A stretch of 64,000 nucleotides of DNA, from assembly GCA_963666485.2 (NCBI GenBank), contig CAXXUO010000004.1, forward strand, positions 224,001 through 288,000, given 5' to 3'. The notes under the pieces were generated by a model. It was given only the letters and a program-made list of their open reading frames with translations. It was not told where the DNA came from and made no database searches. Shown here piece after piece: positions 1 to 64,000 of this stretch (the first letter of the stretch is position 1; every line of letters starts with the position of its first letter). Origin of the DNA: Syntrophorhabdaceae bacterium (GTDB lineage: Bacteria > Desulfobacterota > Syntrophorhabdia > Syntrophorhabdales > Syntrophorhabdaceae). Made by a program: the position numbers and the translations under genes.

Positions 1-146
1 ATGAAGTCGGGGTACTTTGCTACGAACATGCCGCAAACAGGGCACCTGTCGCGTCCGCCCGGTTTTACGGTTACCTTCTGTGCACCCTGCAAGGCCGTCC
101 ATGAAAGAAAGACCGCCGCTGCAACTATAAGAATAGTACGTTTCAT
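1..146 (-). CDS. NosL-family metal-binding exported protein (5' part, runs off the window edge)
   Basis: Not in ORF track; manual translation from ATG at 146 gives MKRTILIVAAAVFLSWTALQGAQKVTVKPGGRDRCPVCGMFVAKYPDF: signal peptide plus the NosL CxxCGM motif. Confidence 0.8.
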   Translation of the reverse strand, partial: MKRTILIVAAAVFLSWTALQGAQKVTVKPGGRDRCPVCGMFVAKYPDF

Positions 147-164
147 GAAGATGTCTCTAACCTG

Positions 165-698
165 CTAGTGCTTCTGCCCTGCCGGGTCAGGCGCCTGCAT
201 CCTCTTCGCCTTTCTCTTCTCCCGTATCATCTTCGTGTCGACATACATATCCTCATAGGCTGCCTTTATCGCGTCATCGAACGTCGCGATAGTGCCGCCA
301 TTCTCCTCGATGAAAGCCCTCGCGTCGGTCTCGCTTGCAAAGGCCCATTTCGCACGCTTCGACATGACCCCTTGTTTTGTCCCTCCAATGACCCAGACCG
401 CCTGCTCCGCATCGATCAATTTCTTCGTGTTGTACGCCGCGACATGAATGCTCCCCGGTGTTTTATCCAGCTTGATAGAAAGGTCCGTTGCCGCGCAGTG
501 GATACTGCACGTGCCAACCCGGGTACCGTCGTCGTAGACGATGAGCATCCGGCTATGGGCAAATGCACCTCTGTCCATTCCGCAATAACTGCAGGATCTG
601 TGTTTCTGAACGTCTTCCTGAGCGAAAAGAGCGCCGCCTGCCAGAACAAACACGCCTATTAACAAGCCGACAATTAACAGTCCCTTCCTGTTGTCCAT
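165..698 (-). CDS. NosL-family protein
   Basis: Signal peptide, CSYCGM motif, C-terminal AFASETDARAFIEENGG typical of NosL; AGGAG RBS. Confidence 0.85.
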   Translation of the reverse strand: MDNRKGLLIVGLLIGVFVLAGGALFAQEDVQKHRSCSYCGMDRGAFAHSRMLIVYDDGTRVGTCSIHCAATDLSIKLDKTPGSIHVAAYNTKKLIDAEQAVWVIGGTKQGVMSKRAKWAFASETDARAFIEENGGTIATFDDAIKAAYEDMYVDTKMIREKRKAKRMQAPDPAGQKH

Positions 699-868
699 AG
701 CATCTCCTTATTCACGTATTTCGCTGAGCGCGGAAGACTGCCCGAAGAAGTCCCCCTTATACGTTGGATAAGGCAAGCGCCGCACACTGTCAAGGGAGCC
801 CGTCCGAACCCTGCCGCCAGGAATCGGCCGTGAATAACGCTTTAGCCATGCCCGGGCATAAATAACAA

Positions 869-898
869 TTGAGGCGAAGCGGATGGATAAACTATAAT
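869..898 (+). promoter_or_regulatory. Putative sigma70 promoter of the FKBP gene
   Basis: TTGAGG-N18-TATAAT, followed by GGAGG RBS and ATG at 934. Confidence 0.5.
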
Positions 899-933
899 CT
901 TCTGAGACGCCACGAAATTAAAGGGAGGTTACC

Positions 934-1623
934 ATGAAATATCTTTCGGCGCTGGTCCTCAGTATCGTTCTCCTGTCCGGTGTGTGCTCCGCCCAGGGAA
1001 AGCCGGACTTGAAAAACCCCAGGGACCGGGAAAGCTACAGCCTTGGCTACCAGTTCGGGCAATACCTGAAATTGCAGGGGGTCGATATCAACCTGGATGT
1101 TTACACATCGGCGATCAAAGACGCCCTCAACAATAAAGAGCCCCAGATGAGCAAGGATGACATTATTACAACCATCAGGGGCATCGAGCAGAGGGTACAG
1201 GAGACGCGACAGAAAGCGTTAAAGGAAAAAGCGGCCAAAAATCTTGAGGAAGGTAAAGCGTTCCTTGCGGAAAACAAAAAAAAGAAAGATGTCAAGATCC
1301 TGCCGAGCGGCCTTCAATACAAGGTCCTGAAGGAAGGGTCCGGCAAGACCCCGAAAGAGACCGACACTGTATCCGTCAACTACAAGGGCACACTGCTCGA
1401 CGGTACGGAGTTTGACAGCTCTTACAAGAAAGGCCAGCCAATAACCTTTAAAGTTGGCGAGGTCATCAAAGGCTGGTCCGAGGCCCTGCAGCACATGAAA
1501 GAGGGATCGAAATGGCAGCTTTTCATCCCCCCTGACCTCGCCTACGGAGAGCGTGCCATCGCCCAGGTCATTCCTCCCAACAGTACCCTGATCTTCGAGG
1601 TGGACCTGATCAAGGTCGAGTGA
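934..1623 (+). CDS. FKBP-type peptidyl-prolyl cis-trans isomerase (Mip/FkpA/FklB type)
   Basis: Signal peptide, N-terminal dimerisation domain (SYSLG), FKBP motifs VNYKGTLLDGTEFDSS, VIKGW, IPPNSTLIFEVDL. Confidence 0.95.
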   Translation: MKYLSALVLSIVLLSGVCSAQGKPDLKNPRDRESYSLGYQFGQYLKLQGVDINLDVYTSAIKDALNNKEPQMSKDDIITTIRGIEQRVQETRQKALKEKAAKNLEEGKAFLAENKKKKDVKILPSGLQYKVLKEGSGKTPKETDTVSVNYKGTLLDGTEFDSSYKKGQPITFKVGEVIKGWSEALQHMKEGSKWQLFIPPDLAYGERAIAQVIPPNSTLIFEVDLIKVE

Positions 1624-1644
1624 ACAAAACCATGAACTGACGCA

Positions 1645-1673
1645 CCCCGCCATGGGGCAACACCATGGCGGGG
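1645..1673 (+). terminator. Hairpin after the FKBP gene (possible terminator)
   Basis: CCCCGCCATGG-N7-CCATGGCGGGG 11-bp stem; no clear U tract. Confidence 0.45.
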
Positions 1674-1765
1674 GTCTCGAAATACGACATTCTTTAAAAA
1701 TTTGTTGAAAAACAAACGGTCTTCAGGCCTGGCAGAACCGCAGCTTCAAAACCAGAAATGTAACA

Positions 1766-1795
1766 TTGCAAGACTTGGCCGCGGCATCATATAAT
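1766..1795 (+). promoter_or_regulatory. Putative sigma70 promoter of the ureohydrolase gene
   Basis: TTGCAA-N18-TATAAT. Confidence 0.55.
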
Positions 1796-1860
1796 TGGGT
1801 TCGTATGCCCTCGCACATTGCCGAGACAAAAACCCGCACAAGAACAGGTGGAGGTGTTCC

Positions 1861-2880
1861 GTGAACAAGAAGGACCGGGGAGGTAAAACCGCGCGGCCCG
1901 GGATAGGCGACTTCATAAGGAAGATGCAAGCCGAGTCTAAAACGCCCGTTGACGAATTGCTGCTGGAGCCGCCGTATGTGGGGATTGCCACCTTCTTCCG
2001 GCTGCCCTATGCAACTGATCTATCAGGTTTGGACGTCGCCCTCGTCGGCGTCCCCTATGACGGGGGATTGACGGGCCGGACAGGAGCGCGGGGCGGTCCC
2101 CGGGCTGTCCGCGATGCGTCGTGTCTCGTGGCAGGTTACGATCACCAGCTTCAGATCATACCGCAGGCAATGTGCAGAAGCGCCGACGCGGGGGACGTGA
2201 TCTTTCACAACCGGTACCGCCATGATGCCGCGATCGAAGAACTGGAACTATATTACCGCCGCCTCGTCGGCATGGGTGTAGTTCCTGTCACCTGCGGCGG
2301 CGATCATTCGATCACCTATCCCATCCTGAAGGCGGTGGGGGCGACAAGCCCCGTAGGCCTCATCCATTTCGACGCCCATTGCGATACGGCCGGAGACCTG
2401 CATGGAAACAGGTTCCATCACGGAGCGCCGTTCCGCCAGGCCGTGGACGCCGGCGTTCTCGACCCGAAGCGCACGGTCCAGATCGGGATACGGGGCAGGA
2501 GCGAGGTACTGTGGGGCTTTTCGTATGAGAGCGGCATGAGGGTGATCCATATTGAAGAATTCTACGAAATGGGCCGGCACACGGTCCTCGAAGAGGTACG
2601 CGAACGTATCGGTACGGGGCCGGTCTATCTCAGCTTTGACATCGATTGTCTCGACCCGGCCTTCGCGCCCGGCACCGGAACGCCGGAGGTTGGCGGGATG
2701 ACGAGCTTCGAGGCACAACAGATGGTCCGGGGCCTCAAAGGGCTGAACTTCGTCGGGGCCGACCTCGTGGAGGTGTCTCCCCCCTTTGACAGCGCGGGTA
2801 TCACGTCCCTTGCCGGGGCCGACCTGCTCTTCCGTATATTCTGCATAATTGCCGATGCCGTGGCGGAAAGAAAAGTATAG
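1861..2880 (+). CDS. speB: Agmatinase / ureohydrolase family enzyme
   Basis: GGDHS, DAHCD and SFDIDCLDP metal motifs, APGTGTPEVGG; start moved to GTG 1861 (GGAGGTG RBS); exact substrate uncertain. Confidence 0.85.
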   Translation: MNKKDRGGKTARPGIGDFIRKMQAESKTPVDELLLEPPYVGIATFFRLPYATDLSGLDVALVGVPYDGGLTGRTGARGGPRAVRDASCLVAGYDHQLQIIPQAMCRSADAGDVIFHNRYRHDAAIEELELYYRRLVGMGVVPVTCGGDHSITYPILKAVGATSPVGLIHFDAHCDTAGDLHGNRFHHGAPFRQAVDAGVLDPKRTVQIGIRGRSEVLWGFSYESGMRVIHIEEFYEMGRHTVLEEVRERIGTGPVYLSFDIDCLDPAFAPGTGTPEVGGMTSFEAQQMVRGLKGLNFVGADLVEVSPPFDSAGITSLAGADLLFRIFCIIADAVAERKV

Positions 2881-2908
2881 CCTCCAACGGGAATTCCGTG
2901 TTCAGGCT

Positions 2909-5900
2909 TTACTCGCCGTACATTATAAAGGGGGCCCAGAAGAACGGATGGGATGAAGCCTTTATGAACTCTATTTTAGTCCTCCGAAGCGCCGCCTCTT
3001 TCGTCATGCCTTCGTTGATCATGTTCTTATAGAACAGGACCATTAATTCTCTTGTTTTTTCGTCGCTCACGCTCCAGAGACTGACCACTGCCGCCGGGCT
3101 CCCCGCGTACATGACCGCTCGCGTGAGGCCCGTGATCCCCTCGCCGCGATCGGTTTTGCCAAGTCCGGTCTCGCAGGCCGACAATGTGACCAGTTGGGCA
3201 TTGAAACGGCTGTTCATTATTTCGGCCAGAGTGAAGAAGCCGTCCTCTTTACTCCCGGGGATCTGGGAAAGCGCGATCGCCTGAAAATTATCGTCCACGA
3301 TCCCGTGCGTAGAGAAGTGGATAAATCCATAACGTTCTAGACTGCCGGACTTGGCCTCCTCCTCCCTCGCCTGGGCCCTCAGGAAGCTTTTTGCCTGTTT
3401 GGACCGGTCCCTGAAAATATTTTCGATCTCCGAGACCTCCAAACCACTCCCCTCCAGGCGGGACAGGTTTCCACCCGACCGGAGATAGCCGCCCCTGACG
3501 AGCAGGCGGGCCTTATCCCCTTTATCTCCCCTGGTATCCTCAACGCCTTCGGGGAGTCCCTGCCTGAAATTCTTGTAATCATAAACAGGGTCACCGAAAC
3601 CGATGAACCAGTAGTTTGTCCCTTCTTTCTTGTATTGTGTTCTCAGCATGCCCAGCACGGATGCAGACTGGACATATTTCAGAGGATATTTCTCGATGAG
3701 ATACGACCTGCGTTCATTTTCCTTTGCTATCAAAGCCTCAAAAGGGAAAAGCGCAAGCACGCCATCCGGTACAAGTATGGCTTCCCTGCCCTCGAGGAAC
3801 GACTCTACCGGGTGAATGAGCACCTCATACAGCCTTGCCGCATCTTCTGCGGGATACCGCGATCCGAGCATGCCGCCTTCCCTGATCTTGCCAAGAAGAT
3901 CCCTCACCCTTCGTTCAAGGATCGCCTGCGAAACAGGGAGCCGCACAAGTTCATACCCGTCCGTACGCACGACAAAGCAGTATACCCCTTTTCCTGACAG
4001 GAAATACTCGATCAAGACCTCATTCTTCTTCAGGACCTTTTCTTGCAGTGCCTGCAGGGCTACGGGCTGTGGGTATTGAACAGAGGCGTAAAGGGGATTG
4101 CGATAACGTATCTCCCGCCTGATCCCGTCAAGCTCCTCTTCCGCCTTTCCCATCTCTTTTTTTATTGATGCAAGCACAGCCTGTTCAGGGACCGGCTTTT
4201 GCGATTCATTGAGGACCTGGCTGCCGAGAAGCGCGATCTTTTTTTCCAGGGCATCCCTCTTTTCTTTCAGCAAGGGGTCTATCCCTTTCTCGAGATCGAC
4301 CAGACCTTCGGAGAGCCGGTCCAGGAACACCCGTGCCTTCATCGCTTCCACATACGTGAAGGCCTTTTCCTTGTAACCGTTTTCGATCATGAAGACAGCA
4401 GCATCGTTATAAAGATCATAGACCTTTGCCATGTAGCTCTTCTTCAACTCGGAAAAACCGGTCTGCCTCCTGACCCTCTCCAACCGGGCAAGCCCTTCTT
4501 CGTATAACGTGAGGGCAATGTCTTTGTCCCCCCTGTCTGCGTGGAGCCCTGCGATCTTGAACGACACGAACGCCTCGGATTCTATGTCTCCCAGCTTCCT
4601 GTAATGGTCAAGCGAGGTCGTGAAACTCTCCATCGCCTTGTCCGGCTCCTTGAGATAAAGATGGGAATCGCCGATGCTCTGATACACGTTGCCCATCCCG
4701 ATAGAAGACCGTGCCGTCGAATAATACGGGAGCGACCTCGTGTACATGGCCAGTGCCTTCTCGGGATGACCGGCCATCAGGTAGTCGTCCCCGAGGCTGC
4801 GGTAGGAATCCCCCAGCCCGATCGCGGAGTTACCTTTTTCGAAGAGCGGTATGGCCTTTTCCTGCATCATGATCGACTTCGCAAAATCCCTTTTTGCGAA
4901 ATAAACGTCCCCGATACTGCGGTAGGCGTTGCCCTGCCCTATAGGGGAATGTGCCTTCTCGTAAAAATCAGCGGCGCGCCCGTACATCTCCAGTGCCTTT
5001 TCATTGTCCCCGGTGAAGAAATAGATGTCCCCCATGCTCCGGTATATGTTGCCCTGCCCGACAGGCTCCCTGGCCTTCAGGTAGGACGGGAGCCCCTTGT
5101 CGTACATCTCCATGGCCCTGACGAAATCCCGGGTGTAGAAGTAAAGGTCCCCGATCCCCTTGTAGACGTCTGCCTGGCCGAGAACGTCCTCGGCCTTCAG
5201 GTAGCCGGCAAGGGCAATGTTGTACTGTTCAAGAGCATCTTTGCTGTCTCCTGTCCTCATGGCTATCAGCCCCAGGATCCGGTGGGCGTAACCCTGGCTG
5301 GCAGGGTCGCCTGCGCGCCGGAAGAACGAAACGGCTTTATGGAGCAGGTCACGCGCCCTGCTGTTATCGCCGCGGTAGAAATATACGGCGCCCATGCTCT
5401 GACAGACATTCCCCTGCCCGACAAGGTTTTCCTTTCCCCGGTACACCGCGAGGGCCTTTTCGTACATCTTCATAGCCTCGGGTATATTGCCAACCTTGAG
5501 GTAGATCTGTCCCATACCGTATGACACGTTGGCGTCACCAATGATGTCTCCAAGCCGCAGGTAGATCGACTGCGCCTTCCGGTACATTGTCTCGGCCTTC
5601 TGGTATTCACGGAGCTTCAAATACAGTTCGCCCATCCCGAGGTACGTGTCGGCCCTGCCCACGGCGGAACGGGCTTTTTTATAATATGCGAGCGCCCTGC
5701 CGAACTGCTGCCACGCCGGTGCATAGTCGCACGTCCGGGAGTTGATTCCGGCAAGGCCCCTGAGGGCATCGCCCTTGCCGGAGGCATCTCCCGCCTTTTC
5801 AAAAAACTGAAATGCCTTCTCGTAGGACGCTTTTGCTTCTTTATTGTCCCCGGCCCGGAACCGGATACCGCCCGTATTGAGGAAGGCATGTCCCTGGCCG

Positions 5901-6013
5901 GAAAGTTCCCGGGACGCCTCGGGCCGGGCCGGGCTTACGGTGCCCAGCAGGGAAAAGGTGAGGCCGAGTGCAACGAGAAAAATGACCGCCAGGCGGTGCA
6001 TCAACTTTTTCAC
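2909..6013 (-). CDS. Exported TPR-repeat + CHAT (caspase-like, clan CD) domain protein
   Basis: N-terminal hydrophobic signal (KKLMHRLAVIFLVALGLTFSLLG), about 12 repeats of 40 aa (GQGNxYxSxGDxY), CHAT dyad motifs HFSTHG and LSACETG, end motif HPFFWAPF; start probably GTG 6013 (track start 6064). Confidence 0.92.
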   Translation of the reverse strand: MKKLMHRLAVIFLVALGLTFSLLGTVSPARPEASRELSGQGHAFLNTGGIRFRAGDNKEAKASYEKAFQFFEKAGDASGKGDALRGLAGINSRTCDYAPAWQQFGRALAYYKKARSAVGRADTYLGMGELYLKLREYQKAETMYRKAQSIYLRLGDIIGDANVSYGMGQIYLKVGNIPEAMKMYEKALAVYRGKENLVGQGNVCQSMGAVYFYRGDNSRARDLLHKAVSFFRRAGDPASQGYAHRILGLIAMRTGDSKDALEQYNIALAGYLKAEDVLGQADVYKGIGDLYFYTRDFVRAMEMYDKGLPSYLKAREPVGQGNIYRSMGDIYFFTGDNEKALEMYGRAADFYEKAHSPIGQGNAYRSIGDVYFAKRDFAKSIMMQEKAIPLFEKGNSAIGLGDSYRSLGDDYLMAGHPEKALAMYTRSLPYYSTARSSIGMGNVYQSIGDSHLYLKEPDKAMESFTTSLDHYRKLGDIESEAFVSFKIAGLHADRGDKDIALTLYEEGLARLERVRRQTGFSELKKSYMAKVYDLYNDAAVFMIENGYKEKAFTYVEAMKARVFLDRLSEGLVDLEKGIDPLLKEKRDALEKKIALLGSQVLNESQKPVPEQAVLASIKKEMGKAEEELDGIRREIRYRNPLYASVQYPQPVALQALQEKVLKKNEVLIEYFLSGKGVYCFVVRTDGYELVRLPVSQAILERRVRDLLGKIREGGMLGSRYPAEDAARLYEVLIHPVESFLEGREAILVPDGVLALFPFEALIAKENERRSYLIEKYPLKYVQSASVLGMLRTQYKKEGTNYWFIGFGDPVYDYKNFRQGLPEGVEDTRGDKGDKARLLVRGGYLRSGGNLSRLEGSGLEVSEIENIFRDRSKQAKSFLRAQAREEEAKSGSLERYGFIHFSTHGIVDDNFQAIALSQIPGSKEDGFFTLAEIMNSRFNAQLVTLSACETGLGKTDRGEGITGLTRAVMYAGSPAAVVSLWSVSDEKTRELMVLFYKNMINEGMTKEAALRRTKIEFIKASSHPFFWAPFIMYGE

Positions 6014-6053
6014 TGTTCCTGTCTTGCCTTTCATTGACATTGAATGAAAATAT

Positions 6054-6083
6054 AAGGGGTACATGAGTGATCATGTACCCCTT
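6054..6083 (-). terminator. Perfect 13-bp hairpin between the peptide gene and the TPR-CHAT gene
   Basis: AAGGGGTACATGA-N4-TCATGTACCCCTT, followed on the minus strand by ATATTTTC. Confidence 0.6.
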
Positions 6084-6124
6084 GATATCTGCCTGATTTC
6101 CTATGTAGCCATCAGGTCATGCGT

Positions 6125-6256
6125 TCATCTTTCGCCAGTCGGGACCGAAGTGGTATACAGTTTAGGCGCAGGCGGATCGTCTCCGGCAAGTGCAAGATTT
6201 ATCGTAGAGACAATCAGGATCATGGGAAGCACTAAAAACAATATTACCTTTTTCAT
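6125..6256 (-). CDS. 43-aa secreted peptide precursor (unannotated small ORF)
   Basis: MKKVILFLVLPMILIVSTINLALA|GDDPPAPKLYTTSVPTGER; strong RBS AAAAGGAGG; Sec signal ending in A-L-A; own promoter. Confidence 0.75.
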   Translation of the reverse strand: MKKVILFLVLPMILIVSTINLALAGDDPPAPKLYTTSVPTGER

Positions 6257-6313
6257 TGAGCCCTCCTTTTAACAACAGTCTCATGCATCCACGAAAATTC
6301 CCCAGCCATTTAG

Positions 6314-6342
6314 AGTCTATCAATATACCAGGTCCCTGACAA
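6314..6342 (-). promoter_or_regulatory. sigma70 promoter of the small peptide gene
   Basis: TTGTCA-N17-TAGACT with TGn extended -10. Confidence 0.6.
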
Positions 6343-6403
6343 GGACATTTTTTTAACCGGCCTGCTGCCATAAACCGGTCGGGTCTGAGCTAACCCTCGC
6401 GGA

Positions 6404-6856
6404 TCATTTTTCCTCTTTTCCCGGGCAGATCTTCTGAAACAAATGATCCGCCATGCTCCCGGGCAGGACCCTGATCCATTTTTTGTTACTCATTTTTTGA
6501 TGATATATCACTTTTCCGTCACCCGAATGGTCTGCTACTTCCAGGAGGGCGTGTTCTCTTGTCCTGCAATTTATTTCTTCATGATAAAAAGCATAGGAGA
6601 GGTTCTCATAACCCTGTATGTCAGGATTTCGTTTCTTCAGCCTGTCGATGAAAACTTTTCGCCCCTGTTCGTTATAGACCGTCTTTGTATTCACTCTTAC
6701 GGTGTTGTCCGGGATGGCCGTTATGCTCTCCCTGTCATAATACGTTGTTGTGCCGCCATCTTTTGTCTGCGCGACCATCACCCAATCCGCCGGGAAAACA
6801 ACGGCAGGCACCGCCAGAAAAGCTATTATTGCGAGAAACAACATTTTCAATTTCAT
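6404..6856 (-). CDS. Exported surface-adhesin-E-like protein
   Basis: Signal peptide, ADWV..YYDRESI, EINC..., W..V.PGS....L...IC pattern; start probably ATG 6856. Confidence 0.65.
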   Translation of the reverse strand: MKLKMLFLAIIAFLAVPAVVFPADWVMVAQTKDGGTTTYYDRESITAIPDNTVRVNTKTVYNEQGRKVFIDRLKKRNPDIQGYENLSYAFYHEEINCRTREHALLEVADHSGDGKVIYHQKMSNKKWIRVLPGSMADHLFQKICPGKEEK

Positions 6857-7097
6857 TACCCCCGCCTGTTTCAAACAGATTTTCTTCCTTGTTACCACAT
6901 TTTCATCGATAAGAACACGCTAATTTACCGGCGTCGAACTCATGATCCGCATATTCCGCATATTCGCCGATTCCATGGCGGCAAAAAATGAGGTGGGAAC
7001 AATTCGGCCGTTGTGGTACGGTTAGAATACATAGACTGAATGGAAAAGGGAGATGCAAGGGTTCAGGCGCTTCTGAAATAATTTAGAGGGGGATGCT

Positions 7098-7539
7098 TTG
7101 AATGGATGCCTTTTCTCCGCAGGGGCATTAAGGGATGAAGCATTTATGTACGGGCATGGGGGCGCGTTCCTGCGGCAACCGAGTGCCGAAGACCCGGGAG
7201 ACGAAACACGGGATGCAATTCCTGATAATCCCGAAAAAAGGAGAAATACGCTCCTTTTCATATCGCATATCATTGCAATAGCAATCTATGGATTCATCAT
7301 ATTCCTGACAGTGTCCCCCCCTTCACTACGAACCGGGCTCTCCGGCATACCTGGCGCACGGGGTAACGCTGACGCTATCGGTATACCTCTCATTGTTCGG
7401 GTTCATTATCGCGGTCCATATAATCATAAATGCAATCCGGCGGATCGAGATGTCGAGAATACCGCATAATTCGTCTCTGCTGACCCTTGTGTTCATGGTA
7501 ATACTGATCATTGGCAGGATAGCGAGCCTGTTCTATTAA
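7098..7539 (+). pseudogene. Small multi-TM membrane protein frameshifted at a C7 run
   Basis: First frame encodes TM LLFISHIIAIAIYGFIIFLTVSP; removing one C from 7315-7321 continues into LHYEPG...VTLTLSVYLSLFGFIIAVHIII...LLTLVFMVILIIGRIASLFY-stop at 7539. Confidence 0.55.
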
Positions 7540-7562
7540 AATACCGGGAGTGAAAGAAAATC

Positions 7563-8387
7563 ATGCGGCATAGCGGAAAACTTGTTCCTGTTCTCGTTCT
7601 GATCGGAATACTGGCCTCGCAAAATGTACACGCATTGACGAAGGAACCCCCGCTGCCGGCCGCTTGCGCACTGGCGGAAGAGGCGGCGGACGCCGAGGTC
7701 AAGGTCCGACTGTACACACGCTGCCTCGATCGCAGCGATGCGTCCGACAGGCAGCTCAAAGACTATCAGCGCGATGTCATGTACTTTCATCGGGCGAACG
7801 CTTTGTTCGACCTCGGCCGCTTTGCCGAAGCGCTCGCGGACTATGATCGCGTTATAGACAAAGGATACGGCAGCCATGTCTGGGCGCTGCACCAGCGCGG
7901 CCTGACACACCAGGCACTGGGCCAGAAGGAGCGTGCCCTCGCCGATTTCAACCGCGCACTTAAGGTCAACCCCGATGCTATCAGCGTTCTGTTCGACCGC
8001 GGCCGGCTTCTCGCCGATATGGGCCGGTACGGACCGGCAAAGAACGACCTGCTGAGGGCGGAAACTTTATCGCCGGGGACCGCTCAATATGCGAACGCCC
8101 TCGCCTGGCTCCTGGCTACATGCCCCGAGCCGGGGGTCAGGGATGGCAAAGAGGCTGTCCGCCTTGCGCTCAAGGCAGCAAGTATCGACAAGAGCGCCCA
8201 GCACCTCGACACACTTGCTGCCGCGTATGCGAGGAAAGGAGATTTCCGGCAGGCCCTCGAGACCCAGCAAGCCGCGCTTGACCTGCTTCGAAAAGATAAG
8301 GCTGATCCGCAAACCATGAAGGAATTCACCGCCCGTCTCAGCCTGTACACGGAAGGCAAGCCCTATACACAGGATCGGCCGGATTAA
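7563..8387 (+). CDS. Exported tetratricopeptide repeat protein
   Basis: Signal peptide; TPRs (ALADYDRVI, ALADFNRAL); NALAWLLATCPEPGVRDG..LDTLAAAYA tail. Confidence 0.85.
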   Translation: MRHSGKLVPVLVLIGILASQNVHALTKEPPLPAACALAEEAADAEVKVRLYTRCLDRSDASDRQLKDYQRDVMYFHRANALFDLGRFAEALADYDRVIDKGYGSHVWALHQRGLTHQALGQKERALADFNRALKVNPDAISVLFDRGRLLADMGRYGPAKNDLLRAETLSPGTAQYANALAWLLATCPEPGVRDGKEAVRLALKAASIDKSAQHLDTLAAAYARKGDFRQALETQQAALDLLRKDKADPQTMKEFTARLSLYTEGKPYTQDRPD

Positions 8388-8426
8388 CGCCGGAAGCTCG
8401 AAGGCAGTGACGTCAGTTCCGGCGCC

Positions 8427-8591
8427 TTACGCTGTTGTAATATTGTAGCTTTCGCACTCCGGGCACATCACGCGCCGCGGCTGCGCTTCACTCTTCTTCT
8501 TGGCCTTTTTCTGAGCAGGCTCCTTTCTTTCCAGGATCCTGTATTCAAATCTGCACCCGCAATCGTTGCATGAATATTGAATGATCTCCAT
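8427..8591 (-). CDS. 54-aa zinc-ribbon protein (FmdB-like)
   Basis: Not in track; MEIIQYSCNDCGCRFEY...CPECES, two CxxC motifs; AGGAGG RBS. Confidence 0.75.
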   Translation of the reverse strand: MEIIQYSCNDCGCRFEYRILERKEPAQKKAKKKSEAQPRRVMCPECESYNITTA

Positions 8592-8697
8592 TCTTCCTTC
8601 CCTCCTTTCGCCTTCAATCTATGAAATTAATCTAAAGCGTGGTAAATAGATTTCAAGTGCCGCCGAGGGCGCTGTTCAGAAAAAAAAGGGGGGGGTA

Positions 8698-9012
8698 TTG
8701 ATGAAGAATTGTGAGTATATAAAAAGATCGGGTATCCGGGCAGTTACAAGAAAACTCTGTCGGCAGTCATTAATTATTCTGCTCTTCTTTGCTGTCCCTG
8801 CGGTAGCTTTAAGCGCAGCCGATGATGGAGAGCGCCTGTTCCAATTGAAATGCGTCTCATGCCATGGCGCCGGAAAATCAAAGTCAAAGGGAATGACCGA
8901 GAAGGAGTGGCGTTCGACCGTGGTGAGGATGATAAGCAACGGAGCCGTTATTTCCCGCGAGGACACGGAAAAGATAGTGGGTTATCTCGCGACAAATTAT
9001 CCGAAAAAATAA
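8698..9012 (+). CDS. Small exported monoheme cytochrome c
   Basis: Hydrophobic signal, GERLFQLKCVSCHG (CxxCH), distal Met in VVRM. Confidence 0.8.
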   Translation: MMKNCEYIKRSGIRAVTRKLCRQSLIILLFFAVPAVALSAADDGERLFQLKCVSCHGAGKSKSKGMTEKEWRSTVVRMISNGAVISREDTEKIVGYLATNYPKK

Positions 9013-9025
9013 GGGGCCCGTCAGG

Positions 9026-9493
9026 TCATTCCCGGCCGGGAGGCTTCGGACGTTCCTGCTTACCCGCCGTCCAGCCTTCGGACGCATCCGGAAAACAGTC
9101 AAAGCGCGGGATGTAGGGCTTTATGTCGATGAGAGGCGTCCCATCGAGCACGTCAACGCCCCGGACAACAAGTCTGTTGCCGATCCGTTCGTCCAGCCGG
9201 ACCACCGTAAAACCGATGCTGTTGGGCCGCGAAGGATGGCGGCACGCAAAGACCCCGTGCGGCTCGTCATCAAGGAACGTATTCCGTATCAACTCACCCG
9301 GCGCAGTCCGGTCAAAAACATAGATCAGGAACAGGTGCGAAAAAAGCTCGATGTCCTTAAGCCCCTCTTCGAATTCGGGAAAAACCTCGATCTCGCCCCG
9401 TGCGTCCGGGCGGAATGTCCCCTGGATCGGGGCCTCCTCCTTTGTTATGAACGGGGAATGGATGATGCCGACAGGCTTTAGCTGAAATACCAT
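9026..9493 (-). CDS. tsaA: tRNA m6t6A37 methyltransferase TrmO/TsaA family
   Basis: LKPVGIIHSPF, GVFACRHPSRPNSIG, GVDVLDGTPLIDIKPY. Confidence 0.9.
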   Translation of the reverse strand: MVFQLKPVGIIHSPFITKEEAPIQGTFRPDARGEIEVFPEFEEGLKDIELFSHLFLIYVFDRTAPGELIRNTFLDDEPHGVFACRHPSRPNSIGFTVVRLDERIGNRLVVRGVDVLDGTPLIDIKPYIPRFDCFPDASEGWTAGKQERPKPPGRE

Positions 9494-9571
9494 GTGCTCG
9501 TGATCTTATACCAGATTTGCGCAGATTTTCCTATGCATCTTCGTTTTGCTCCATCAGGCGCCAGGGGAATT

Positions 9572-10858
9572 TTATCTGTCTTGTTCCTGCCCGAAAGCAA
9601 GTCTGAATGTCGTTCCACGGTCCCGTATAAGCTCTATGGAGCCTTCGAGCTGTTCGGCGAGCGTCACGACGAGCTGCATTCCCAGTGATTCCGTCTGTGT
9701 AAAATCGAGATCCTCCGGGAAGCCGACCCCGTCATCTGTCACCGACAGTTCGTACCGGTCGGGGCGCCTTTCGAGCTTGACTGTTATAGTCCCCTGCATG
9801 TCCGCCGGGAAAGCGTGCTTCATTGCATTCGAAAAGAGTTCATTCACGATAAGACCGAGCGGTATCGTTGTGTCTATGTCGAAGAAGAAATCCCCGATAT
9901 CCTTCGCAATGGCGATGCCATCATGGTACCCTTCGTACGATCTGACGAGATCTGTGAGAAGATCGTCGGCGTACTCCCTGAAATTGATGCGGGCAAGGTC
10001 TGAGGACCGGTACAGCTTGTTGTGGATCAGGGACATGACCTGGATCCGCTTGCGGCATTCGTCCATCATGACCCGCACCGCGCTGTCATCGACCATGCCC
10101 GATTGCAGGTTGATGATGCTGGCCACAACCATGAGGTTGTTCTTCACCCGGTGATGGATCTCCTTGAGAAGGACCTCTTTTTCTTTCAATGATTCCTGCA
10201 AGGCGGATTCCGCCTTCCTGAGTTCGGTGATATCGCGGGCCGCCGCAAAAACACCTGTTACATGCCCCTCATCATCTTTGTATACGGATGCATTGTACAG
10301 GACCGGGATTGAGCTGCCGTCAGTGTGCTTCAGTTCGAGCCCGTAATCCTGGACCTGTCCCTCTTCGAACACCTTTATATAGCCTGCCCGGGCCTTCTGA
10401 GGGTCGGTGAAATAATCAGCGAAGTTCGTCCCGATAAGGGCCTGCCGGGTAAGCCCGGTCGCCTTTTCCGTCGCGCTGTTGACATCCGTGATCGTGCCGT
10501 CCGGCCCTATCGTAACGAGGGGATCGAGGCTCGCTTCGATCAGGCTGCGGTTGTAGGCAAATGCCGTCAGGACGGCCTTTTCCGCCTCCCGGGTCTCGCG
10601 GAACATGCGGCTCATCAGCAAAACCCCCAGGAAGAACACAAACGAGATGATAAGCGTCAAGACCTCGGCGCTGGCCAGTTCCCTGTTCGTTCTCATAAAT
10701 TGGCCAAGCGTTGCCGAGCGGCGGGCGACGATGAGAAGTGACGATACGGCGATCAGGAGCCACGGGAGCCGGCGCGGTGCGAACCGCAGCTGCATCACGG
10801 CAACGATCCCGGCAACAGCCTGCAGTACGATCCCGAGGATATATATTGTTGCGCTCAT
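9572..10858 (-). CDS. Membrane PAS-domain sensor histidine kinase (HisKA_2 type)
   Basis: Three TM segments, PAS, EIHHRVKNNL H-box, NELFSNAMKHAF, DDGVG, SLGMQLV; start probably ATG 10858. Confidence 0.9.
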   Translation of the reverse strand: MSATIYILGIVLQAVAGIVAVMQLRFAPRRLPWLLIAVSSLLIVARRSATLGQFMRTNRELASAEVLTLIISFVFFLGVLLMSRMFRETREAEKAVLTAFAYNRSLIEASLDPLVTIGPDGTITDVNSATEKATGLTRQALIGTNFADYFTDPQKARAGYIKVFEEGQVQDYGLELKHTDGSSIPVLYNASVYKDDEGHVTGVFAAARDITELRKAESALQESLKEKEVLLKEIHHRVKNNLMVVASIINLQSGMVDDSAVRVMMDECRKRIQVMSLIHNKLYRSSDLARINFREYADDLLTDLVRSYEGYHDGIAIAKDIGDFFFDIDTTIPLGLIVNELFSNAMKHAFPADMQGTITVKLERRPDRYELSVTDDGVGFPEDLDFTQTESLGMQLVVTLAEQLEGSIELIRDRGTTFRLAFGQEQDR

Positions 10859-10962
10859 ATTCACGATCCCGAGACTGTAATACAACGCATTACTTTACTA
10901 TTATCGCCACATACCAAAAACAATTAAGGAATAACATAACAGCGTGCGCAGAATTATCCCTC

Positions 10963-10981
10963 TTATGGTACTATACCATAA
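10963..10981. promoter_or_regulatory. Palindrome, possible operator
   Basis: TTATGGTA-N3-TACCATAA perfect 8-bp inverted repeat in an AT-rich intergenic region. Confidence 0.4.
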
Positions 10982-11055
10982 AAAAGCGGACAACAACCCG
11001 GAAACACGTAAGGCCCGACCAGCGTAAAAGCATCCCCGGGGGGTGGTCAAGAAAG

Positions 11056-11126
11056 TACCACTTTGGGAAGAAAGGGTGGGTTTCTTCACGCGGCGGGGAG
11101 CCGGTCCTTTTCAGGCCAAAGTGGTA
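11056..11126 (-). ncRNA. Candidate structured RNA (four-way junction), family unknown
   Basis: 11-bp closing stem TACCACTTTGG/CCAAAGTGGTA enclosing three hairpins, including CCU-GAAA-AGG. Confidence 0.4.
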
Positions 11127-11341
11127 GGCATGTGGTAACAATAAAATTATCACAATTCAGCGACAGCGCAAGTGCTGCCACCTGTCAACCCTTGGTAGAC
11201 GAGGATATATGCGTTTTCCATACATTCATTTTTTGTAAATTACACGAAAACGGGAAGAACGGGCCGGTTTGTATTGATACTTCCCTTTTCCTGTGTTATC
11301 CCTATTCCGTGTGTAAACAAATTCAAAACGGGAGGATACAT

Positions 11342-11833
11342 ATGAGCGGATCCGGTCGCATGCTGTGCCTGGTGTTTATCGCTATGGCCATCGTCTTGTC
11401 CTGCAACGGCGCAGGGTTGGCCCAGGGGAAGATAGATTCCTGCGGCTTCCTGACTAAGACCGATATAAAAGATGTTACCGGCCAGAACGTGGGCGACGGC
11501 AAACTCAACACCAAGGCAAACCCGCTCGTAGGGTTCCCCTGTGAATACTCGGCCGCCTCAGGCGGCAAGGTCAGTATCCTCGTAAAAACCGCGGGGCCGG
11601 GAGAAAACGCCGACAAGGTTTCTGCTGAATTAAAAAAGATGAAGATCCCCGTATCCGACGCCCCGGGGATCGGGGACCGCTCGTTTTTCTCGAGCCCGGG
11701 CTTCGGGATGATCCAGCTGAACACCTTCAAGGGCTCCCGGTATTATATCATCACGATGCTTTTGCCCGGGTCATCCGAAACGGCACAGAAAACTGCCGCG
11801 GAAAAACTTATGCGCAAGGCGTTGACGAAATAA
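11342..11833 (+). CDS. Exported hypothetical protein
   Basis: GGAGG RBS, ATG 11342, signal peptide, DSCGFLT...CEY...PGIGDRSF pattern. Confidence 0.75.
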   Translation: MSGSGRMLCLVFIAMAIVLSCNGAGLAQGKIDSCGFLTKTDIKDVTGQNVGDGKLNTKANPLVGFPCEYSAASGGKVSILVKTAGPGENADKVSAELKKMKIPVSDAPGIGDRSFFSSPGFGMIQLNTFKGSRYYIITMLLPGSSETAQKTAAEKLMRKALTK

Positions 11834-12946
11834 TTACGCGGTTTTCATGTATGACCGGACGGTCTGGCGGGCCTTTTCCATATCCGCGGCGAGCGCGGCG
11901 GTCACGAGATCTGACAGGCTGCCGGTGAAACCCGTTATTTTTTGGTATTCGGCCCTGACCCGCAGATACTGGGGATTGGGGCTGTTCATCCCCATGACGT
12001 TGCTTATGAGGTCCGCCAGGCAGATGACGGCACAGTACTTCCGGATGGCATCCGGGACCTGCTCGGGCGGGACAAAACACGGTGCATGATGCTGTTCCAC
12101 GCAATCGCTGATGAGGTGGGGAAGCCGCCATTGCTCAGCGATGATCCCCCCGATCACGGCATGGTTGATCCCGTACTGCCTGTCCTCGCGCACCACCCCG
12201 ACAAAACCCTGCCCGTCCCCATCCGGCCGGAAGATCGCATCAAGAAAGAATTTCCCGATATCGTGCAGAAGGCCGATCGTCCCGAGCGTATATTCGGGAA
12301 GGTGGAACACCCTTCCGAGATGGCCCGCCGCGGCGGACACGACCGCCGAATGGGTCCATATCATGGCGTAACTTTCCCGGTCACGGTCGCGCACCGCCGG
12401 GACGGAATTGCCGAGCAGGTCTTCGAGAACAAGCGTCCGGACATTGTTGTACCCGAGGAGCGTTATCGCCCTTCCGATCGATGTGACCTTTTCCGTCTGG
12501 CGAAAATATGCCGAATTCACCGTCTGCAGCACCTTGGCCGAAAATGAGGGGTTTGTCGACACGAGGGATATCACTTCGCGCGTATTCGATTCAGGGTTCT
12601 GCAAAAGGCTGAGCAGGCTCAAAGACGGGGTGCCGACGGGGATATTCGATATCTGGCTGACAAGCATCGTCCTCATACCCGCGTCCACCATCGGGGATGT
12701 CAGGGGGAACACGCCTTCACCGGCGGATACGAACGGGATATCCCGAAGCAGGGGATAGGTTTCCATTATCGCCGCTTTTTCGTTGTACGCCGCAGCGCCG
12801 GCGCTGTCACCCGCATCGGGTTCCTTCCTTTTCGGACCTCGGTCCGGCGGCGGTTCAGGCTCTTGAGTGCCCGGCGCCCTCCCGCGGAAATAAAGGATCA
12901 ACCCGATAACGATGATCAAAGCGAGTATTATATAGATTACCGTCAC
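11834..12946 (-). CDS. Membrane-anchored HDOD domain protein
   Basis: N-terminal TM, KVLQTVNSAYF, GLLHDIGK, GINHAVIG...W.LP; start probably GTG 12946. Confidence 0.88.
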   Translation of the reverse strand: MTVIYIILALIIVIGLILYFRGRAPGTQEPEPPPDRGPKRKEPDAGDSAGAAAYNEKAAIMETYPLLRDIPFVSAGEGVFPLTSPMVDAGMRTMLVSQISNIPVGTPSLSLLSLLQNPESNTREVISLVSTNPSFSAKVLQTVNSAYFRQTEKVTSIGRAITLLGYNNVRTLVLEDLLGNSVPAVRDRDRESYAMIWTHSAVVSAAAGHLGRVFHLPEYTLGTIGLLHDIGKFFLDAIFRPDGDGQGFVGVVREDRQYGINHAVIGGIIAEQWRLPHLISDCVEQHHAPCFVPPEQVPDAIRKYCAVICLADLISNVMGMNSPNPQYLRVRAEYQKITGFTGSLSDLVTAALAADMEKARQTVRSYMKTA

Positions 12947-13100
12947 CCTAGGCGGCTCCAATGGACAGGATACTATTCCGGATTTAATTCTGCAATCGTT
13001 ATTAGCGCAAAATGCGCTTGCGGGGTGCGCCGGATAACCTTGACAGGCCGGTGGATGGCGTGGCAAAAAATAAAGACAGGAAGATGCGAAAGGAGAACCC

Positions 13101-13847
13101 ATGAAAATTGAAGACGTACGGAAAAGTTTCGCGATGCCCGTCACCAGCCCGTCTTTTTCGCGGGGGCCCTACCGGTTCCGCGACCGGGAATACCTGATCA
13201 TCGAATACGAAACGGACATGGCTGCACTGAGGGAAGCTGTTCCCGAACCCCTCCAGATAGAAAGGCCGGCGGTCAAGTACGAGTTTATAAAAATGCCGGA
13301 TTCGGACGGGTTCGGCTCCTACGCGGAATCTGGACAGGTCATTCCCGTGCGTTTTAACGGCGTCTCAGGCAATTACCTCCACTCCATGTACCTCGACGAC
13401 ATATCCCCGATCGTGGGCGGCCGGGAGGTATGGGGTTTCCCGAAAAAATACGCCCATCCCGAGATGCGCGTCGACCGTGTCAACAAGGACTGTTATATCG
13501 GTATCCTGAAATATGGCGAACTGGAAGTGGCGAGGGCCACGATGGCATACAAATGGCGGCAGCTGGACAACGAACCTGTGCGCAGGGCGGTGGATGCCAC
13601 GCCAAACTTCCTCCTCAAGGTCATCCCCGACGTTGACGGCGCACCGAAGATCTGCCAGCTCGTTCAGTATCCCCTGACGGATGTCACGATCAAGGAAACG
13701 TGGACCGGACCCGCGTCCCTGCAGCTATTCGCTCACTGCCTGGCGCCCGTTGCCGACCTGCCGGTCAGGCGTATTGTTGGTGCGACGCACTTCATCGGCG
13801 ACATGACGATCGGGCCGGGAAAGGTTGTCTACGATTACCTCGCCTAG
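13101..13847 (+). CDS. adc: Acetoacetate decarboxylase
   Basis: FAMPVTSPSF.RGPYRF.DREY, ESGQVIPV, GREVWGFPKK (Schiff-base Lys); AAGGAG RBS. Confidence 0.9.
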   Translation: MKIEDVRKSFAMPVTSPSFSRGPYRFRDREYLIIEYETDMAALREAVPEPLQIERPAVKYEFIKMPDSDGFGSYAESGQVIPVRFNGVSGNYLHSMYLDDISPIVGGREVWGFPKKYAHPEMRVDRVNKDCYIGILKYGELEVARATMAYKWRQLDNEPVRRAVDATPNFLLKVIPDVDGAPKICQLVQYPLTDVTIKETWTGPASLQLFAHCLAPVADLPVRRIVGATHFIGDMTIGPGKVVYDYLA

Positions 13848-14773
13848 TCTTTTTGCCTGTCCTTTTCGAGGAAGTGCAGCAAGGTCCCGGTCCTGAGCTT
13901 CACCATCTTTTCCTTCATTTCAGGGGTCCAGTCATAGAACCCCCTGCCGGACTTGAGGCCAAGATCGCCTTTTTCCACGAGGTCCCGCATCAGTTTCGAG
14001 GGCTCGGACGAATTGCACAGGACAGGGAACAGGTAGGTGGATATGATATGGAAGATGTCGAGGCCCCCCATGTCCGCACTTAAGAGCGGGCCGGTGACGG
14101 GCAGCCGCCTTCCATGCCCGTACGTCATCGACCTGTCGACCTCTTCGATGTCCGCATACCCCTCTTCGACTATGTAGAGCGCCTCCCTCAGGAGCGCAAG
14201 CTGGAGCCTGTTGCCGATAAATCCCGGGCATTCCTTCTTGAGGCGGACAGGCTCTTTGCCGAGCGACCTCACCCATTCCACGGTCGCATCGACGACCTCC
14301 CGGGACGTTCGCTCGCCCGGGACGACCTCGACGAGCGGGATGAGCTGGGGAGGGTTCCAAAAATGCGCGACGACGACCCTGTCCGGAAAGGCCAGGCCCT
14401 TCGCAATTTCCGTGGGGCTCAGGCCCGACGTGTTCGTCGCGAGGATGACCCCGGGAGGGCATGTGCCGTCGAGCTCTTTGAACACCTTTTTCTTGAATCC
14501 GAGGTCCTCGGGGAGGCATTCAACAACGATGCCGGCCGGCCTTGCCGCATCACTGATGGATGTCAGGCCTTCGATCCTTCCCAGGATAGCGCGGGATTCC
14601 CCGCCTGTTTTCCCTGAGGCAGCAAGGCTTGTCGCGATGGCCCCTTTTGCCCGTTCAAGGACCTCTTCCGAAACATCGCACAATATGACACGGGAACCGG
14701 CCCCGGCTGCCAGCTGGGCTATTCCATGCCCCATTGTCCCTGCCCCCAGTACAGCAACGGTCTCGATCTTCAT
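13844..14773 (-). CDS. 3-hydroxyacyl-CoA (3-hydroxybutyryl-CoA) dehydrogenase
   Basis: GAGTMGHGIA, ATNTSGL, HFWNPP, GFIGNRL, LGLKSGRGFY. Confidence 0.92.
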   Translation of the reverse strand: MKIETVAVLGAGTMGHGIAQLAAGAGSRVILCDVSEEVLERAKGAIATSLAASGKTGGESRAILGRIEGLTSISDAARPAGIVVECLPEDLGFKKKVFKELDGTCPPGVILATNTSGLSPTEIAKGLAFPDRVVVAHFWNPPQLIPLVEVVPGERTSREVVDATVEWVRSLGKEPVRLKKECPGFIGNRLQLALLREALYIVEEGYADIEEVDRSMTYGHGRRLPVTGPLLSADMGGLDIFHIISTYLFPVLCNSSEPSKLMRDLVEKGDLGLKSGRGFYDWTPEMKEKMVKLRTGTLLHFLEKDRQKD

Positions 14774-14800
14774 ATATCCCTCCTGCCCTGCATGGCTTAT

Positions 14801-15955
14801 TTATTCCATCGAAATGCCGAACTCGTATGCTTCGAGCAGCGCGCCCTTCAACAGCTCCCGCGTGACCTCAAACGGTTCGTAGTGGATAAAGAACACGTTC
14901 AGGCTCGTGTCGACTATGTCTTCAAGCCCGGTGCTGCGGACGTGCGGGTCAAAACCCAGCTGCCTGAGGCTGAGCGGCAGGCCGACATTGCGGAAGAACC
15001 GCGCAGCGTCTGCGGCCTCGTCCATTCTCTTTTCCATGATGAGCTGTGCCATGACGCCTATCGCCACCAGTTCCCCGTGCAGACAGTTGTGATGCAGTTC
15101 AGGTACGGCCGTCAGCCCCTGCGCCACACCGTGGGCCCCTGCCAGGCCGCCGCTTTCGAATCCCAACCCGCTCAGAAGGATATTGGCCTCCACGATGCGC
15201 GCGACATGCTCGCCGGCACTGCCGCCCCGGATCTCGTCGAGCGCGGCGGTACCGTGTTCGACAAGGGCATCGCGGCACTGACGGGCGATCGCGAGGGCGG
15301 CCATCGTAGGCCGTGCCCCGCGGGCTGTCAGCGCCTGCGGGTTTTCCATGCAGCAGCGTGCTTCATAAAAGGTCGAGAAAGCGTCGCCCATCCCGGCTAT
15401 GATATATCGGGCGGGCGCAGCGCTGAGCACATCGAGATCGGCAATGACCATCAGCGGATTCGTTGCATGGAACTCGATGCCGGCAAAGGTGCCCCCTGCG
15501 TCATAGATCACCGAGTGGGCGGCTGTCGGGGCATCTGTCGATGCGGTGGTAGGCACGGTGACGACCGGGACAGAGAGTCTTGCGGCGGCCATTCTCGCCG
15601 TATCCAGGCATTTGCCCCCGCCAACACCGATAAGAACATGAATGTCGGACGCCGAACCGCCAAAGGACCGGACCACCCTTTCGACCTCGTCGAGCGTTGA
15701 CTCGCCCTCAAAGATGGTCTTTTTGACACGGAAGCCGGCCGCCGTCAGGCTTGCGGCAATAATATCACCCAGGGAGCGGTCGCGGCCCGGGGTGATCAAT
15801 ACTCCTGCCGTTCCGGATGCACACAGCGACAGGTACCGGCCAAGGCGTTCGATAACGCCCCGTCCCTGTATATATTGGGATGGCGATATAAACAGCTGAA
15901 CGGGCATCCCCATGTCGGGAGAGGCCCGATACACCGCGTTGGGATCTGCAGCCAT
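14801..15955 (-). CDS. gldA: Glycerol dehydrogenase-like metal-dependent alcohol dehydrogenase
   Basis: SPSQYIQG, GVGGGK, PTTASTDAP, GDA, SGLGFESGGLAGAHGV, HGELVA. Confidence 0.85.
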   Translation of the reverse strand: MAADPNAVYRASPDMGMPVQLFISPSQYIQGRGVIERLGRYLSLCASGTAGVLITPGRDRSLGDIIAASLTAAGFRVKKTIFEGESTLDEVERVVRSFGGSASDIHVLIGVGGGKCLDTARMAAARLSVPVVTVPTTASTDAPTAAHSVIYDAGGTFAGIEFHATNPLMVIADLDVLSAAPARYIIAGMGDAFSTFYEARCCMENPQALTARGARPTMAALAIARQCRDALVEHGTAALDEIRGGSAGEHVARIVEANILLSGLGFESGGLAGAHGVAQGLTAVPELHHNCLHGELVAIGVMAQLIMEKRMDEAADAARFFRNVGLPLSLRQLGFDPHVRSTGLEDIVDTSLNVFFIHYEPFEVTRELLKGALLEAYEFGISME

Positions 15956-16027
15956 GCATTACCTCCTGCCGGGACCGGCGTACAGCGAGAGATTCGCGCC
16001 GGTATACCCGGCACACGTCGAGCCTCT

Positions 16028-16056
16028 ATAATATCACTGTCCCTATTTTGAAACAA
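16028..16056 (-). promoter_or_regulatory. Putative sigma70 promoter of the gldA-hbd pair
   Basis: TTGTTT-N17-TATTAT with TGn. Confidence 0.5.
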
Positions 16057-16177
16057 TGTATACACCTTTTGACCAATTTCCGTTGCCAGGCTGCACCACA
16101 CCGACAAATAAAGCTTTAATTATCCCGATATTATGCGATAAAATGCTGGAGGCAGTCCTTCGGGACCATAAAAACCC

Positions 16178-18448
16178 ATGACAATAAACCAATACCCGGG
16201 CCCCACCAATGATGGAGCGGTCTGGCAGGCGCTTATGAATGCCACTCATGAGAGCCTTGTCCTGATCGACAGCACAGGGACCGTTCTCATGTCGAACGAG
16301 ACGGGCGCCCGCAGGCTTGGCCTTACCGTGGAAGAAATGGTCGGGACATGCCTTTACGATCACTTCCCGCCGGATGTCGCCGCGACGAGAAAGAGAGAGT
16401 GGGACAAGGTCTTTTCCACGGGAAAACCCGTTCACTTCCAGGATGCGCGAAACGAAAGGCACTTCGAGCTTTTCTGCTACCCGGTACTGACGAACGGCAC
16501 GGTCGTATCCCAGGCTGCTATTTTCGCGCGTGATATAACAGACAGCAAAAATGCCGGGGAACAGCTTCGAAAAGAACGCGAAACCTTTTTTTCGACCCTG
16601 GAAAAAGCACCCTACGGGATATTCGCGAACGACCAGGAAGGCAATTTCACGGTCATAAATCCCGAAGCCACCAATATCACGGGGTATACCCGCGAAGACA
16701 CGCCGACGGGTTCCGACTGGTTTGCGAAGGCATACCCGAACAGGAACTACAGGAAGAACGTGATCGATACGTGGAAACATGACGTCACCACCCGGGGTAT
16801 TGACAGGACATTTTTCGTCCATTGCAAAGACAGGTCCGTCAAGGAGGTCGAGTTTCGCGCCGCGAAGCTGGCCGACGGCACATCGATCACCATGTTCTCG
16901 GACACAACCGAAAAGAACAGGGCAAAAAGGCAGCTTGCGAAGAGCGAGGAAAAATACCGCGGTATTTTCGAAAATGCGATAATGGGCATCTTTCAAACGA
17001 CGCCTGACGGGAGATACCTGAGCATAAACCCTGCCGGCGCCAGGATGTATGGATACGATTCAGCGAAGGAGATGATCGCTACAGTCACGGACCTTGCCCG
17101 CCAACTGTATGTTGACCCGCACGAAAGAAAGCTGTTGATGGAACTCGTCGGGAAAAACGATATCGTCGAAGGCTTCGAGGCCGAGCATTACCGCAAGGAC
17201 GGCAGCAAGATATGGACCTCGATCAACATCCGCGCCCACAGGAACCGGCAGGGAAAGATACTGAGATTCGATACGACGATCGAGGACATCACAGAACGAA
17301 AACGGCTCGAATCCCGGCTTATACAGGCAGAGAAGATGCAGGCCCTGGGCACGCTCTCGGGCGGGATCGCACACGACTTCAATAACATACTCACCGTTCT
17401 GCAAGGGTACGGTTCGCTCCTTCAGCGAAACATGGACAGATCGGACCCTCTCATCATGTACGTCGACCAGATACTTTCCGCATCCCAGAAGGCGGCAAGC
17501 CTGACCCAGAGCCTGCTCGCCTTCAGCCGGCAGCAGCCCATCACCCTAAACCCCATAAACATCGTTGAAGCTATCCAGAAGACGGAGCATTTACTGAAAA
17601 GGCTCGTCACGGACGATGTCGAGCTGAAGACGACCTATCCCGGGGAAGAGATCGTTGTACGGGCAGACCCGACCCAGATAGACCAGATACTGTTCAACCT
17701 GGCGGCGAATGCCCGGGATGCAATGAAAAACGGCGGGACACTGGCGATCGCAATAACCGCCATCGACGCGGATGCCGAATTCGCCAGGGCCCAGGGGTTC
17801 GGCGAACCCGGGATGTACGCCCTCATTTCGATATCCGACACGGGCTGCGGAATGGATGAAACGACCCGGGCAAAGATCTTCGAGCCGTTCTTTACGACGA
17901 AAGAGGTCGGCAAGGGGACGGGGCTCGGCCTGTCAACCGTCTACGGGATCGTCAAACAGCATGACGGCCATATAACGCTCACAAGCGAGCCGGGCCGGGG
18001 CACGACGTTCAATCTCTATCTTCCGGCCGTGAAGACACATGCTGCCCATACCCGTGAGGAGCCCGCCATGCCGGACCTGACAGGTTCCGAGACGGTCCTC
18101 GTCGCCGAGGACAACGAGGATGTGAGAGGACTGATAACCAGCATCCTGACCGAGCACGGATACGGGGTGATCGAGGCGCAGGACGGTACGGAGGCCATCG
18201 AGAAATTCAAGCAGAACCCCGGGATATCCCTTCTCATCCTCGATTCAGTCATGCCAAAGAAGAATGGAAGGGAAGTATACGAGAAGATAGACGGGTTAGC
18301 ACCCGGGATCAAGGTGATCTTCACCAGCGGGTACACAAAAGATATCGTCCTGGACAAGGGAATACGGGGCCGCGATCTCGAGTTCGTTGCCAAACCCTTA
18401 AAGCCCGTGGACCTGCTCCAGAAGATACGCGAAGTGCTCGACCGGTAA
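16178..18448 (+). CDS. Cytoplasmic multi-PAS hybrid histidine kinase with receiver domain
   Basis: Three PAS domains, [29 protein letters not shown]-terminal REC. Confidence 0.95.
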
Positions 18449-18455
18449 CACATTC

Positions 18456-18808
18456 AAAAAACTCTCTCTCGCCCGTTCGTCGCTTGCGCTCCTCTCTAGA
18501 GTTCACAGAGCTCGCGGAGAAAGGCGGAGGCCGCGGGAGCCCGGAGCCTTACCATTGCCACCCGCCAATAGCAAGCTCGGAGGCGGGTACCCGGCTATCA
18601 GGGCGGCATCTTCGATCCTGCCTTTCGGCAGGATGGACCGCTTGGAGTATTAATTTCCTTGTATTGTTTATTTCTTTTCCTCGGCGAAGCCGACGAAAGT
18701 GCCGGCTGGTCGTGGTCGGCTCCGCGACCAGCCGGCAAAGTCTTTCCCCTTCGCAGTTCTCTGTGTTCTCTGTGAGCTCGAGCGAAGCGGGCGAGAGAGT
18801 GTTTTTTT
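18456..18808. repeat. Inverted-repeat-bounded multi-hairpin element (MITE-like)
   Basis: Ends CTCTCTCGCCCG...TCACAGAG and CTCTGTGA...CGGGCGAGAGAG; at least four internal hairpins. Confidence 0.6.
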
Positions 18809-18849
18809 CCTCTTATCTATCTTTCACAAAGACGCATGGACGGCGGGCT

Positions 18850-19347
18850 TTATTCGTCTTCCCGGTCCGATTCGGCTCTTTCCAGGTAATCGACAAGGAC
18901 CCCCGTTGTCTGGCGCAGCCTCTGGCTCATGGAGAATGCGATCTTCTGAAGGATCTTTATCCCTATCGCGGGCTTTTCCTTAAAAAGCCTGGTCATGCTC
19001 TCCTTCGTAAGCGTGACGAGCGTCGTGTCGATCACTGCGACGGCGGTCGCTGAACGCGGGCAATTGTCGATCATCGACATCTCCCCGATCATTTTTCCCC
19101 GCCCTATCTGGGCCACGCGCCTGTCCGTCATGTGCTCGTCCTTCTTGAGTATGTTGACGCCGCCCTTGACGACGATGCACATAAAGACCTCGCGGTCGCC
19201 TTCCTTGAACACGGTCGCGCCTGTCCTTAACCTCATGGTCCCCATATACTGGGACAGTTCCATAAGCTCGGTCCAGGTGAACTCCATGCTGAGCGACGTG
19301 TCCTCAAGTAGTTCCGCCCGTTCTGAGATGGCACTTCCAATTTGCAT
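18850..19347 (-). CDS. Stand-alone cyclic nucleotide-binding domain protein
   Basis: VFKEGD, GEMSMID..PRSATAVA; no HTH. Confidence 0.9.
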   Translation of the reverse strand: MQIGSAISERAELLEDTSLSMEFTWTELMELSQYMGTMRLRTGATVFKEGDREVFMCIVVKGGVNILKKDEHMTDRRVAQIGRGKMIGEMSMIDNCPRSATAVAVIDTTLVTLTKESMTRLFKEKPAIGIKILQKIAFSMSQRLRQTTGVLVDYLERAESDREDE

Positions 19348-19450
19348 ACAGTCCTGTCCTTACATCGTTTTATCGGCACTTTTCTCCTGACATAAAGAAG
19401 AAATAGTAACCCAAAGAATTAAGGGACAGACCGCGACCCGCGGAAGAGAC

Positions 19451-20119
19451 CTACTTGTGGTGCTGGCGGTTTGCTATGTGCAGGCCGACAAGCCGGGCAA
19501 CAAAGATGGCCATGTAAAGCTGCCCGACAAGCGCCTGCAGCATGGAAAATACGCGCACAGGATAGGACCTGGGCAGGATATCGCCAAAACCGACGGTTGT
19601 CATCGTGACGATGCTGTAATAGAGAAAATCCGCCTGGTGCCCCTCACCCGTGGTGAACACGAAGGAATGTGGGTCCATGACCCAAAAAAAATAGTAGACC
19701 AGCTGCCACCAGTTCGCCATCAGGATATACACAGAAATGCCGCCCTTTATAGTGTCGCCGGTGACCGTCCTTTCCGAAAAAATGCGTCTGATCATAAAAA
19801 TGACGATGACCCCGATCATAAGCAAATAAACGGTCATGGCAACGATACCGAGGAGCCGGCTGTTCAGCTCAAAGAGCGCGAGATAATGACACAGAAGCGC
19901 CAGGAATGCGCCTGCCATGTATGCGATCAACAAATAACGGGGTGCGTTGAGGATCCTGAGCATGATCAGATAGACGACCAGGGACACAAACGACGCCGAT
20001 ATCGAATAGATCATGAAATTTTGGATGCTCACTATCGACAGGAGCAAGAGCGATACGAGGAAGAACAGGAGCAGGGAGTATTTGTTCTCGATTATTCGTT
20101 CAACACGTTCCCTGTCCAA
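19451..20119 (-). CDS. Potassium channel family protein (Ion_trans_2)
   Basis: Multiple TMs, YYSIVTMTTVGFGDI filter, GQLYMAIFVARLV. Confidence 0.9.
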   Translation of the reverse strand: MDRERVERIIENKYSLLLFFLVSLLLLSIVSIQNFMIYSISASFVSLVVYLIMLRILNAPRYLLIAYMAGAFLALLCHYLALFELNSRLLGIVAMTVYLLMIGVIVIFMIRRIFSERTVTGDTIKGGISVYILMANWWQLVYYFFWVMDPHSFVFTTGEGHQADFLYYSIVTMTTVGFGDILPRSYPVRVFSMLQALVGQLYMAIFVARLVGLHIANRQHHK

Positions 20120-20258
20120 TCATGCCTCCCGGGGTATTCCGCGCCTCAGGCCTCCGGGCGGTAATTATGTTCCGGATGATCTTTTATTGTGCCGAAGATT
20201 AAGGCAATTTACAAGAGAGAAAAGAAAAAGTGCGGCCCTCTGCAAGGCCGGGAAACCC

Positions 20259-20951
20259 TTATTTGGAAACTGGCGGCATCCGTTTTTTGTGCAGGCGTTT
20301 ACGTTCCCCGGGCTTTACGGGCCTCATGTCCAGCTTTTCCCTTTCGGCCCGGGAACAATCAGGGCAAAGGCCATGGCTGAATACCGCTTCACTATGTTTG
20401 CTGAGATACACTTCCAGCTGGTCCCAATACCCCTTGTCATCCCGTATCCTTTTACACCATGCACATATAGGGATAAGTCCTCTCAAGGTCTTGATCTCAT
20501 CCATCGCGCGCTTGAGTTCCTCGATGATAACGGCCTGATCCTTCTGCGTCTGGATCAACCTTTCCTCGGTTCGTTTTATACGCTCCATCGCCTGTATGCG
20601 GGCAAGGAACTCCTTTCTCGACAACGGCTTGATCAGGTAGCCGTCCGCGCCGACGGACAACCCCTCCGCCTGGTTGTCCGGCGACACCTGGATCCCCGAC
20701 ATGAGGATCACAAAAGGACCCTGAATCTCCGAGTCAGTTTTAATTATCCTGCAAACCTCGATGCCCGTCATATCGGGCAGAACAACGTCGAGAAGAACGA
20801 GGTCGGGATGGTACTGCCGCACTTTCTCCAGACATTCCTTCCCGGTAGCCGCCTCGTAAACGTCGTACCCTGCGTTGCGCAAAGCGGTCGAATTTATTTC
20901 GAGTATATCAGGATCGTCATCGGTAACGAGTATCTTGAATTTATCGTTCAC
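20259..20951 (-). CDS. Response regulator with C-terminal Cys/His-rich domain
   Basis: REC (ILVTDDD, LLDVVLPD, YLIKP) plus LRGLIPICAWCKRIRDDKGYW...SHGLCPDC; start probably GTG 20951. Confidence 0.88.
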   Translation of the reverse strand: MNDKFKILVTDDDPDILEINSTALRNAGYDVYEAATGKECLEKVRQYHPDLVLLDVVLPDMTGIEVCRIIKTDSEIQGPFVILMSGIQVSPDNQAEGLSVGADGYLIKPLSRKEFLARIQAMERIKRTEERLIQTQKDQAVIIEELKRAMDEIKTLRGLIPICAWCKRIRDDKGYWDQLEVYLSKHSEAVFSHGLCPDCSRAEREKLDMRPVKPGERKRLHKKRMPPVSK

Positions 20952-21122
20952 GGATAGAGAGGCCCTCGTAATCGCACGAATAGCATGTCTTAAATATTTT
21001 AACGTGATTTGCGGGAAATTCAAGACAGGCCACCTGTAAGCCCTTGCATTAAGACGTATATTTGATATTTACTTTTTTCAACCTTTGATATTTACTTTTA
21101 CATTTTCAGTACGGAGGTAGTC

Positions 21123-21638
21123 ATGAACATCGGCATTCTCGAGCATATGGAGGCCCCCGAGCTCCGCGAATATTTACGGTTCCTCCTGTGGCATTACCGT
21201 GTGGTCGACGGCTTCTGGTTCCTGTGTGTCGAGGAAAATTACGGCCGGAAAGTGGCGGAACATTTCGATGAGGTCGTCTGGGGCAAGATAGCCGGAATGT
21301 CGGCCAAAGACCTCGTCAAGAGATTCAACATCCAAGAGAAAGGGCTTAAAGGGCTGGTCAAGGCCTTCCAGTACCTCCCCTGGACAATGATCGTCGGATA
21401 CCACGTCAGCGAACAGGGAGAGGACGAGGTGCTCGTCACCGTGCCCGAGTGCCCGACCCAGGTGGCGCGCGTGAAGCACGGCCTGCCGGAATTTCACTGC
21501 CAGGACATGCACCAGACGGAATTCGAATCTTTCGCCCACGCCATCGATCCCGACATACGGGTGGAATGCCTCCTCGCCCCGCCCGACCACCCGCCCGACC
21601 TTTTCTGCAAGTGGCGGTTTACGATGAAGAACGGCTGA
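21123..21638 (+). CDS. DUF6125-like protein (V4R-like, Cys/His metal site)
   Basis: VDGFWF..VEE.YG, CPTQ..R, C..MH, C...PPD...CKWRF; GGAGG RBS. Confidence 0.75.
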   Translation: MNIGILEHMEAPELREYLRFLLWHYRVVDGFWFLCVEENYGRKVAEHFDEVVWGKIAGMSAKDLVKRFNIQEKGLKGLVKAFQYLPWTMIVGYHVSEQGEDEVLVTVPECPTQVARVKHGLPEFHCQDMHQTEFESFAHAIDPDIRVECLLAPPDHPPDLFCKWRFTMKNG

Positions 21639-21648
21639 CCCTGGTGAT

Positions 21649-23160
21649 ATGACGAGATCTCTGCCCATCCTTTTCCTGTTCCTGGCCTTCCATGCGTCCG
21701 CATTGGCCCAGCCGGCACGTTTCGACACCCTCGCCGGCATGTCCGCGAAAGAGGCGCCCGCCCGGGAAACCGCACAGATGCTGCGCGATGAACTTCTTTT
21801 CCAGCGTGCGACGCAGGTCTATCTCTGGGCGATGCCGCTCATCAATACCCTTGGGATGAAGAACGGTTCCGAGAAGGCCTTCGGGGCCGGTTACAACGTC
21901 CTGCCCGTCTGGAAAAAAAGGCTCGATGCCAGGACCCTCATCACCACCCCCAATTCCGATCTTATCTACGCCCTTAGCTACCTTGATCCCGGCAGGGACG
22001 GTCCCCTCGTATTCGAGGCCCCGCCGGGCCTGCAGGGGGTCCTTCTCGACATATGGCAGCGCCCGATCCCCTGTGACGGGGGCGTGTTCTTCGGCGATAT
22101 CGGGCGTGTCGGCCCCGACGCGGGAAGAGGCGGCAAATTCCTGCTGCTGCCGCCGGGGTATGCAGGGGCGGTCCCGGAAGGTTATTACGTCTACAGGCCG
22201 CAGACCAACAATGTCTTCGTCTTCCTCCGCCTGTTCTACGAAGACCCGGGAAACCTTGCGCCGGCCGCCGCCCTGGTCGAAAAAACACGGATATACCCCC
22301 TGGGCGCCGGGGAAAAGGCAAAACCGATGGTGTTCCCCGATGCGTCGGGTGTTCCGGTCAACATGCTGCCCCGCAGTGACGGTGCCGTTTTCGATGATCT
22401 CAAGAAGCTCGTGGACACCGAGGTCGCAAATATCGCCGATCCCGACTGGCTCGGCATGCTCGCCGCCATAGGCATTGTCAAAGGCGTGCCCTTTGACCCT
22501 GATGCACGGACCCGGGCCATCCTCGACCGCGCGGCAAGGACCGGGTACAGGATGAGCCGTGTCATCGGGTTTGACAGGATCGTCACGGGCCGGTCATTAC
22601 GGGTATACCCGGACCGCCGCTGGGTAAATCCCATGGCGGACGCGTCACCCGGGAAACCCTACGGCGCCTTCACCGGGCTTGGCGGGATTAGGGACGGGGG
22701 ATACCTCGACCACGATATGCGCATATGGTATTTTACGAACTATTTCTCGGTGAGCCCCGGAATGGTCTCCCAGGTCCCGGGAACCGGTGCCCGGTATATG
22801 ATAAGCCTCACGGACGCCGATGGGGCGCCCCTTTCCGGCAGCGCCGGTTATTCACTGACTCTGCCGCGCGACATTCCTGCCGCCCACTTCTGGTCGGTCA
22901 CCCTTTACGATGCCGGGAGCGGTTCCGGCCTTGCGAACGGCCAGCCCTTCCCTTCCCTCGGGTCCCGCGACCGCCCCTTGCGCAACGCCGACGGCAGCAC
23001 CGACCTCTACCTCGCTCCGAAGCCGCCTGACGGCAAGAAATCAAACTGGCTCGCCACCGTGCCCGGGAAAAACTACTTCGTCGTCCTGCGCCTCTACGGA
23101 CCGACCGAAGCCGCCATCAACAAAACCTGGAAACCCGGCGATATAAAATTAATAAAGTAA
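21649..23160 (+). CDS. Exported DUF1254/DUF1214 protein
   Basis: Signal peptide, QRATQVYLWAMP, TPNSDLIY, FWSVTLYD, NWLAT.PG, LRLYGP. Confidence 0.9.
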   Translation: MTRSLPILFLFLAFHASALAQPARFDTLAGMSAKEAPARETAQMLRDELLFQRATQVYLWAMPLINTLGMKNGSEKAFGAGYNVLPVWKKRLDARTLITTPNSDLIYALSYLDPGRDGPLVFEAPPGLQGVLLDIWQRPIPCDGGVFFGDIGRVGPDAGRGGKFLLLPPGYAGAVPEGYYVYRPQTNNVFVFLRLFYEDPGNLAPAAALVEKTRIYPLGAGEKAKPMVFPDASGVPVNMLPRSDGAVFDDLKKLVDTEVANIADPDWLGMLAAIGIVKGVPFDPDARTRAILDRAARTGYRMSRVIGFDRIVTGRSLRVYPDRRWVNPMADASPGKPYGAFTGLGGIRDGGYLDHDMRIWYFTNYFSVSPGMVSQVPGTGARYMISLTDADGAPLSGSAGYSLTLPRDIPAAHFWSVTLYDAGSGSGLANGQPFPSLGSRDRPLRNADGSTDLYLAPKPPDGKKSNWLATVPGKNYFVVLRLYGPTEAAINKTWKPGDIKLIK

Positions 23161-23180
23161 AAACGTGGATGTACCGTTTC

Positions 23181-23243
23181 TTACGCCTTTAGCCTTTAGC
23201 CTTTCGCCTTTCGCCGTCAGCCGTACGCCGTACGCCGTACGCC
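23181..23243. repeat. Heptamer tandem array, 9 units ending in GCC
   Basis: TTACGCC TTTAGCC x2 TTTCGCC x2 GTCAGCC GTACGCC x3 between convergent genes. Confidence 0.9.
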
Positions 23244-23249
23244 GTTCTT

Positions 23250-24266
23250 TTAAAACCTTATCGCCAGCCCTCCCATAACCACGTCCGCGTCACGGTCGTT
23301 ATCGGTTATGATGCGATGAAGTATCAGGCGGAGGCCGACATGCGGCGTGAACCGCACGGCCCCGGTGAGTGACATTGCTCCCAAAACTGCATCCCGATTG
23401 CTGTCCCCGTTGTCCCCGCTGTACCTGTCGTGTGAAAAATAGGGACCCGCGCCGATACCCAGTGCGATGCAGTCATGGAAGAACTCCCGTGCGAGCCATA
23501 CCTCCGTCAGAATGCCATAACGGCCTACCGGCCTCTCGTTTCCCTCATGGAGATAGCCGATCGACCAATCCAGGTAACGGAATAGTTTTCTCCTGTACTC
23601 AACTGCCACCGGTGTAGACTCGCTATGGTCTATATTCAATGTCGTCCTTCCGATGTAGACATCGATCTCATTCTTTCCCGCGGTGAACGCATCCGAAGCT
23701 GATGTCTTTTCATCGCTGAGGAGGTAACCAACGCTGAACGTCAACCCGAGTGTGTCGAATTGATTGGAGGCATAAATATAATCCGCCCGCGTCTGCAGGA
23801 TGACAGGGCTCAAACCGTACCACGTCGCCGCGATGCTCCCCACCGCTCCGACACCGTGTTTGATCTCTTTTTGATCATTTTCTCCGATCCTTGTGTCGGC
23901 GTACAGGTACGGTCCCGCCCCTGCCGCCATGGACAAGCGCGACTTTAACGGGGAGGTCCGCACCCATAACTGCGGGGTCAGCCCATCCCGCGCGTGATCG
24001 GGCACGTGCCCCTCGTTCAGATAGGTGATACTGAACATTGTGTTATCTGTAATTGCCTGTGAATACCCCCCGGCAGACCAATACGCGTGGGTAGTGCTGC
24101 TGCCCGTCGTGACGTCACGGCCGACACCGCCGCCCACGTAAAATATCTCCTCAGCCAAACAGGGGCCGGCCGGAAAGAGGACAATGAAGAGAAATGCTGT
24201 GATCAATCTGTGGAATGTGTGCACAAATACAAGGCTAATGCAGGGGTTGGGGCATTTCTGTAGCAA
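23250..24266 (-). CDS. Putative outer-membrane beta-barrel protein with internal duplication
   Basis: Signal peptide, alternating beta pattern, duplicated YL(N/H)EG and GAGPY motifs, C-terminal Phe; true start probably downstream of 24266. Confidence 0.7.
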   Translation of the reverse strand: MLQKCPNPCISLVFVHTFHRLITAFLFIVLFPAGPCLAEEIFYVGGGVGRDVTTGSSTTHAYWSAGGYSQAITDNTMFSITYLNEGHVPDHARDGLTPQLWVRTSPLKSRLSMAAGAGPYLYADTRIGENDQKEIKHGVGAVGSIAATWYGLSPVILQTRADYIYASNQFDTLGLTFSVGYLLSDEKTSASDAFTAGKNEIDVYIGRTTLNIDHSESTPVAVEYRRKLFRYLDWSIGYLHEGNERPVGRYGILTEVWLAREFFHDCIALGIGAGPYFSHDRYSGDNGDSNRDAVLGAMSLTGAVRFTPHVGLRLILHRIITDNDRDADVVMGGLAIRF

Positions 24267-24307
24267 AAACTACGATAATGCTGTCGTGAAAAATAATGAC
24301 AAAAGAG

Positions 24308-24514
24308 GGTTCAAGGTTCAAGGTTCAATGAAAGAAAAAAACAAAACCTTGGATCCCGGTGTCAAGCACCGGGATGACGGTAGAGAGTATGGGCCCCGGT
24401 GTCAAGGCACTGCAATTACCTCGCCCCGTCATCCCGGCGAAAGCCGGGATCCAGTGTCTTTTGCTTTTGGTTTACTTAGGGGAGCTTTGAACTTTGAACC
24501 TTGAACCTTGAACC
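24308..24514. repeat. Composite repeat: inverted GGTTCAA heptamer arms enclosing CGTC-type REP palindromes
   Basis: (GGTTCAA)3 at 24308-24328, (TTGAACY)4 at 24487-24514, REPs at 24350-24379 and 24427-24453. Confidence 0.9.
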
Positions 24515-24519
24515 ATTTT

Positions 24520-25512
24520 TTACGGTTTTCTTGCCTCTACCAGCCCATCCATCCTGTCACCGGTCCGCAACAGCCGTACGTTCCTGAACCCGGCCGCATG
24601 CAGATCTTTCTTTATCTCTTTGAACGTGTACGTATTCCCGCCCCGCGTGTTGACGAGCATGTTTATGGCAAAAAGGGTCCCGGGAACGGGAGTCGTCCGG
24701 TCCTCTTTCATAACATGGTCACGGATGAGTATTTTCCCGCCGGGAAGAAGGGCATTCAATGCCTTGCGGTAAAGCTCGACATTTTCCCGGGAATCATTCT
24801 GGTGAATGATGGCCGACAGCAGGACGAGATCATGACCGCCGGGCAGGTCATCCTTGTAGAAATCACCTGCCGCCAAAGAGACGCGGCCGGTGAGGCCCTC
24901 CTTTTCCATCCGTGCACGGGCCATGGGGATGACGCCATCTCGGTCGAAGATGGTCGCTTGCAGTGACGGGTATTTCCGAAGAAAGGCTATCGTGTACGTT
25001 CCCGATGCGCCCCCGACATCCAGCAGTTTCTTACAGGGCCCGGCGTCATATGCGCCGACCAGTTCCTCTGAAAGGTCCCTGCCCACAACGTCCATAGCGC
25101 CGATGAAGGCCTCGAGCGCCGCGGGTTCCATATGGTCCTCGTGCTTGCGTTTACCCCGCATTCCTTTCCTTACCATGGAAGAAAGGTCGCCCCACGCATC
25201 CCAGACCCTGTTCATATGGAGCACCATGGGCAGGACGGATCCCGGGTGTTTGGACGACAGAAGTTCCCCCTTTTCGGTCAAAGAGTACATGCCGTCCTTT
25301 TTTCCGAGAAATCCGAGGCCGGCCAGTGCATCGAGCAATCTTTCGAGGGACCGCCTGTTGAAACCCGTTTGTTTGACCAACCCCGACAGTGTCGCGGGGG
25401 AACCGTCGAGATGCGTGAAGATATCGATCTCGGAACCGGTAAGAATGACCCTGCTCTTCATGAAACCGGTAATGTCGGACAGTAAAGCTGCGTGAGGCCC
25501 GTGATTTATCAT
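24520..25512 (-). CDS. SAM-dependent O-methyltransferase (Methyltransf_2, with dimerisation domain)
   Basis: LLDVGGASG, AGDFY, LSAIIH; ATG 25512 with AAGGA RBS. Confidence 0.9.
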   Translation of the reverse strand: MINHGPHAALLSDITGFMKSRVILTGSEIDIFTHLDGSPATLSGLVKQTGFNRRSLERLLDALAGLGFLGKKDGMYSLTEKGELLSSKHPGSVLPMVLHMNRVWDAWGDLSSMVRKGMRGKRKHEDHMEPAALEAFIGAMDVVGRDLSEELVGAYDAGPCKKLLDVGGASGTYTIAFLRKYPSLQATIFDRDGVIPMARARMEKEGLTGRVSLAAGDFYKDDLPGGHDLVLLSAIIHQNDSRENVELYRKALNALLPGGKILIRDHVMKEDRTTPVPGTLFAINMLVNTRGGNTYTFKEIKKDLHAAGFRNVRLLRTGDRMDGLVEARKP

Positions 25513-25563
25513 GATTCTTCCTTTTATTGTCACATTTCGCCGAGATATGCCCGGCGGCTTGAA

Positions 25564-26085
25564 CTAGCTCTGTCCCTGGTATATCGCCTTGAACTCTTCG
25601 ACAAGAAGAATGTTCAGGATGTCACGGACATTTTCGGGCGGCTGGCCATAAAAATGAAACTTCCCGTCGTTCGCCAGGAGACTGTACGTATGCTTTTTTA
25701 CAGGATCATACAGGATGATTATCTGGCTTGCATCACACAGATGCGGCTTGCACGAGACGATCAGCACGAACTGCTGCTTGAACGCCTGGATCATCCTGTT
25801 CTTGTTCGCCGCTGTACCGGTGAGCAGCCGGACCCATTCCTCGAACTTCCCTTCACGGGTCATTGCGGCGAACGATCTTTCGAATTCCTCCACCTTGAGC
25901 GTTTCCCAGGGGTACACGTCGTATTTCTTGTACTGGTCCGGAAAGGCGACGTATTCGATGACGACCTTGTTCTTGCCCTTCTTCGGCGCCGGGGCCTTGC
26001 CCTGTGACCCGGCAAGGTCAAAGCTGCCCGAAACGAGCAAGAATGCGACGATCGTGGCCAGGACAACGACTATCTTCTGTTTCAT
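25564..26085 (-). CDS. Ivy family (inhibitor of c-type lysozyme / lytic transglycosylase)
   Basis: Signal peptide, CKPHLC loop resembling the Ivy CKPHDC motif. Confidence 0.75.
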   Translation of the reverse strand: MKQKIVVVLATIVAFLLVSGSFDLAGSQGKAPAPKKGKNKVVIEYVAFPDQYKKYDVYPWETLKVEEFERSFAAMTREGKFEEWVRLLTGTAANKNRMIQAFKQQFVLIVSCKPHLCDASQIIILYDPVKKHTYSLLANDGKFHFYGQPPENVRDILNILLVEEFKAIYQGQS

Positions 26086-26115
26086 TACCGCCCCTTTTCC
26101 GGATGACTGTGGCCG

Positions 26116-26841
26116 TCACACATCGAGAAGATGCCCTTTTGACCTGAGCCATGCCTTGCTGTCCCTGTAAGACGGCAGCCTCGCTTCCACGTAATCCCAG
26201 AATTTCCTCGAATGGTTCTTTATCTTTACGTGCGCAAGCTCATGGACAATGATGTAATCTATGATCCGATAGGGCGCCATCACGAGCCTGTAGCTGAAGG
26301 AAAGCCTGTTGTCGGATGAACATGAGCCATACCGCGTCCGGGCGCTTGTCACGCGTATGCCGTTAAAGGCGAGCCCCATGTCCCTCGCATAAAAAGCGAC
26401 GCGTTCCGCAAAGATCTCACGCGCGCGCCTCTTGTACCACTCGACAAATATCTGCCTCACATCGGTGTTGTGGTCCCTGCGAAGAATGAACGCGCCATGG
26501 GAAAGGGCCAGCCGGGTCACGCGGTCCGGGGTTACTTGGAGCGGGTATTCCTCGCCGAGGTACAGGAATTTTTCCCCGGGTGCAAAACTCCTCGGCTCGT
26601 TCACATTCCTTCCCGACTCCCGGTATTCAATCAATTTTTTGTGGATCCACGGGACCTTGGAATTGAAAAACCGGTGGATCTCGTCCTTCGGGGTCCTGTC
26701 GGGGACCAAAATGACGACCGCCCCGCTGCGCTCCAGTTTCAGGGTCATCGTCCGTTTACGGTTCTTGCTGCGAACGACCCTGTAATTCAAGAATTCTGTA
26801 TCGCTAAAGAGAGAAGCCTGTTCCTCCACTTTCCCTCTCAT
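26116..26841 (-). CDS. YgjP/DUF45 (M48-like) zinc metallohydrolase
   Basis: RYGSCS, IDYIIVHELAH...NHSRKFW. Confidence 0.9.
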   Translation of the reverse strand: MRGKVEEQASLFSDTEFLNYRVVRSKNRKRTMTLKLERSGAVVILVPDRTPKDEIHRFFNSKVPWIHKKLIEYRESGRNVNEPRSFAPGEKFLYLGEEYPLQVTPDRVTRLALSHGAFILRRDHNTDVRQIFVEWYKRRAREIFAERVAFYARDMGLAFNGIRVTSARTRYGSCSSDNRLSFSYRLVMAPYRIIDYIIVHELAHVKIKNHSRKFWDYVEARLPSYRDSKAWLRSKGHLLDV

Positions 26842-26861
26842 ATCCTTCCTGCCTTGAGTCG

Positions 26862-28250
26862 CTAGATCTCCAGTTCTTCGCCAAGATGGGGGACATACGT
26901 CGTCAGCCCCAGCCTTTCCCGGACGATCTGCTCAAATTCCAGGGCGACCGCTTCTTCACCGTGTACGATGTATACCTTCGGATTCGTTGTGAAGGTGCTC
27001 AACCATTCCAGCAGTTCACCCTGGTCCGCGTGGGCAGAGAATCCGCCGATCGTATGGACTTTCGCCCGTATCGCCATTTCCTCACCGAGAATATATGCCC
27101 TTTTCGACCCGTCGACAATGAGCCGGCCGAGCGTCCCGGGAACCTGGAAGCCGGTGAAGATGATGCTGCATTCCGGCCGCCAGATATTGTGCTTGAAATG
27201 GTGCCGTATCCTGCCGCCCTCGCACATTCCGCTGCCTGCAATGATAATGGCGCCTGACTTTATCTTGTTTATCTTCTGTGATTCCTCGATCGTGGTAGTA
27301 AAATGTATCTTCATCCCTTCCGCGCTCCTGAACTTGAACGCGTTGACAGCTTCGCCGTCGAAAAATTCCGGGTGCGACATATATATCTTCGTTGCCTTGT
27401 CGGCGAGCGGGCTGTCGATGTAGACGTCGAGGTCCTTGAGCCGGCCTTCCTTCACGAGCCTGTTCAGGATATACAGGACATCCTGTGTCCTCCCGACGGC
27501 AAAAGACGGCATCAACACGTTTCCCCCGTGCTTGAACGTGTCCTTGATCACCTGCGCCATTTCTTCGATGCTTGCCTCGAGGTCCTTGTGGAAACGGTTG
27601 CCGTACGTGGATTCGACCACGACATAATCGGCCTCGGTGACGTGCTGCGGGTCCCGGATGATCGGGTTGCCGTTCTTCCCTATGTCCCCGGAAAAAACGA
27701 TCTTCTTCTCTTTTCCCTTGTCCTTAAACCACAGCTCCAGGGTCGCCGAGCCCAGGATGTGGCCCGCATCGATGAGGCGGAATTTAACGCCGCCCGGCAA
27801 TTCATGGACGGTGTCATAACCGTTGTGCTCAAAGTACGGAAGGCACGCCTTTACGTCGTCGGTCGTGTAGAGCGGTTCGAAGGTCTCGGTTTTTCCCGCC
27901 CTCAACGCCTTTTTCGTGTGCCATTCGGCATCTTTTTCCTGTATATGGGCCGAATCGAGAAGGATGATCTCGGCGAGCTCGGCCGTTGCGGACGTCGTTA
28001 TTATCTTGCCCTTGAACCCTTCGGACACGAGCCGGGGGATAAGCCCGGAGTGATCGAGATGGGCGTGCGTAAGGAGCATAGTCTCCAGTTTGGCAGGCTC
28101 GAAACGGAACGGCTGCTCGTTCAGGACATCCGAGTGCCTTCCCTGGTTCATACCGCAGTCAACGATCATTTCCGTACCGTCCGTCACCAGTTCAAAACAC
28201 GACCCGGTAACCTTCCTCGCCGCTCCCAAGAACCTGATCTTCATTGTCAC
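26862..28250 (-). CDS. Metallo-beta-lactamase / beta-CASP RNA-processing nuclease
   Basis: VTGSC, LTHAHLDHSG, AGHILGS, ESTYG, FSAHAD, VHGE. Confidence 0.93.
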   Translation of the reverse strand: MTMKIRFLGAARKVTGSCFELVTDGTEMIVDCGMNQGRHSDVLNEQPFRFEPAKLETMLLTHAHLDHSGLIPRLVSEGFKGKIITTSATAELAEIILLDSAHIQEKDAEWHTKKALRAGKTETFEPLYTTDDVKACLPYFEHNGYDTVHELPGGVKFRLIDAGHILGSATLELWFKDKGKEKKIVFSGDIGKNGNPIIRDPQHVTEADYVVVESTYGNRFHKDLEASIEEMAQVIKDTFKHGGNVLMPSFAVGRTQDVLYILNRLVKEGRLKDLDVYIDSPLADKATKIYMSHPEFFDGEAVNAFKFRSAEGMKIHFTTTIEESQKINKIKSGAIIIAGSGMCEGGRIRHHFKHNIWRPECSIIFTGFQVPGTLGRLIVDGSKRAYILGEEMAIRAKVHTIGGFSAHADQGELLEWLSTFTTNPKVYIVHGEEAVALEFEQIVRERLGLTTYVPHLGEELEI

Positions 28251-28296
28251 CCCGTTCTGATGAGTAGTCTGTCATTTAAAGGCTGAAAGTCATTTG

Positions 28297-28325
28297 ATTA
28301 TACACAGGCGACCAATTCTTTACAA
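28297..28325 (-). promoter_or_regulatory. sigma70 promoter of the beta-CASP gene
   Basis: TTGTAA-N17-TATAAT. Confidence 0.6.
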
Positions 28326-28450
28326 GAATATAGAAGATCGGTACTGACCGCCGCACTATCCTCTTTTTTCCGTTCGTCGTCAGCCCTTAGCGGTTATATG
28401 CAAAATAAACGACTACCATGTCGTGAACGATCTGCGCCAGTTACCAATAT

Positions 28451-28572
28451 CGTCATTCCGGTGCTTGACACCGGGGCCCAAGGTTTTGTTTTTACTCGGT
28501 TTTCCCGTATTAAGAGCAACATGAACAACATGGAAAAAACCTTGGATTCCGGTGTCGAGCACCGGAATGACG
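28451..28572. repeat. CGTC-tagged REP doublet (REPIN-like)
   Basis: CGTCATTCCGGTG-CTTGA-CACCGGGGCCCA and inverted TGGATTCCGGTG-TCGAG-CACCGGAATGACG. Confidence 0.85.
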
Positions 28573-28630
28573 GCGGGGGGAAGGATGGAAAGTTGTTAAG
28601 GTACCTGGCCGCGGGATGACGGCGTATCAA

Positions 28631-28680
28631 CCGTTCGCCGTTCGCCGTTCGCCGTTCCTTTCGCCTTTCGCCGTTCGCCT
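28631..28680. repeat. Heptamer tandem array (GTTCGCC/TTTCGCC)
   Basis: About 7 units ending just before the -35 box at 28687. Confidence 0.9.
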
Positions 28681-28686
28681 AACATC

Positions 28687-28715
28687 TTGCTTTTTTCCCA
28701 AAATCCCGTTATATT
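28687..28715 (+). promoter_or_regulatory. sigma70 promoter upstream of the riboswitch
   Basis: TTGCTT-N17-TATATT. Confidence 0.6.
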
Positions 28716-28726
28716 TTGGCTGTTGT

Positions 28727-28817
28727 TTGAAGGGGAGTAGCTAACTTCAGGCAGGATCAACATACTGGGGAGACCCTGGTCCTGCCGTTGGTAAAAGCCA
28801 ATAAGCGAGACCTTCAG
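28727..28817 (+). promoter_or_regulatory. yybP-ykoY manganese riboswitch
   Basis: Signature AAGGGGAGTAGC ... GCGAGACCTT, GGCAGGAT/GTCCTGCC helix with CAACATA loop, upstream of a UPF0016 gene. Confidence 0.93.
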
Positions 28818-28844
28818 CGGATCATCCGCTGAAGGTCTTTTTTT
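28808..28844 (+). terminator. Riboswitch-controlled intrinsic terminator
   Basis: AGACCTTCAGCGGA-TCA-TCCGCTGAAGGTCT then a T run; the 5' arm overlaps the aptamer P1 3' strand. Confidence 0.9.
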
Positions 28845-28857
28845 TAGGAGGAAATGC

Positions 28858-29550
28858 ATGGACGCCTACCTGGCATCGGTTATTTTCGTCGTTCTCGCTG
28901 AAATGGGTGACAAGACCCAGCTTCTCGCCATGGCCTTCGCATCGCGGTTCCGGTGGCAGACGGTGCTTGCCGGCGTTTTTGTGGCGACGCTCGTGAATCA
29001 CTTCATGGCCGTCGTCGCAGGAAACTATATGACGCGGATCATTCCCCTGCAGTACATCCAGATAGCGGCCGCCGCGTCCTTCATACTGTTCGGGCTCTGG
29101 ACGATCCGCGGAGATACGCTGGAAGGTGAGGACAAACGCTTCAATTTCAGCCCGTTCTGGACGGTCGCCGTCGCATTCTTCATTGCAGAGATGGGGGACA
29201 AGACCCAGCTGGCAACCGTTGCCCTGGCAACCAAGTACAACAGCATCATTGTCGTGTGGCTCGGGACTACCACCGCGATGGTTATTGCCGACGCATTGGG
29301 AATCATCATCGGCATCGTCCTCGGGAAAAAGATACCGGAGCGGGCCGTCAAATGGTTTGCAGCGATCGTTTTCATACTGTTCGGGGTGATCGGGCTCAAG
29401 GAATACCTGCCCCCGAAACACCTCACGGTGCCCGTGATGGCTGCAGGCATCGCCTTTATCATCCTCCTCATGTTCCTCGTTGCGAAGATGACCGATTCCA
29501 AAAAGAAGAGGCTGGCCGAAGAGGCGGTCCCGGTCGACCCGGACGAATGA
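28858..29550 (+). CDS. TMEM165/GDT1 (UPF0016) Mn2+/Ca2+ exporter
   Basis: Two EMGDKTQL motifs, multi-TM, Mn riboswitch upstream. Confidence 0.95.
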   Translation: MDAYLASVIFVVLAEMGDKTQLLAMAFASRFRWQTVLAGVFVATLVNHFMAVVAGNYMTRIIPLQYIQIAAAASFILFGLWTIRGDTLEGEDKRFNFSPFWTVAVAFFIAEMGDKTQLATVALATKYNSIIVVWLGTTTAMVIADALGIIIGIVLGKKIPERAVKWFAAIVFILFGVIGLKEYLPPKHLTVPVMAAGIAFIILLMFLVAKMTDSKKKRLAEEAVPVDPDE

Positions 29551-29671
29551 CCCGGTGACGGGAAGCGAAATTCTTGATGAAATGGCGTGGATAACGCTTT
29601 TTTGACTCGATAAAAGAGTGTATGGTATCCTTATTGTCACTGTTTTTTAACTACATGGGGGTAGGTGAAAA

Positions 29672-30670
29672 ATGAACACACGATGGAAAAGGATATTCGG
29701 GGTCGTGGTCCTTGGTATCGCCGTTTTTTTCCTTTCATGCATAATCCTTGAAACAGCTGCGGATGCACGGGCGGGGGGCGGCAGATCGTCGGGGAGCAGG
29801 GGCATCAGTTCCGGCAGCAGGAGTTCGGGTTCTACGTATAACAGTTCAACCCCGTACCGGAGCACGAATCCGCAGCAGCCGATGCCGCCGCAGCAAACCA
29901 CCAGCCCGGGAAGGAGTTTCCTCTACGGTCTGGGAGGCGGACTTGCGGGCAGCATGATCGGCAGTCTGCTTTTCGGGCGCTCCGGCTATGGAATGGGCGG
30001 CGGAATGGGGGGCGGCGGATTCGGTTTCGGCGATATCCTCATCCTCCTGATCATCGCGGGGGTCCTCTTCTGGGTCTACAGGCGGTACAAGGCACGCAAG
30101 CAGATGGAAATGAGCACGTCGTCCGCAACCGGATACAATTCGTATGCGTACAACGAGCAACAGCCGGCGTACGATTACGGGAACCCGGCGTACAACACCC
30201 AGCCGTCAGGCGATCCTGTCGGGGACGGCCTGCGCCATATCGGGGAAATGGACCCGACCTTCAACGCAGATGCATTCTGTGAAAAGGCCGAGGACCTCTT
30301 CTTCAAGATCCAGGGAGGATGGACGCGGCGCGACCTGACGGCTATATCCGATCTCCTGACGACTCAGATGCGCGAGACATTCCAGGGGGACATCAACCGG
30401 TATATAGCGGATAAGAAGATAAACCGCCTGGAAAATATCGCCGTACGGAACGTCGAGATCGTGGATGCCGTTCAGGACCGGGGAGAAGAGTACATCACGG
30501 TCCGCTACACGGCCAGCCTTCTCGATTTTACCACGGATGAATCGGGGAGCGTACTCTCCGGAAGTTCGACCGATCCCGTGAAGTTTCTCGAATACTGGAC
30601 ATATACCCGCAGGGTCGGCGAACGCACCTGGAGGCTCTCGGGCATCACCCAGGAACAGGATTACAGATAA
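29672..30670 (+). CDS. Tim44-like domain protein
   Basis: ARAGGGRSSGSRG leader, Gly-rich TM region, C-terminal KFLEYWTYTR...W.LSGI.Q. Confidence 0.88.
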   Translation: MNTRWKRIFGVVVLGIAVFFLSCIILETAADARAGGGRSSGSRGISSGSRSSGSTYNSSTPYRSTNPQQPMPPQQTTSPGRSFLYGLGGGLAGSMIGSLLFGRSGYGMGGGMGGGGFGFGDILILLIIAGVLFWVYRRYKARKQMEMSTSSATGYNSYAYNEQQPAYDYGNPAYNTQPSGDPVGDGLRHIGEMDPTFNADAFCEKAEDLFFKIQGGWTRRDLTAISDLLTTQMRETFQGDINRYIADKKINRLENIAVRNVEIVDAVQDRGEEYITVRYTASLLDFTTDESGSVLSGSSTDPVKFLEYWTYTRRVGERTWRLSGITQEQDYR

Positions 30671-30679
30671 AACGATGAA

Positions 30680-33600
30680 ATGGCCGATGACCTGACAGGC
30701 ACTACAAGGCCGCACATAATCGCCGTCCGGTCATCGGCCGGTTCGGGCAAGACGTATCGCCTTGCCCGGCACTATCTTACAGTCCTTCTCGCCAGCGCCC
30801 TCTACGATGCTCCCCTGCAAACCCGCATGGCGAACATTGTCGCCATAACATTCACCAACAAAGCAGCCCAGGAGATGCGCACACGCATCATCGACTGGAT
30901 GAAGCGCATCATCCTCGATGTGCCTTTTGAAAATTCCACGGGGAAGCCCCTCGACGAGATCATGGACGATATACTGGAATTTCCCGGGGGCAGCGAGGGG
31001 AGCGGTGAGACAGGCTCTGCCGGCGCGGCCCGCAAGGTCAGGGATTACCTCATAGAGGCGATGGACCGCCGCTTTTCCGAGCTTCTTAACGATTTCGGAC
31101 ACTTCAATGTCGGCACGATAGACAGTTTCGTTAACCTCACGCTCAAGGCGTCCGCCATGCGGCTCAACCTGCCGCCTGACTTCGATGTCACCACCGAGAC
31201 CCAGGAGCTCATCGATGCCGCCCTCGATGAGGCCTTACGAAAGACCGGTGAGGATCCCCGGGTGCGGGCTGTTTTCGACAGGTTCCTCGAAAGCTACATT
31301 GACCTCGAAGGAGACCAGGCCGACTGGGTGCCGAAAGGGTCCCTGGCGTCGATGATAACGTCGCTTTGGAAAGAGGAAGCGCGGGAGAACAAGGATTTTT
31401 TCGTCCCGCCGGTGAGCGCATACAACGCGCACCGCGTCGCACAGGCGGAAATAGCCAAAACCGCACGCCGTCTTCTCGATTCGTTCTCGGGACAGCAAGA
31501 CCTGCGCCCCCACGCAAGCGTTGTGAAAGCTATCGAGAAGAGCCTTGCCGAACCGCTTGCCTCAAGCGCATATTTTCAACGCAGCCTCACGGGATGCATG
31601 ACGCAGAAGAGCTGCGCGCCGTGTGGTGAGGATAGTGCGCTCTGGGAGGCCCTGATAACCCTCAGGCGTACATATGCCGGGATAGTGTCCCTGTCGAAGT
31701 GCCTGCCGTACCTCGACGTGTTCGCGCTCTTCAAAAACATATTCACGTCGGAGGTATTGTCACGAAAGCGCGTCATCCCCATAGAGGAGCTGAACCGGCT
31801 CCTCATTGCGATCATGGACCGCAGCGACTTCGTTCCGGAGATATGCTATACGCTTTCCGAGCAGTACCTTCACTTCCTGATCGATGAATTCCAGGACACA
31901 AGTTATCTCCAGTGGAAAAATATCGAGGTGCTTGCGGACGAGGCGTTAAGCCGCGGAGGCTCGCTTTTTCTCGTCGGGGACAAAAAACAGGCTATCTACC
32001 GATGGCGCGGAGGCAGGGCCGACCTTATCGACACCGTAGAAGAGCGGTATAAAAGCTACGCTCCCCAGCATCTCGAGCTCGACACGAACTATCGCAGCGG
32101 CGAGCATATAGTCGACTTCAACAATGCCGTCTTCCGTGATGAAAACCTTGAGATCCTGGTAAAGGCCGCCCTCAAGGAATGCGAAGAAGACGACATACAA
32201 AGGATCATCGGCCCGTACCGTTCTTCAAAACAGAAATTTCTCGAGACGAAGCGCGGCACAGGATATGTATCCATCGAATACCTGGTGGGCGGCGACGCTG
32301 AGGAAGGGTGCCCGGAGACCCTGACAAAAGAGGAGGCCGGCGCCATCGTCGAGGAAAGGGTCCGTCAGATCATCGGGGAGGTCCGCGACCGCCGTGCCTG
32401 CTCTGAGAAGGACATCGCGTTTCTTGTCAGGACACGCGAAGAAGCACGGACCATCGTCGAGGTCCTCCTTTCCATGGACGTCAGCGTTGAATCGGAATTT
32501 ACCGTCAGCGTCAGGAACAATCCCCTTGTACGGGAGATTATCAGCCTCCTTAAATTCATCGACAGGCCCGACGATGACCTGTCGTTCGGCTCGTTCATAA
32601 CGGGCAGGATATTTCCCCTGAGGGCCGGGACCGACAGGTCCGCGATGGTTGCATGGCTTACGGCAAAACGTATCTCCGGCACGCCGCGCCCGTTTTACCT
32701 CGACTTCAGGGTTGATCTCGCGGACCTCTACGACGACGGGTTCAGGAGATTTCTCGACCGTTCGGGGTACCTTCCGCTCTATGACCTTCTCGTCGAACTC
32801 ATCAGGCACTGGGAGGTACTGGCGCGGTTTCCCGATGATATCCCCTATGTCCTCCATTTCTTGGAAGTCGTCAAAGACCTCGAGCAGCAAGGGATATCCA
32901 CGATAAAAGGCCTCACGGACCGCTTATCCGGCGGCCCTCTCGACCGGGAGGACGACGCCATATGGCTCCTTAATTCCCCCGAATCGCTGAGCGCCATAAA
33001 GGTCCTGACGATACACAAGGCAAAAGGGCTTCAATTCCCCGTCGTCATACTCCCTTTCCTGTCCCTGTCGCCATTCGGATCGCTCGGCGGCCCGGACAGG
33101 CAGCGCTTCTTTGAAACCGGAAGCGACGGCCTCACAATGCGTTATCTCAGGAAGGATTATATCGAGGCTTCGCCGGAACTTAAGGCTATTTACCGGTCGA
33201 AGGAACGGGAATACCTGGAGGACGAACTCAACAACCTGTACGTTGCGATGACAAGGGCCGAAGAAGAGCTCTACATCCTGCTCACCGAGAGGAAAGGGAA
33301 GAAGAACCACCTCGGGGATTACCTTTTCGCCATCCCGGAATTTGAGGCCTTCACATCCGGCAACCGGATCGCTATCGGCACCACAAATTCCGCCTCTCAG
33401 GACAACATCCCGCCCGCGGGGCCCGGTGAGGCCCTGTCGTTCACGGACCTTACCGGCGGCTCACGATGGGCCCTCGGCATCAAGACCGCATCATCCGGCG
33501 CCGCGGGATACGGGACACGCTCCCTTCAGGCGAGAAAACTGGGCGATGCGGTGCACCGGGCCTTATCGCTCGTCGACACGCTTCCTGTCGATGATGCCTT

Positions 33601-33970
33601 TATCACGTCGCTATGCCGGACTGCCGCGTCGCTCGAACACGCGACGGAAATAACGGACGACATCGCCGCGTCACTCAGGACATTTTTCCGCAATCCTGCG
33701 TTCTGCCGCTTTTTTGAGCCGGGTCCCGGCGTGACCGCCTATAATGAAAAAGAGATTGTCGACGGCCGGGGTAATACGTTCAAGCTCGACCGGCTTATCG
33801 TCAGGCCCGATGTGATCGAGGTCGTCGACTACAAGACGGGCGGCAGCCATCTCCCGCAGCACGCGGAACAGGTGGCGACGTATGCCGGCCTCGTTTCCGC
33901 TCTCTATCCCGCTAAGGAGGTCCGGAAGTATATTCTTTACATCGAGAACGGCGAGGTGTTCGAAGCATGA
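30680..33970 (+). CDS. addA: UvrD-like helicase-nuclease, AddA type
   Basis: SAGSGKT, AITFTNKAA, IDEFQDTS, VGDKKQAIYRWRG, TIHKAKGL, YVAMTRA, C-terminal DRL...VDYKTG nuclease. Confidence 0.9.
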   Translation: MADDLTGTTRPHIIAVRSSAGSGKTYRLARHYLTVLLASALYDAPLQTRMANIVAITFTNKAAQEMRTRIIDWMKRIILDVPFENSTGKPLDEIMDDILEFPGGSEGSGETGSAGAARKVRDYLIEAMDRRFSELLNDFGHFNVGTIDSFVNLTLKASAMRLNLPPDFDVTTETQELIDAALDEALRKTGEDPRVRAVFDRFLESYIDLEGDQADWVPKGSLASMITSLWKEEARENKDFFVPPVSAYNAHRVAQAEIAKTARRLLDSFSGQQDLRPHASVVKAIEKSLAEPLASSAYFQRSLTGCMTQKSCAPCGEDSALWEALITLRRTYAGIVSLSKCLPYLDVFALFKNIFTSEVLSRKRVIPIEELNRLLIAIMDRSDFVPEICYTLSEQYLHFLIDEFQDTSYLQWKNIEVLADEALSRGGSLFLVGDKKQAIYRWRGGRADLIDTVEERYKSYAPQHLELDTNYRSGEHIVDFNNAVFRDENLEILVKAALKECEEDDIQRIIGPYRSSKQKFLETKRGTGYVSIEYLVGGDAEEGCPETLTKEEAGAIVEERVRQIIGEVRDRRACSEKDIAFLVRTREEARTIVEVLLSMDVSVESEFTVSVRNNPLVREIISLLKFIDRPDDDLSFGSFITGRIFPLRAGTDRSAMVAWLTAKRISGTPRPFYLDFRVDLADLYDDGFRRFLDRSGYLPLYDLLVELIRHWEVLARFPDDIPYVLHFLEVVKDLEQQGISTIKGLTDRLSGGPLDREDDAIWLLNSPESLSAIKVLTIHKAKGLQFPVVILPFLSLSPFGSLGGPDRQRFFETGSDGLTMRYLRKDYIEASPELKAIYRSKEREYLEDELNNLYVAMTRAEEELYILLTERKGKKNHLGDYLFAIPEFEAFTSGNRIAIGTTNSASQDNIPPAGPGEALSFTDLTGGSRWALGIKTASSGAAGYGTRSLQARKLGDAVHRALSLVDTLPVDDAFITSLCRTAASLEHATEITDDIAASLRTFFRNPAFCRFFEPGPGVTAYNEKEIVDGRGNTFKLDRLIVRPDVIEVVDYKTGGSHLPQHAEQVATYAGLVSALYPAKEVRKYILYIENGEVFEA

Positions 33971-36777
33971 GCCGTTTCCGTGTTATCCCTTTTCAGTCCG
34001 ACCTTATCGACGAAGCCGCCGGGATGATCACCGGTCCGTATGAAAATACCACGATCGTCTTCCCGGGAAGGCGCCCTTCCCTTTATCTCAAGGAAAACCT
34101 TGCGCGGCGTGCCGCGGGGGCCTTCTTCCCGCCGGTCTGTTTCTCCTTCGAGGATTTCATCGACCATCTCGCCCGCAGGAAATTCCCGGCACGCGAGGAC
34201 ATTGACGGTATCGACGCCATCTGGCTTATCTTCACGCTCATCACCACACTGCCGGTGTTTGACGGGCACCCTTTCCGCACGAAAAATTTCGGGGAATTCC
34301 TAAGCTGGGGAGCGCATCTTCTCAATTTCATCGAGCGCCTCGATATGGAAGATATCGGTAACGATGCCCTGGTCAATGTCGAACGCAATGCCGCCATAGG
34401 CTATGACATCCCGCAGAGCGTCAACGAATTGCTGGCTAATATATCGGCTGTGCGACAGGAATTTCACGCCGCCCTTGCCGCAGGTTCGTGGTTCACACGG
34501 GGGACAAAACACCTGGCAGCCGCCGAAGAAGCGAAGACGGCATGGGGCCCGGACGCGGGGCACGTCCTCTTCGCGGGGATCTATGGACTGACGGGGACAG
34601 AAAAAAGCATCGTCAGGTCGCTTTGGGATGCCGGCCGGTGCGATGTTCTCGTGAGCGGCAGCCTCGATGAATGGCCGCTTCTTCATGAACTCGCGTCATA
34701 TCTCAAGGCAACCCCGGACATAAGGGAAGATGCCGAAGTGAGACGCCCGGTGATCTATCTCCACTCGGGCCACGATACACACTCCGAAGCCCTCGAGGCA
34801 TACCGGATAATACGGGGGGGCGGCCCCGGGCCGTGGGCCGTTATCCTTCCGGCCGCGGAATCCCTCTTCCCTGTACTGGATCTCGTTGCTGACAGAATCG
34901 ATGTCCCCTGTAATATTTCACTCGGATACCCGATGGAGAGAACGGCCCTTTTCGGGCTCATCCGCAATATCCTCGACGCCGCATGCGCCCGGGGCCCGGA
35001 CGGGCTCTACCCGGTCAGCCTCTACCTCGACGTTGTGCTGCACCCGTTCGTCAAGAACATGTTTTCCGGTACCGACCTGCGCAGACTGCTGCTTTACGTC
35101 GAGCGGTCACTCTCGGGCGATACGAACGATGCGTCCCTGACAGGCCGTTCGGCCGTTCTCCCCGACGAGATCGAGACTTTTGTCTCGTCTCCGGGCAGCG
35201 GCGCTTTCGATGCCGGGTCGATCGATGCCCTGAAAAGGATCCACACGCTTCTCTTCCGCAACCTCGCCGCCTCGGCCACGATACACGATGTTGCGATGAA
35301 CCTCGAAAATATTCTTGAGGCCGTGCTCGATGCGACCGGGATCAGGTCTTACGCACTGTCGGGGCCCATGTTCACCAGCTTGTTCAGGGCACTCGAGGCT
35401 TTGAAAAGGACCCTCTTCGCAAAAGAGGTACTGTCCGGCAACCCGGCACAAAATGCCCGGGCCCTTCACGAGATCGTTCTCGGCCGCCTCACAATGGCCG
35501 GCATTCCATTCGATACCCATCCCATAGAGGAACTCGAGATACTCGGCATGCTCGAGGCGCGTACCATCTCCTTTGAAAGGCTCGTCATGCTCGATGTCAA
35601 CGAGGGCGTTCTGCCGGGCCCGCGCCAGGTGAACCCGGTCGTCCCCATCGGGGTCTTCGAAACCATCGGCATCCCCACGCCCGAGTTCAGCGAGGCCATA
35701 TACCGCTACAATTTTTACCGGCTCACCGGAAGTGCCCGGGAGGTCCATCTTGTATTCCGGGGGAGCGTCGACCGGCAGAGAAGCCGCTACATCGAAGAGA
35801 TCGTGTGGCGCGAAGAAAAAAAGCAAAAGATGCTGAACGTTATGCCGGTCGGGCAGACCATCATGCAGGTCAACTTAAAACGCGATATCCTCCCGCCGGC
35901 CATTGAAAAGACGCCGTCTGTTATTTCGGCGCTCTCCGTGAGGGGTTTTTCACCGAGCATACTCGACGCGTATATCGCATGCCCGCTCTTTTTCTATTTC
36001 ACGCGCCTCATCGGCCTTGAGGAGCACGAGGGTTTCTCGACCGATATAGACGCGACGAGCCGCGGGGATATCGTCCACCGCATCCTGTACGATACCTTCC
36101 TGCCCTTGCAGGGGATGCCCCTGACGCGGGAGATAGAGGATACTATCCTCGGAAGCCTCGACAACGCCCTCAAAAAGCATTTCACAGAAAACTCCAATTC
36201 AGGGGAATACTACCTCTTCCGAGGAATGGCGCAGTACAAGCTCCGGTCGTTCGTGAAGACCCATCTGAAAAATTGCGAGGAACCGTTCATCGTGCAATAC
36301 CTCGAAGAGAAACTTGCCGCACCGTTTCTCGTGGACGGCGTGCCGGTAAACCTGTCGGGCAAGGTCGACCGGATCGATTGCGATACGACGGGGACAGCAT
36401 TCACCGTCAACGATTACAAAACAGGCGGGGGCCGCGGGCAATATCCGGCCGGGGTACTCAAAAAGACCGATTTCCTCGACATCGCATCGATACACGAGCG
36501 CGTGCCTTCTTTCCAGCTTCCCGTCTACATAAATATCTTCTCCTCCGCAAAAAACATCCCGATCGAAAACATAAACGCGCGCCTCATCCTCCTCGGAAAG
36601 AACACCGAGGAACAATTTTACAAACCGCGGCAGGATAGCAGGGCGGACCTCATCGCCGCATACACGGAAGGCATAAGGACCGTTGTCGCTCATATGCTCA
36701 ACCCCGACATTCCCTTCGCCGCATTCGATACGAAGAGATGCATGCAGTGCAGCGTGCGGGATATGTGTCATGTGTGA
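33967..36777 (+). CDS. addB: AddB-type PD-(D/E)xK nuclease subunit
   Basis: Overlaps the addA stop; FSPS..DAYIACP, GKVDRID, DYKTG, C-terminal CxxC-x5-C (Fe-S ligands). Confidence 0.85.
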   Translation: MSRFRVIPFQSDLIDEAAGMITGPYENTTIVFPGRRPSLYLKENLARRAAGAFFPPVCFSFEDFIDHLARRKFPAREDIDGIDAIWLIFTLITTLPVFDGHPFRTKNFGEFLSWGAHLLNFIERLDMEDIGNDALVNVERNAAIGYDIPQSVNELLANISAVRQEFHAALAAGSWFTRGTKHLAAAEEAKTAWGPDAGHVLFAGIYGLTGTEKSIVRSLWDAGRCDVLVSGSLDEWPLLHELASYLKATPDIREDAEVRRPVIYLHSGHDTHSEALEAYRIIRGGGPGPWAVILPAAESLFPVLDLVADRIDVPCNISLGYPMERTALFGLIRNILDAACARGPDGLYPVSLYLDVVLHPFVKNMFSGTDLRRLLLYVERSLSGDTNDASLTGRSAVLPDEIETFVSSPGSGAFDAGSIDALKRIHTLLFRNLAASATIHDVAMNLENILEAVLDATGIRSYALSGPMFTSLFRALEALKRTLFAKEVLSGNPAQNARALHEIVLGRLTMAGIPFDTHPIEELEILGMLEARTISFERLVMLDVNEGVLPGPRQVNPVVPIGVFETIGIPTPEFSEAIYRYNFYRLTGSAREVHLVFRGSVDRQRSRYIEEIVWREEKKQKMLNVMPVGQTIMQVNLKRDILPPAIEKTPSVISALSVRGFSPSILDAYIACPLFFYFTRLIGLEEHEGFSTDIDATSRGDIVHRILYDTFLPLQGMPLTREIEDTILGSLDNALKKHFTENSNSGEYYLFRGMAQYKLRSFVKTHLKNCEEPFIVQYLEEKLAAPFLVDGVPVNLSGKVDRIDCDTTGTAFTVNDYKTGGGRGQYPAGVLKKTDFLDIASIHERVPSFQLPVYINIFSSAKNIPIENINARLILLGKNTEEQFYKPRQDSRADLIAAYTEGIRTVVAHMLNPDIPFAAFDTKRCMQCSVRDMCHV

Positions 36778-36968
36778 CGGCTAACGGCGAACGGCTAACG
36801 GCGAACGGGAAAAACAGACCGAGATGGAAGCCTTTCGAGTCTGTATGTACGATTCACCGAGATGGTTTCAATCTGACTATCCTGTATGATCGAAACCTTT
36901 ACATTGAGCCTTTTGTTTTTAGCCTTTAGTCTTTTGCCGTTAGCCGTTAGCCGTTAGCCGTTAGCCGC
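36775..36968. repeat. Inverted heptamer arms enclosing a ~100-bp core
   Basis: TGACGGC TAACGGC GAACGGC TAACGGC GAACGGG ... (GTTAGCC)4. Confidence 0.9.
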
Positions 36969-37004
36969 TTCCATTCCTCGCCGCTTATATGGTATAAAAC
37001 TCCC

Positions 37005-37769
37005 ATGTTCGTCGATTCTCACTGCCATCTCGAAATGGAGTCTTATCAGGGCGATAGGGGCGATGTCATCCAAAAATGCATCGATGAAGGGATGGAATAC
37101 GTTCTCACTGTCGGCACGGAAGAGTCATATTTTAAAAGCGTCATCGATCTTGTAGACCGGTACCCGTTCATATATGGTGCCATCGGCATCCACCCTCACA
37201 ATGCCGCGGATTTTACGGACAGGACGGAGAAGGCGATCAGGAAGGCCGCCGCACACCCGAAGATCGTCGGCTATGGGGAAGTGGGTCTCGATCTTTTCAA
37301 GAACTATTCGCCGCACGACGTACAGAAAAGAATATTTGTACGGCAGCTTGCCCTTGCCGGTGAGCTCAACCTGCCGGTCATCGTCCATTCGCGCGATGCA
37401 AAAAAGGAGACGATCGATATCCTGAAGAAGGAATATGAGAGCGGGCGGGGCGTTATCCACTGCTTCTCGTATGACCGCAGCGCGGCCGCGGTTTTCCTTG
37501 ACATGGGGTTTTACATTTCGATCCCCGGAACGGTGACGTACAAGACTGCGGCGCCCTTGCGGGAAGCGCTCCGGTATATACCCCGTGACCGGCTCCTCGC
37601 CGAGACGGACGCCCCGTTTTTGACGCCGGTGCCCCACCGCGGCAAGCGCAATGTCCCCTGGTACGTCAAGCTGACGATAGCGGCGATGGCAGCGGAACTC
37701 GGGACAACGGCGGAAGAATTGGCTGCGACGCTGCGTGATAATTTCGTACGGTTATTTCTGAAAAAATAG
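37005..37769 (+). CDS. tatD: TatD family nuclease
   Basis: DSHCHL, GIHPH, GEVGLD, VHSRDA, IHCFS, ETDAPFL. Confidence 0.93.
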   Translation: MFVDSHCHLEMESYQGDRGDVIQKCIDEGMEYVLTVGTEESYFKSVIDLVDRYPFIYGAIGIHPHNAADFTDRTEKAIRKAAAHPKIVGYGEVGLDLFKNYSPHDVQKRIFVRQLALAGELNLPVIVHSRDAKKETIDILKKEYESGRGVIHCFSYDRSAAAVFLDMGFYISIPGTVTYKTAAPLREALRYIPRDRLLAETDAPFLTPVPHRGKRNVPWYVKLTIAAMAAELGTTAEELAATLRDNFVRLFLKK

Positions 37770-37780
37770 AGGGACTGCTC

Positions 37781-38347
37781 ATGAAGCCTGCGATCATTAT
37801 TGTGGATGTTCTCGACGGAAATTTTCAGAAACCCCTCGGCGACACGAAGGAAGAAGAAAAGATCGTGCCGGTTATTCGCGACCTTCTCAAGCGTGCACGT
37901 ACCAGGAAGATCCCGGTCATCTTTGCCTGTGACAGCTTTCTGGAACAGGACTTCCTCTTCCGCGGCCGCATGAAACCCCACGCGATCCGGGGGACCGCCG
38001 GCACAAAACCCTTGAAGGAACTGGAGGTCGAAGAATCGGACATCGTACTCGACAAACGGCGCTTCAGTGCTTTCTTCAAGACGGACCTCGACCAGACGCT
38101 CCGCACGTATGGCGTCGATACGGTCGCCATCGGCGGACTGAACACGCATTTCTGCGTGCTTGCGACGGCCTTTGACGCGGTCTGCAATGACTTTTACACG
38201 GTCATCCTGGAGGATGCGAGCGCTGCATTCAAAAGGGAGATCCATGAAAATTTCCTTGCCGCATACAGGAATTCCGCGATCTACCCCATCTTCAGGGTCA
38301 TGACATCCGATGATTTTATGATGGAGGCCGGGAAGGACAACACATGA
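37781..38347 (+). CDS. Isochorismatase-like cysteine hydrolase (nicotinamidase family)
   Basis: IIVD, KRRFSAF..TDL, THFCV..TAFDA. Confidence 0.9.
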   Translation: MKPAIIIVDVLDGNFQKPLGDTKEEEKIVPVIRDLLKRARTRKIPVIFACDSFLEQDFLFRGRMKPHAIRGTAGTKPLKELEVEESDIVLDKRRFSAFFKTDLDQTLRTYGVDTVAIGGLNTHFCVLATAFDAVCNDFYTVILEDASAAFKREIHENFLAAYRNSAIYPIFRVMTSDDFMMEAGKDNT

Positions 38348-38925
38348 TGCCTTACAAGAAACAAAACGGCATCGAAGTGCTCTCCGGGGGAGCACCGCCG
38401 GACAAACGGCGCCCCTCTGTGCCGTACATCATAGTTCTTATCTGCCTGGTCGTTGCGGCGGGCGGCTACTTTGCCTGGAAATATCTCGGGTTTGCGAGAC
38501 AACCAAAACAGATCGTCGTTTCAGATATGGTCGAGCTCAAGCTCTATTACCCGGCGCCCCCGGCAAAATTGGCGGTCAAGGGTATCCCGGTCAAGGCGAA
38601 CGCACTGGACAGGGAAAAGGCCGATGTGATCATCTCCGCACTGAAGTCGGGCAGGGTCCTGCCGGAGAGCATCGCTCTTACAGAGTTCGCCGCCGACCAG
38701 GACGGGACCTTGCTTCTCAATTTCTCGCACGAGATAGCCACGATGAAGCTTGACCCTTTAACAGAGATCCAGACGGTATATGCGATCGTAAACTCTTTCC
38801 TGGCAAATTTCACCCGGGCAAAAAGCGTTCAGCTTCTCGCCGGGGGGCAGGCATTCTTTACGATCAACGGCACCGCCTACACGTATAAGCCACTGGAGTT
38901 CAACAGTCAGATCCTGGAGGATTAA
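38344..38925 (+). CDS. GerMN domain membrane-anchored protein
   Basis: Single TM, LKLYY, LNFS, E...VYAIVNS, VQLL. Confidence 0.75.
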   Translation: MMPYKKQNGIEVLSGGAPPDKRRPSVPYIIVLICLVVAAGGYFAWKYLGFARQPKQIVVSDMVELKLYYPAPPAKLAVKGIPVKANALDREKADVIISALKSGRVLPESIALTEFAADQDGTLLLNFSHEIATMKLDPLTEIQTVYAIVNSFLANFTRAKSVQLLAGGQAFFTINGTAYTYKPLEFNSQILED

Positions 38926-40200
38926 ATGATAGATCCAAAAATAATCCGCGAACACATCGAGATACTGGAAGGGGCGCTCGCGAATAGGCAGGCGGCGTTC
39001 GATACGGCAAAATTGAAGGAGATCGATGAAAAAAGGCGCAGCCTGATCCAGGAAACGGAAAAACTGAAAAATGAAAAGAACGTCCTGTCCAATGAGATCG
39101 CTAAATTGAAAAGGTCGGGCACGGATGCCGCGGACAAGATAGAATACCAGCGTTCGCTCGGTCAGAGGATCGAGGCGTGCGGACGCGACCTTAAAATAGC
39201 CGAGGATGAATGGGAACAGCTGGCGCTTGTGATACCCAATATACCGGACAGTTCCGTCCCTGTCGGGACGTGTGACGAGGACAACAAGGTCGTAAAGGCC
39301 TGGGGTGAAAAACCCGTCTTTGATTTCGCGCCAAAGGCCCACTGGGACTTAGGTGAAGAGCTCGATATCCTCGATGCGAAGCGGGCGGTCAAGATAACCG
39401 GGTCACGCTTCGCGCTGTACAAGTCCGGCGGGGCGCTGCTCGAACGTGCGCTCATAAATTTCATGCTCGACCTCCACGTCCGGGAGCACGGGTACACCGA
39501 GGTCCTGCCGCCCTTCATGGTGAACCGTACGTCAATGACCGGAACGGGGCAGCTGCCGAAATTCGAAGAGGAGCTCTTCCACCTCGAAGGCGTCGATTAC
39601 TTCCTCATCCCGACGGCCGAGGTGCCCGTCACCAATATCCATGCCGACGAGATACTGAAAGAGGACCAGCTCCCCATAAAATACGTTTCCTACACCCCCT
39701 GCTTCCGCAAGGAGGCCGGCGCCCATGGAAAAGATACCCGGGGCCTTACGCGCCTGCACCAGTTCAACAAGGTCGAGCTCGTAAAGTTCGCGCACCCCGA
39801 CAATTCGTTCGACGAGCTCGAAAATCTCACCCTCGATGCCGAGGACGTTTTGAAGAGGCTCAATATTCACTACCGCGTCAGCGCACTGTGCACCGGTGAC
39901 CTCGGTTTTTCTTCCGCAAAGACGTACGACATCGAGGTGTGGCTGCCCGGTCAGGAGATATACCGTGAAATATCCTCCTGCAGCTGTTTCACCGATTTCC
40001 AGGCACGCAGGGCAAAGATCAGGTTCCGCAGGCAGGGTGGAAAGACCGAGCTTGTCCACACGCTCAATGGTTCGGGCCTCGCGATAGGCAGGACGGTCAT
40101 GGCCGTGATGGAGAACTACCAGGAATCCGACGGTACGATCCGCGTGCCTGACGCGCTGCGGCCATACATGCATGGGCTGGACAGGATTACGCGGTTGTAA
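38926..40200 (+). CDS. serS: Serine--tRNA ligase
   Basis: [38 protein letters not shown]. Confidence 0.98.
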
Positions 40201-40270
40201 AGGGCATCCTAAAGCTGGTAACTATTCTCGACCTCGATATACTCCCAGGGTGTTGAGGGGTACAAAAGGC

Positions 40271-40515
40271 CGTCATTCCCGCCAAGTGGGAATCCAGCAT
40301 CTTTGGTTTTTTAAGTACACCGCATAACATCCCCCGTCCCGTCATTCCCGCGAAGCGGGAATCCAGCGTCTTTTTCTTTGTTTTCAGTGTTCAGATAGAG
40401 TAGACAACGGGTAAGGCACCGCTGGTGACCAAACGTTCGTCTTAATATACAGTGAGTATTCATCCGAAAAAAACAAAAAGCAAAGACACTGGATTCCCGC
40501 TTCGCGGGAATGACG
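40271..40515. repeat. CGTC-tagged REP cluster (ATTCCC-N7-GGGAAT core), two direct copies and one inverted
   Basis: Copies at 40271-40297, 40340-40366 and inverted 40489-40515. Confidence 0.9.
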
Positions 40516-40601
40516 GAGGAGTGTGGATTGCGGGAAGTGGGGATGATGGAGGAGTGGGGATGATGGAGGAGTGTGGATTGCGGGAAGTGGGGATGATGGA
40601 G
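40515..40601. repeat. G-rich tandem duplication, 50-bp period
   Basis: GTGTGGATTGCGGGAAGTGGGGATGATGGAG at 40521 and 40571; GTGGGGATGATGGAG three times. Confidence 0.85.
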
Positions 40602-40657
40602 CTTTAAGTATGGAATCGGGAGGATTTTTCTGTTATAAGGTACAAGGAGGAAATTCC

Positions 40658-41458
40658 ATGGATCGGGTTGGCATCATTGGTGCGGGGAATATGGGGGAGT
40701 CTGTCATCAAAGCCCTTCTCAAGAATAACATCCCGCACAAGAACATCTGCTTTATCGAGGCAAAAAAAGAAAGGGCCGGTCATATCGCGGCAGCCTACGG
40801 TATCGACGAGGTCCATGAGATGCCCGAAATGGCAGAGCGCTCGGATGTTATCGTTCTCGCGGTAAAACCGCAGGACGCCGCAAAGGTCCTGCCGAAGGTG
40901 GCCTCCTCGATCGGCACCTCGCATATCCTCGTATCCATCATGGCAGGCATAACGATAGCGAAGATCATCTCCCTCGCGGGCACCGACCTGCGCGTCGTCA
41001 GGATGATGCCGAACCTCGCCATCAAGGTGAACGAAGGGGTTATCGGCATGACCGCGAGCCCGGACGTTTCAGCCGATGAATTTTCCGCCATCCAGTCACT
41101 TTTTTCGCGAGCAGGCCTTATCGTTGATGTAGACGAAGGACACATGGATGCTATAACGTCCCTCGGCGCGAGCAGCCCGGCATTTTTCCTTCTTTTCCTT
41201 GAAGCCATGATAGACGCGGGGGTCCACATCGGGCTGCCCCGCGACAAGGCGAAAGCGATCTCGATACAGGTCGTCAAGGGGACCATCGAGATGCTCGAGC
41301 AGGACCAGATACACCCCGCGGTCATGCGTGAGTTAATCACGTCACCCGGCGGCACCACGATAAGCGGGATCGCATCCCTCGAAGCCAACGCGTTCAAGGG
41401 GAGCATCATGGAGGCCATCGAAAGGGCGGCACGCAGGGCAAAAGAGCTTTCTTCATGA
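40658..41458 (+). CDS. proC: Pyrroline-5-carboxylate reductase
   Basis: GIIGAGNMG, LAVKPQ, RMMPN, ITSPGGTT; AAGGAGG RBS before ATG 40658. Confidence 0.96.
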   Translation: MDRVGIIGAGNMGESVIKALLKNNIPHKNICFIEAKKERAGHIAAAYGIDEVHEMPEMAERSDVIVLAVKPQDAAKVLPKVASSIGTSHILVSIMAGITIAKIISLAGTDLRVVRMMPNLAIKVNEGVIGMTASPDVSADEFSAIQSLFSRAGLIVDVDEGHMDAITSLGASSPAFFLLFLEAMIDAGVHIGLPRDKAKAISIQVVKGTIEMLEQDQIHPAVMRELITSPGGTTISGIASLEANAFKGSIMEAIERAARRAKELSS

Positions 41459-42105
41459 TGAACCAATACCAGAGCAAGCGCCAGCTGATGGTCGAGACCC
41501 AGATCATCCGGCGGGGGATACATGACAGGCGCGTCATCAATGCCATACTGAAGGTCCCGCGGCACCTGTTCGTCGACGAGGCCCTGTGGCCCGAGGCGTA
41601 CGAGGACCACCCTCTCCCTATAGGAGAGAAGCAGACCATTTCTCAGCCGTACATCGTTGCCCTGATGTCGGAGTTGCTTCAGCTTACGGGCAAGGAAAAA
41701 GTGCTCGAGATCGGAACGGGCTCCGGGTACCAGTGCGCTGTGCTCGCGGAGCTTGCCGGCCAGGTCTTTACGATCGAGCGCATCCCGTCAATAGCGAAGC
41801 GGGCGCGCAAGATATTCGACCAGCTCAAGTATGCGAACATCATGGTCCACATCGGTGACGGAACTTTGGGATGGAAGGAACACAGCCCGTACGACGGGAT
41901 CATCGTGACCGCCGCCGCGCCGCACCCTCCGAAGGCCCTCCTCGAGCAGCTTGCCATGAAAGGCAGGCTCGTCATCCCCATTGGCGACGAATTCACGCAG
42001 GAACTCATCGTCTTCACGCGTGAGGACAAGAATGATTATTCGGAAGAAAATTATGGAAGCTGCCGGTTCGTGAAACTGATAGGTGCCCAGGGGTGGAGAG
42101 AATGA
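41455..42105 (+). CDS. pcm: Protein-L-isoaspartate O-methyltransferase
   Basis: VPRHLFV, QTISQPY, VLEIGTGSGYQ, PYDGIIVTAAA, RFVKLIG. Confidence 0.96.
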   Translation: MMNQYQSKRQLMVETQIIRRGIHDRRVINAILKVPRHLFVDEALWPEAYEDHPLPIGEKQTISQPYIVALMSELLQLTGKEKVLEIGTGSGYQCAVLAELAGQVFTIERIPSIAKRARKIFDQLKYANIMVHIGDGTLGWKEHSPYDGIIVTAAAPHPPKALLEQLAMKGRLVIPIGDEFTQELIVFTREDKNDYSEENYGSCRFVKLIGAQGWRE

Positions 42106-42968
42106 GCGGGGAAAAGGATTCTCTCGACTATGTCCGTTACGATGATATCCAGGTCGAACGGCTCTACATGCGCGACCTGAGGAAGCTTCCCGTCATAACC
42201 GTTGAAGAGGAAAAAGCCTACGCCCGCAAGGTAGCGGAAGGCAACCCCGACGCGCGCAGGAAGATGATCGAGGCGAACTTGAGGCTCGTCGTCAAGATCG
42301 CGCGCCGGTACGTCAACCAGGGCATGAGCCTTCTCGATCTCATAGAAGAGGGGAATATCGGTCTCATAAAGGCCGTCGAGAAGTTCAACCTCGCCAAGGA
42401 GTGCCGTTTCTCGACCTACGCGACGTGGTGGATAAAACAGTCTATCGAGCGTTCCATAGCGAATCACTCGCGCACCATCCGGCTGCCTGTTCACGTTTCC
42501 TCCCGGGTGAACAGGATATCGAAGATAATCAACATGTGGGTCGAAAAGAACGGGAGGGAGCCGTCCCTGGAGGAGATATCGCAGGAATCAGGTTTCCGCA
42601 TCGATTTCGTGCGGAACCTCTTTACCATGGCGATCAAGACCTATTCGCTCGAAAGTTATATCGACGAGAACAGCAAGCTCACGCTTGAAGAGGTAATACC
42701 CAACCCCGATAACGAAGAGCCCCTGTCCATCCTCGAGCACACCCGGCGAATGGAGGAGGTCGCATCGTGGCTCGATGCGCTCAACTCCGATGAGAGAAAG
42801 GTCATCCTCCTGCGTTTCGGGCTTGACGGGGACGAACCGCAGACACTCGAAATGATCGGCAAGACCTTCGGCGTCACGCGGGAACGCATCCGCCAGATCG
42901 AACAGAAAGCCCTCAACAAGCTGCGCAAAATTGTCAAGAGACGGAACATTGGAACCGAAAGCATCTGA
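42102..42968 (+). CDS. rpoS: sigma70-family group 1/2 sigma factor, RpoS-like
   Basis: ANLRLVV, DLIEEGNIGL, FSTYATWWI, RTIRLPVH, VTRERIRQIE; lacks region 1.1; follows pcm. Confidence 0.8.
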   Translation: MSGEKDSLDYVRYDDIQVERLYMRDLRKLPVITVEEEKAYARKVAEGNPDARRKMIEANLRLVVKIARRYVNQGMSLLDLIEEGNIGLIKAVEKFNLAKECRFSTYATWWIKQSIERSIANHSRTIRLPVHVSSRVNRISKIINMWVEKNGREPSLEEISQESGFRIDFVRNLFTMAIKTYSLESYIDENSKLTLEEVIPNPDNEEPLSILEHTRRMEEVASWLDALNSDERKVILLRFGLDGDEPQTLEMIGKTFGVTRERIRQIEQKALNKLRKIVKRRNIGTESI

Positions 42969-44475
42969 AGCCGCACGGAGAAACCCGGCGCTTGACATTA
43001 TCCGAAAAGGCTCCGTCATAACGATCATCACGCTGATATCGAGGCCGCTCGGCTACGTGAGGGAGGCCATCCAGGCGTATCTTTTCGGGGCGACGCTGCT
43101 CGTCGACGCCTTTATCGTCGCATTCAATTTTCCCGAACTCATCCAGACGCTCTTTTTCTCCGGTGCGACAAGCGCCTTTTTGATCCCCGTCTGCACGAAA
43201 TACCTCAATGACCGTGAGCAGTATTCCCATATCTATTCGACGTTCATTAACATATCGATCGTTATCACCCTGTTCGTGTCCCTTCTCTTCTTTCTTTTCA
43301 GCAACACGGTCGTCAAGCTCATTGCGCCCGGGTTCACAGCCGAGGCCAAGGTCATCACGAACAACCTGTTCATCATCATGATACCGGTCATAGCGTTCCA
43401 CACGATCCTGTCCGTGATGAAGGCCTTTCTCAATGCGCGCGAGCACTTCGCCGCGCCCGAATTATCGGGGATAGTGTGGAACATCCTCTTCATCGCGTCC
43501 GCGGTGCTCCTCGGAAAGAAACTCGGCATATACAGCCTCGCCATTGGCGTGACCGTGGGATCACTTCTCCAGATCGTGATGCAGTACCCGTACTTGAGAA
43601 AGCTCGGCATCCGCTATAAGGCCACACTTGATCTAAAGCACCCTGCCGTCGCCACTGCGAAGAAACTCTTCACCGGTGCCCTGATCGCGACGTCCATCGT
43701 CCCGATCAACAGCTTCGTCGGCCGCATTATCGCATCGTACCTGCCGCACGGCGAGGTGGCATCCCTGTCCTATGCGTTCAGGATCTTTATCCTGCCGTTC
43801 AGCCTGTTCGCCGTCCCTGTCTACACGGTGATGTTCTCAAAGCTGTCGCGCCTTTATCACGATAACGACATGAAGGATTTCAAGGCGCACATTGACAGCT
43901 CGATCGTCCTGATATGCGTCACTCTGGTCCCGGCAACCATCCTCCTGTGCTCGCTCGGCGATATATGCGTCAAGGTCCTTTACGAGCGAGGCGCATTCAC
44001 GCCGGCCGACACCGCGATGACGAACAGGGCATTGTTCGGCTACAGCGTGGGACTCGTCTTTTATGCGCTGTCGATCTCCTTCGTGCGAATATTCAACGCG
44101 ATGCACGACATGAAGACCCCCGCGATCATCGGCATTTCATCGATAATTATAAATGCCGTCCTCGCTTCGGTCCTCATGGTCCCGTTCAGGAACCTCGGCA
44201 TTGCGCTAGCGACGTCGATCGTATCGCTTTACAATTTCGTGTTCCTCTTCGTGATCCTGAAACGAAAGACCGGCTATGGCCTCGCACGGCCTGCCGTACG
44301 TGATATAATAAAATCGCTGTCCGCGGGGATACTGCTGGTAATCCTCATTGTTCTCGCACGCCGCTTCCTTCCGGGCGGCATCATCATGGCACTCGCCGTC
44401 AGCGCCGCGCTGACCATCGCGATCTACGGCCTGGCCTTTAAAAGTTATTACCTGAAAATTCTGCGCAGGCGATAG
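42931..44475 (+). CDS. murJ: Lipid II flippase MurJ/MviN
   Basis: SRPLGYVRE, DAFIVAF, YERGAF, multi-TM; start uncertain (TTG 42949 possible). Confidence 0.92.
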   Translation: MSRDGTLEPKASEAARRNPALDIIRKGSVITIITLISRPLGYVREAIQAYLFGATLLVDAFIVAFNFPELIQTLFFSGATSAFLIPVCTKYLNDREQYSHIYSTFINISIVITLFVSLLFFLFSNTVVKLIAPGFTAEAKVITNNLFIIMIPVIAFHTILSVMKAFLNAREHFAAPELSGIVWNILFIASAVLLGKKLGIYSLAIGVTVGSLLQIVMQYPYLRKLGIRYKATLDLKHPAVATAKKLFTGALIATSIVPINSFVGRIIASYLPHGEVASLSYAFRIFILPFSLFAVPVYTVMFSKLSRLYHDNDMKDFKAHIDSSIVLICVTLVPATILLCSLGDICVKVLYERGAFTPADTAMTNRALFGYSVGLVFYALSISFVRIFNAMHDMKTPAIIGISSIIINAVLASVLMVPFRNLGIALATSIVSLYNFVFLFVILKRKTGYGLARPAVRDIIKSLSAGILLVILIVLARRFLPGGIIMALAVSAALTIAIYGLAFKSYYLKILRRR

Positions 44476-44576
44476 GAAAATATCACGGGCATTTCCCGCA
44501 CGCGCGCAAGGGGGCTTTCTTGACTCACCGGTAGCCCTGTGTTAGCATTTTTACCGGTGATGCTCAAAGTGAACAC

Positions 44577-47500
44577 ATGAGAACGATAAGAGAATTCCAC
44601 GTTTCGCGCAGAAGCAGGGATGCGTACCAGTTCAGCGACACGCTTTTCACATTGAGCGGCAACGTCGTCTTCACAAATTTCCTCGCTGCGCGCAGCTTCG
44701 CGCAAAAAATGAACCAGAAGAAGGACCTTGTCCTCTATCCGGAAAGCGCTGTTCGCGCCGGCGCCCTCATCGCGATGGGGCTCATAGACGAGATCCTCCA
44801 TTTCGTTGTCAGTGTTTACGCCGAGTCAACACAAAAGAATATCATGCAGGGTGTCCTCACGCACCTCGAGTCGAAACTGGGGCGCGATGACGTTCACAGG
44901 GTCCTGAAGCAGTTCACCGATGAATTCCCCCCCGTTGCCGTGTACCAGAGGACAGCCGCGACGGACGACTATTTGAACGGCGATACGGAGGGAACTCCGA
45001 ACAATCAGGTATCGCTCGAAGAGATGCTTCTCCTGTGGCTTGCCAACATGAACCCGGCATTCCATCCTTTCCTCGAGCTTTTCGACGATTCATCCCTGAA
45101 AAGGGACACTGTGTACCTCAAGGTCATTGCAGAGCTGCGGTCATTTTTCGATCACGAGCCGCCCTTCGGCCCGGACGGGCAGAACATCATAGACATGCTC
45201 CGCAGCCCCGCCATCGCCGTGCCCCACTCTCTCTCCGGCCAGCTCGAATATATCATGGAGCGATGGGGATACCTGCTTGGCACCCGCTTCATATCGCGGA
45301 TGCTCAAGAGCCTCGATCTCTTCAAGGAAGAAGAGAAGATGCCCTTTCTCGGGCCGGGCAAGGCAGAGATCTATCGCTATACCGGTCTCGAGTTCGAGCC
45401 GGAGAAGTTCAGCGCCGACAAGGACTGGATGCCCCGTCTCATCCTCATCGCCAAGAATATCTACGTCTGGCTCGACCAGCTGTCGAAGGCGTACGGGCGC
45501 CCTATAACAAAGCTCGACGACATACCCGACGATGAGCTGGATATCATGCGCAGGCGCGGCTTTACCGGCATCTGGCTCATCGGGGTCTGGGAAAGGAGTG
45601 CGGCATCCCAGCGCATCAAGCAGATGTGCGGCAACCCTGAAGCGGTCCCCTCCGCCTACTCCCTTCATGACTACATCATCGCCGAGGACTTAGGCGGTGA
45701 GGAGGCTTTTCTCGAACTCAAGACACGGGCAACGCGCCGGGGCATCCGGCTCGCAAGCGACATGGTGCCCAATCATGTCGGCATATACTCACGCTGGATG
45801 ATCGAGCATCCCGACTGGTTCGTTTCCCTCGATCAGAACCCGTATCCCTGGTACACCTACGCCGGGACGAACCTGTCCCATGACGATCGCGTTTCGATCC
45901 ACATAGAAGACCATTACTACGACCGCACCGACGCGGCGGTCGTTTTCAAGCGGCGCGACAACTGGACGGGCAGTGAGAAATTCGTCTATCACGGCAACGA
46001 CGGCACGAGCATGCCATGGAACGACACGGCCCAGCTCAACTATCTCAACCCCGAGGTCCGCGAGGCGATGATCCGGACCATTATCCACGTTGCGGGTAAA
46101 TTTCCCGTCATTCGTTTTGACGCCGCTATGACGTTGACAAAGAAGCATTTCCAGCGCCTGTGGTTCCCTGAACCGGGGACCGGCGGCGCTATCCCGACCC
46201 GTGCGGAGCACAGCCTGACATACGACGATTTCTCGAAGGCCATGCCCCACGAGTTCTGGCGCGAGGTCGTCGATCGCGTGGCCGAAGAGGCGCCGGACAC
46301 CCTCCTTCTCGCCGAGGCCTTCTGGCTCCTCGAGGGATATTTTGTCAGGACCCTGGGAATGCACCGCGTATACAACAGTGCCTTCATGAACATGCTTCGG
46401 GACGAGGAGAATTCCAAGTACCGCCTCGTCATGAAGAACACGATGGAGTTCGATCCCCAGATCCTGCGCCGTTTCGTCAATTTTATGAACAACCCCGACG
46501 AACGGACCGCGGTCGACCAGTTCGGCACCGGCGACAAATATTTCGGGGTGTGCACGATGATGGTCACAATGCCGGGCCTGCCCATGTTCGGCCACGGCCA
46601 GATTGAGGGCTACGCCGAAAAATACGGGATGGAATACCGGCGTGCATACTGGGAAGAGACGCCCAATCAGTACCTCGTCGACAGGCATGAACGCGAGATA
46701 TCCCCTCTTCTCCACAAGCGTCACCTGTTCGCGGACGTGGAGAACTTCCTCCTCTACGATTTTTTCACGCCCGAAGGCGGCGTAAACGAGGATGTCTTCG
46801 CATACACCAACAGGCACGGTGATGCGAGAACATTGTTCGTCTTCAACAACAGGTACGCGACAGCACGGGGATGGATAAAGAGGTCGGTCTCATTCTCCGT
46901 CAAGGATGAAGCCTCCGATGCCCGCCATCTCGTCCAGAGAGACCTCAAAGAAGGCCTCAGTATCACGGCGAACGGCCGATATTACACGATCTTCAGGGAC
47001 CATGTCTCAAACCTTGAATACATTCGGGAGAACAGGGAATTGTCCGACAACGGGCTCTTCATAGAGCTCCAGGCATACCAGTACCACGTGTTTCTCGATT
47101 TCCGCGAGGTCGAGGACAACGAATGGAGCCATTACGGGCAGATCTGCGGGTACCTCAACGGAAGAGGCGTACCCAGCATAGACGACACGGTCCGCGAGAT
47201 CTTCCTGCAGCCCATCCATCACAGCTTCAGAGAGCTCGTGAACCCCGGGTTTTTCCGGTATGTCCTCGCGAGCCACAAGGATATCATGAACCGCGAGGCG
47301 CTCCTGCCTGCGGACGACCTCATAGACCAGGCAACCACAAGGCTATTCGGCCTTCTCCACGAGATCAAGGCATACCTGGGCTCGACGCGGGATGAAACAG
47401 TGATCGTGGATGAAGTGAAAAGGAAATTCACCGCTCTAATTCAGTCCCATCCCTTCGTGCAGGATATTACCGACGGTGAGGGCGACCTGCACATGCTCCT

Positions 47501-48053
47501 CGCGCGTGAGCTTTCCGCTTCCAACCTCGCATGGCTCTTTGTCCACGTCCTCGGGGGGCTCGTCGACGGCGCGGAGGGGCGCGAGGAAATAAGCCGCAGC
47601 TGGATCGACGAATGGCTCTTCGGGCGCATAATAGGCGAGACGCTCAAAGACCTCGGATACGATGAAAAGGAGGTCCACGGCGCCCTGCTCCTCATCAAGA
47701 TATTTACAACGCACCAGGACTGGTGCGCTGAAACAGACCCGCGCGCCATCCTCAATTCATTCATGGGCGATGGGGACGTCCAGTTCTTTCTTGGGGTCAA
47801 CCGCTACCAGGGTATCCTCTGGTTCAGCAAAGAGGCCTTCGAGGAGATGATCGCCTGGATGTACTTCACGGCAGGCATCTCGACAATGTCCGGCGAGGAT
47901 GGTGACGAAAAAGAGATGCTGCGCAGCCTGAAGCGGTGCTTCACCATGATCGAATTCCTGCACCGTGCATCCCTCGCATCGGGTTATCAGCTCGAAAAAT
48001 TGATCTCCATAATCCAGGAAGCCAACAGGGCAGTGGTGGAAAGAGAAAAGTAA
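44577..48053 (+). CDS. Large GH13 (alpha-amylase family) glycoside hydrolase
   Basis: DMVPNH, RFDAAM (nucleophile), AEAFW (acid/base), NPDE; long N- and C-terminal extensions. Confidence 0.88.
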   Translation: MRTIREFHVSRRSRDAYQFSDTLFTLSGNVVFTNFLAARSFAQKMNQKKDLVLYPESAVRAGALIAMGLIDEILHFVVSVYAESTQKNIMQGVLTHLESKLGRDDVHRVLKQFTDEFPPVAVYQRTAATDDYLNGDTEGTPNNQVSLEEMLLLWLANMNPAFHPFLELFDDSSLKRDTVYLKVIAELRSFFDHEPPFGPDGQNIIDMLRSPAIAVPHSLSGQLEYIMERWGYLLGTRFISRMLKSLDLFKEEEKMPFLGPGKAEIYRYTGLEFEPEKFSADKDWMPRLILIAKNIYVWLDQLSKAYGRPITKLDDIPDDELDIMRRRGFTGIWLIGVWERSAASQRIKQMCGNPEAVPSAYSLHDYIIAEDLGGEEAFLELKTRATRRGIRLASDMVPNHVGIYSRWMIEHPDWFVSLDQNPYPWYTYAGTNLSHDDRVSIHIEDHYYDRTDAAVVFKRRDNWTGSEKFVYHGNDGTSMPWNDTAQLNYLNPEVREAMIRTIIHVAGKFPVIRFDAAMTLTKKHFQRLWFPEPGTGGAIPTRAEHSLTYDDFSKAMPHEFWREVVDRVAEEAPDTLLLAEAFWLLEGYFVRTLGMHRVYNSAFMNMLRDEENSKYRLVMKNTMEFDPQILRRFVNFMNNPDERTAVDQFGTGDKYFGVCTMMVTMPGLPMFGHGQIEGYAEKYGMEYRRAYWEETPNQYLVDRHEREISPLLHKRHLFADVENFLLYDFFTPEGGVNEDVFAYTNRHGDARTLFVFNNRYATARGWIKRSVSFSVKDEASDARHLVQRDLKEGLSITANGRYYTIFRDHVSNLEYIRENRELSDNGLFIELQAYQYHVFLDFREVEDNEWSHYGQICGYLNGRGVPSIDDTVREIFLQPIHHSFRELVNPGFFRYVLASHKDIMNREALLPADDLIDQATTRLFGLLHEIKAYLGSTRDETVIVDEVKRKFTALIQSHPFVQDITDGEGDLHMLLARELSASNLAWLFVHVLGGLVDGAEGREEISRSWIDEWLFGRIIGETLKDLGYDEKEVHGALLLIKIFTTHQDWCAETDPRAILNSFMGDGDVQFFLGVNRYQGILWFSKEAFEEMIAWMYFTAGISTMSGEDGDEKEMLRSLKRCFTMIEFLHRASLASGYQLEKLISIIQEANRAVVEREK

Positions 48054-48065
48054 ACGATACCTCGT

Positions 48066-48271
48066 CGTCATCCCGGGCTTGACCCGGGACCCAAGGTTCA
48101 CCCCCCCCCGTCATCCCGGGCTTGACCCGGGACCCAAGGTTCACCCCCCCCGTCATCCCGGGCTTGACCCGGGACCCAAGGTTTTGTTTTTTATGATTCT
48201 TTTTTCATTTGGTCATTGCTAAAGGATTCAAAAGAAAAACCTTGGGTCCCGGCTCGGAGGCCGGGATGACG
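48066..48271. repeat. CGTC-tagged REP array: three tandem copies and one inverted
   Basis: CGTCATCCCGGGCTTGACCCGGGACCCAAGGTT at 48066, 48109, 48151 joined by poly-C; inverted copy 48243-48271. Confidence 0.92.
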
Positions 48272-48309
48272 GGGTTGGAGGAGAATGACCAGTCGGGGTT
48301 GCGGGTTCT

Positions 48310-48501
48310 TTATTCTTTCTTCTTTTTCGAACCAGCCAGTACTTTCTCTTTGCACGGCATGTTCTTGTGGACGAGCATCTTCTTGAGGCTGCACTGAACG
48401 GCGACGAATGTCCGGCAGCTGCCTGACCCGTCTACACCGCTTTCCTTGGGCATCGAGGCATATTTGCAGGACAGGTCGCAAAAATCGATGAGGCCCTTCA
48501 T
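48310..48501 (-). CDS. 63-aa Cys-rich hypothetical protein
   Basis: AAGGGGA RBS; MKGLIDFCDLSCKYA...SCRTF....C........NMPC. Confidence 0.65.
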   Translation of the reverse strand: MKGLIDFCDLSCKYASMPKESGVDGSGSCRTFVAVQCSLKKMLVHKNMPCKEKVLAGSKKKKE

Positions 48502-48562
48502 GAGTACGTCCCCTTTAATGCCCCCGAAATCTGTCTGCAGTGACAGCCTTTCGAGGAAAAAA

Positions 48563-48835
48563 TCACCGCGGCTTATCCTTCTTGCCCGCCTTGTCACGGG
48601 CGTCATCAGGAAAACATGACGACATCGTCCTGTTGCAGGCAACAAATACGGCGACCCCGATAATACCGACAGCGGCCCATGCTATCTGAGAAAGCGTCGT
48701 CGGCTCCGGCGGTCTCGTCGAAATATAGGTTAGCCCGCCAAACCCAATGACGGCTAGAATACCGCCTGCAAGCTTGCCCAGCATAAGCGGCAACTGCCGC
48801 ATCTCTGATCTGATATTATTCTTCATATCCGCCAT
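48563..48835 (-). CDS. Small 2-TM membrane protein
   Basis: Abuts the upstream stop codon; two hydrophobic segments. Confidence 0.6.
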   Translation of the reverse strand: MADMKNNIRSEMRQLPLMLGKLAGGILAVIGFGGLTYISTRPPEPTTLSQIAWAAVGIIGVAVFVACNRTMSSCFPDDARDKAGKKDKPR

Positions 48836-49819
48836 TTACTTTACCTGCGTCCAGGTCTTATCGGGATCGAATGCCTTCATCGCCTGCGCCGTCTTCGCCG
48901 ACTTTTTGCCGAGGTCCTTTTGATAGACAACCCCGTCCTGGTTCACGATGAAGGTCATCACTCCCGTCGACCCGTACTCGGCGGGATAGGCGACAAGCGC
49001 AAAGCCCCCGCTCATTTTGCCGTTCACGACATAATCCCGGGCGCCCCCTGACGCGTTCTTTCCCTGGGAGGTCAGTATCCTGTAGTAATACCCGTGGTAG
49101 GGGACCGGCGTGTCCTTCCCGGGCGTAAACCCTTCCTTGCGTGCCTGGGCCATGAAGATGCCCAGGGGACTTGGCACTTCATTGTCCTTCGTTTCCCAGT
49201 AAAGCCCGTTGCGCATACCCGGGTCGGACATGAATTTTTGGGCATACTCGCCTATCCCGCTTTTTGGCATCGTCATACTCACGTAATCCTTCTGAGCATC
49301 GACATATGCGAGGCAGGACTGGATCGTATCGAGCTCGTTTCTCCCGATCCTCCTGCGCAGGACCTCCGTTTTGCCCTGGTTCGTATCGAAAAGCCACGCG
49401 TTCCCTTTTTTGACAATGGGGACGGGGAAAGGCCACTCGTTATTGCCGACGTAAAGAAACGCCCTGTTGTCCGGGGAGATGTCGAGCCTGTTCTTTTCCT
49501 CGAACGCCTTCACGAAGCGCTGGTAAAGGTCTTTATTGACCGCCGGGTCTTTGGACACGACAAGGTCTTTTCCCTTCGGTCCGAAAATAGCGTCCATCTG
49601 GCTGCTGTCCTCAGCCTTTGCCGCGCCGAAGAGGGCTTGCGCGGCATCCTCAGCCGAGCCGAATGTCTTCTGTTTCACGCTCTTTGTCGCTGCCGATCCC
49701 ACCGACACGATCGCACATACCAGGAACACGGCGACAGCGCAGAAAAATACAGATCTGTGAATCCATGCTGCTTTTCTATTCATAACGCGATCCATACGTT
49801 CTCCTCCTCGTATATTCAT
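48836..49819 (-). CDS. DUF2950 family exported protein
   Basis: WPFPVPIVK, RRIGRNE, GLYW, PYHGYYYRIL, YGSTGVMTF; follows DUF3300; start probably the internal MDRV Met. Confidence 0.88.
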   Translation of the reverse strand: MNIRGGERMDRVMNRKAAWIHRSVFFCAVAVFLVCAIVSVGSAATKSVKQKTFGSAEDAAQALFGAAKAEDSSQMDAIFGPKGKDLVVSKDPAVNKDLYQRFVKAFEEKNRLDISPDNRAFLYVGNNEWPFPVPIVKKGNAWLFDTNQGKTEVLRRRIGRNELDTIQSCLAYVDAQKDYVSMTMPKSGIGEYAQKFMSDPGMRNGLYWETKDNEVPSPLGIFMAQARKEGFTPGKDTPVPYHGYYYRILTSQGKNASGGARDYVVNGKMSGGFALVAYPAEYGSTGVMTFIVNQDGVVYQKDLGKKSAKTAQAMKAFDPDKTWTQVK

Positions 49820-49834
49820 CGATATGACCGGGCA

Positions 49835-51028
49835 TTACCGCCTCCGGCCGCCGCCCCCGCCCCCGCCCCCAAGGCCGCCTGAACCGCCGCCTTGCGGACG
49901 CGTACCGGCCATGCTCTGCTGGCTCGTGCGACCGCGATCACTCGACATGCGCGTCTCACCGCCCGGCCTGTTCATGCCGTCAAATGCCTGACCGGACTGG
50001 TCCCTCTGTGCATACTGTGAAGCCTGGCCGTGCTGCTGACCTGTCTGTGACGAAGGCCTCTGTTGACCGAGCGTCTGGGTCCCCGATCCTCCCGAACCGG
50101 GCCGGTTGCCGGGCTGCTGTCCCCGGGCATCGGGCGAGTAGCCCCGGTAATCCTTTCGCGTATCAGGTCCCGGGCGTGTCTGTTGGCCGTACTTGGCAGC
50201 CGTTCCCTTGTCCTGGTACGCAACGGGCCCCCTGTGGTCCGGGTTATGCTGCCAGTTGCCATTCTGATTGACATACGCGTTGCGGTTGATCGTGTTGTTA
50301 TACGAGACGTTCTTGTTGACATTCACATTCACATCCCCGCCGTGCCAGTTGCAGTTGCCCCAGGCATATCCCCAGGCCGCCCCGACGGCTACGCCCGCCG
50401 CGAAGGAGAATGCTGCAACACCGGCCGTGTATCCGGGCGGATAATAGGAGTACGGCGGGTATGCGGGATACGGCCATGCCCCGTAAACGACAGTGGGATT
50501 ATACGTCGGGACATAGACAACCTGCGGGTCGGCGGGCTGAATGACGATGACCTGGTCCTGGACAACGACTTTCTGCTCCTTCGTCGTCTTCAGGTTTCCC
50601 TGCGCCTGTGCCTTGGCCCTCAAGCTCTGGATGGTATTCATAACATCCTTCTCCTGTGCCAGGAAAGCATTCCCCAGTTTCTGCGTCCAGTCGAGCTGGT
50701 CATTCATCATGGTGAGCACCTGGGGAAAAGTGACAAGCGACTTGACCGACGGGTCCCAGCTCTGCTTTTCGAGCGCAGAAGCAAGCTGCGATCCTTTCAG
50801 GTTCGCGTTTGACTTTGCCCACCGGGCCGCTTCCACGACCTCCAGGGGATACGTCGACGCCATGAGGATCTGTGCTACAAGATCGTCCGGGTACAGGGCG
50901 ATCGGCGCGAGGACCTGGTTGAGTTCCTCCTGTGTATAGGCCGGCTTTGACTGGGCCGACAAACTGAAAGGAACGACCAGGGACACAACAAGGATCCAAA
51001 CCAATGTGCGTGCATATAGCTTATTCAT
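49835..51028 (-). CDS. DUF3300 family exported protein
   Basis: LAPIALYPD, ASTYPLEVV, WDPSVKSL, VYVPTYNP.VVYG, Gly/Gln-rich tail. Confidence 0.92.
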   Translation of the reverse strand: MNKLYARTLVWILVVSLVVPFSLSAQSKPAYTQEELNQVLAPIALYPDDLVAQILMASTYPLEVVEAARWAKSNANLKGSQLASALEKQSWDPSVKSLVTFPQVLTMMNDQLDWTQKLGNAFLAQEKDVMNTIQSLRAKAQAQGNLKTTKEQKVVVQDQVIVIQPADPQVVYVPTYNPTVVYGAWPYPAYPPYSYYPPGYTAGVAAFSFAAGVAVGAAWGYAWGNCNWHGGDVNVNVNKNVSYNNTINRNAYVNQNGNWQHNPDHRGPVAYQDKGTAAKYGQQTRPGPDTRKDYRGYSPDARGQQPGNRPGSGGSGTQTLGQQRPSSQTGQQHGQASQYAQRDQSGQAFDGMNRPGGETRMSSDRGRTSQQSMAGTRPQGGGSGGLGGGGGGGGRRR

Positions 51029-51135
51029 CGTGCTCCTCCTGATATCTACGGAACGGCAACCACGAAAAAACTCTCCTACAAGGCCCGCTTTACCTCAACC
51101 TGATATTTGGGCCGGGCAAACCTTCAGCACACGCG

Positions 51136-51432
51136 TCAATCTTCTTCGACAATACAGGCATTCGCCCGTGTCGACGACTCGCGCAGCGGGCCAATTCTTT
51201 TATATTCTTCCGAGCCGAAGCATCTTTCGAGACCGTCCCTGTCCCTGAACCTGATCATAATGACCCGTACCGGGCACGGCCCCCCGAAAAAAGGGGATAC
51301 GCGGTTGCTCCTGACAACATATTCCCCCCCATTCTTTTCAACGATATCTTTAACGCCCGCGATATACTCCCCATACGCCGCAGCATCAATGATTTCCATT
51401 ATCTCAACCAGAAAATAAGCCCCCACAGCCAC
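51136..51432 (-). CDS. DUF1330 family protein
   Basis: AY.LVE, Y.EY......VEKNGGEYVVR, SEEY.....R. Confidence 0.8.
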   Translation of the reverse strand: MAVGAYFLVEIMEIIDAAAYGEYIAGVKDIVEKNGGEYVVRSNRVSPFFGGPCPVRVIMIRFRDRDGLERCFGSEEYKRIGPLRESSTRANACIVEED

Positions 51433-51450
51433 CCTGTTTCGTTTTTTTTC

Positions 51451-51541
51451 TTTCGCCTTTCGCCTTTCGCCTTTCGCCTTTCGCCTTTCGCCTTTCGCCT
51501 TTCGCCTTTCGCCGTTAGCCGTTAGCCGTTAGCCGTTAGCC
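51451..51541. repeat. Heptamer tandem array, 13 units
   Basis: (TTTCGCC)9 (GTTAGCC)4, starting 2 nt after the acsE stop. Confidence 0.95.
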
Positions 51542-51543
51542 GC

Positions 51544-52422
51544 TTATATTTCCAGCCACGAATCCGAGTAAAGCGTCTGTCCGATAAGCACGCGGGCCGT
51601 CTTGACGTAATCAACATATTCTTTCGAAAGCCCCGACATATCGATATCTGCCCCATCCATCACGCCGTGGACCAGGGCCTCGAGTTCAGGTTCCCGGTCG
51701 CGCGCTATGGCGATAAGCTTCTCGTCGAACGCGTCGACAATTGCCGAATAGAGCCCGTACCGTTTCAGCATGATGAGGTACGTCCTGTTCATCACCCCGC
51801 GCAGGTGCGTCGGCACACCGTTCGATACGTTGGACAGGCCGCACGTCGACCGCGCGGCAGGTGCAAGGTCGGGAAGCATCATCATGAATTCCGTGCAGCC
51901 CTGGATCTGCATCTGCTGCGTATTGACAGGAAGCACGATCGGGTCGATCCAGATATCCTCTTCCGATATGCCGTACCCGGCCGCGGCAGCCAGGATCTCG
52001 GCGGCGCACAACCCCCGTTCGTTGGCGTCCCGGGGGATCCCCTCCGCGCTCAGCGTAAGCCCGATGAAGGGAGCATTGTATTTCTTCGCCAACGGCATCA
52101 GCGCCTCTATCCTCTCGGGACGGGCGGAGATAGAATTAATGAGCGGCCGCGTCTTTGCAACCTTAAGTCCCGCCTCGATCGCTTCCACATTCGATGTATC
52201 GAGAGATAAAGGAAGATCGGTCGCGTCCTGTACGGTCGTGACAAGCCACTCCATGAAATCGGGGCCTGTCTTCCGGGCCGGCCCGATATTGAGATCGATC
52301 ATGTCCATGCCGGCCTGAGCCTGCGCCCGCGCCATGTCCTGTATAGGTCCCGCATCCCTGTTGAGGAACGCCTCGCCAAGCTTTTTTGACATAACATTCA
52401 AATTCTCGCCGATAAGGAACAT
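51544..52422 (-). CDS. acsE: Methyltetrahydrofolate:corrinoid Fe-S protein methyltransferase
   Basis: IGENLN, LSLDTSN, LINSI, IDPIVLPV, GLSNVSNG; GGAGG RBS before ATG 52422; acs operon context. Confidence 0.93.
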   Translation of the reverse strand: MFLIGENLNVMSKKLGEAFLNRDAGPIQDMARAQAQAGMDMIDLNIGPARKTGPDFMEWLVTTVQDATDLPLSLDTSNVEAIEAGLKVAKTRPLINSISARPERIEALMPLAKKYNAPFIGLTLSAEGIPRDANERGLCAAEILAAAAGYGISEEDIWIDPIVLPVNTQQMQIQGCTEFMMMLPDLAPAARSTCGLSNVSNGVPTHLRGVMNRTYLIMLKRYGLYSAIVDAFDEKLIAIARDREPELEALVHGVMDGADIDMSGLSKEYVDYVKTARVLIGQTLYSDSWLEI

Positions 52423-52438
52423 GATCCCTCCAAAAGAT

Positions 52439-52506
52439 GGTTCAAGGTTCAAAGTTCAAGGTTCGGGCTTTCCCGGCCTTGAACTTTGAACCTTGAACCT
52501 TGAACT
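52439..52506. repeat. Inverted GGTTCAA/TTGAACC heptamer arms between acsC and acsE
   Basis: Four units each side of a short GC-rich core. Confidence 0.92.
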
Positions 52507-52509
52507 TTT

Positions 52510-53850
52510 TTATGAACCCAGGTTTTTCAGATATGCCGGTATATGCGCCGCTTCTCTCGGCCCTATGAGGATCTTCCAACCTTTGAGCTCTTCCTCAAGG
52601 TCTCCAAGAATTGCGGCTGCGTATCCCGGGATGATGAGATCACGGTGCTTTATATTGTTCTCGATACCCGATTTCTTGATAAATGACCCGACAAGGTCGC
52701 CGACGAATTTCCCGGCGGCCCACGCGGTCATGACCGAGAGGCCCTCCGTGTCCATTATGGCCAGCCAGCTGGGCACACGGGAGTTCTCGATCTCACCGCT
52801 CACGATGAAATATGTGAGCGAGAAATTGCAGGTGACGAGCACGGGAGAATTTTCATCCGGGTTGTTTATAGGGTATATACCCTCCTTCGTCGTCATGGGA
52901 CGCTGCGGATCGGTGTAGATATTGAGGCGCTGGAGAAGGAGCGGGAATATCATCTCTCCGGTGATATCGCTCACAATGATTATCCCTGCATACTTGGCAA
53001 CAAAAAGGGACGCTATGACGATCTCCTTCATCGGGTCCGCCGTCATTTCGCAGGGAAACGTTATCGTGGGGAATCCGAGCGGCTTGAATTTCGCTGTCAG
53101 GGCCGCCCGCCGTATCGCCACCTGGTCAATGAAAGCATCTTTGACCTTTCGGGTCGACGTGTCTATCACGAGGTCCTTCAGGCCCATGGCGATCAATTTT
53201 TCCGTCAATGCGGCAACCTCGTCGAACCCGTTGCCTGCGACAGCGAGCGGCAGGGAATATTCTTTCGCGAGCGCGCCGAACGCCTCGTAATTGCCGGGAC
53301 GCGCCGCGTAGATGAGCGGTTTCTTGTTCTTCAGGACCTCGAGGGCTTCCTTCATCACCACGGCATCATCGCACATGACTACGACCGAACAGGGGCGGAC
53401 CGAAGCACTCTTTGCAATGGTCAGGAACCTGTCCCTGTTGCCCGTGAAGCGGATGGCGGCAATCTCGGGCTTCATCAACACCCCGACCCTCTCGTACTGG
53501 AAATACTCGAGTGCCCCAAGGCGCCTGTCGATTTCACCGTCATCCATCGTATCCGTGATCAGGACCCCGATGCCCGGCTTGTTGAAGAACGTCTTTTCAT
53601 GGCGAAACAGGACCGTCTCACCTCCGATCTTGACGGCATAGTCATCGACGCCGATCGACAACTGCCGGATGGGAGGAGCGCTTGCATCCGACAACTCGCT
53701 CCTCGCCGCGTCAGAGACATGCGGGCAGAGGTCGAGCTCTGTTTTTCCCGCAGCAAGCGCCATGGCAAAGGCAAGGCACGTCGGGAACTTGCACTCGCCG
53801 CAATTCGTCTTGGGAAGAAGCTTCAAGATCTGGATCCCGGTTAAAGCCAT
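52510..53850 (-). CDS. acsC: Corrinoid Fe-S protein large subunit
   Basis: LPKTNCGECKFPTCLAFA, GGETVLFRHEK, IYTDPQ, NFSLTYF, TAWAAGKF. Confidence 0.97.
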   Translation of the reverse strand: MALTGIQILKLLPKTNCGECKFPTCLAFAMALAAGKTELDLCPHVSDAARSELSDASAPPIRQLSIGVDDYAVKIGGETVLFRHEKTFFNKPGIGVLITDTMDDGEIDRRLGALEYFQYERVGVLMKPEIAAIRFTGNRDRFLTIAKSASVRPCSVVVMCDDAVVMKEALEVLKNKKPLIYAARPGNYEAFGALAKEYSLPLAVAGNGFDEVAALTEKLIAMGLKDLVIDTSTRKVKDAFIDQVAIRRAALTAKFKPLGFPTITFPCEMTADPMKEIVIASLFVAKYAGIIIVSDITGEMIFPLLLQRLNIYTDPQRPMTTKEGIYPINNPDENSPVLVTCNFSLTYFIVSGEIENSRVPSWLAIMDTEGLSVMTAWAAGKFVGDLVGSFIKKSGIENNIKHRDLIIPGYAAAILGDLEEELKGWKILIGPREAAHIPAYLKNLGS

Positions 53851-53866
53851 ATCATCTCCTTTGATA

Positions 53867-53940
53867 ATAGGCTATGGGCGATAGGCAATGGGCAATGGGG
53901 GGGACTTCCCTTATCGCCTATCGCCTATCGCCTATCGCCT
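53867..53940. repeat. Inverted heptamer arms (ATRGGCN / CCTATCG) between acsB and acsC
   Basis: ATAGGCT ATGGGCG ATAGGCA ATGGGCA ... (TATCGCC)4. Confidence 0.9.
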
Positions 53941-53943
53941 GCT

Positions 53944-56154
53944 TTATGACAACAAATCTTCCATCCCCAAACACGGATGCCCTTTTTCCGTTATGTACTC
54001 CAGCACTTCATCTTCTGTCTTTGCGACCGTTTCATCCGCGATCATATCGGGGAGGTCGGGATATCCCAGTTCCTCTCCGCGTTTCTTGAGCCGGTCATAT
54101 ATCTCGTCCTTGAGGCGTTTCGGCATCCATGCGATGCGTAATAATCCGCCGTCGCCGCTCAAGAATTTCTTTTGCGTGATGTTGTACTTGCTGTGGCCGA
54201 GGAATCCGGGCACCTGCGCACCGCCGCCGACCGAACCTGCGAGGCTCGTGAACTTCATGCCGCACGGTGTCATGTCGGTAAAATCCCTGTCAACGGTCAT
54301 AATGGCGTTGCACATGGGCAGGATGGCGGCTATGCACTCACAGCAGCCGCACGTCGTCATGGGGTCGACCATGAGACTGTAGAGGCTCACATTCTCCACC
54401 TTCTGACGCGACGCCTTCCGGATGTACTCGTTGCACCCGCGGAACTGGCCGTACCGCTCGTCGATGGTCGCCCCTTTCTGTATCGGCTGATTCGGCCCTT
54501 CCGGATTTATCTCGTATGCCGCGCGGCAATCGAGCCAGTTGTATGCCCCGCACAGGCCCGTCCGCTCGGGGCTTATCACGCAGACGTGGTTCGGTGCGAA
54601 CGATTGGCACAGGATGCACGAGTAGAATGTCTCGACGCTCTCGTCCGTCATGCCCTCGATACGGGCGTCCCGGTGGGCGTAGGCCGCCCGGGCTGTGTCA
54701 AGGACCTCCCGTACTTTTGACTCGTCGGTATATATCTTTACCTGGACCTTGTCGAATATCGCACCGAAATCCTGGTGGTATTTCGCATGAATGATCTTCC
54801 CTATGTCCTTGAGGGTGAATCCCTTCTCCACGGCCTGGCGCGATACCCTGATCCACGCGATATCCCTCTGCCCGATATGCATGACCCCCTGGGCCTGGTT
54901 GATCAGGTGGTGGTTCTGGCGCTCGAGGATCGGCTCGAAATCCTCCTGGAAATTCCGGCCCGCAACCTCGGCGACCATTGCAAAATGCAGCCGCGAGCCG
55001 GCGGTGATGTCGGACACATCGGGGCCGATGATCTCTATCCTCCCGTCCTCCACCTCGTCCATATTCTTCGATGTTGTCAGCTCGACCGCGATGGTCCTGC
55101 CGCCGCCCATCTCAAGGTAGATGTCCTCGCCGCGGACACGTTCCCCTTCGAATGCCGGCCCGTACGACACGGGGATGGGCACCTTTGCGACCTGGACCTT
55201 TAAGCCGCGTATCTCCACAGCCTTCTGCACGATCTGGTCGTGCGGTATGTTCGACACCACATGTTCGTACGTGCAGATGCCCGTCGGGAGCACCTGCGGT
55301 ATCGGGGTGTCCGCGATCGCGGGGAAACCCCAGTTGATGGCCCCTGCGGCATTCGCGTACCATTCATCCGTCACATCACCGAGCGCGAGAACGAAGGCAT
55401 ATGTGCGATCTTTGTTGTATATGAGATTCCGTCTAAAATCACCCGGGCGTACACCGCCAAATGCCATCGCGACACGGCAGGCAAACCCGATGGCGAACAC
55501 GGCCTGGTAGATGTCGGGGCCGAACGGGACGAGGCGCGTAGGCCAGCCTATCTGGACACCGGCCTCTATCAGCTGGTCCGAGAACCTGACGCCGTTATTC
55601 TCACCACACATGAACACATACAGGTTTTTTTCCTGCAATTCGAGCGCGATCTTTGCGGCGGTCGCCGGGTCCGGTGCGGCACCGACAATTGCCGCGAACC
55701 CGGGCGCGGTCCCGTCAACGAATTCAACGCCCCTCTTCCTGAATATGACGTCATTGGCTGCACCGAGCCATTTTTTCCCATTACCGAGTTCCTCGGCGTC
55801 AGCCGCATACCGGTCGGGTTCTTCGAGGTAGCGTACCGCCTCGATGACCTCTTCCGCGAAAAAAGTCGCCATGCCCGCATCGAGTGCCGGGGCGAGATAC
55901 GGCAGCGGCGTTATTTCCCTCACGGGAGGCGGGATAAGCCGGCCGCACAGGTCGAGGACCTTTTCCACGTCCCTGATCCGGGATACCGCGATCCCCGTCA
56001 TCGAGTATATGATCGGCAGGTAATACGCCGTATTGGGAAACCCGATCTCCTGGTCCGGCCCGTATTTTTCAAGGGCATTCTTATACGTTTGCCGTGCATC
56101 GTCAAATATTTTCCGGGCGCCGCGAATTGCGGCAGATGCAATTATTTTTGACAT
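53944..56154 (-). CDS. acsB: Acetyl-CoA synthase (bacterial full-length type)
   Basis: FPNTAYYLP, CILCQSFAPNHVC, GLCGA, MTTCGCCEC A-cluster ligands. Confidence 0.97.
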   Translation of the reverse strand: MSKIIASAAIRGARKIFDDARQTYKNALEKYGPDQEIGFPNTAYYLPIIYSMTGIAVSRIRDVEKVLDLCGRLIPPPVREITPLPYLAPALDAGMATFFAEEVIEAVRYLEEPDRYAADAEELGNGKKWLGAANDVIFRKRGVEFVDGTAPGFAAIVGAAPDPATAAKIALELQEKNLYVFMCGENNGVRFSDQLIEAGVQIGWPTRLVPFGPDIYQAVFAIGFACRVAMAFGGVRPGDFRRNLIYNKDRTYAFVLALGDVTDEWYANAAGAINWGFPAIADTPIPQVLPTGICTYEHVVSNIPHDQIVQKAVEIRGLKVQVAKVPIPVSYGPAFEGERVRGEDIYLEMGGGRTIAVELTTSKNMDEVEDGRIEIIGPDVSDITAGSRLHFAMVAEVAGRNFQEDFEPILERQNHHLINQAQGVMHIGQRDIAWIRVSRQAVEKGFTLKDIGKIIHAKYHQDFGAIFDKVQVKIYTDESKVREVLDTARAAYAHRDARIEGMTDESVETFYSCILCQSFAPNHVCVISPERTGLCGAYNWLDCRAAYEINPEGPNQPIQKGATIDERYGQFRGCNEYIRKASRQKVENVSLYSLMVDPMTTCGCCECIAAILPMCNAIMTVDRDFTDMTPCGMKFTSLAGSVGGGAQVPGFLGHSKYNITQKKFLSGDGGLLRIAWMPKRLKDEIYDRLKKRGEELGYPDLPDMIADETVAKTEDEVLEYITEKGHPCLGMEDLLS

Positions 56155-56157
56155 TCT

Positions 56158-58104
56158 TTACTCCATAGCCCTTCTCATTGCCATGTCGTACAGCACGCGA
56201 TCACGTGCTTTATCTATACCGAGCGCTTTTCGCTTCTTGTCTATATGGGCGATCATGAGATGCGCCGCTTTGATCGGGTCCGGTTCAAACGCCCACATTC
56301 CCTTGTATATGTCCTCGTATTCCTCGAACAGGTGCCGGGTCACGTTCTCGCTTCCCATCGTCGGCCACGTCGTGCCAAAAACGGTAAAGACGCCCGAGGC
56401 GACGAAATACTGACCGATGGCGAGCGCTTTTTCGCTCATCCATTCAGGGGCCGCCCCTGCGACCGGCAGGTCGGACAGGTCTTCCCCGAGACCGCCTTCC
56501 TTGACCATTGCCGTTGCCGCAATGAGTATCCGGGAATTGTCGACACAGGCACCCATGTGCAGGACCGGCGGAATGCCAATGGCTTCGCACACCTCGGCGA
56601 GCCCCGAGCCCGCGTACATCCTGGCAGCTTCAGGCGTTAAAAGCCGCGCCTTGCCGCATGCCATGGCACTGCATCCCGTTGACAGGACGAGAACATCATT
56701 CTTGATGAGCTCTGTGATCATAGCAAGATGCGCCGCGTCATGCTGCGTGCGGACATTGTTGCATCCCACGACGCCGGCCACGCCGCGTATGCGGCCGTTG
56801 GCTATGTTGTCGTTGAGAGGCCGGTAACTGGCGCGGAAAAGCCCTCCCAGGAGATAGGTGATCGTCTCGTGGCTGAAGCCGGCTATCATATCCTGTTTCT
56901 CGGCCGGGATGTGCACCGGGCCGCGCCTGCTCGGATAGTTCTCTATGGCCATCCTGAGGATGCGCTTTGCCGTCTCCAGGCCTTTTTCAGGATGGAACTC
57001 GATATGTTCCGCGCCTTCGATCATCGCGCGGTCGGATGTCGTGATCAGTTTCGTGTGGAAACATTCGGCCACGTTTGCGAGCCCCTGCATCTGGCACTGG
57101 ACATCGACGGTCATCAGTTCCACGGCGCCCGTGATAAGCGCCAATTCCTGCTGGAGGAAGTTCCCCGCGCACGGTATCCCGTGGCGCATGAGGACCTCGT
57201 TCGCACTGCAGCACATTCCCGCGAGGTTAATCCCTTTGGCGCCCGTTTTCTCGGCAAGCTCCTTGATGGCCGGATCGCGGCTCGCCACGACCAGCATCTC
57301 CGGCAGGAGCGGCTCGTGGCCGTGGACCACGATATTGACATGGTCTTCTTTCAGGACACCCAAGTTTATCGAACCGAGCACCGGGACCGGCGTGCCGAAC
57401 ATGATGTCCTGGAGCTCCGTCGATATCATCGAACCGCCCCAGCCGTCGGCGAGGGCCGCGCGCGTCGCCTGCTGAAGGATATGATGGTAGTCCTGGTCAA
57501 CACCCATGTGCGTGCGGTGCATGACCTCGACGACCTCCCGGTCAATGCCGCGGGGCATCACATTCTGTTTTCTCCACAATTCCTGCCTGGCGAGCGGCGC
57601 TTTTCCTGTGAAGATCAGCTCGCCTCCCTGCTTGCCGAACTCGCTGAGCGCCTTCTCACCGAGTTCTACTGCTATATCTTTTACTTCCCGCTTTTCGATG
57701 TCGATCCCGAAATCGAGGGCGACCTCGAAGAGCTTTATCTCGTCTTTTATCGAGAAATCCTGGGTCTCGCCCTTAGCGGCCATGAGAAACGTCCGCGCAA
57801 CCTCCCGGGCATGGTCCGAGTGGGATGCAGAGCCGGCCGCGATCTTCCGGGCGAAGTTGCGGGCAACCACCGTATCGACCGTCGCCCCGCACACACCGGC
57901 ACGCTGTTTTACGTCGCTTTTCTTTGAACGGGGCAGCCTGCACGGGCCCATCGAGCAGACCTTGCAGCAGCTTTCCTCGACACCGATCGGGCACGGCTTG
58001 AGTTCATCGGCCCGGGAGAAAACCGTGGGGATATCTTCCCGCACCGCCTTGTCGATCATCTCCGCCGACGCCCTGTCGACGCTTTTTTCCTTGCCATCGG
58101 CCAT
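56158..58104 (-). CDS. cooS: Anaerobic Ni-CO dehydrogenase catalytic subunit (CooS/AcsA)
   Basis: CPIG...CCKVCSMGPC, HGHEP, GMCCSANE, VDVQC, VGCNN, TGCS, MGACVDN. Confidence 0.97.
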   Translation of the reverse strand: MADGKEKSVDRASAEMIDKAVREDIPTVFSRADELKPCPIGVEESCCKVCSMGPCRLPRSKKSDVKQRAGVCGATVDTVVARNFARKIAAGSASHSDHAREVARTFLMAAKGETQDFSIKDEIKLFEVALDFGIDIEKREVKDIAVELGEKALSEFGKQGGELIFTGKAPLARQELWRKQNVMPRGIDREVVEVMHRTHMGVDQDYHHILQQATRAALADGWGGSMISTELQDIMFGTPVPVLGSINLGVLKEDHVNIVVHGHEPLLPEMLVVASRDPAIKELAEKTGAKGINLAGMCCSANEVLMRHGIPCAGNFLQQELALITGAVELMTVDVQCQMQGLANVAECFHTKLITTSDRAMIEGAEHIEFHPEKGLETAKRILRMAIENYPSRRGPVHIPAEKQDMIAGFSHETITYLLGGLFRASYRPLNDNIANGRIRGVAGVVGCNNVRTQHDAAHLAMITELIKNDVLVLSTGCSAMACGKARLLTPEAARMYAGSGLAEVCEAIGIPPVLHMGACVDNSRILIAATAMVKEGGLGEDLSDLPVAGAAPEWMSEKALAIGQYFVASGVFTVFGTTWPTMGSENVTRHLFEEYEDIYKGMWAFEPDPIKAAHLMIAHIDKKRKALGIDKARDRVLYDMAMRRAME

Positions 58105-58116
58105 TGATTCTCCTTC

Positions 58117-59061
58117 TTAAGAGCAGAGCTCCCCGATCATATCCTTCACAAGGGACACGCTGTCCGGGTGGCGCATGACCACGATATCCGCCCCCGCCAC
58201 GAGGAGCGTCATCGCCGTCACGGCTTCCATGAGGACCGAGCGCTTCCTCTCGTCCCCGAGCTTCGGGTCATCGTCTTTTGTCAGGCGCGTCTCCCGCGTC
58301 TTCCAGACCTCCGGCGCAAGGTTGCAGATAATGGGGAACTGGAGCTTCGCGTCTTCCTGCGTGAGTGCCGCCATCCGGTCACGCTCTATGACCGAGTATG
58401 TATATTCGAGTCCGTAACCGAGCCCTCCGGTTGTCGGGTCTATCAGAACCTTTTCCTCGCTGACGCCAAGATTGGTGAGCAGTATGTTGAGCTGTTTCGC
58501 GAGATTGACGTCTATCGGGGACGACGCCATGACGACCTGTCCGTAACCGATCGCCGTTGCACCGACCTGCTTGTAGTTTTTGTCCGACACCGGGCCGACT
58601 GCCACGTTCCTGCCTTCAGTGATCTCCGCTACCCTGCGCAGAAGTTCCGCGTCCTTATCATCGTTCGCCGTTCCCCAGACGAGCAGGGGAACATCAATCG
58701 CGTCTGAAACCTTTTTCACGACTGCGACAACATCGTCGACAGGTTTGTTCTCGCCGTTCGGGTCGGCGCTTTTCAGCTGCAGGACGATCATCCGGGCCCC
58801 GTACGTTTCAATACATTTCTTCGCCCACAGGACCGGATCGTGAATAACATCCCGGAACGGCTCGATCGCCCATTCCTGCCACTCCCCGGGGGCGCTGTCC
58901 CAGACCTCGAAGGCAACCTCAGGAGGATTCGGCATCTCGCCTTCGAAACGATAGAACGGGTAACAGCCGGCACCGCCGACCGTGACGGCCTTCGGCCCGG
59001 ACCCCACAACAACCTCCCGGATCCGCCCTGTATATTTCACCCTGGGAATTTCAAACGCCAT
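58117..59061 (-). CDS. acsD: Corrinoid Fe-S protein small subunit
   Basis: FEGEMPN.P, SPIDVNLAKQLN, LGYGLEYTYS, VMRHP. Confidence 0.96.
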   Translation of the reverse strand: MAFEIPRVKYTGRIREVVVGSGPKAVTVGGAGCYPFYRFEGEMPNPPEVAFEVWDSAPGEWQEWAIEPFRDVIHDPVLWAKKCIETYGARMIVLQLKSADPNGENKPVDDVVAVVKKVSDAIDVPLLVWGTANDDKDAELLRRVAEITEGRNVAVGPVSDKNYKQVGATAIGYGQVVMASSPIDVNLAKQLNILLTNLGVSEEKVLIDPTTGGLGYGLEYTYSVIERDRMAALTQEDAKLQFPIICNLAPEVWKTRETRLTKDDDPKLGDERKRSVLMEAVTAMTLLVAGADIVVMRHPDSVSLVKDMIGELCS

Positions 59062-59096
59062 CTTTTCCTCCCCTTTCCCGGAACTTTACGTGCCTG

Positions 59097-59312
59097 TCAG
59101 GCTTCCTGTTTTCTCTTTTCGCTGCCATACCAGTCGCTGTTATACCAATAGCGCATGGCGGTGCGTATGAACCCGAGCCTCTCGTCGCGCGATGCAAGCT
59201 TTCCGCGCCAGTCCGCGCTTTCATCGGGTTTGCCTTCTTCATATGTCGCGCCGAGGACCTTCACCTTCTTCCCCGAAAAATCTTCCTTTTCCTCATAGGA
59301 GTACCTATTCAT
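59097..59312 (-). CDS. 71-aa hypothetical protein inside the acs operon
   Basis: Fills the folD-acsD gap, same strand, starts 7 nt after the folD stop with an AAGGA RBS. Confidence 0.75.
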   Translation of the reverse strand: MNRYSYEEKEDFSGKKVKVLGATYEEGKPDESADWRGKLASRDERLGFIRTAMRYWYNSDWYGSEKRKQEA

Positions 59313-59319
59313 ATCACAT

Positions 59320-60204
59320 CTATCCTTTTGCGGCCAACTCAGCCGCCTTGAGCGTATTCTGCATGAGCATCGTGATCGTCATCGGCCCGACCCCGCCGGG
59401 GACCGGCGTGATCACGGACGCCTTTTCCTTTACGGCCTCAAAATCGACATCCCCGCAGAGTTTCGCCTTGCCCTCGGGGGTCATGCCGATCCTGTTGACG
59501 CCGACATCGATCACGACCGCCCCGTCCTTCACCATGTCCGCGGTGATCGCCTTCGCCCTGCCGGCCGCAACGATAAGGATGTCGGCCTTCGTCGTATGCG
59601 ATGCAAGGTCGCGCGTTGCCGTGTGACACATTGTCACCGTGGCGTTCGCACCGGCCTCCTTCTGGACGAGCATCATCGAAATGGGTTTGCCCACGAGATT
59701 GCTGCGCCCCACAACGACGACCTCCGCACCCTTCGTCTCGATGCCGGCTATTGCGAGCAATTCCCTGATGCCGAACGGCGTGCAGGGGTAGAACCGTGCC
59801 TGACCGATCATGAGCCTTCCCAGGTTCGTCGGGTGCAGGCCGTCCACGTCCTTATCCGGATCGATCGCGTTGAGGACGCGGGTCTCATTGATATGCGCGG
59901 GCAGCGGAAGCTGCACCAGGATTCCGTGGATCTTCGGGTCCTTATTGTAGCGTTCGACAAGCCGCACAAGGTCGTCTTCGGTGATATTCCCGGGCTGGTC
60001 ATCCTGCACGGAATAGAACCCCAGTTCTTTAGCCGTCTTCTGCTTGCCGGTGACGTAGCTTACCGAGGCAGGGTTGTTGCCGACGAGGATCGTGACGAGC
60101 CCCGGGGTGACCCCGTGGGCATCGCGCAATGCGATCACGTCCCGCGCTATCCTCTCGCGAACCAGTTTTGCCGTTTCAGTTCCGCTTATGATCCTTGCCG
60201 TCAT
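59320..60204 (-). CDS. folD: Methylene-THF dehydrogenase / methenyl-THF cyclohydrolase
   Basis: GILVQLPLP, KDVDG, PCTP, GRSNLVGKP, TPVPGGVGPMT. Confidence 0.97.
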   Translation of the reverse strand: MTARIISGTETAKLVRERIARDVIALRDAHGVTPGLVTILVGNNPASVSYVTGKQKTAKELGFYSVQDDQPGNITEDDLVRLVERYNKDPKIHGILVQLPLPAHINETRVLNAIDPDKDVDGLHPTNLGRLMIGQARFYPCTPFGIRELLAIAGIETKGAEVVVVGRSNLVGKPISMMLVQKEAGANATVTMCHTATRDLASHTTKADILIVAAGRAKAITADMVKDGAVVIDVGVNRIGMTPEGKAKLCGDVDFEAVKEKASVITPVPGGVGPMTITMLMQNTLKAAELAAKG

Positions 60205-60956
60205 ATCTCTCCTATTGTCTTACGAAAGACCGCGTAAGCATCTTTTAAGGCGTCGGATGCGCGATCGAGCTGAAATATGGAATTCCCCGCCGAGTCGTTC
60301 TCCATGAGAAGATCATCATTCATGATGGTCCCCGTTATCGCAACCGACCTTTCCCCGGCCGCACGCAGCAACGCCTCTTTATTGCGAGCATCGACACGAT
60401 TCACGATGACCTCGGTCTTCCCGATCGTGAGCCCGAGTTCGCCGATGATGGACAGGATACGGGACACCGTGAGGATTCCCCGCGGCGTCGGGTCCGACAC
60501 AACATAGAGGACGTCGACATCCTGCGTGACGAGCCTGCTCATGTGCTCCATACCCGCCTCGTTATCGACGACAACAAAAGGGTAATTCGACTTAAGGGCG
60601 TCGATGTATTTCTTCGCAAGGCTGTTTGCAGCGCAATAGCACCCCGGCCCTTCCGGCCGCCCCATTACCAGGAGATCGAAACCCTTCGCCTCGATCACGG
60701 CCTCCTGCACCTTGTACTCGACCCAGGTGTCCTTGGCCATGCCCGCCGGAACGTCCTTCTTCAGGTCTTCGCGCGCCTGGCCTATCGTTGAGAGCACGGA
60801 AACACCGAGTATCTCGTTGAGGTTGGAGTTGGGATCGGCGTCCACGGCAAGGATGGGACCCTTCTTTACCTCTTCGATAAGGTACCGGACCAGCATCCCG
60901 CCGAGCGTCGTCTTGCCTACCCCGCCTTTACCGGCAAAAGCGAAAACGCGGGTCAT
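60201..60956 (-). CDS. cooC: CODH/ACS nickel-insertion ATPase (CooC/AcsF family)
   Basis: GKGGVGKT, VDADP, GPGCYC, DNEAGMEH. Confidence 0.93.
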   Translation of the reverse strand: MTRVFAFAGKGGVGKTTLGGMLVRYLIEEVKKGPILAVDADPNSNLNEILGVSVLSTIGQAREDLKKDVPAGMAKDTWVEYKVQEAVIEAKGFDLLVMGRPEGPGCYCAANSLAKKYIDALKSNYPFVVVDNEAGMEHMSRLVTQDVDVLYVVSDPTPRGILTVSRILSIIGELGLTIGKTEVIVNRVDARNKEALLRAAGERSVAITGTIMNDDLLMENDSAGNSIFQLDRASDALKDAYAVFRKTIGEI

Positions 60957-60966
60957 AAAGAACCCC

Positions 60967-61106
60967 GGGCGATGGGCGATGGGCGATGGGCGATGGGAAA
61001 AACAAAAAACAAATTATCGATATTCTTTACCCCATTGCCCATTGCCCATCGCCTATCGCCTTCTATTTTTTTCCTCTTGCCCATTGCCTATCGCCCATCG
61101 CCTATC
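60967..61106. repeat. Inverted heptamer arms (GGGCGAT / CCYATYG) between acsV and cooC
   Basis: (GGGCGAT)4 against two blocks at 61031-61061 and 61077-61106; the second overlaps the acsV stop. Confidence 0.92.
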
Positions 61107-63019
61107 ATCTTTACCGTCTCCGGAAACATTTTCTCATCCGTATGGGGGAGGAACATTGCCGCCATGAACTCATGCATGAACTGCGTGTTGCCGGAAAGCT
61201 CTATGTTCGTCATCGATCGCGCTATATCGGCGGCCTTTTCGTAAAAGCAGCGCGATAAAGCGGCCATCCGCGCGCCGCCGAGCGAGGCGTTCCCCATGAA
61301 CCGGAAACGGCTGACCGGGAGCTCGGGAAGAAGCCCGATGATCATCGCCTTTTCTATGTCGATCGAATGGCCGAATCCCCCTGCTATGATCACCGACTCG
61401 AGGTCTGTGAAATGTATGCCCCCGTTCTGGAGAAGGACCGTGCATCCGGCATACACCGCGCCCTTTGTCCTCATGATATTGTCGAGATCTATCTCGGTCA
61501 GCACTATATCCCGCTCGATCCCGGTCTCAGAGGCAAAGCAGAGAACGTACTCCATTCCGTTTGCGCCCTGCCGCAGGCGCCTGCCCTCTTTCCGCACGGA
61601 GAATTTCCCATTCCTGTCGATAGCCCCGGCCATGAAAAGCCCGGCCACGAGATCGATCAGTCCCGACCCGCATATCCCGAGCGGCCGGGCGCGGCTGATC
61701 GTGAGCAGCATCGGCTCGAGCGTCACCGGATTGATATGGACCTTTTCGATCGCCCCGGGCGCGGCCCGCATGCCGAACTCAATGCCGCCTCCCTCGAAGG
61801 CCGGCCCGGCGGAACACGATGCGCACAGGAGCCATTCATCGTTCCCGAGCACGATCTCGCCGTTCGTCCCGATGTCCATGAAGAGCGATATCCCTTTCTG
61901 TTCCGTCATTCCCGACAGGGCGACCCCCGAGACGATATCGCCGCCGACGTACGACGAGACCCCGGGGACCGAATAAACCCGCGCATCGAGTTCCGGCATG
62001 AACCCGAGGTCACGAGCATCCCAGGGAGAAAACGATGCGGCCGCAGGGGTGTACGGCGCCAGCATGATGTGCGTGGGGTCGATGCGGTAAAAGAGGTGCA
62101 TCATCGTCGTATTCCCGGCGACGACGATATGCGTGACATCCGCGGCATCGATCTTCGCCTCCCGTATGATCTCCGAGATAAGCCCGTTTATCGTCGCGAC
62201 GACCACGTCGTGGAGTTTTTTGAGCCCCCGGCGTTTCCGGCAATACATTATCCGCGTGATAACGTCTTCCCCGAAGCTGATCTGCCTGTTGTAATCCGTA
62301 GAGGATGCGACGACCTCAGGGCCGGCGGATAAGGACCGGCAGTCGATAAGTTCCGCAGAAATGGTCGTTGTCCCGATGTCGACCGCGACCGCATAATGCA
62401 TATCCTCGCGATCTCCCCGGGCAATGCGGATGATCTCACATGCATCCCCGGCAACATCCGCGGTCACCATCCATTGCGCCTCGCGCAGGTTGAGGCTGAG
62501 ATCGCGCAGAACGCTCGGCCGCATCGCGGGTTCGTCACAATCAGCCCTGGCTGAAACAGCACGTGCGACGCGCGCGGCATCCGAAATGTTATCGTTGATA
62601 TCGGGACGCGGAAGCTCACAGTAATACCGCCCCACCAGGGGTTCCTGCCCGCAGCTTTGCAGCACGGCAGCATCCGCAGAAGCATTCAGCTCATTCAATA
62701 TAACGGTGCGTGTGAGGACGCTCCTGTCGATCTGGGATTCGAGAGGGACCTCGATCACGGCATCCCCCGTTATCGCAGAATTGCACGCAAGACTAAACCC
62801 CATCGCCCGGTCAGCCTCGGAAAGGAGCGGGCTCGACGCTGAATCTACAGACCCGCCGGCGATACGGACCCTGCATTTGCCGCACACACCCCGGCCCCCG
62901 CACGAGGCATTGATGTGCACCCCGGCCTGCAGCGCTATCTCGAGAAGGTTCTCTCCCTTTGCAGCCGGATAGACCCTGTCTATCGGCAGAAACTTTATCC
63001 TGTATTCTTCTTCTGGCAT
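61088..63019 (-). CDS. acsV: Corrinoid reductive activator (RACo/AcsV; 2Fe-2S + ASKHA ATPase)
   Basis: CGGRGVCGKC ferredoxin, VDIGTTT, DIGTNGE, SAGPAFEG, GICGSG, AGGFG. Confidence 0.92.
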   Translation of the reverse strand: MPEEEYRIKFLPIDRVYPAAKGENLLEIALQAGVHINASCGGRGVCGKCRVRIAGGSVDSASSPLLSEADRAMGFSLACNSAITGDAVIEVPLESQIDRSVLTRTVILNELNASADAAVLQSCGQEPLVGRYYCELPRPDINDNISDAARVARAVSARADCDEPAMRPSVLRDLSLNLREAQWMVTADVAGDACEIIRIARGDREDMHYAVAVDIGTTTISAELIDCRSLSAGPEVVASSTDYNRQISFGEDVITRIMYCRKRRGLKKLHDVVVATINGLISEIIREAKIDAADVTHIVVAGNTTMMHLFYRIDPTHIMLAPYTPAAASFSPWDARDLGFMPELDARVYSVPGVSSYVGGDIVSGVALSGMTEQKGISLFMDIGTNGEIVLGNDEWLLCASCSAGPAFEGGGIEFGMRAAPGAIEKVHINPVTLEPMLLTISRARPLGICGSGLIDLVAGLFMAGAIDRNGKFSVRKEGRRLRQGANGMEYVLCFASETGIERDIVLTEIDLDNIMRTKGAVYAGCTVLLQNGGIHFTDLESVIIAGGFGHSIDIEKAMIIGLLPELPVSRFRFMGNASLGGARMAALSRCFYEKAADIARSMTNIELSGNTQFMHEFMAAMFLPHTDEKMFPETVKMIGDGR

Positions 63020-63188
63020 AGTATTTTAGACACACCATTCTACCAAATTATCATATCTTTGAACATACCCTAATTGTAACTTTATTTGACCCTTCAAAGC
63101 CGAACATCAGAACCTGTTCAGTATCATAAATAAAGATATACCGCTGCGGAGTCTAATTACTTCAACCAGTATTTTCAATAAATTAACA

Positions 63189-63233
63189 TTGACAAACATT
63201 GGTCGATATTATATACTGTTCATCATAATGAAT
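63189..63233 (+). promoter_or_regulatory. sigma70 promoter and overlapping palindrome of the IclR gene
   Basis: TTGACA-N17-TATACT followed by TTCAT-N4-ATGAA. Confidence 0.7.
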
Positions 63234-63234
63234 T

Positions 63235-63984
63235 ATGTATAGTGCGCCCGTCATAAAGAAAACATTTGAGGTCCTGTCCCTCGTTGTGGACAGCAAGCGG
63301 CCGCTCGGCGTGACCGAGATAGCGAGGACGCTCGCCCTGAGCAAGAGCACCGTTTTCGGCATACTGAAGGCCCTCCAGGAAGGCAACCTCATCGTCAAGA
63401 GCAAGTCGACGAAGAGATACGCGGTCGGCGAGGAGCTTTTCAAAATAGCGAAACGGGTGCTTCAGGGAGGAGAGCTCAGCGCGATCGCCCGGCCGTTCAT
63501 GGAAAAACTCGTTGAGGACGTCGACGAGACCGTGTTCCTGTGCGTCCGCGAGGACAGCCTCGTCAAAGTGATCGACACGATCGAGACCCGGAAGAAACTG
63601 AAGATATCATCGCCCGTCGGCACCCGGCTTCCCATCACGGCATCCGTGTTCTGCAAGGCATTCCTCGCCCCGATGCAGGACCACGAGATCCGCGATTTCC
63701 TCAGGGAAAAGGGCCTGCCGAAATACACGGAGAACAGCATTACCGATATGGATCGTTTTCTGGAAGAGATACGGGTCACGCGCAACCGGAACTACAGCCT
63801 CGACCTCGAGGAGTACCTCATGGGCGTCAGGGCCATAGCCACGCTCGTTTATGCAAACGACTACCCTGTCGGGGCCATTTGCATACTCGGTTTTACCGGG
63901 TCGATGCCGACGGAGAAATTGCCGGACATGGCCGAGCGCCTGATCGGGACAGCCCGCAAGATATCGGAAAGACTCTCCCAGTAA
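63235..63984 (+). CDS. IclR family transcriptional regulator
   Basis: HTH LGVTEIAR.L.LSKSTVFGIL, ETVFL, VGTRLP, Y..D.EE...GVRAIA. Confidence 0.95.
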   Translation: MYSAPVIKKTFEVLSLVVDSKRPLGVTEIARTLALSKSTVFGILKALQEGNLIVKSKSTKRYAVGEELFKIAKRVLQGGELSAIARPFMEKLVEDVDETVFLCVREDSLVKVIDTIETRKKLKISSPVGTRLPITASVFCKAFLAPMQDHEIRDFLREKGLPKYTENSITDMDRFLEEIRVTRNRNYSLDLEEYLMGVRAIATLVYANDYPVGAICILGFTGSMPTEKLPDMAERLIGTARKISERLSQ

Positions 63985-64000
63985 CCACCCCTTTGCCCTT

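Follow-up and report, generated by a model that had tools for sequence, protein, structure and literature searches.

What does a gene for a 43-residue peptide with a secretion signal do directly in front of a gene for a caspase-like protease that is itself predicted to be exported? This pair lies on the minus strand of the window, i.e. the whole stretch of 64,000 nucleotides that we analysed. The initial annotation had described there a promoter, a ribosome-binding site (RBS), a 43-codon ORF, a hairpin and a TPR-CHAT ORF, and each of them was found in place.

The peptide gene and the protease gene

The locus begins with a sigma-70-type promoter-like site (TTGTCA-N17-TAGACT, 6314..6342, minus strand like all features below), which has 9/12 consensus matches and a TG extension and lies 86 nt before the peptide start. 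It is followed by the RBS (6262..6270), recognised from its sequence, which has purine-rich counterparts before most homologous peptide ORFs, and by the peptide gene (6125..6256; 43 codons, 43 aa), which is supported by homologues, family alignments and dN/dS. Codons 1-24 (6256-6185) encode a predicted Sec signal, and the predicted cleavage product is a mature peptide of 19 residues, GDDPPAPKLYTTSVPTGER (6184-6128). Between the peptide and the protease there is a perfect 13-bp stem-loop (6054..6083), probably a leaky terminator or a 3' stabiliser. An Adhesin_E-like gene further upstream (6404-6856) was considered as part of the cassette and rejected, because it is absent from other protease loci.

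The protease gene (2909..6013) encodes 1034 aa if translation starts at GTG 6013; ATG 6001 is the other candidate. The start first assigned, ATG 6064, lies inside the hairpin and was replaced by these two as the most likely ones. A 91% identical relative (P0005) is annotated from the equivalent of ATG 6001. The product comprises a predicted signal peptide, 12 TPRs, a helical linker and a CHAT domain. For the signal peptides of both ORFs we relied on a hydrophobicity heuristic and on conservation, and the heuristic also finds the hydrophobic signal-like N-terminal segment in close homologues of the protease. Repeat analysis counted 12 repeats of 40 residues (residues 40-519, 4457..5896), in agreement with the approximate number proposed before. 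The caspase/separase-like CHAT domain (residues 724-1034, 2912..3844) matches Pfam PF12770 with an E-value of 4e-58, and the dyad alignment columns identify the catalytic His903 (3305-3307) and Cys947 (3173-3175), so that the dyad is intact, as had been claimed. With a CHAT domain carrying a His-Cys dyad after a TPR array, the protein belongs to the TPR-CHAT class (clan CD, separase/craspase-type). Its predicted fold matches DdvA (top Foldseek match, E 5e-15), separase and Csx29. The best natural PDB sequence matches of the TPR part are the TPR domains of LGN/Pins, whose structures were solved with bound partner peptides; RapF is also among the TPR sequence matches (E 3e-20).

Peptide family and protease branch

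Sequence comparisons identify the 43-codon ORF as a member of an unnamed family of Asp/Pro-rich peptides, predicted to be exported, that lie upstream of TPR-CHAT proteases likewise predicted to be exported. These small genes are usually overlooked by annotation. The window peptide has homologues at 93% and 89% identity, and the possibility that its ORF is the 5' end of a longer gene can be dismissed, since the relatives have 39-80 aa and each has its own stop. The mature peptide, of about 17-22 aa in most members, has an Asp/Pro-rich head followed by a short beta-strand-like tail. Related peptide ORFs have dN/dS of 0.04-0.16. By region, the values are 0.10 and 0.04 for the mature motif, 0.18 and 0.32 for the signal and 0.79 for the long tail. 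Hence, the peptide ORFs are under purifying selection, which is strongest in the mature motif. In three lineages there are tandem peptide duplicates, which resemble each other within the locus.

Pfam and NCBIfam have no family for the window peptide, and a protein atlas look-up gave no usable match. When 1.84 billion representatives were searched with a profile, most of the matches were short proteins; about 10 further peptide-like proteins from this search come without genomic context and were left out of our counts. Profile searches run reciprocally on 339 and on 301 genomes added no full-length peptide. The weaker matches in the 339 genomes were considered as new family members and rejected: 23 of the 24 loci that were read encode Lys/Ala-rich proteins of 47-150 aa, with a similar signal peptide and no adjoining protease.

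If the peptide belongs with the protease, small ORFs with signal peptides should stand beside protease homologues, and they do so upstream of the TPR-CHAT proteases of one branch. All 17 same-genus genomes with an orthologous protease carry such a peptide ORF, and 16 of these carry two, although such genomes are not independent of one another. At a larger scale, an upstream peptide is present in 24/28 protease clusters inside the branch (two of the 24 were missed by the strict pattern and added from separate locus readings) and in 0/57 outside it; the branch has an SH-aLRT support of only 86, in a tree quickly built from 51 rows chosen by hand. The pair persists where the proteases are about 55-58% identical, amid unrelated gene neighbourhoods. 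The window's own genome has a second, diverged peptide-protease set; such a peptide is missing from its six more distant CHAT paralogues. In that genome, only 11 of 1990 long ORFs have a neighbour of this kind, two of them being these proteases, and both profile matches adjoin these proteases. In four more genomes with such peptides, the matches with an E-value below 1e-11 were those linked to the protease; these sequences were part of the profile. Neither the own genome nor five others yielded a free-standing copy of the peptide; in the former, a short lipoprotein-like ORF rich in Pro (C2:616860) was discarded because it is not linked to a protease. Inside the branch, L118 and L157 have intact dyads and no peptide, which we count against a gating cassette. 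The 57 clusters outside the branch also mostly keep the dyad without such a peptide; therefore, a peptide encoded in cis is not needed for the protease to be tolerated.

The promoter and the hairpin are conserved by position, with changed sequence. In the window, promoter matches are by themselves no more frequent than chance would give (4 found vs 4.0 expected). Across loci, the site closest to the consensus precedes the first peptide by 61-143 nt in 26/26 cases and has at least 10/12 consensus matches in 21/26, both counts being made without a shuffle control. The hairpin region stands out in the window (z -4.35, 0/200 shuffles), with a weak U-tract 3' of the stem. An uninterrupted stem is found at the corresponding position in 13/22 loci, with differing sequences, and is absent in 9/22, all from one genus. 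The earlier proposal that an attenuating hairpin keeps the peptide in excess thus gains from the positional conservation, but excess by termination is not universal.

Possible action of the peptide

We slightly favour the view that the peptide is a dedicated ligand of the TPR groove that gates the protease. The sigma-70 promoter would give rise to a short mRNA encoding one or two peptides that are exported by Sec; the stem-loop would let only part of the transcription continue into the protease gene, leaving more peptide than enzyme. Both products would reach the periplasm, where the mature peptide, in an extended conformation, would bind to the TPR groove of the protease beside which it is encoded and gate the His/Cys site, as securin does on separase. 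The larger share of this view goes to an inhibitory ligand, which taken by itself is a tentative claim, and the rest to an activating, quorum-like one, because an activator produced together with the enzyme and in excess of it would keep the latter permanently on. A poorly cleavable Asp-Pro peptide in excess would instead hold the enzyme off until the peptide disappears, is degraded or gives way to a foreign one. The target to be cut would be encoded elsewhere; around the loci with peptides, no gene for an output or a substrate is conserved. A stripe of TPR residues that would face the groove (D282/K285/D289/Y292-Y293 and N322/R325/D329) is conserved in carriers of Asp-Pro peptides and differs in L046, L062 and L150, which have other peptide types, a match confounded by shared descent. 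A complex prediction scored 0.02 against a mark of 0.32; no controls were folded, the partner was residues 14-43, including 11 signal residues, and the first 40 mature protease residues were omitted.

The same gene order can be read differently. A small precursor gene, a hairpin and then an enzyme are the typical layout of RiPP clusters, and peptide ligation is known from clan CD enzymes such as legumain. The peptide might then be an excess precursor trimmed or ligated by the exported CHAT enzyme, as in a minimal extracytoplasmic RiPP maturation. The tandem copies would suit a precursor; so would the top-scoring NCBIfam entry for the TPR part, a TPR protein associated with RiPPs, although its score is far below the cut-off (135.6 vs 1125 bits). 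However, we saw no common cleavage-like motif among the mature peptides, from many of which Arg is absent, and their conserved Asp residues precede Pro, which disfavours cleavage. Nor is a modifying or tailoring enzyme or a transporter conserved near peptide-bearing loci, which also sets them apart from RiPP clusters. The locus L043 cuts both ways. It nests in the branch and has its catalytic His replaced by Gln, no upstream peptide and no full-length peptide match in its genome. This joint loss, seen once and in a genome whose completeness is not stated, speaks for gating and fits a substrate as well; the retention of the full-length protein without intact dyad or peptide does not fit a substrate. 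On balance, we regard a substrate as rather unlikely.

The joint loss with the catalytic His also argues against a peptide that is a genuine small secreted protein but only an operon partner, acting elsewhere. So do the persistence of the pair across unrelated neighbourhoods at the protease divergence given above and the lack of free-standing copies in the six genomes. Such a peptide may derive from the Lys/Ala-rich small periplasmic proteins, which have a very similar signal peptide and no adjoining protease; we find the explanation distinctly unlikely. We give still less credit to a constitutive cofactor or trans-acting propeptide that would complete, fold or stabilise the TPR solenoid or the active site in export, with no signalling. 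Predicted co-transcription and co-export are consistent with this role, and the DdvA report describes an incomplete active site that needs another element (PMC11506125). Yet the protease alone is modelled with high confidence (pLDDT 89.6), sister branches do without the peptide, and lineage-specific peptide types and duplication suit recognition better.

Known systems and biological meaning

The initial annotation knew of no described system with this layout, and our literature searches, with thin coverage of subscription journals, returned no description of an exported peptide together with an exported TPR-CHAT protease. The dedicated peptide partner is the new part; extracytoplasmic TPR-CHAT proteases are not new. 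The closest known system, DdvA-DdvS of Myxococcus xanthus, includes an extracytoplasmic TPR-CHAT protease of the separase/craspase type with a His-Cys dyad in the resting state; DdvA is a transmembrane anti-sigma factor with a zinc domain, its signal is stated to be unknown and elusive, and DdvA, separase and Csx29 are allosterically gated (PMC11506125). Our protease resembles DdvA, as described there, in its dyad and predicted extracytoplasmic location. It differs in lacking an anti-sigma domain (Pfam found no zinc anti-sigma domain in it), in the absence of a linked sigma factor from peptide-bearing loci and in its dedicated peptide gene. Queries with ECF sigma and anti-sigma factors matched only 5/156 loci, a peptide-less sister group. 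The anti-sigma factor beside a peptide-less sister protease has homologues in 18/19 same-genus genomes, unlinked to the protease and including two genomes where the protease was not found; this distribution speaks neither for nor against the anti-sigma factor as a target in trans.

Separase also combines a helical repeat solenoid with a CHAT-type protease, and is controlled by securin, an extended partner with little structure. That pair acts inside eukaryotic cells, and securin, with its roughly 200 aa, is removed by ubiquitination, whereas here the partner would be an exported bacterial peptide that in most members has about 17-22 aa. Craspase (Csx29 with Cas7-11 and Csx30) shares the TPR-CHAT fold and a genetically linked partner, and is itself allosterically gated. 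In contrast to our cassette, it is cytoplasmic, RNA-triggered and CRISPR-linked; here, no Cas gene was found among 33 selected neighbours, and no Cas7-11, Csx30 or CRISPR array among these and 10 window proteins. As in RRNPP systems (Rap-Phr, NprR-NprX, PlcR-PapR), a small ORF with a signal peptide adjoins a co-inherited TPR protein. RRNPP receptors are cytoplasmic proteins of Firmicutes that act through DNA binding or a phosphatase and rely on peptide re-import; here, the putative receptor is predicted to be exported, a CHAT protease takes the place of the HTH or Rap output, and the host is a diderm.

That a peptide gene is retained across many genomes before a caspase-like protease predicted to be exported suggests that envelope proteolysis is under a peptide control not described so far. 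The cassette is the simplest case in which to test what switches extracytoplasmic TPR-CHAT proteases on: a soluble enzyme and a synthetic peptide of 19 residues, while the second, diverged set of the same genome can serve as an internal control for specificity. Should the peptide gate the enzyme, syntrophic anaerobes, about whose cell-cell signalling little is known, would have in their periplasm a bacterial regulator resembling securin or a pheromone, and the pair would provide a compact peptide-switchable protease for engineering. We propose more speculatively that lineage-specific exported peptides, read in the periplasm by their cognate TPR-CHAT protease, may form a kin/non-kin or envelope-integrity switch, and with it a new class of peptide signalling in diderms. 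If true, this switch would supply the missing kind of ligand for periplasmic TPR-CHATs such as DdvA, and each sub-branch of exported TPR-CHATs would carry its own secreted partner.

Layout of the cassette

All the elements that the initial annotation had placed here were found on the minus strand: a promoter-like site (6342-6314), the ribosome-binding site (6270-6262) of a 43-codon signal-peptide ORF (6256-6125), a 13-bp stem (6083-6054) and a large ORF that probably starts at GTG 6013 or ATG 6001 and ends at 2909. On its own, the promoter-like site is at chance level (4 found versus 4.0 expected); the hairpin region is above chance (z -4.35). The product of the large ORF combines 12 TPRs, each of 40 aa, with a helical linker and a CHAT domain that matches Pfam at E 4e-58 and carries an intact catalytic dyad (His903 and Cys947). 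Its AlphaFold2 model is confident (pLDDT 89.6, pTM 0.84). The nearest solved folds are separase, Csx29 and DdvA, a periplasmic TPR-CHAT of Myxococcus xanthus, and the natural sequences nearest to its TPRs are those of LGN/Pins. Upstream of the cassette lies an exported Adhesin_E-family protein (6404-6856, minus strand) with three paralogues, one of them directly 3' of another CHAT gene (contig C9:88500 of the same genome).

A peptide family linked to the protease

The orthologous protease is present in 17 of the 19 same-genus genomes; G001 (66% complete) and G014 (94%) yielded none, and the G002 copy is fragmented, possibly through an assembly artefact. We looked for short signal-peptide ORFs 5' of the homologues, as had been proposed, and found them directly adjacent in all 17 orthologues, with two ORFs in 16. 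These peptides are of type A (39-44 aa) or type B (43-80 aa), and both types carry a DPPDP motif right behind the predicted signal cut. The copy in the window is divergent and has a single peptide, whose head matches a Smithella peptide (L034) and whose tail resembles type A. A second locus of the same genome (contig C10, about 26500-30440; L030, L256) has both types next to a protease with a longer N-terminal domain, and provides a natural specificity control. None of the six more distant CHAT paralogues in this genome has such a peptide. As a background, 11 of its 1990 long ORFs have a short signal-peptide ORF with a ribosome-binding site just 5', and these proteases account for two of the 11.

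Pooled dN/dS was computed on 15 ORFs of type A and 14 of type B, a set from which the window ORF is absent. Type A gave 0.16 overall, with 0.10 for the motif and 0.18 for the signal; type B gave 0.04 for the motif, 0.32 for the signal and 0.79 for the long tail. The nearest relatives of the window ORF are proteins of 93% and 89% identity. When 1.84 billion representatives were searched with a profile, 39 matched, most of them 41-115 aa long; about ten of these are new members of the peptide-like kind and come without genomic context. In three lineages, the tandem peptides of a locus are similar to one another, which suggests repeated duplication.

Outside the genus, ORFs like these also lie 5' of the protease in Smithella, Syntrophaceae, Syntrophales and unassigned deltaproteobacterial and metagenomic loci. 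At 90% identity, 119 proteases of at least 900 aa form 91 clusters, and one branch (86 SH-aLRT in a quick tree of 51 hand-picked rows) holds 28 of these. The peptide occurs in 24 of these 28, 22 by a strict pattern tuned to Asp/Pro-rich peptides and two (L017, L114) from other upstream scans. The others are L043, L118, L157 and L105, a long-branch Bacteroidales sequence that is probably mis-assigned. Outside the branch, the strict pattern found the peptide in none of 57 clusters (6 more are cut upstream), nor did a looser signal-peptide heuristic yield a convincing one. The peptide belongs to a real gene family, tied to the TPR-CHAT protease.

In all 26 loci examined, the best match to a TTGACA-17-TATxxT-like site lies 61-143 nt 5' of the first peptide, a count made without shuffle control, and 21 of these sites match at least 10 of 12 consensus positions; that of the window is weaker (position -86). 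In 13 of 22 loci an unbroken stem, mostly with a U-run, stands between the peptide and protease genes, and its sequence is largely unrelated from lineage to lineage. The nine loci without a stem are all Syntrophorhabdus-type with a long-tailed B peptide. The recurrence of site and stem makes it likely that a short transcript is produced constitutively in most lineages, with partial read-through.

Exceptions, neighbours and sister branches

Proteases with Asp-Pro peptides share middle-TPR residues (D282, K285, D289, Y292-Y293; N322, R325, D329). Those with other peptide types (L046, L062, L150) differ at these positions, and the peptide-less L118 has near-identical generic repeats. This match between residues and peptide type is confounded by descent. 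L043 lies inside the branch, in the usual PhzF-flanked locus, and encodes a full-length TPR-CHAT (3689-7126) whose catalytic His is replaced by Gln. An HD-domain gene occupies the expected peptide position, and no full-length peptide match was found in its genome. This is a single case of joint loss of catalytic His and peptide, and the protein has possibly been repurposed as a non-catalytic binder.

We clustered all 170 neighbour ORFs and scanned 33: peptide-bearing loci adjoin unrelated housekeeping genes or nothing conserved, and no target gene emerged. The sister branches keep the dyad, have no peptides and have other partners, either a secreted 180-aa protein (15 loci) or an ECF sigma factor with a zinc anti-sigma factor (5 loci). 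The former, unnamed (L122:4085-4693, L042:4747-5355, L129:5466-6011, L074:7028-7600 and others), ends in TPSAVAGVRG in 10 loci. This resembles the conserved FecR-domain strand that stands just before the self-cleavage site; the FecR identity of such a motif was checked in the genome of the window. A B12 radical SAM gene and an epimerase come next in several of these loci. In two peptide-bearing lineages (L046:5760-9115, L062:4691-7270), secreted proteins encoded downstream carry a similar G(V/I)RG motif, and an M48 peptidase is present as well; an M48 homologue also lies 5' of two tandem CHAT genes at C1:851844 of the window's genome. In L101 (789-2383), L130 and L104, a peptide-less sister protease has a VIT-like gene on one side and an ECF sigma/zf-HC2 anti-sigma pair on the other, an arrangement that resembles a DdvA split into parts; the same VIT-like gene occurs near an ECF pair, without protease, at C1 about 1184650-1186480 of the window's genome. 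On contig C2 of this genome (about 482600-487400; L255:1614-6382), three secreted FecR-domain proteins are encoded in tandem; their N-terminal halves are near-identical, their C-terminal halves variable and Gly/Thr-rich. A gene for a TPR outer-membrane-like protein flanks them on one side, an adenylate-cyclase-like gene on the other. Syntrophia have a widespread secreted Lys/Ala/Pro-rich family (47-133 aa; L205-L229, e.g. L205, L208, L217) whose signal peptide resembles that of the protease-linked peptides.

Possible roles of the peptide and known systems

We lean towards the peptide being a dedicated ligand that would bind in the TPR groove and thereby gate the protease. Inhibition is the more likely sign, because co-production in excess suits an off-switch and Asp-Pro bonds are poor protease substrates. 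The peptide, made in excess, would keep the protease off, and its loss or displacement would release it. That the peptide is instead a substrate or product of the protease seems unlikely. We give still less credit to an independent small secreted protein, for which the Lys/Ala-rich family, unlinked to the protease, offers a precedent. A constitutive cofactor of the protease appears the least probable.

PMC11506125 shows that periplasmic TPR-CHATs exist and that DdvA is inactive at rest, and states that the signal acting on it is unknown. The cassette lacks defining features of the DdvA system, craspase, RRNPP and RiPP clusters. If the peptide is a gating ligand, its working might be likened to separase-securin or to an exported version of RRNPP. 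The initial annotation knew of no system with this layout, and the literature listings searched gave no description of it either. The cassette is a real, conserved module, apparently undescribed, and would add a form of ligand-gated TPR-CHAT protease.
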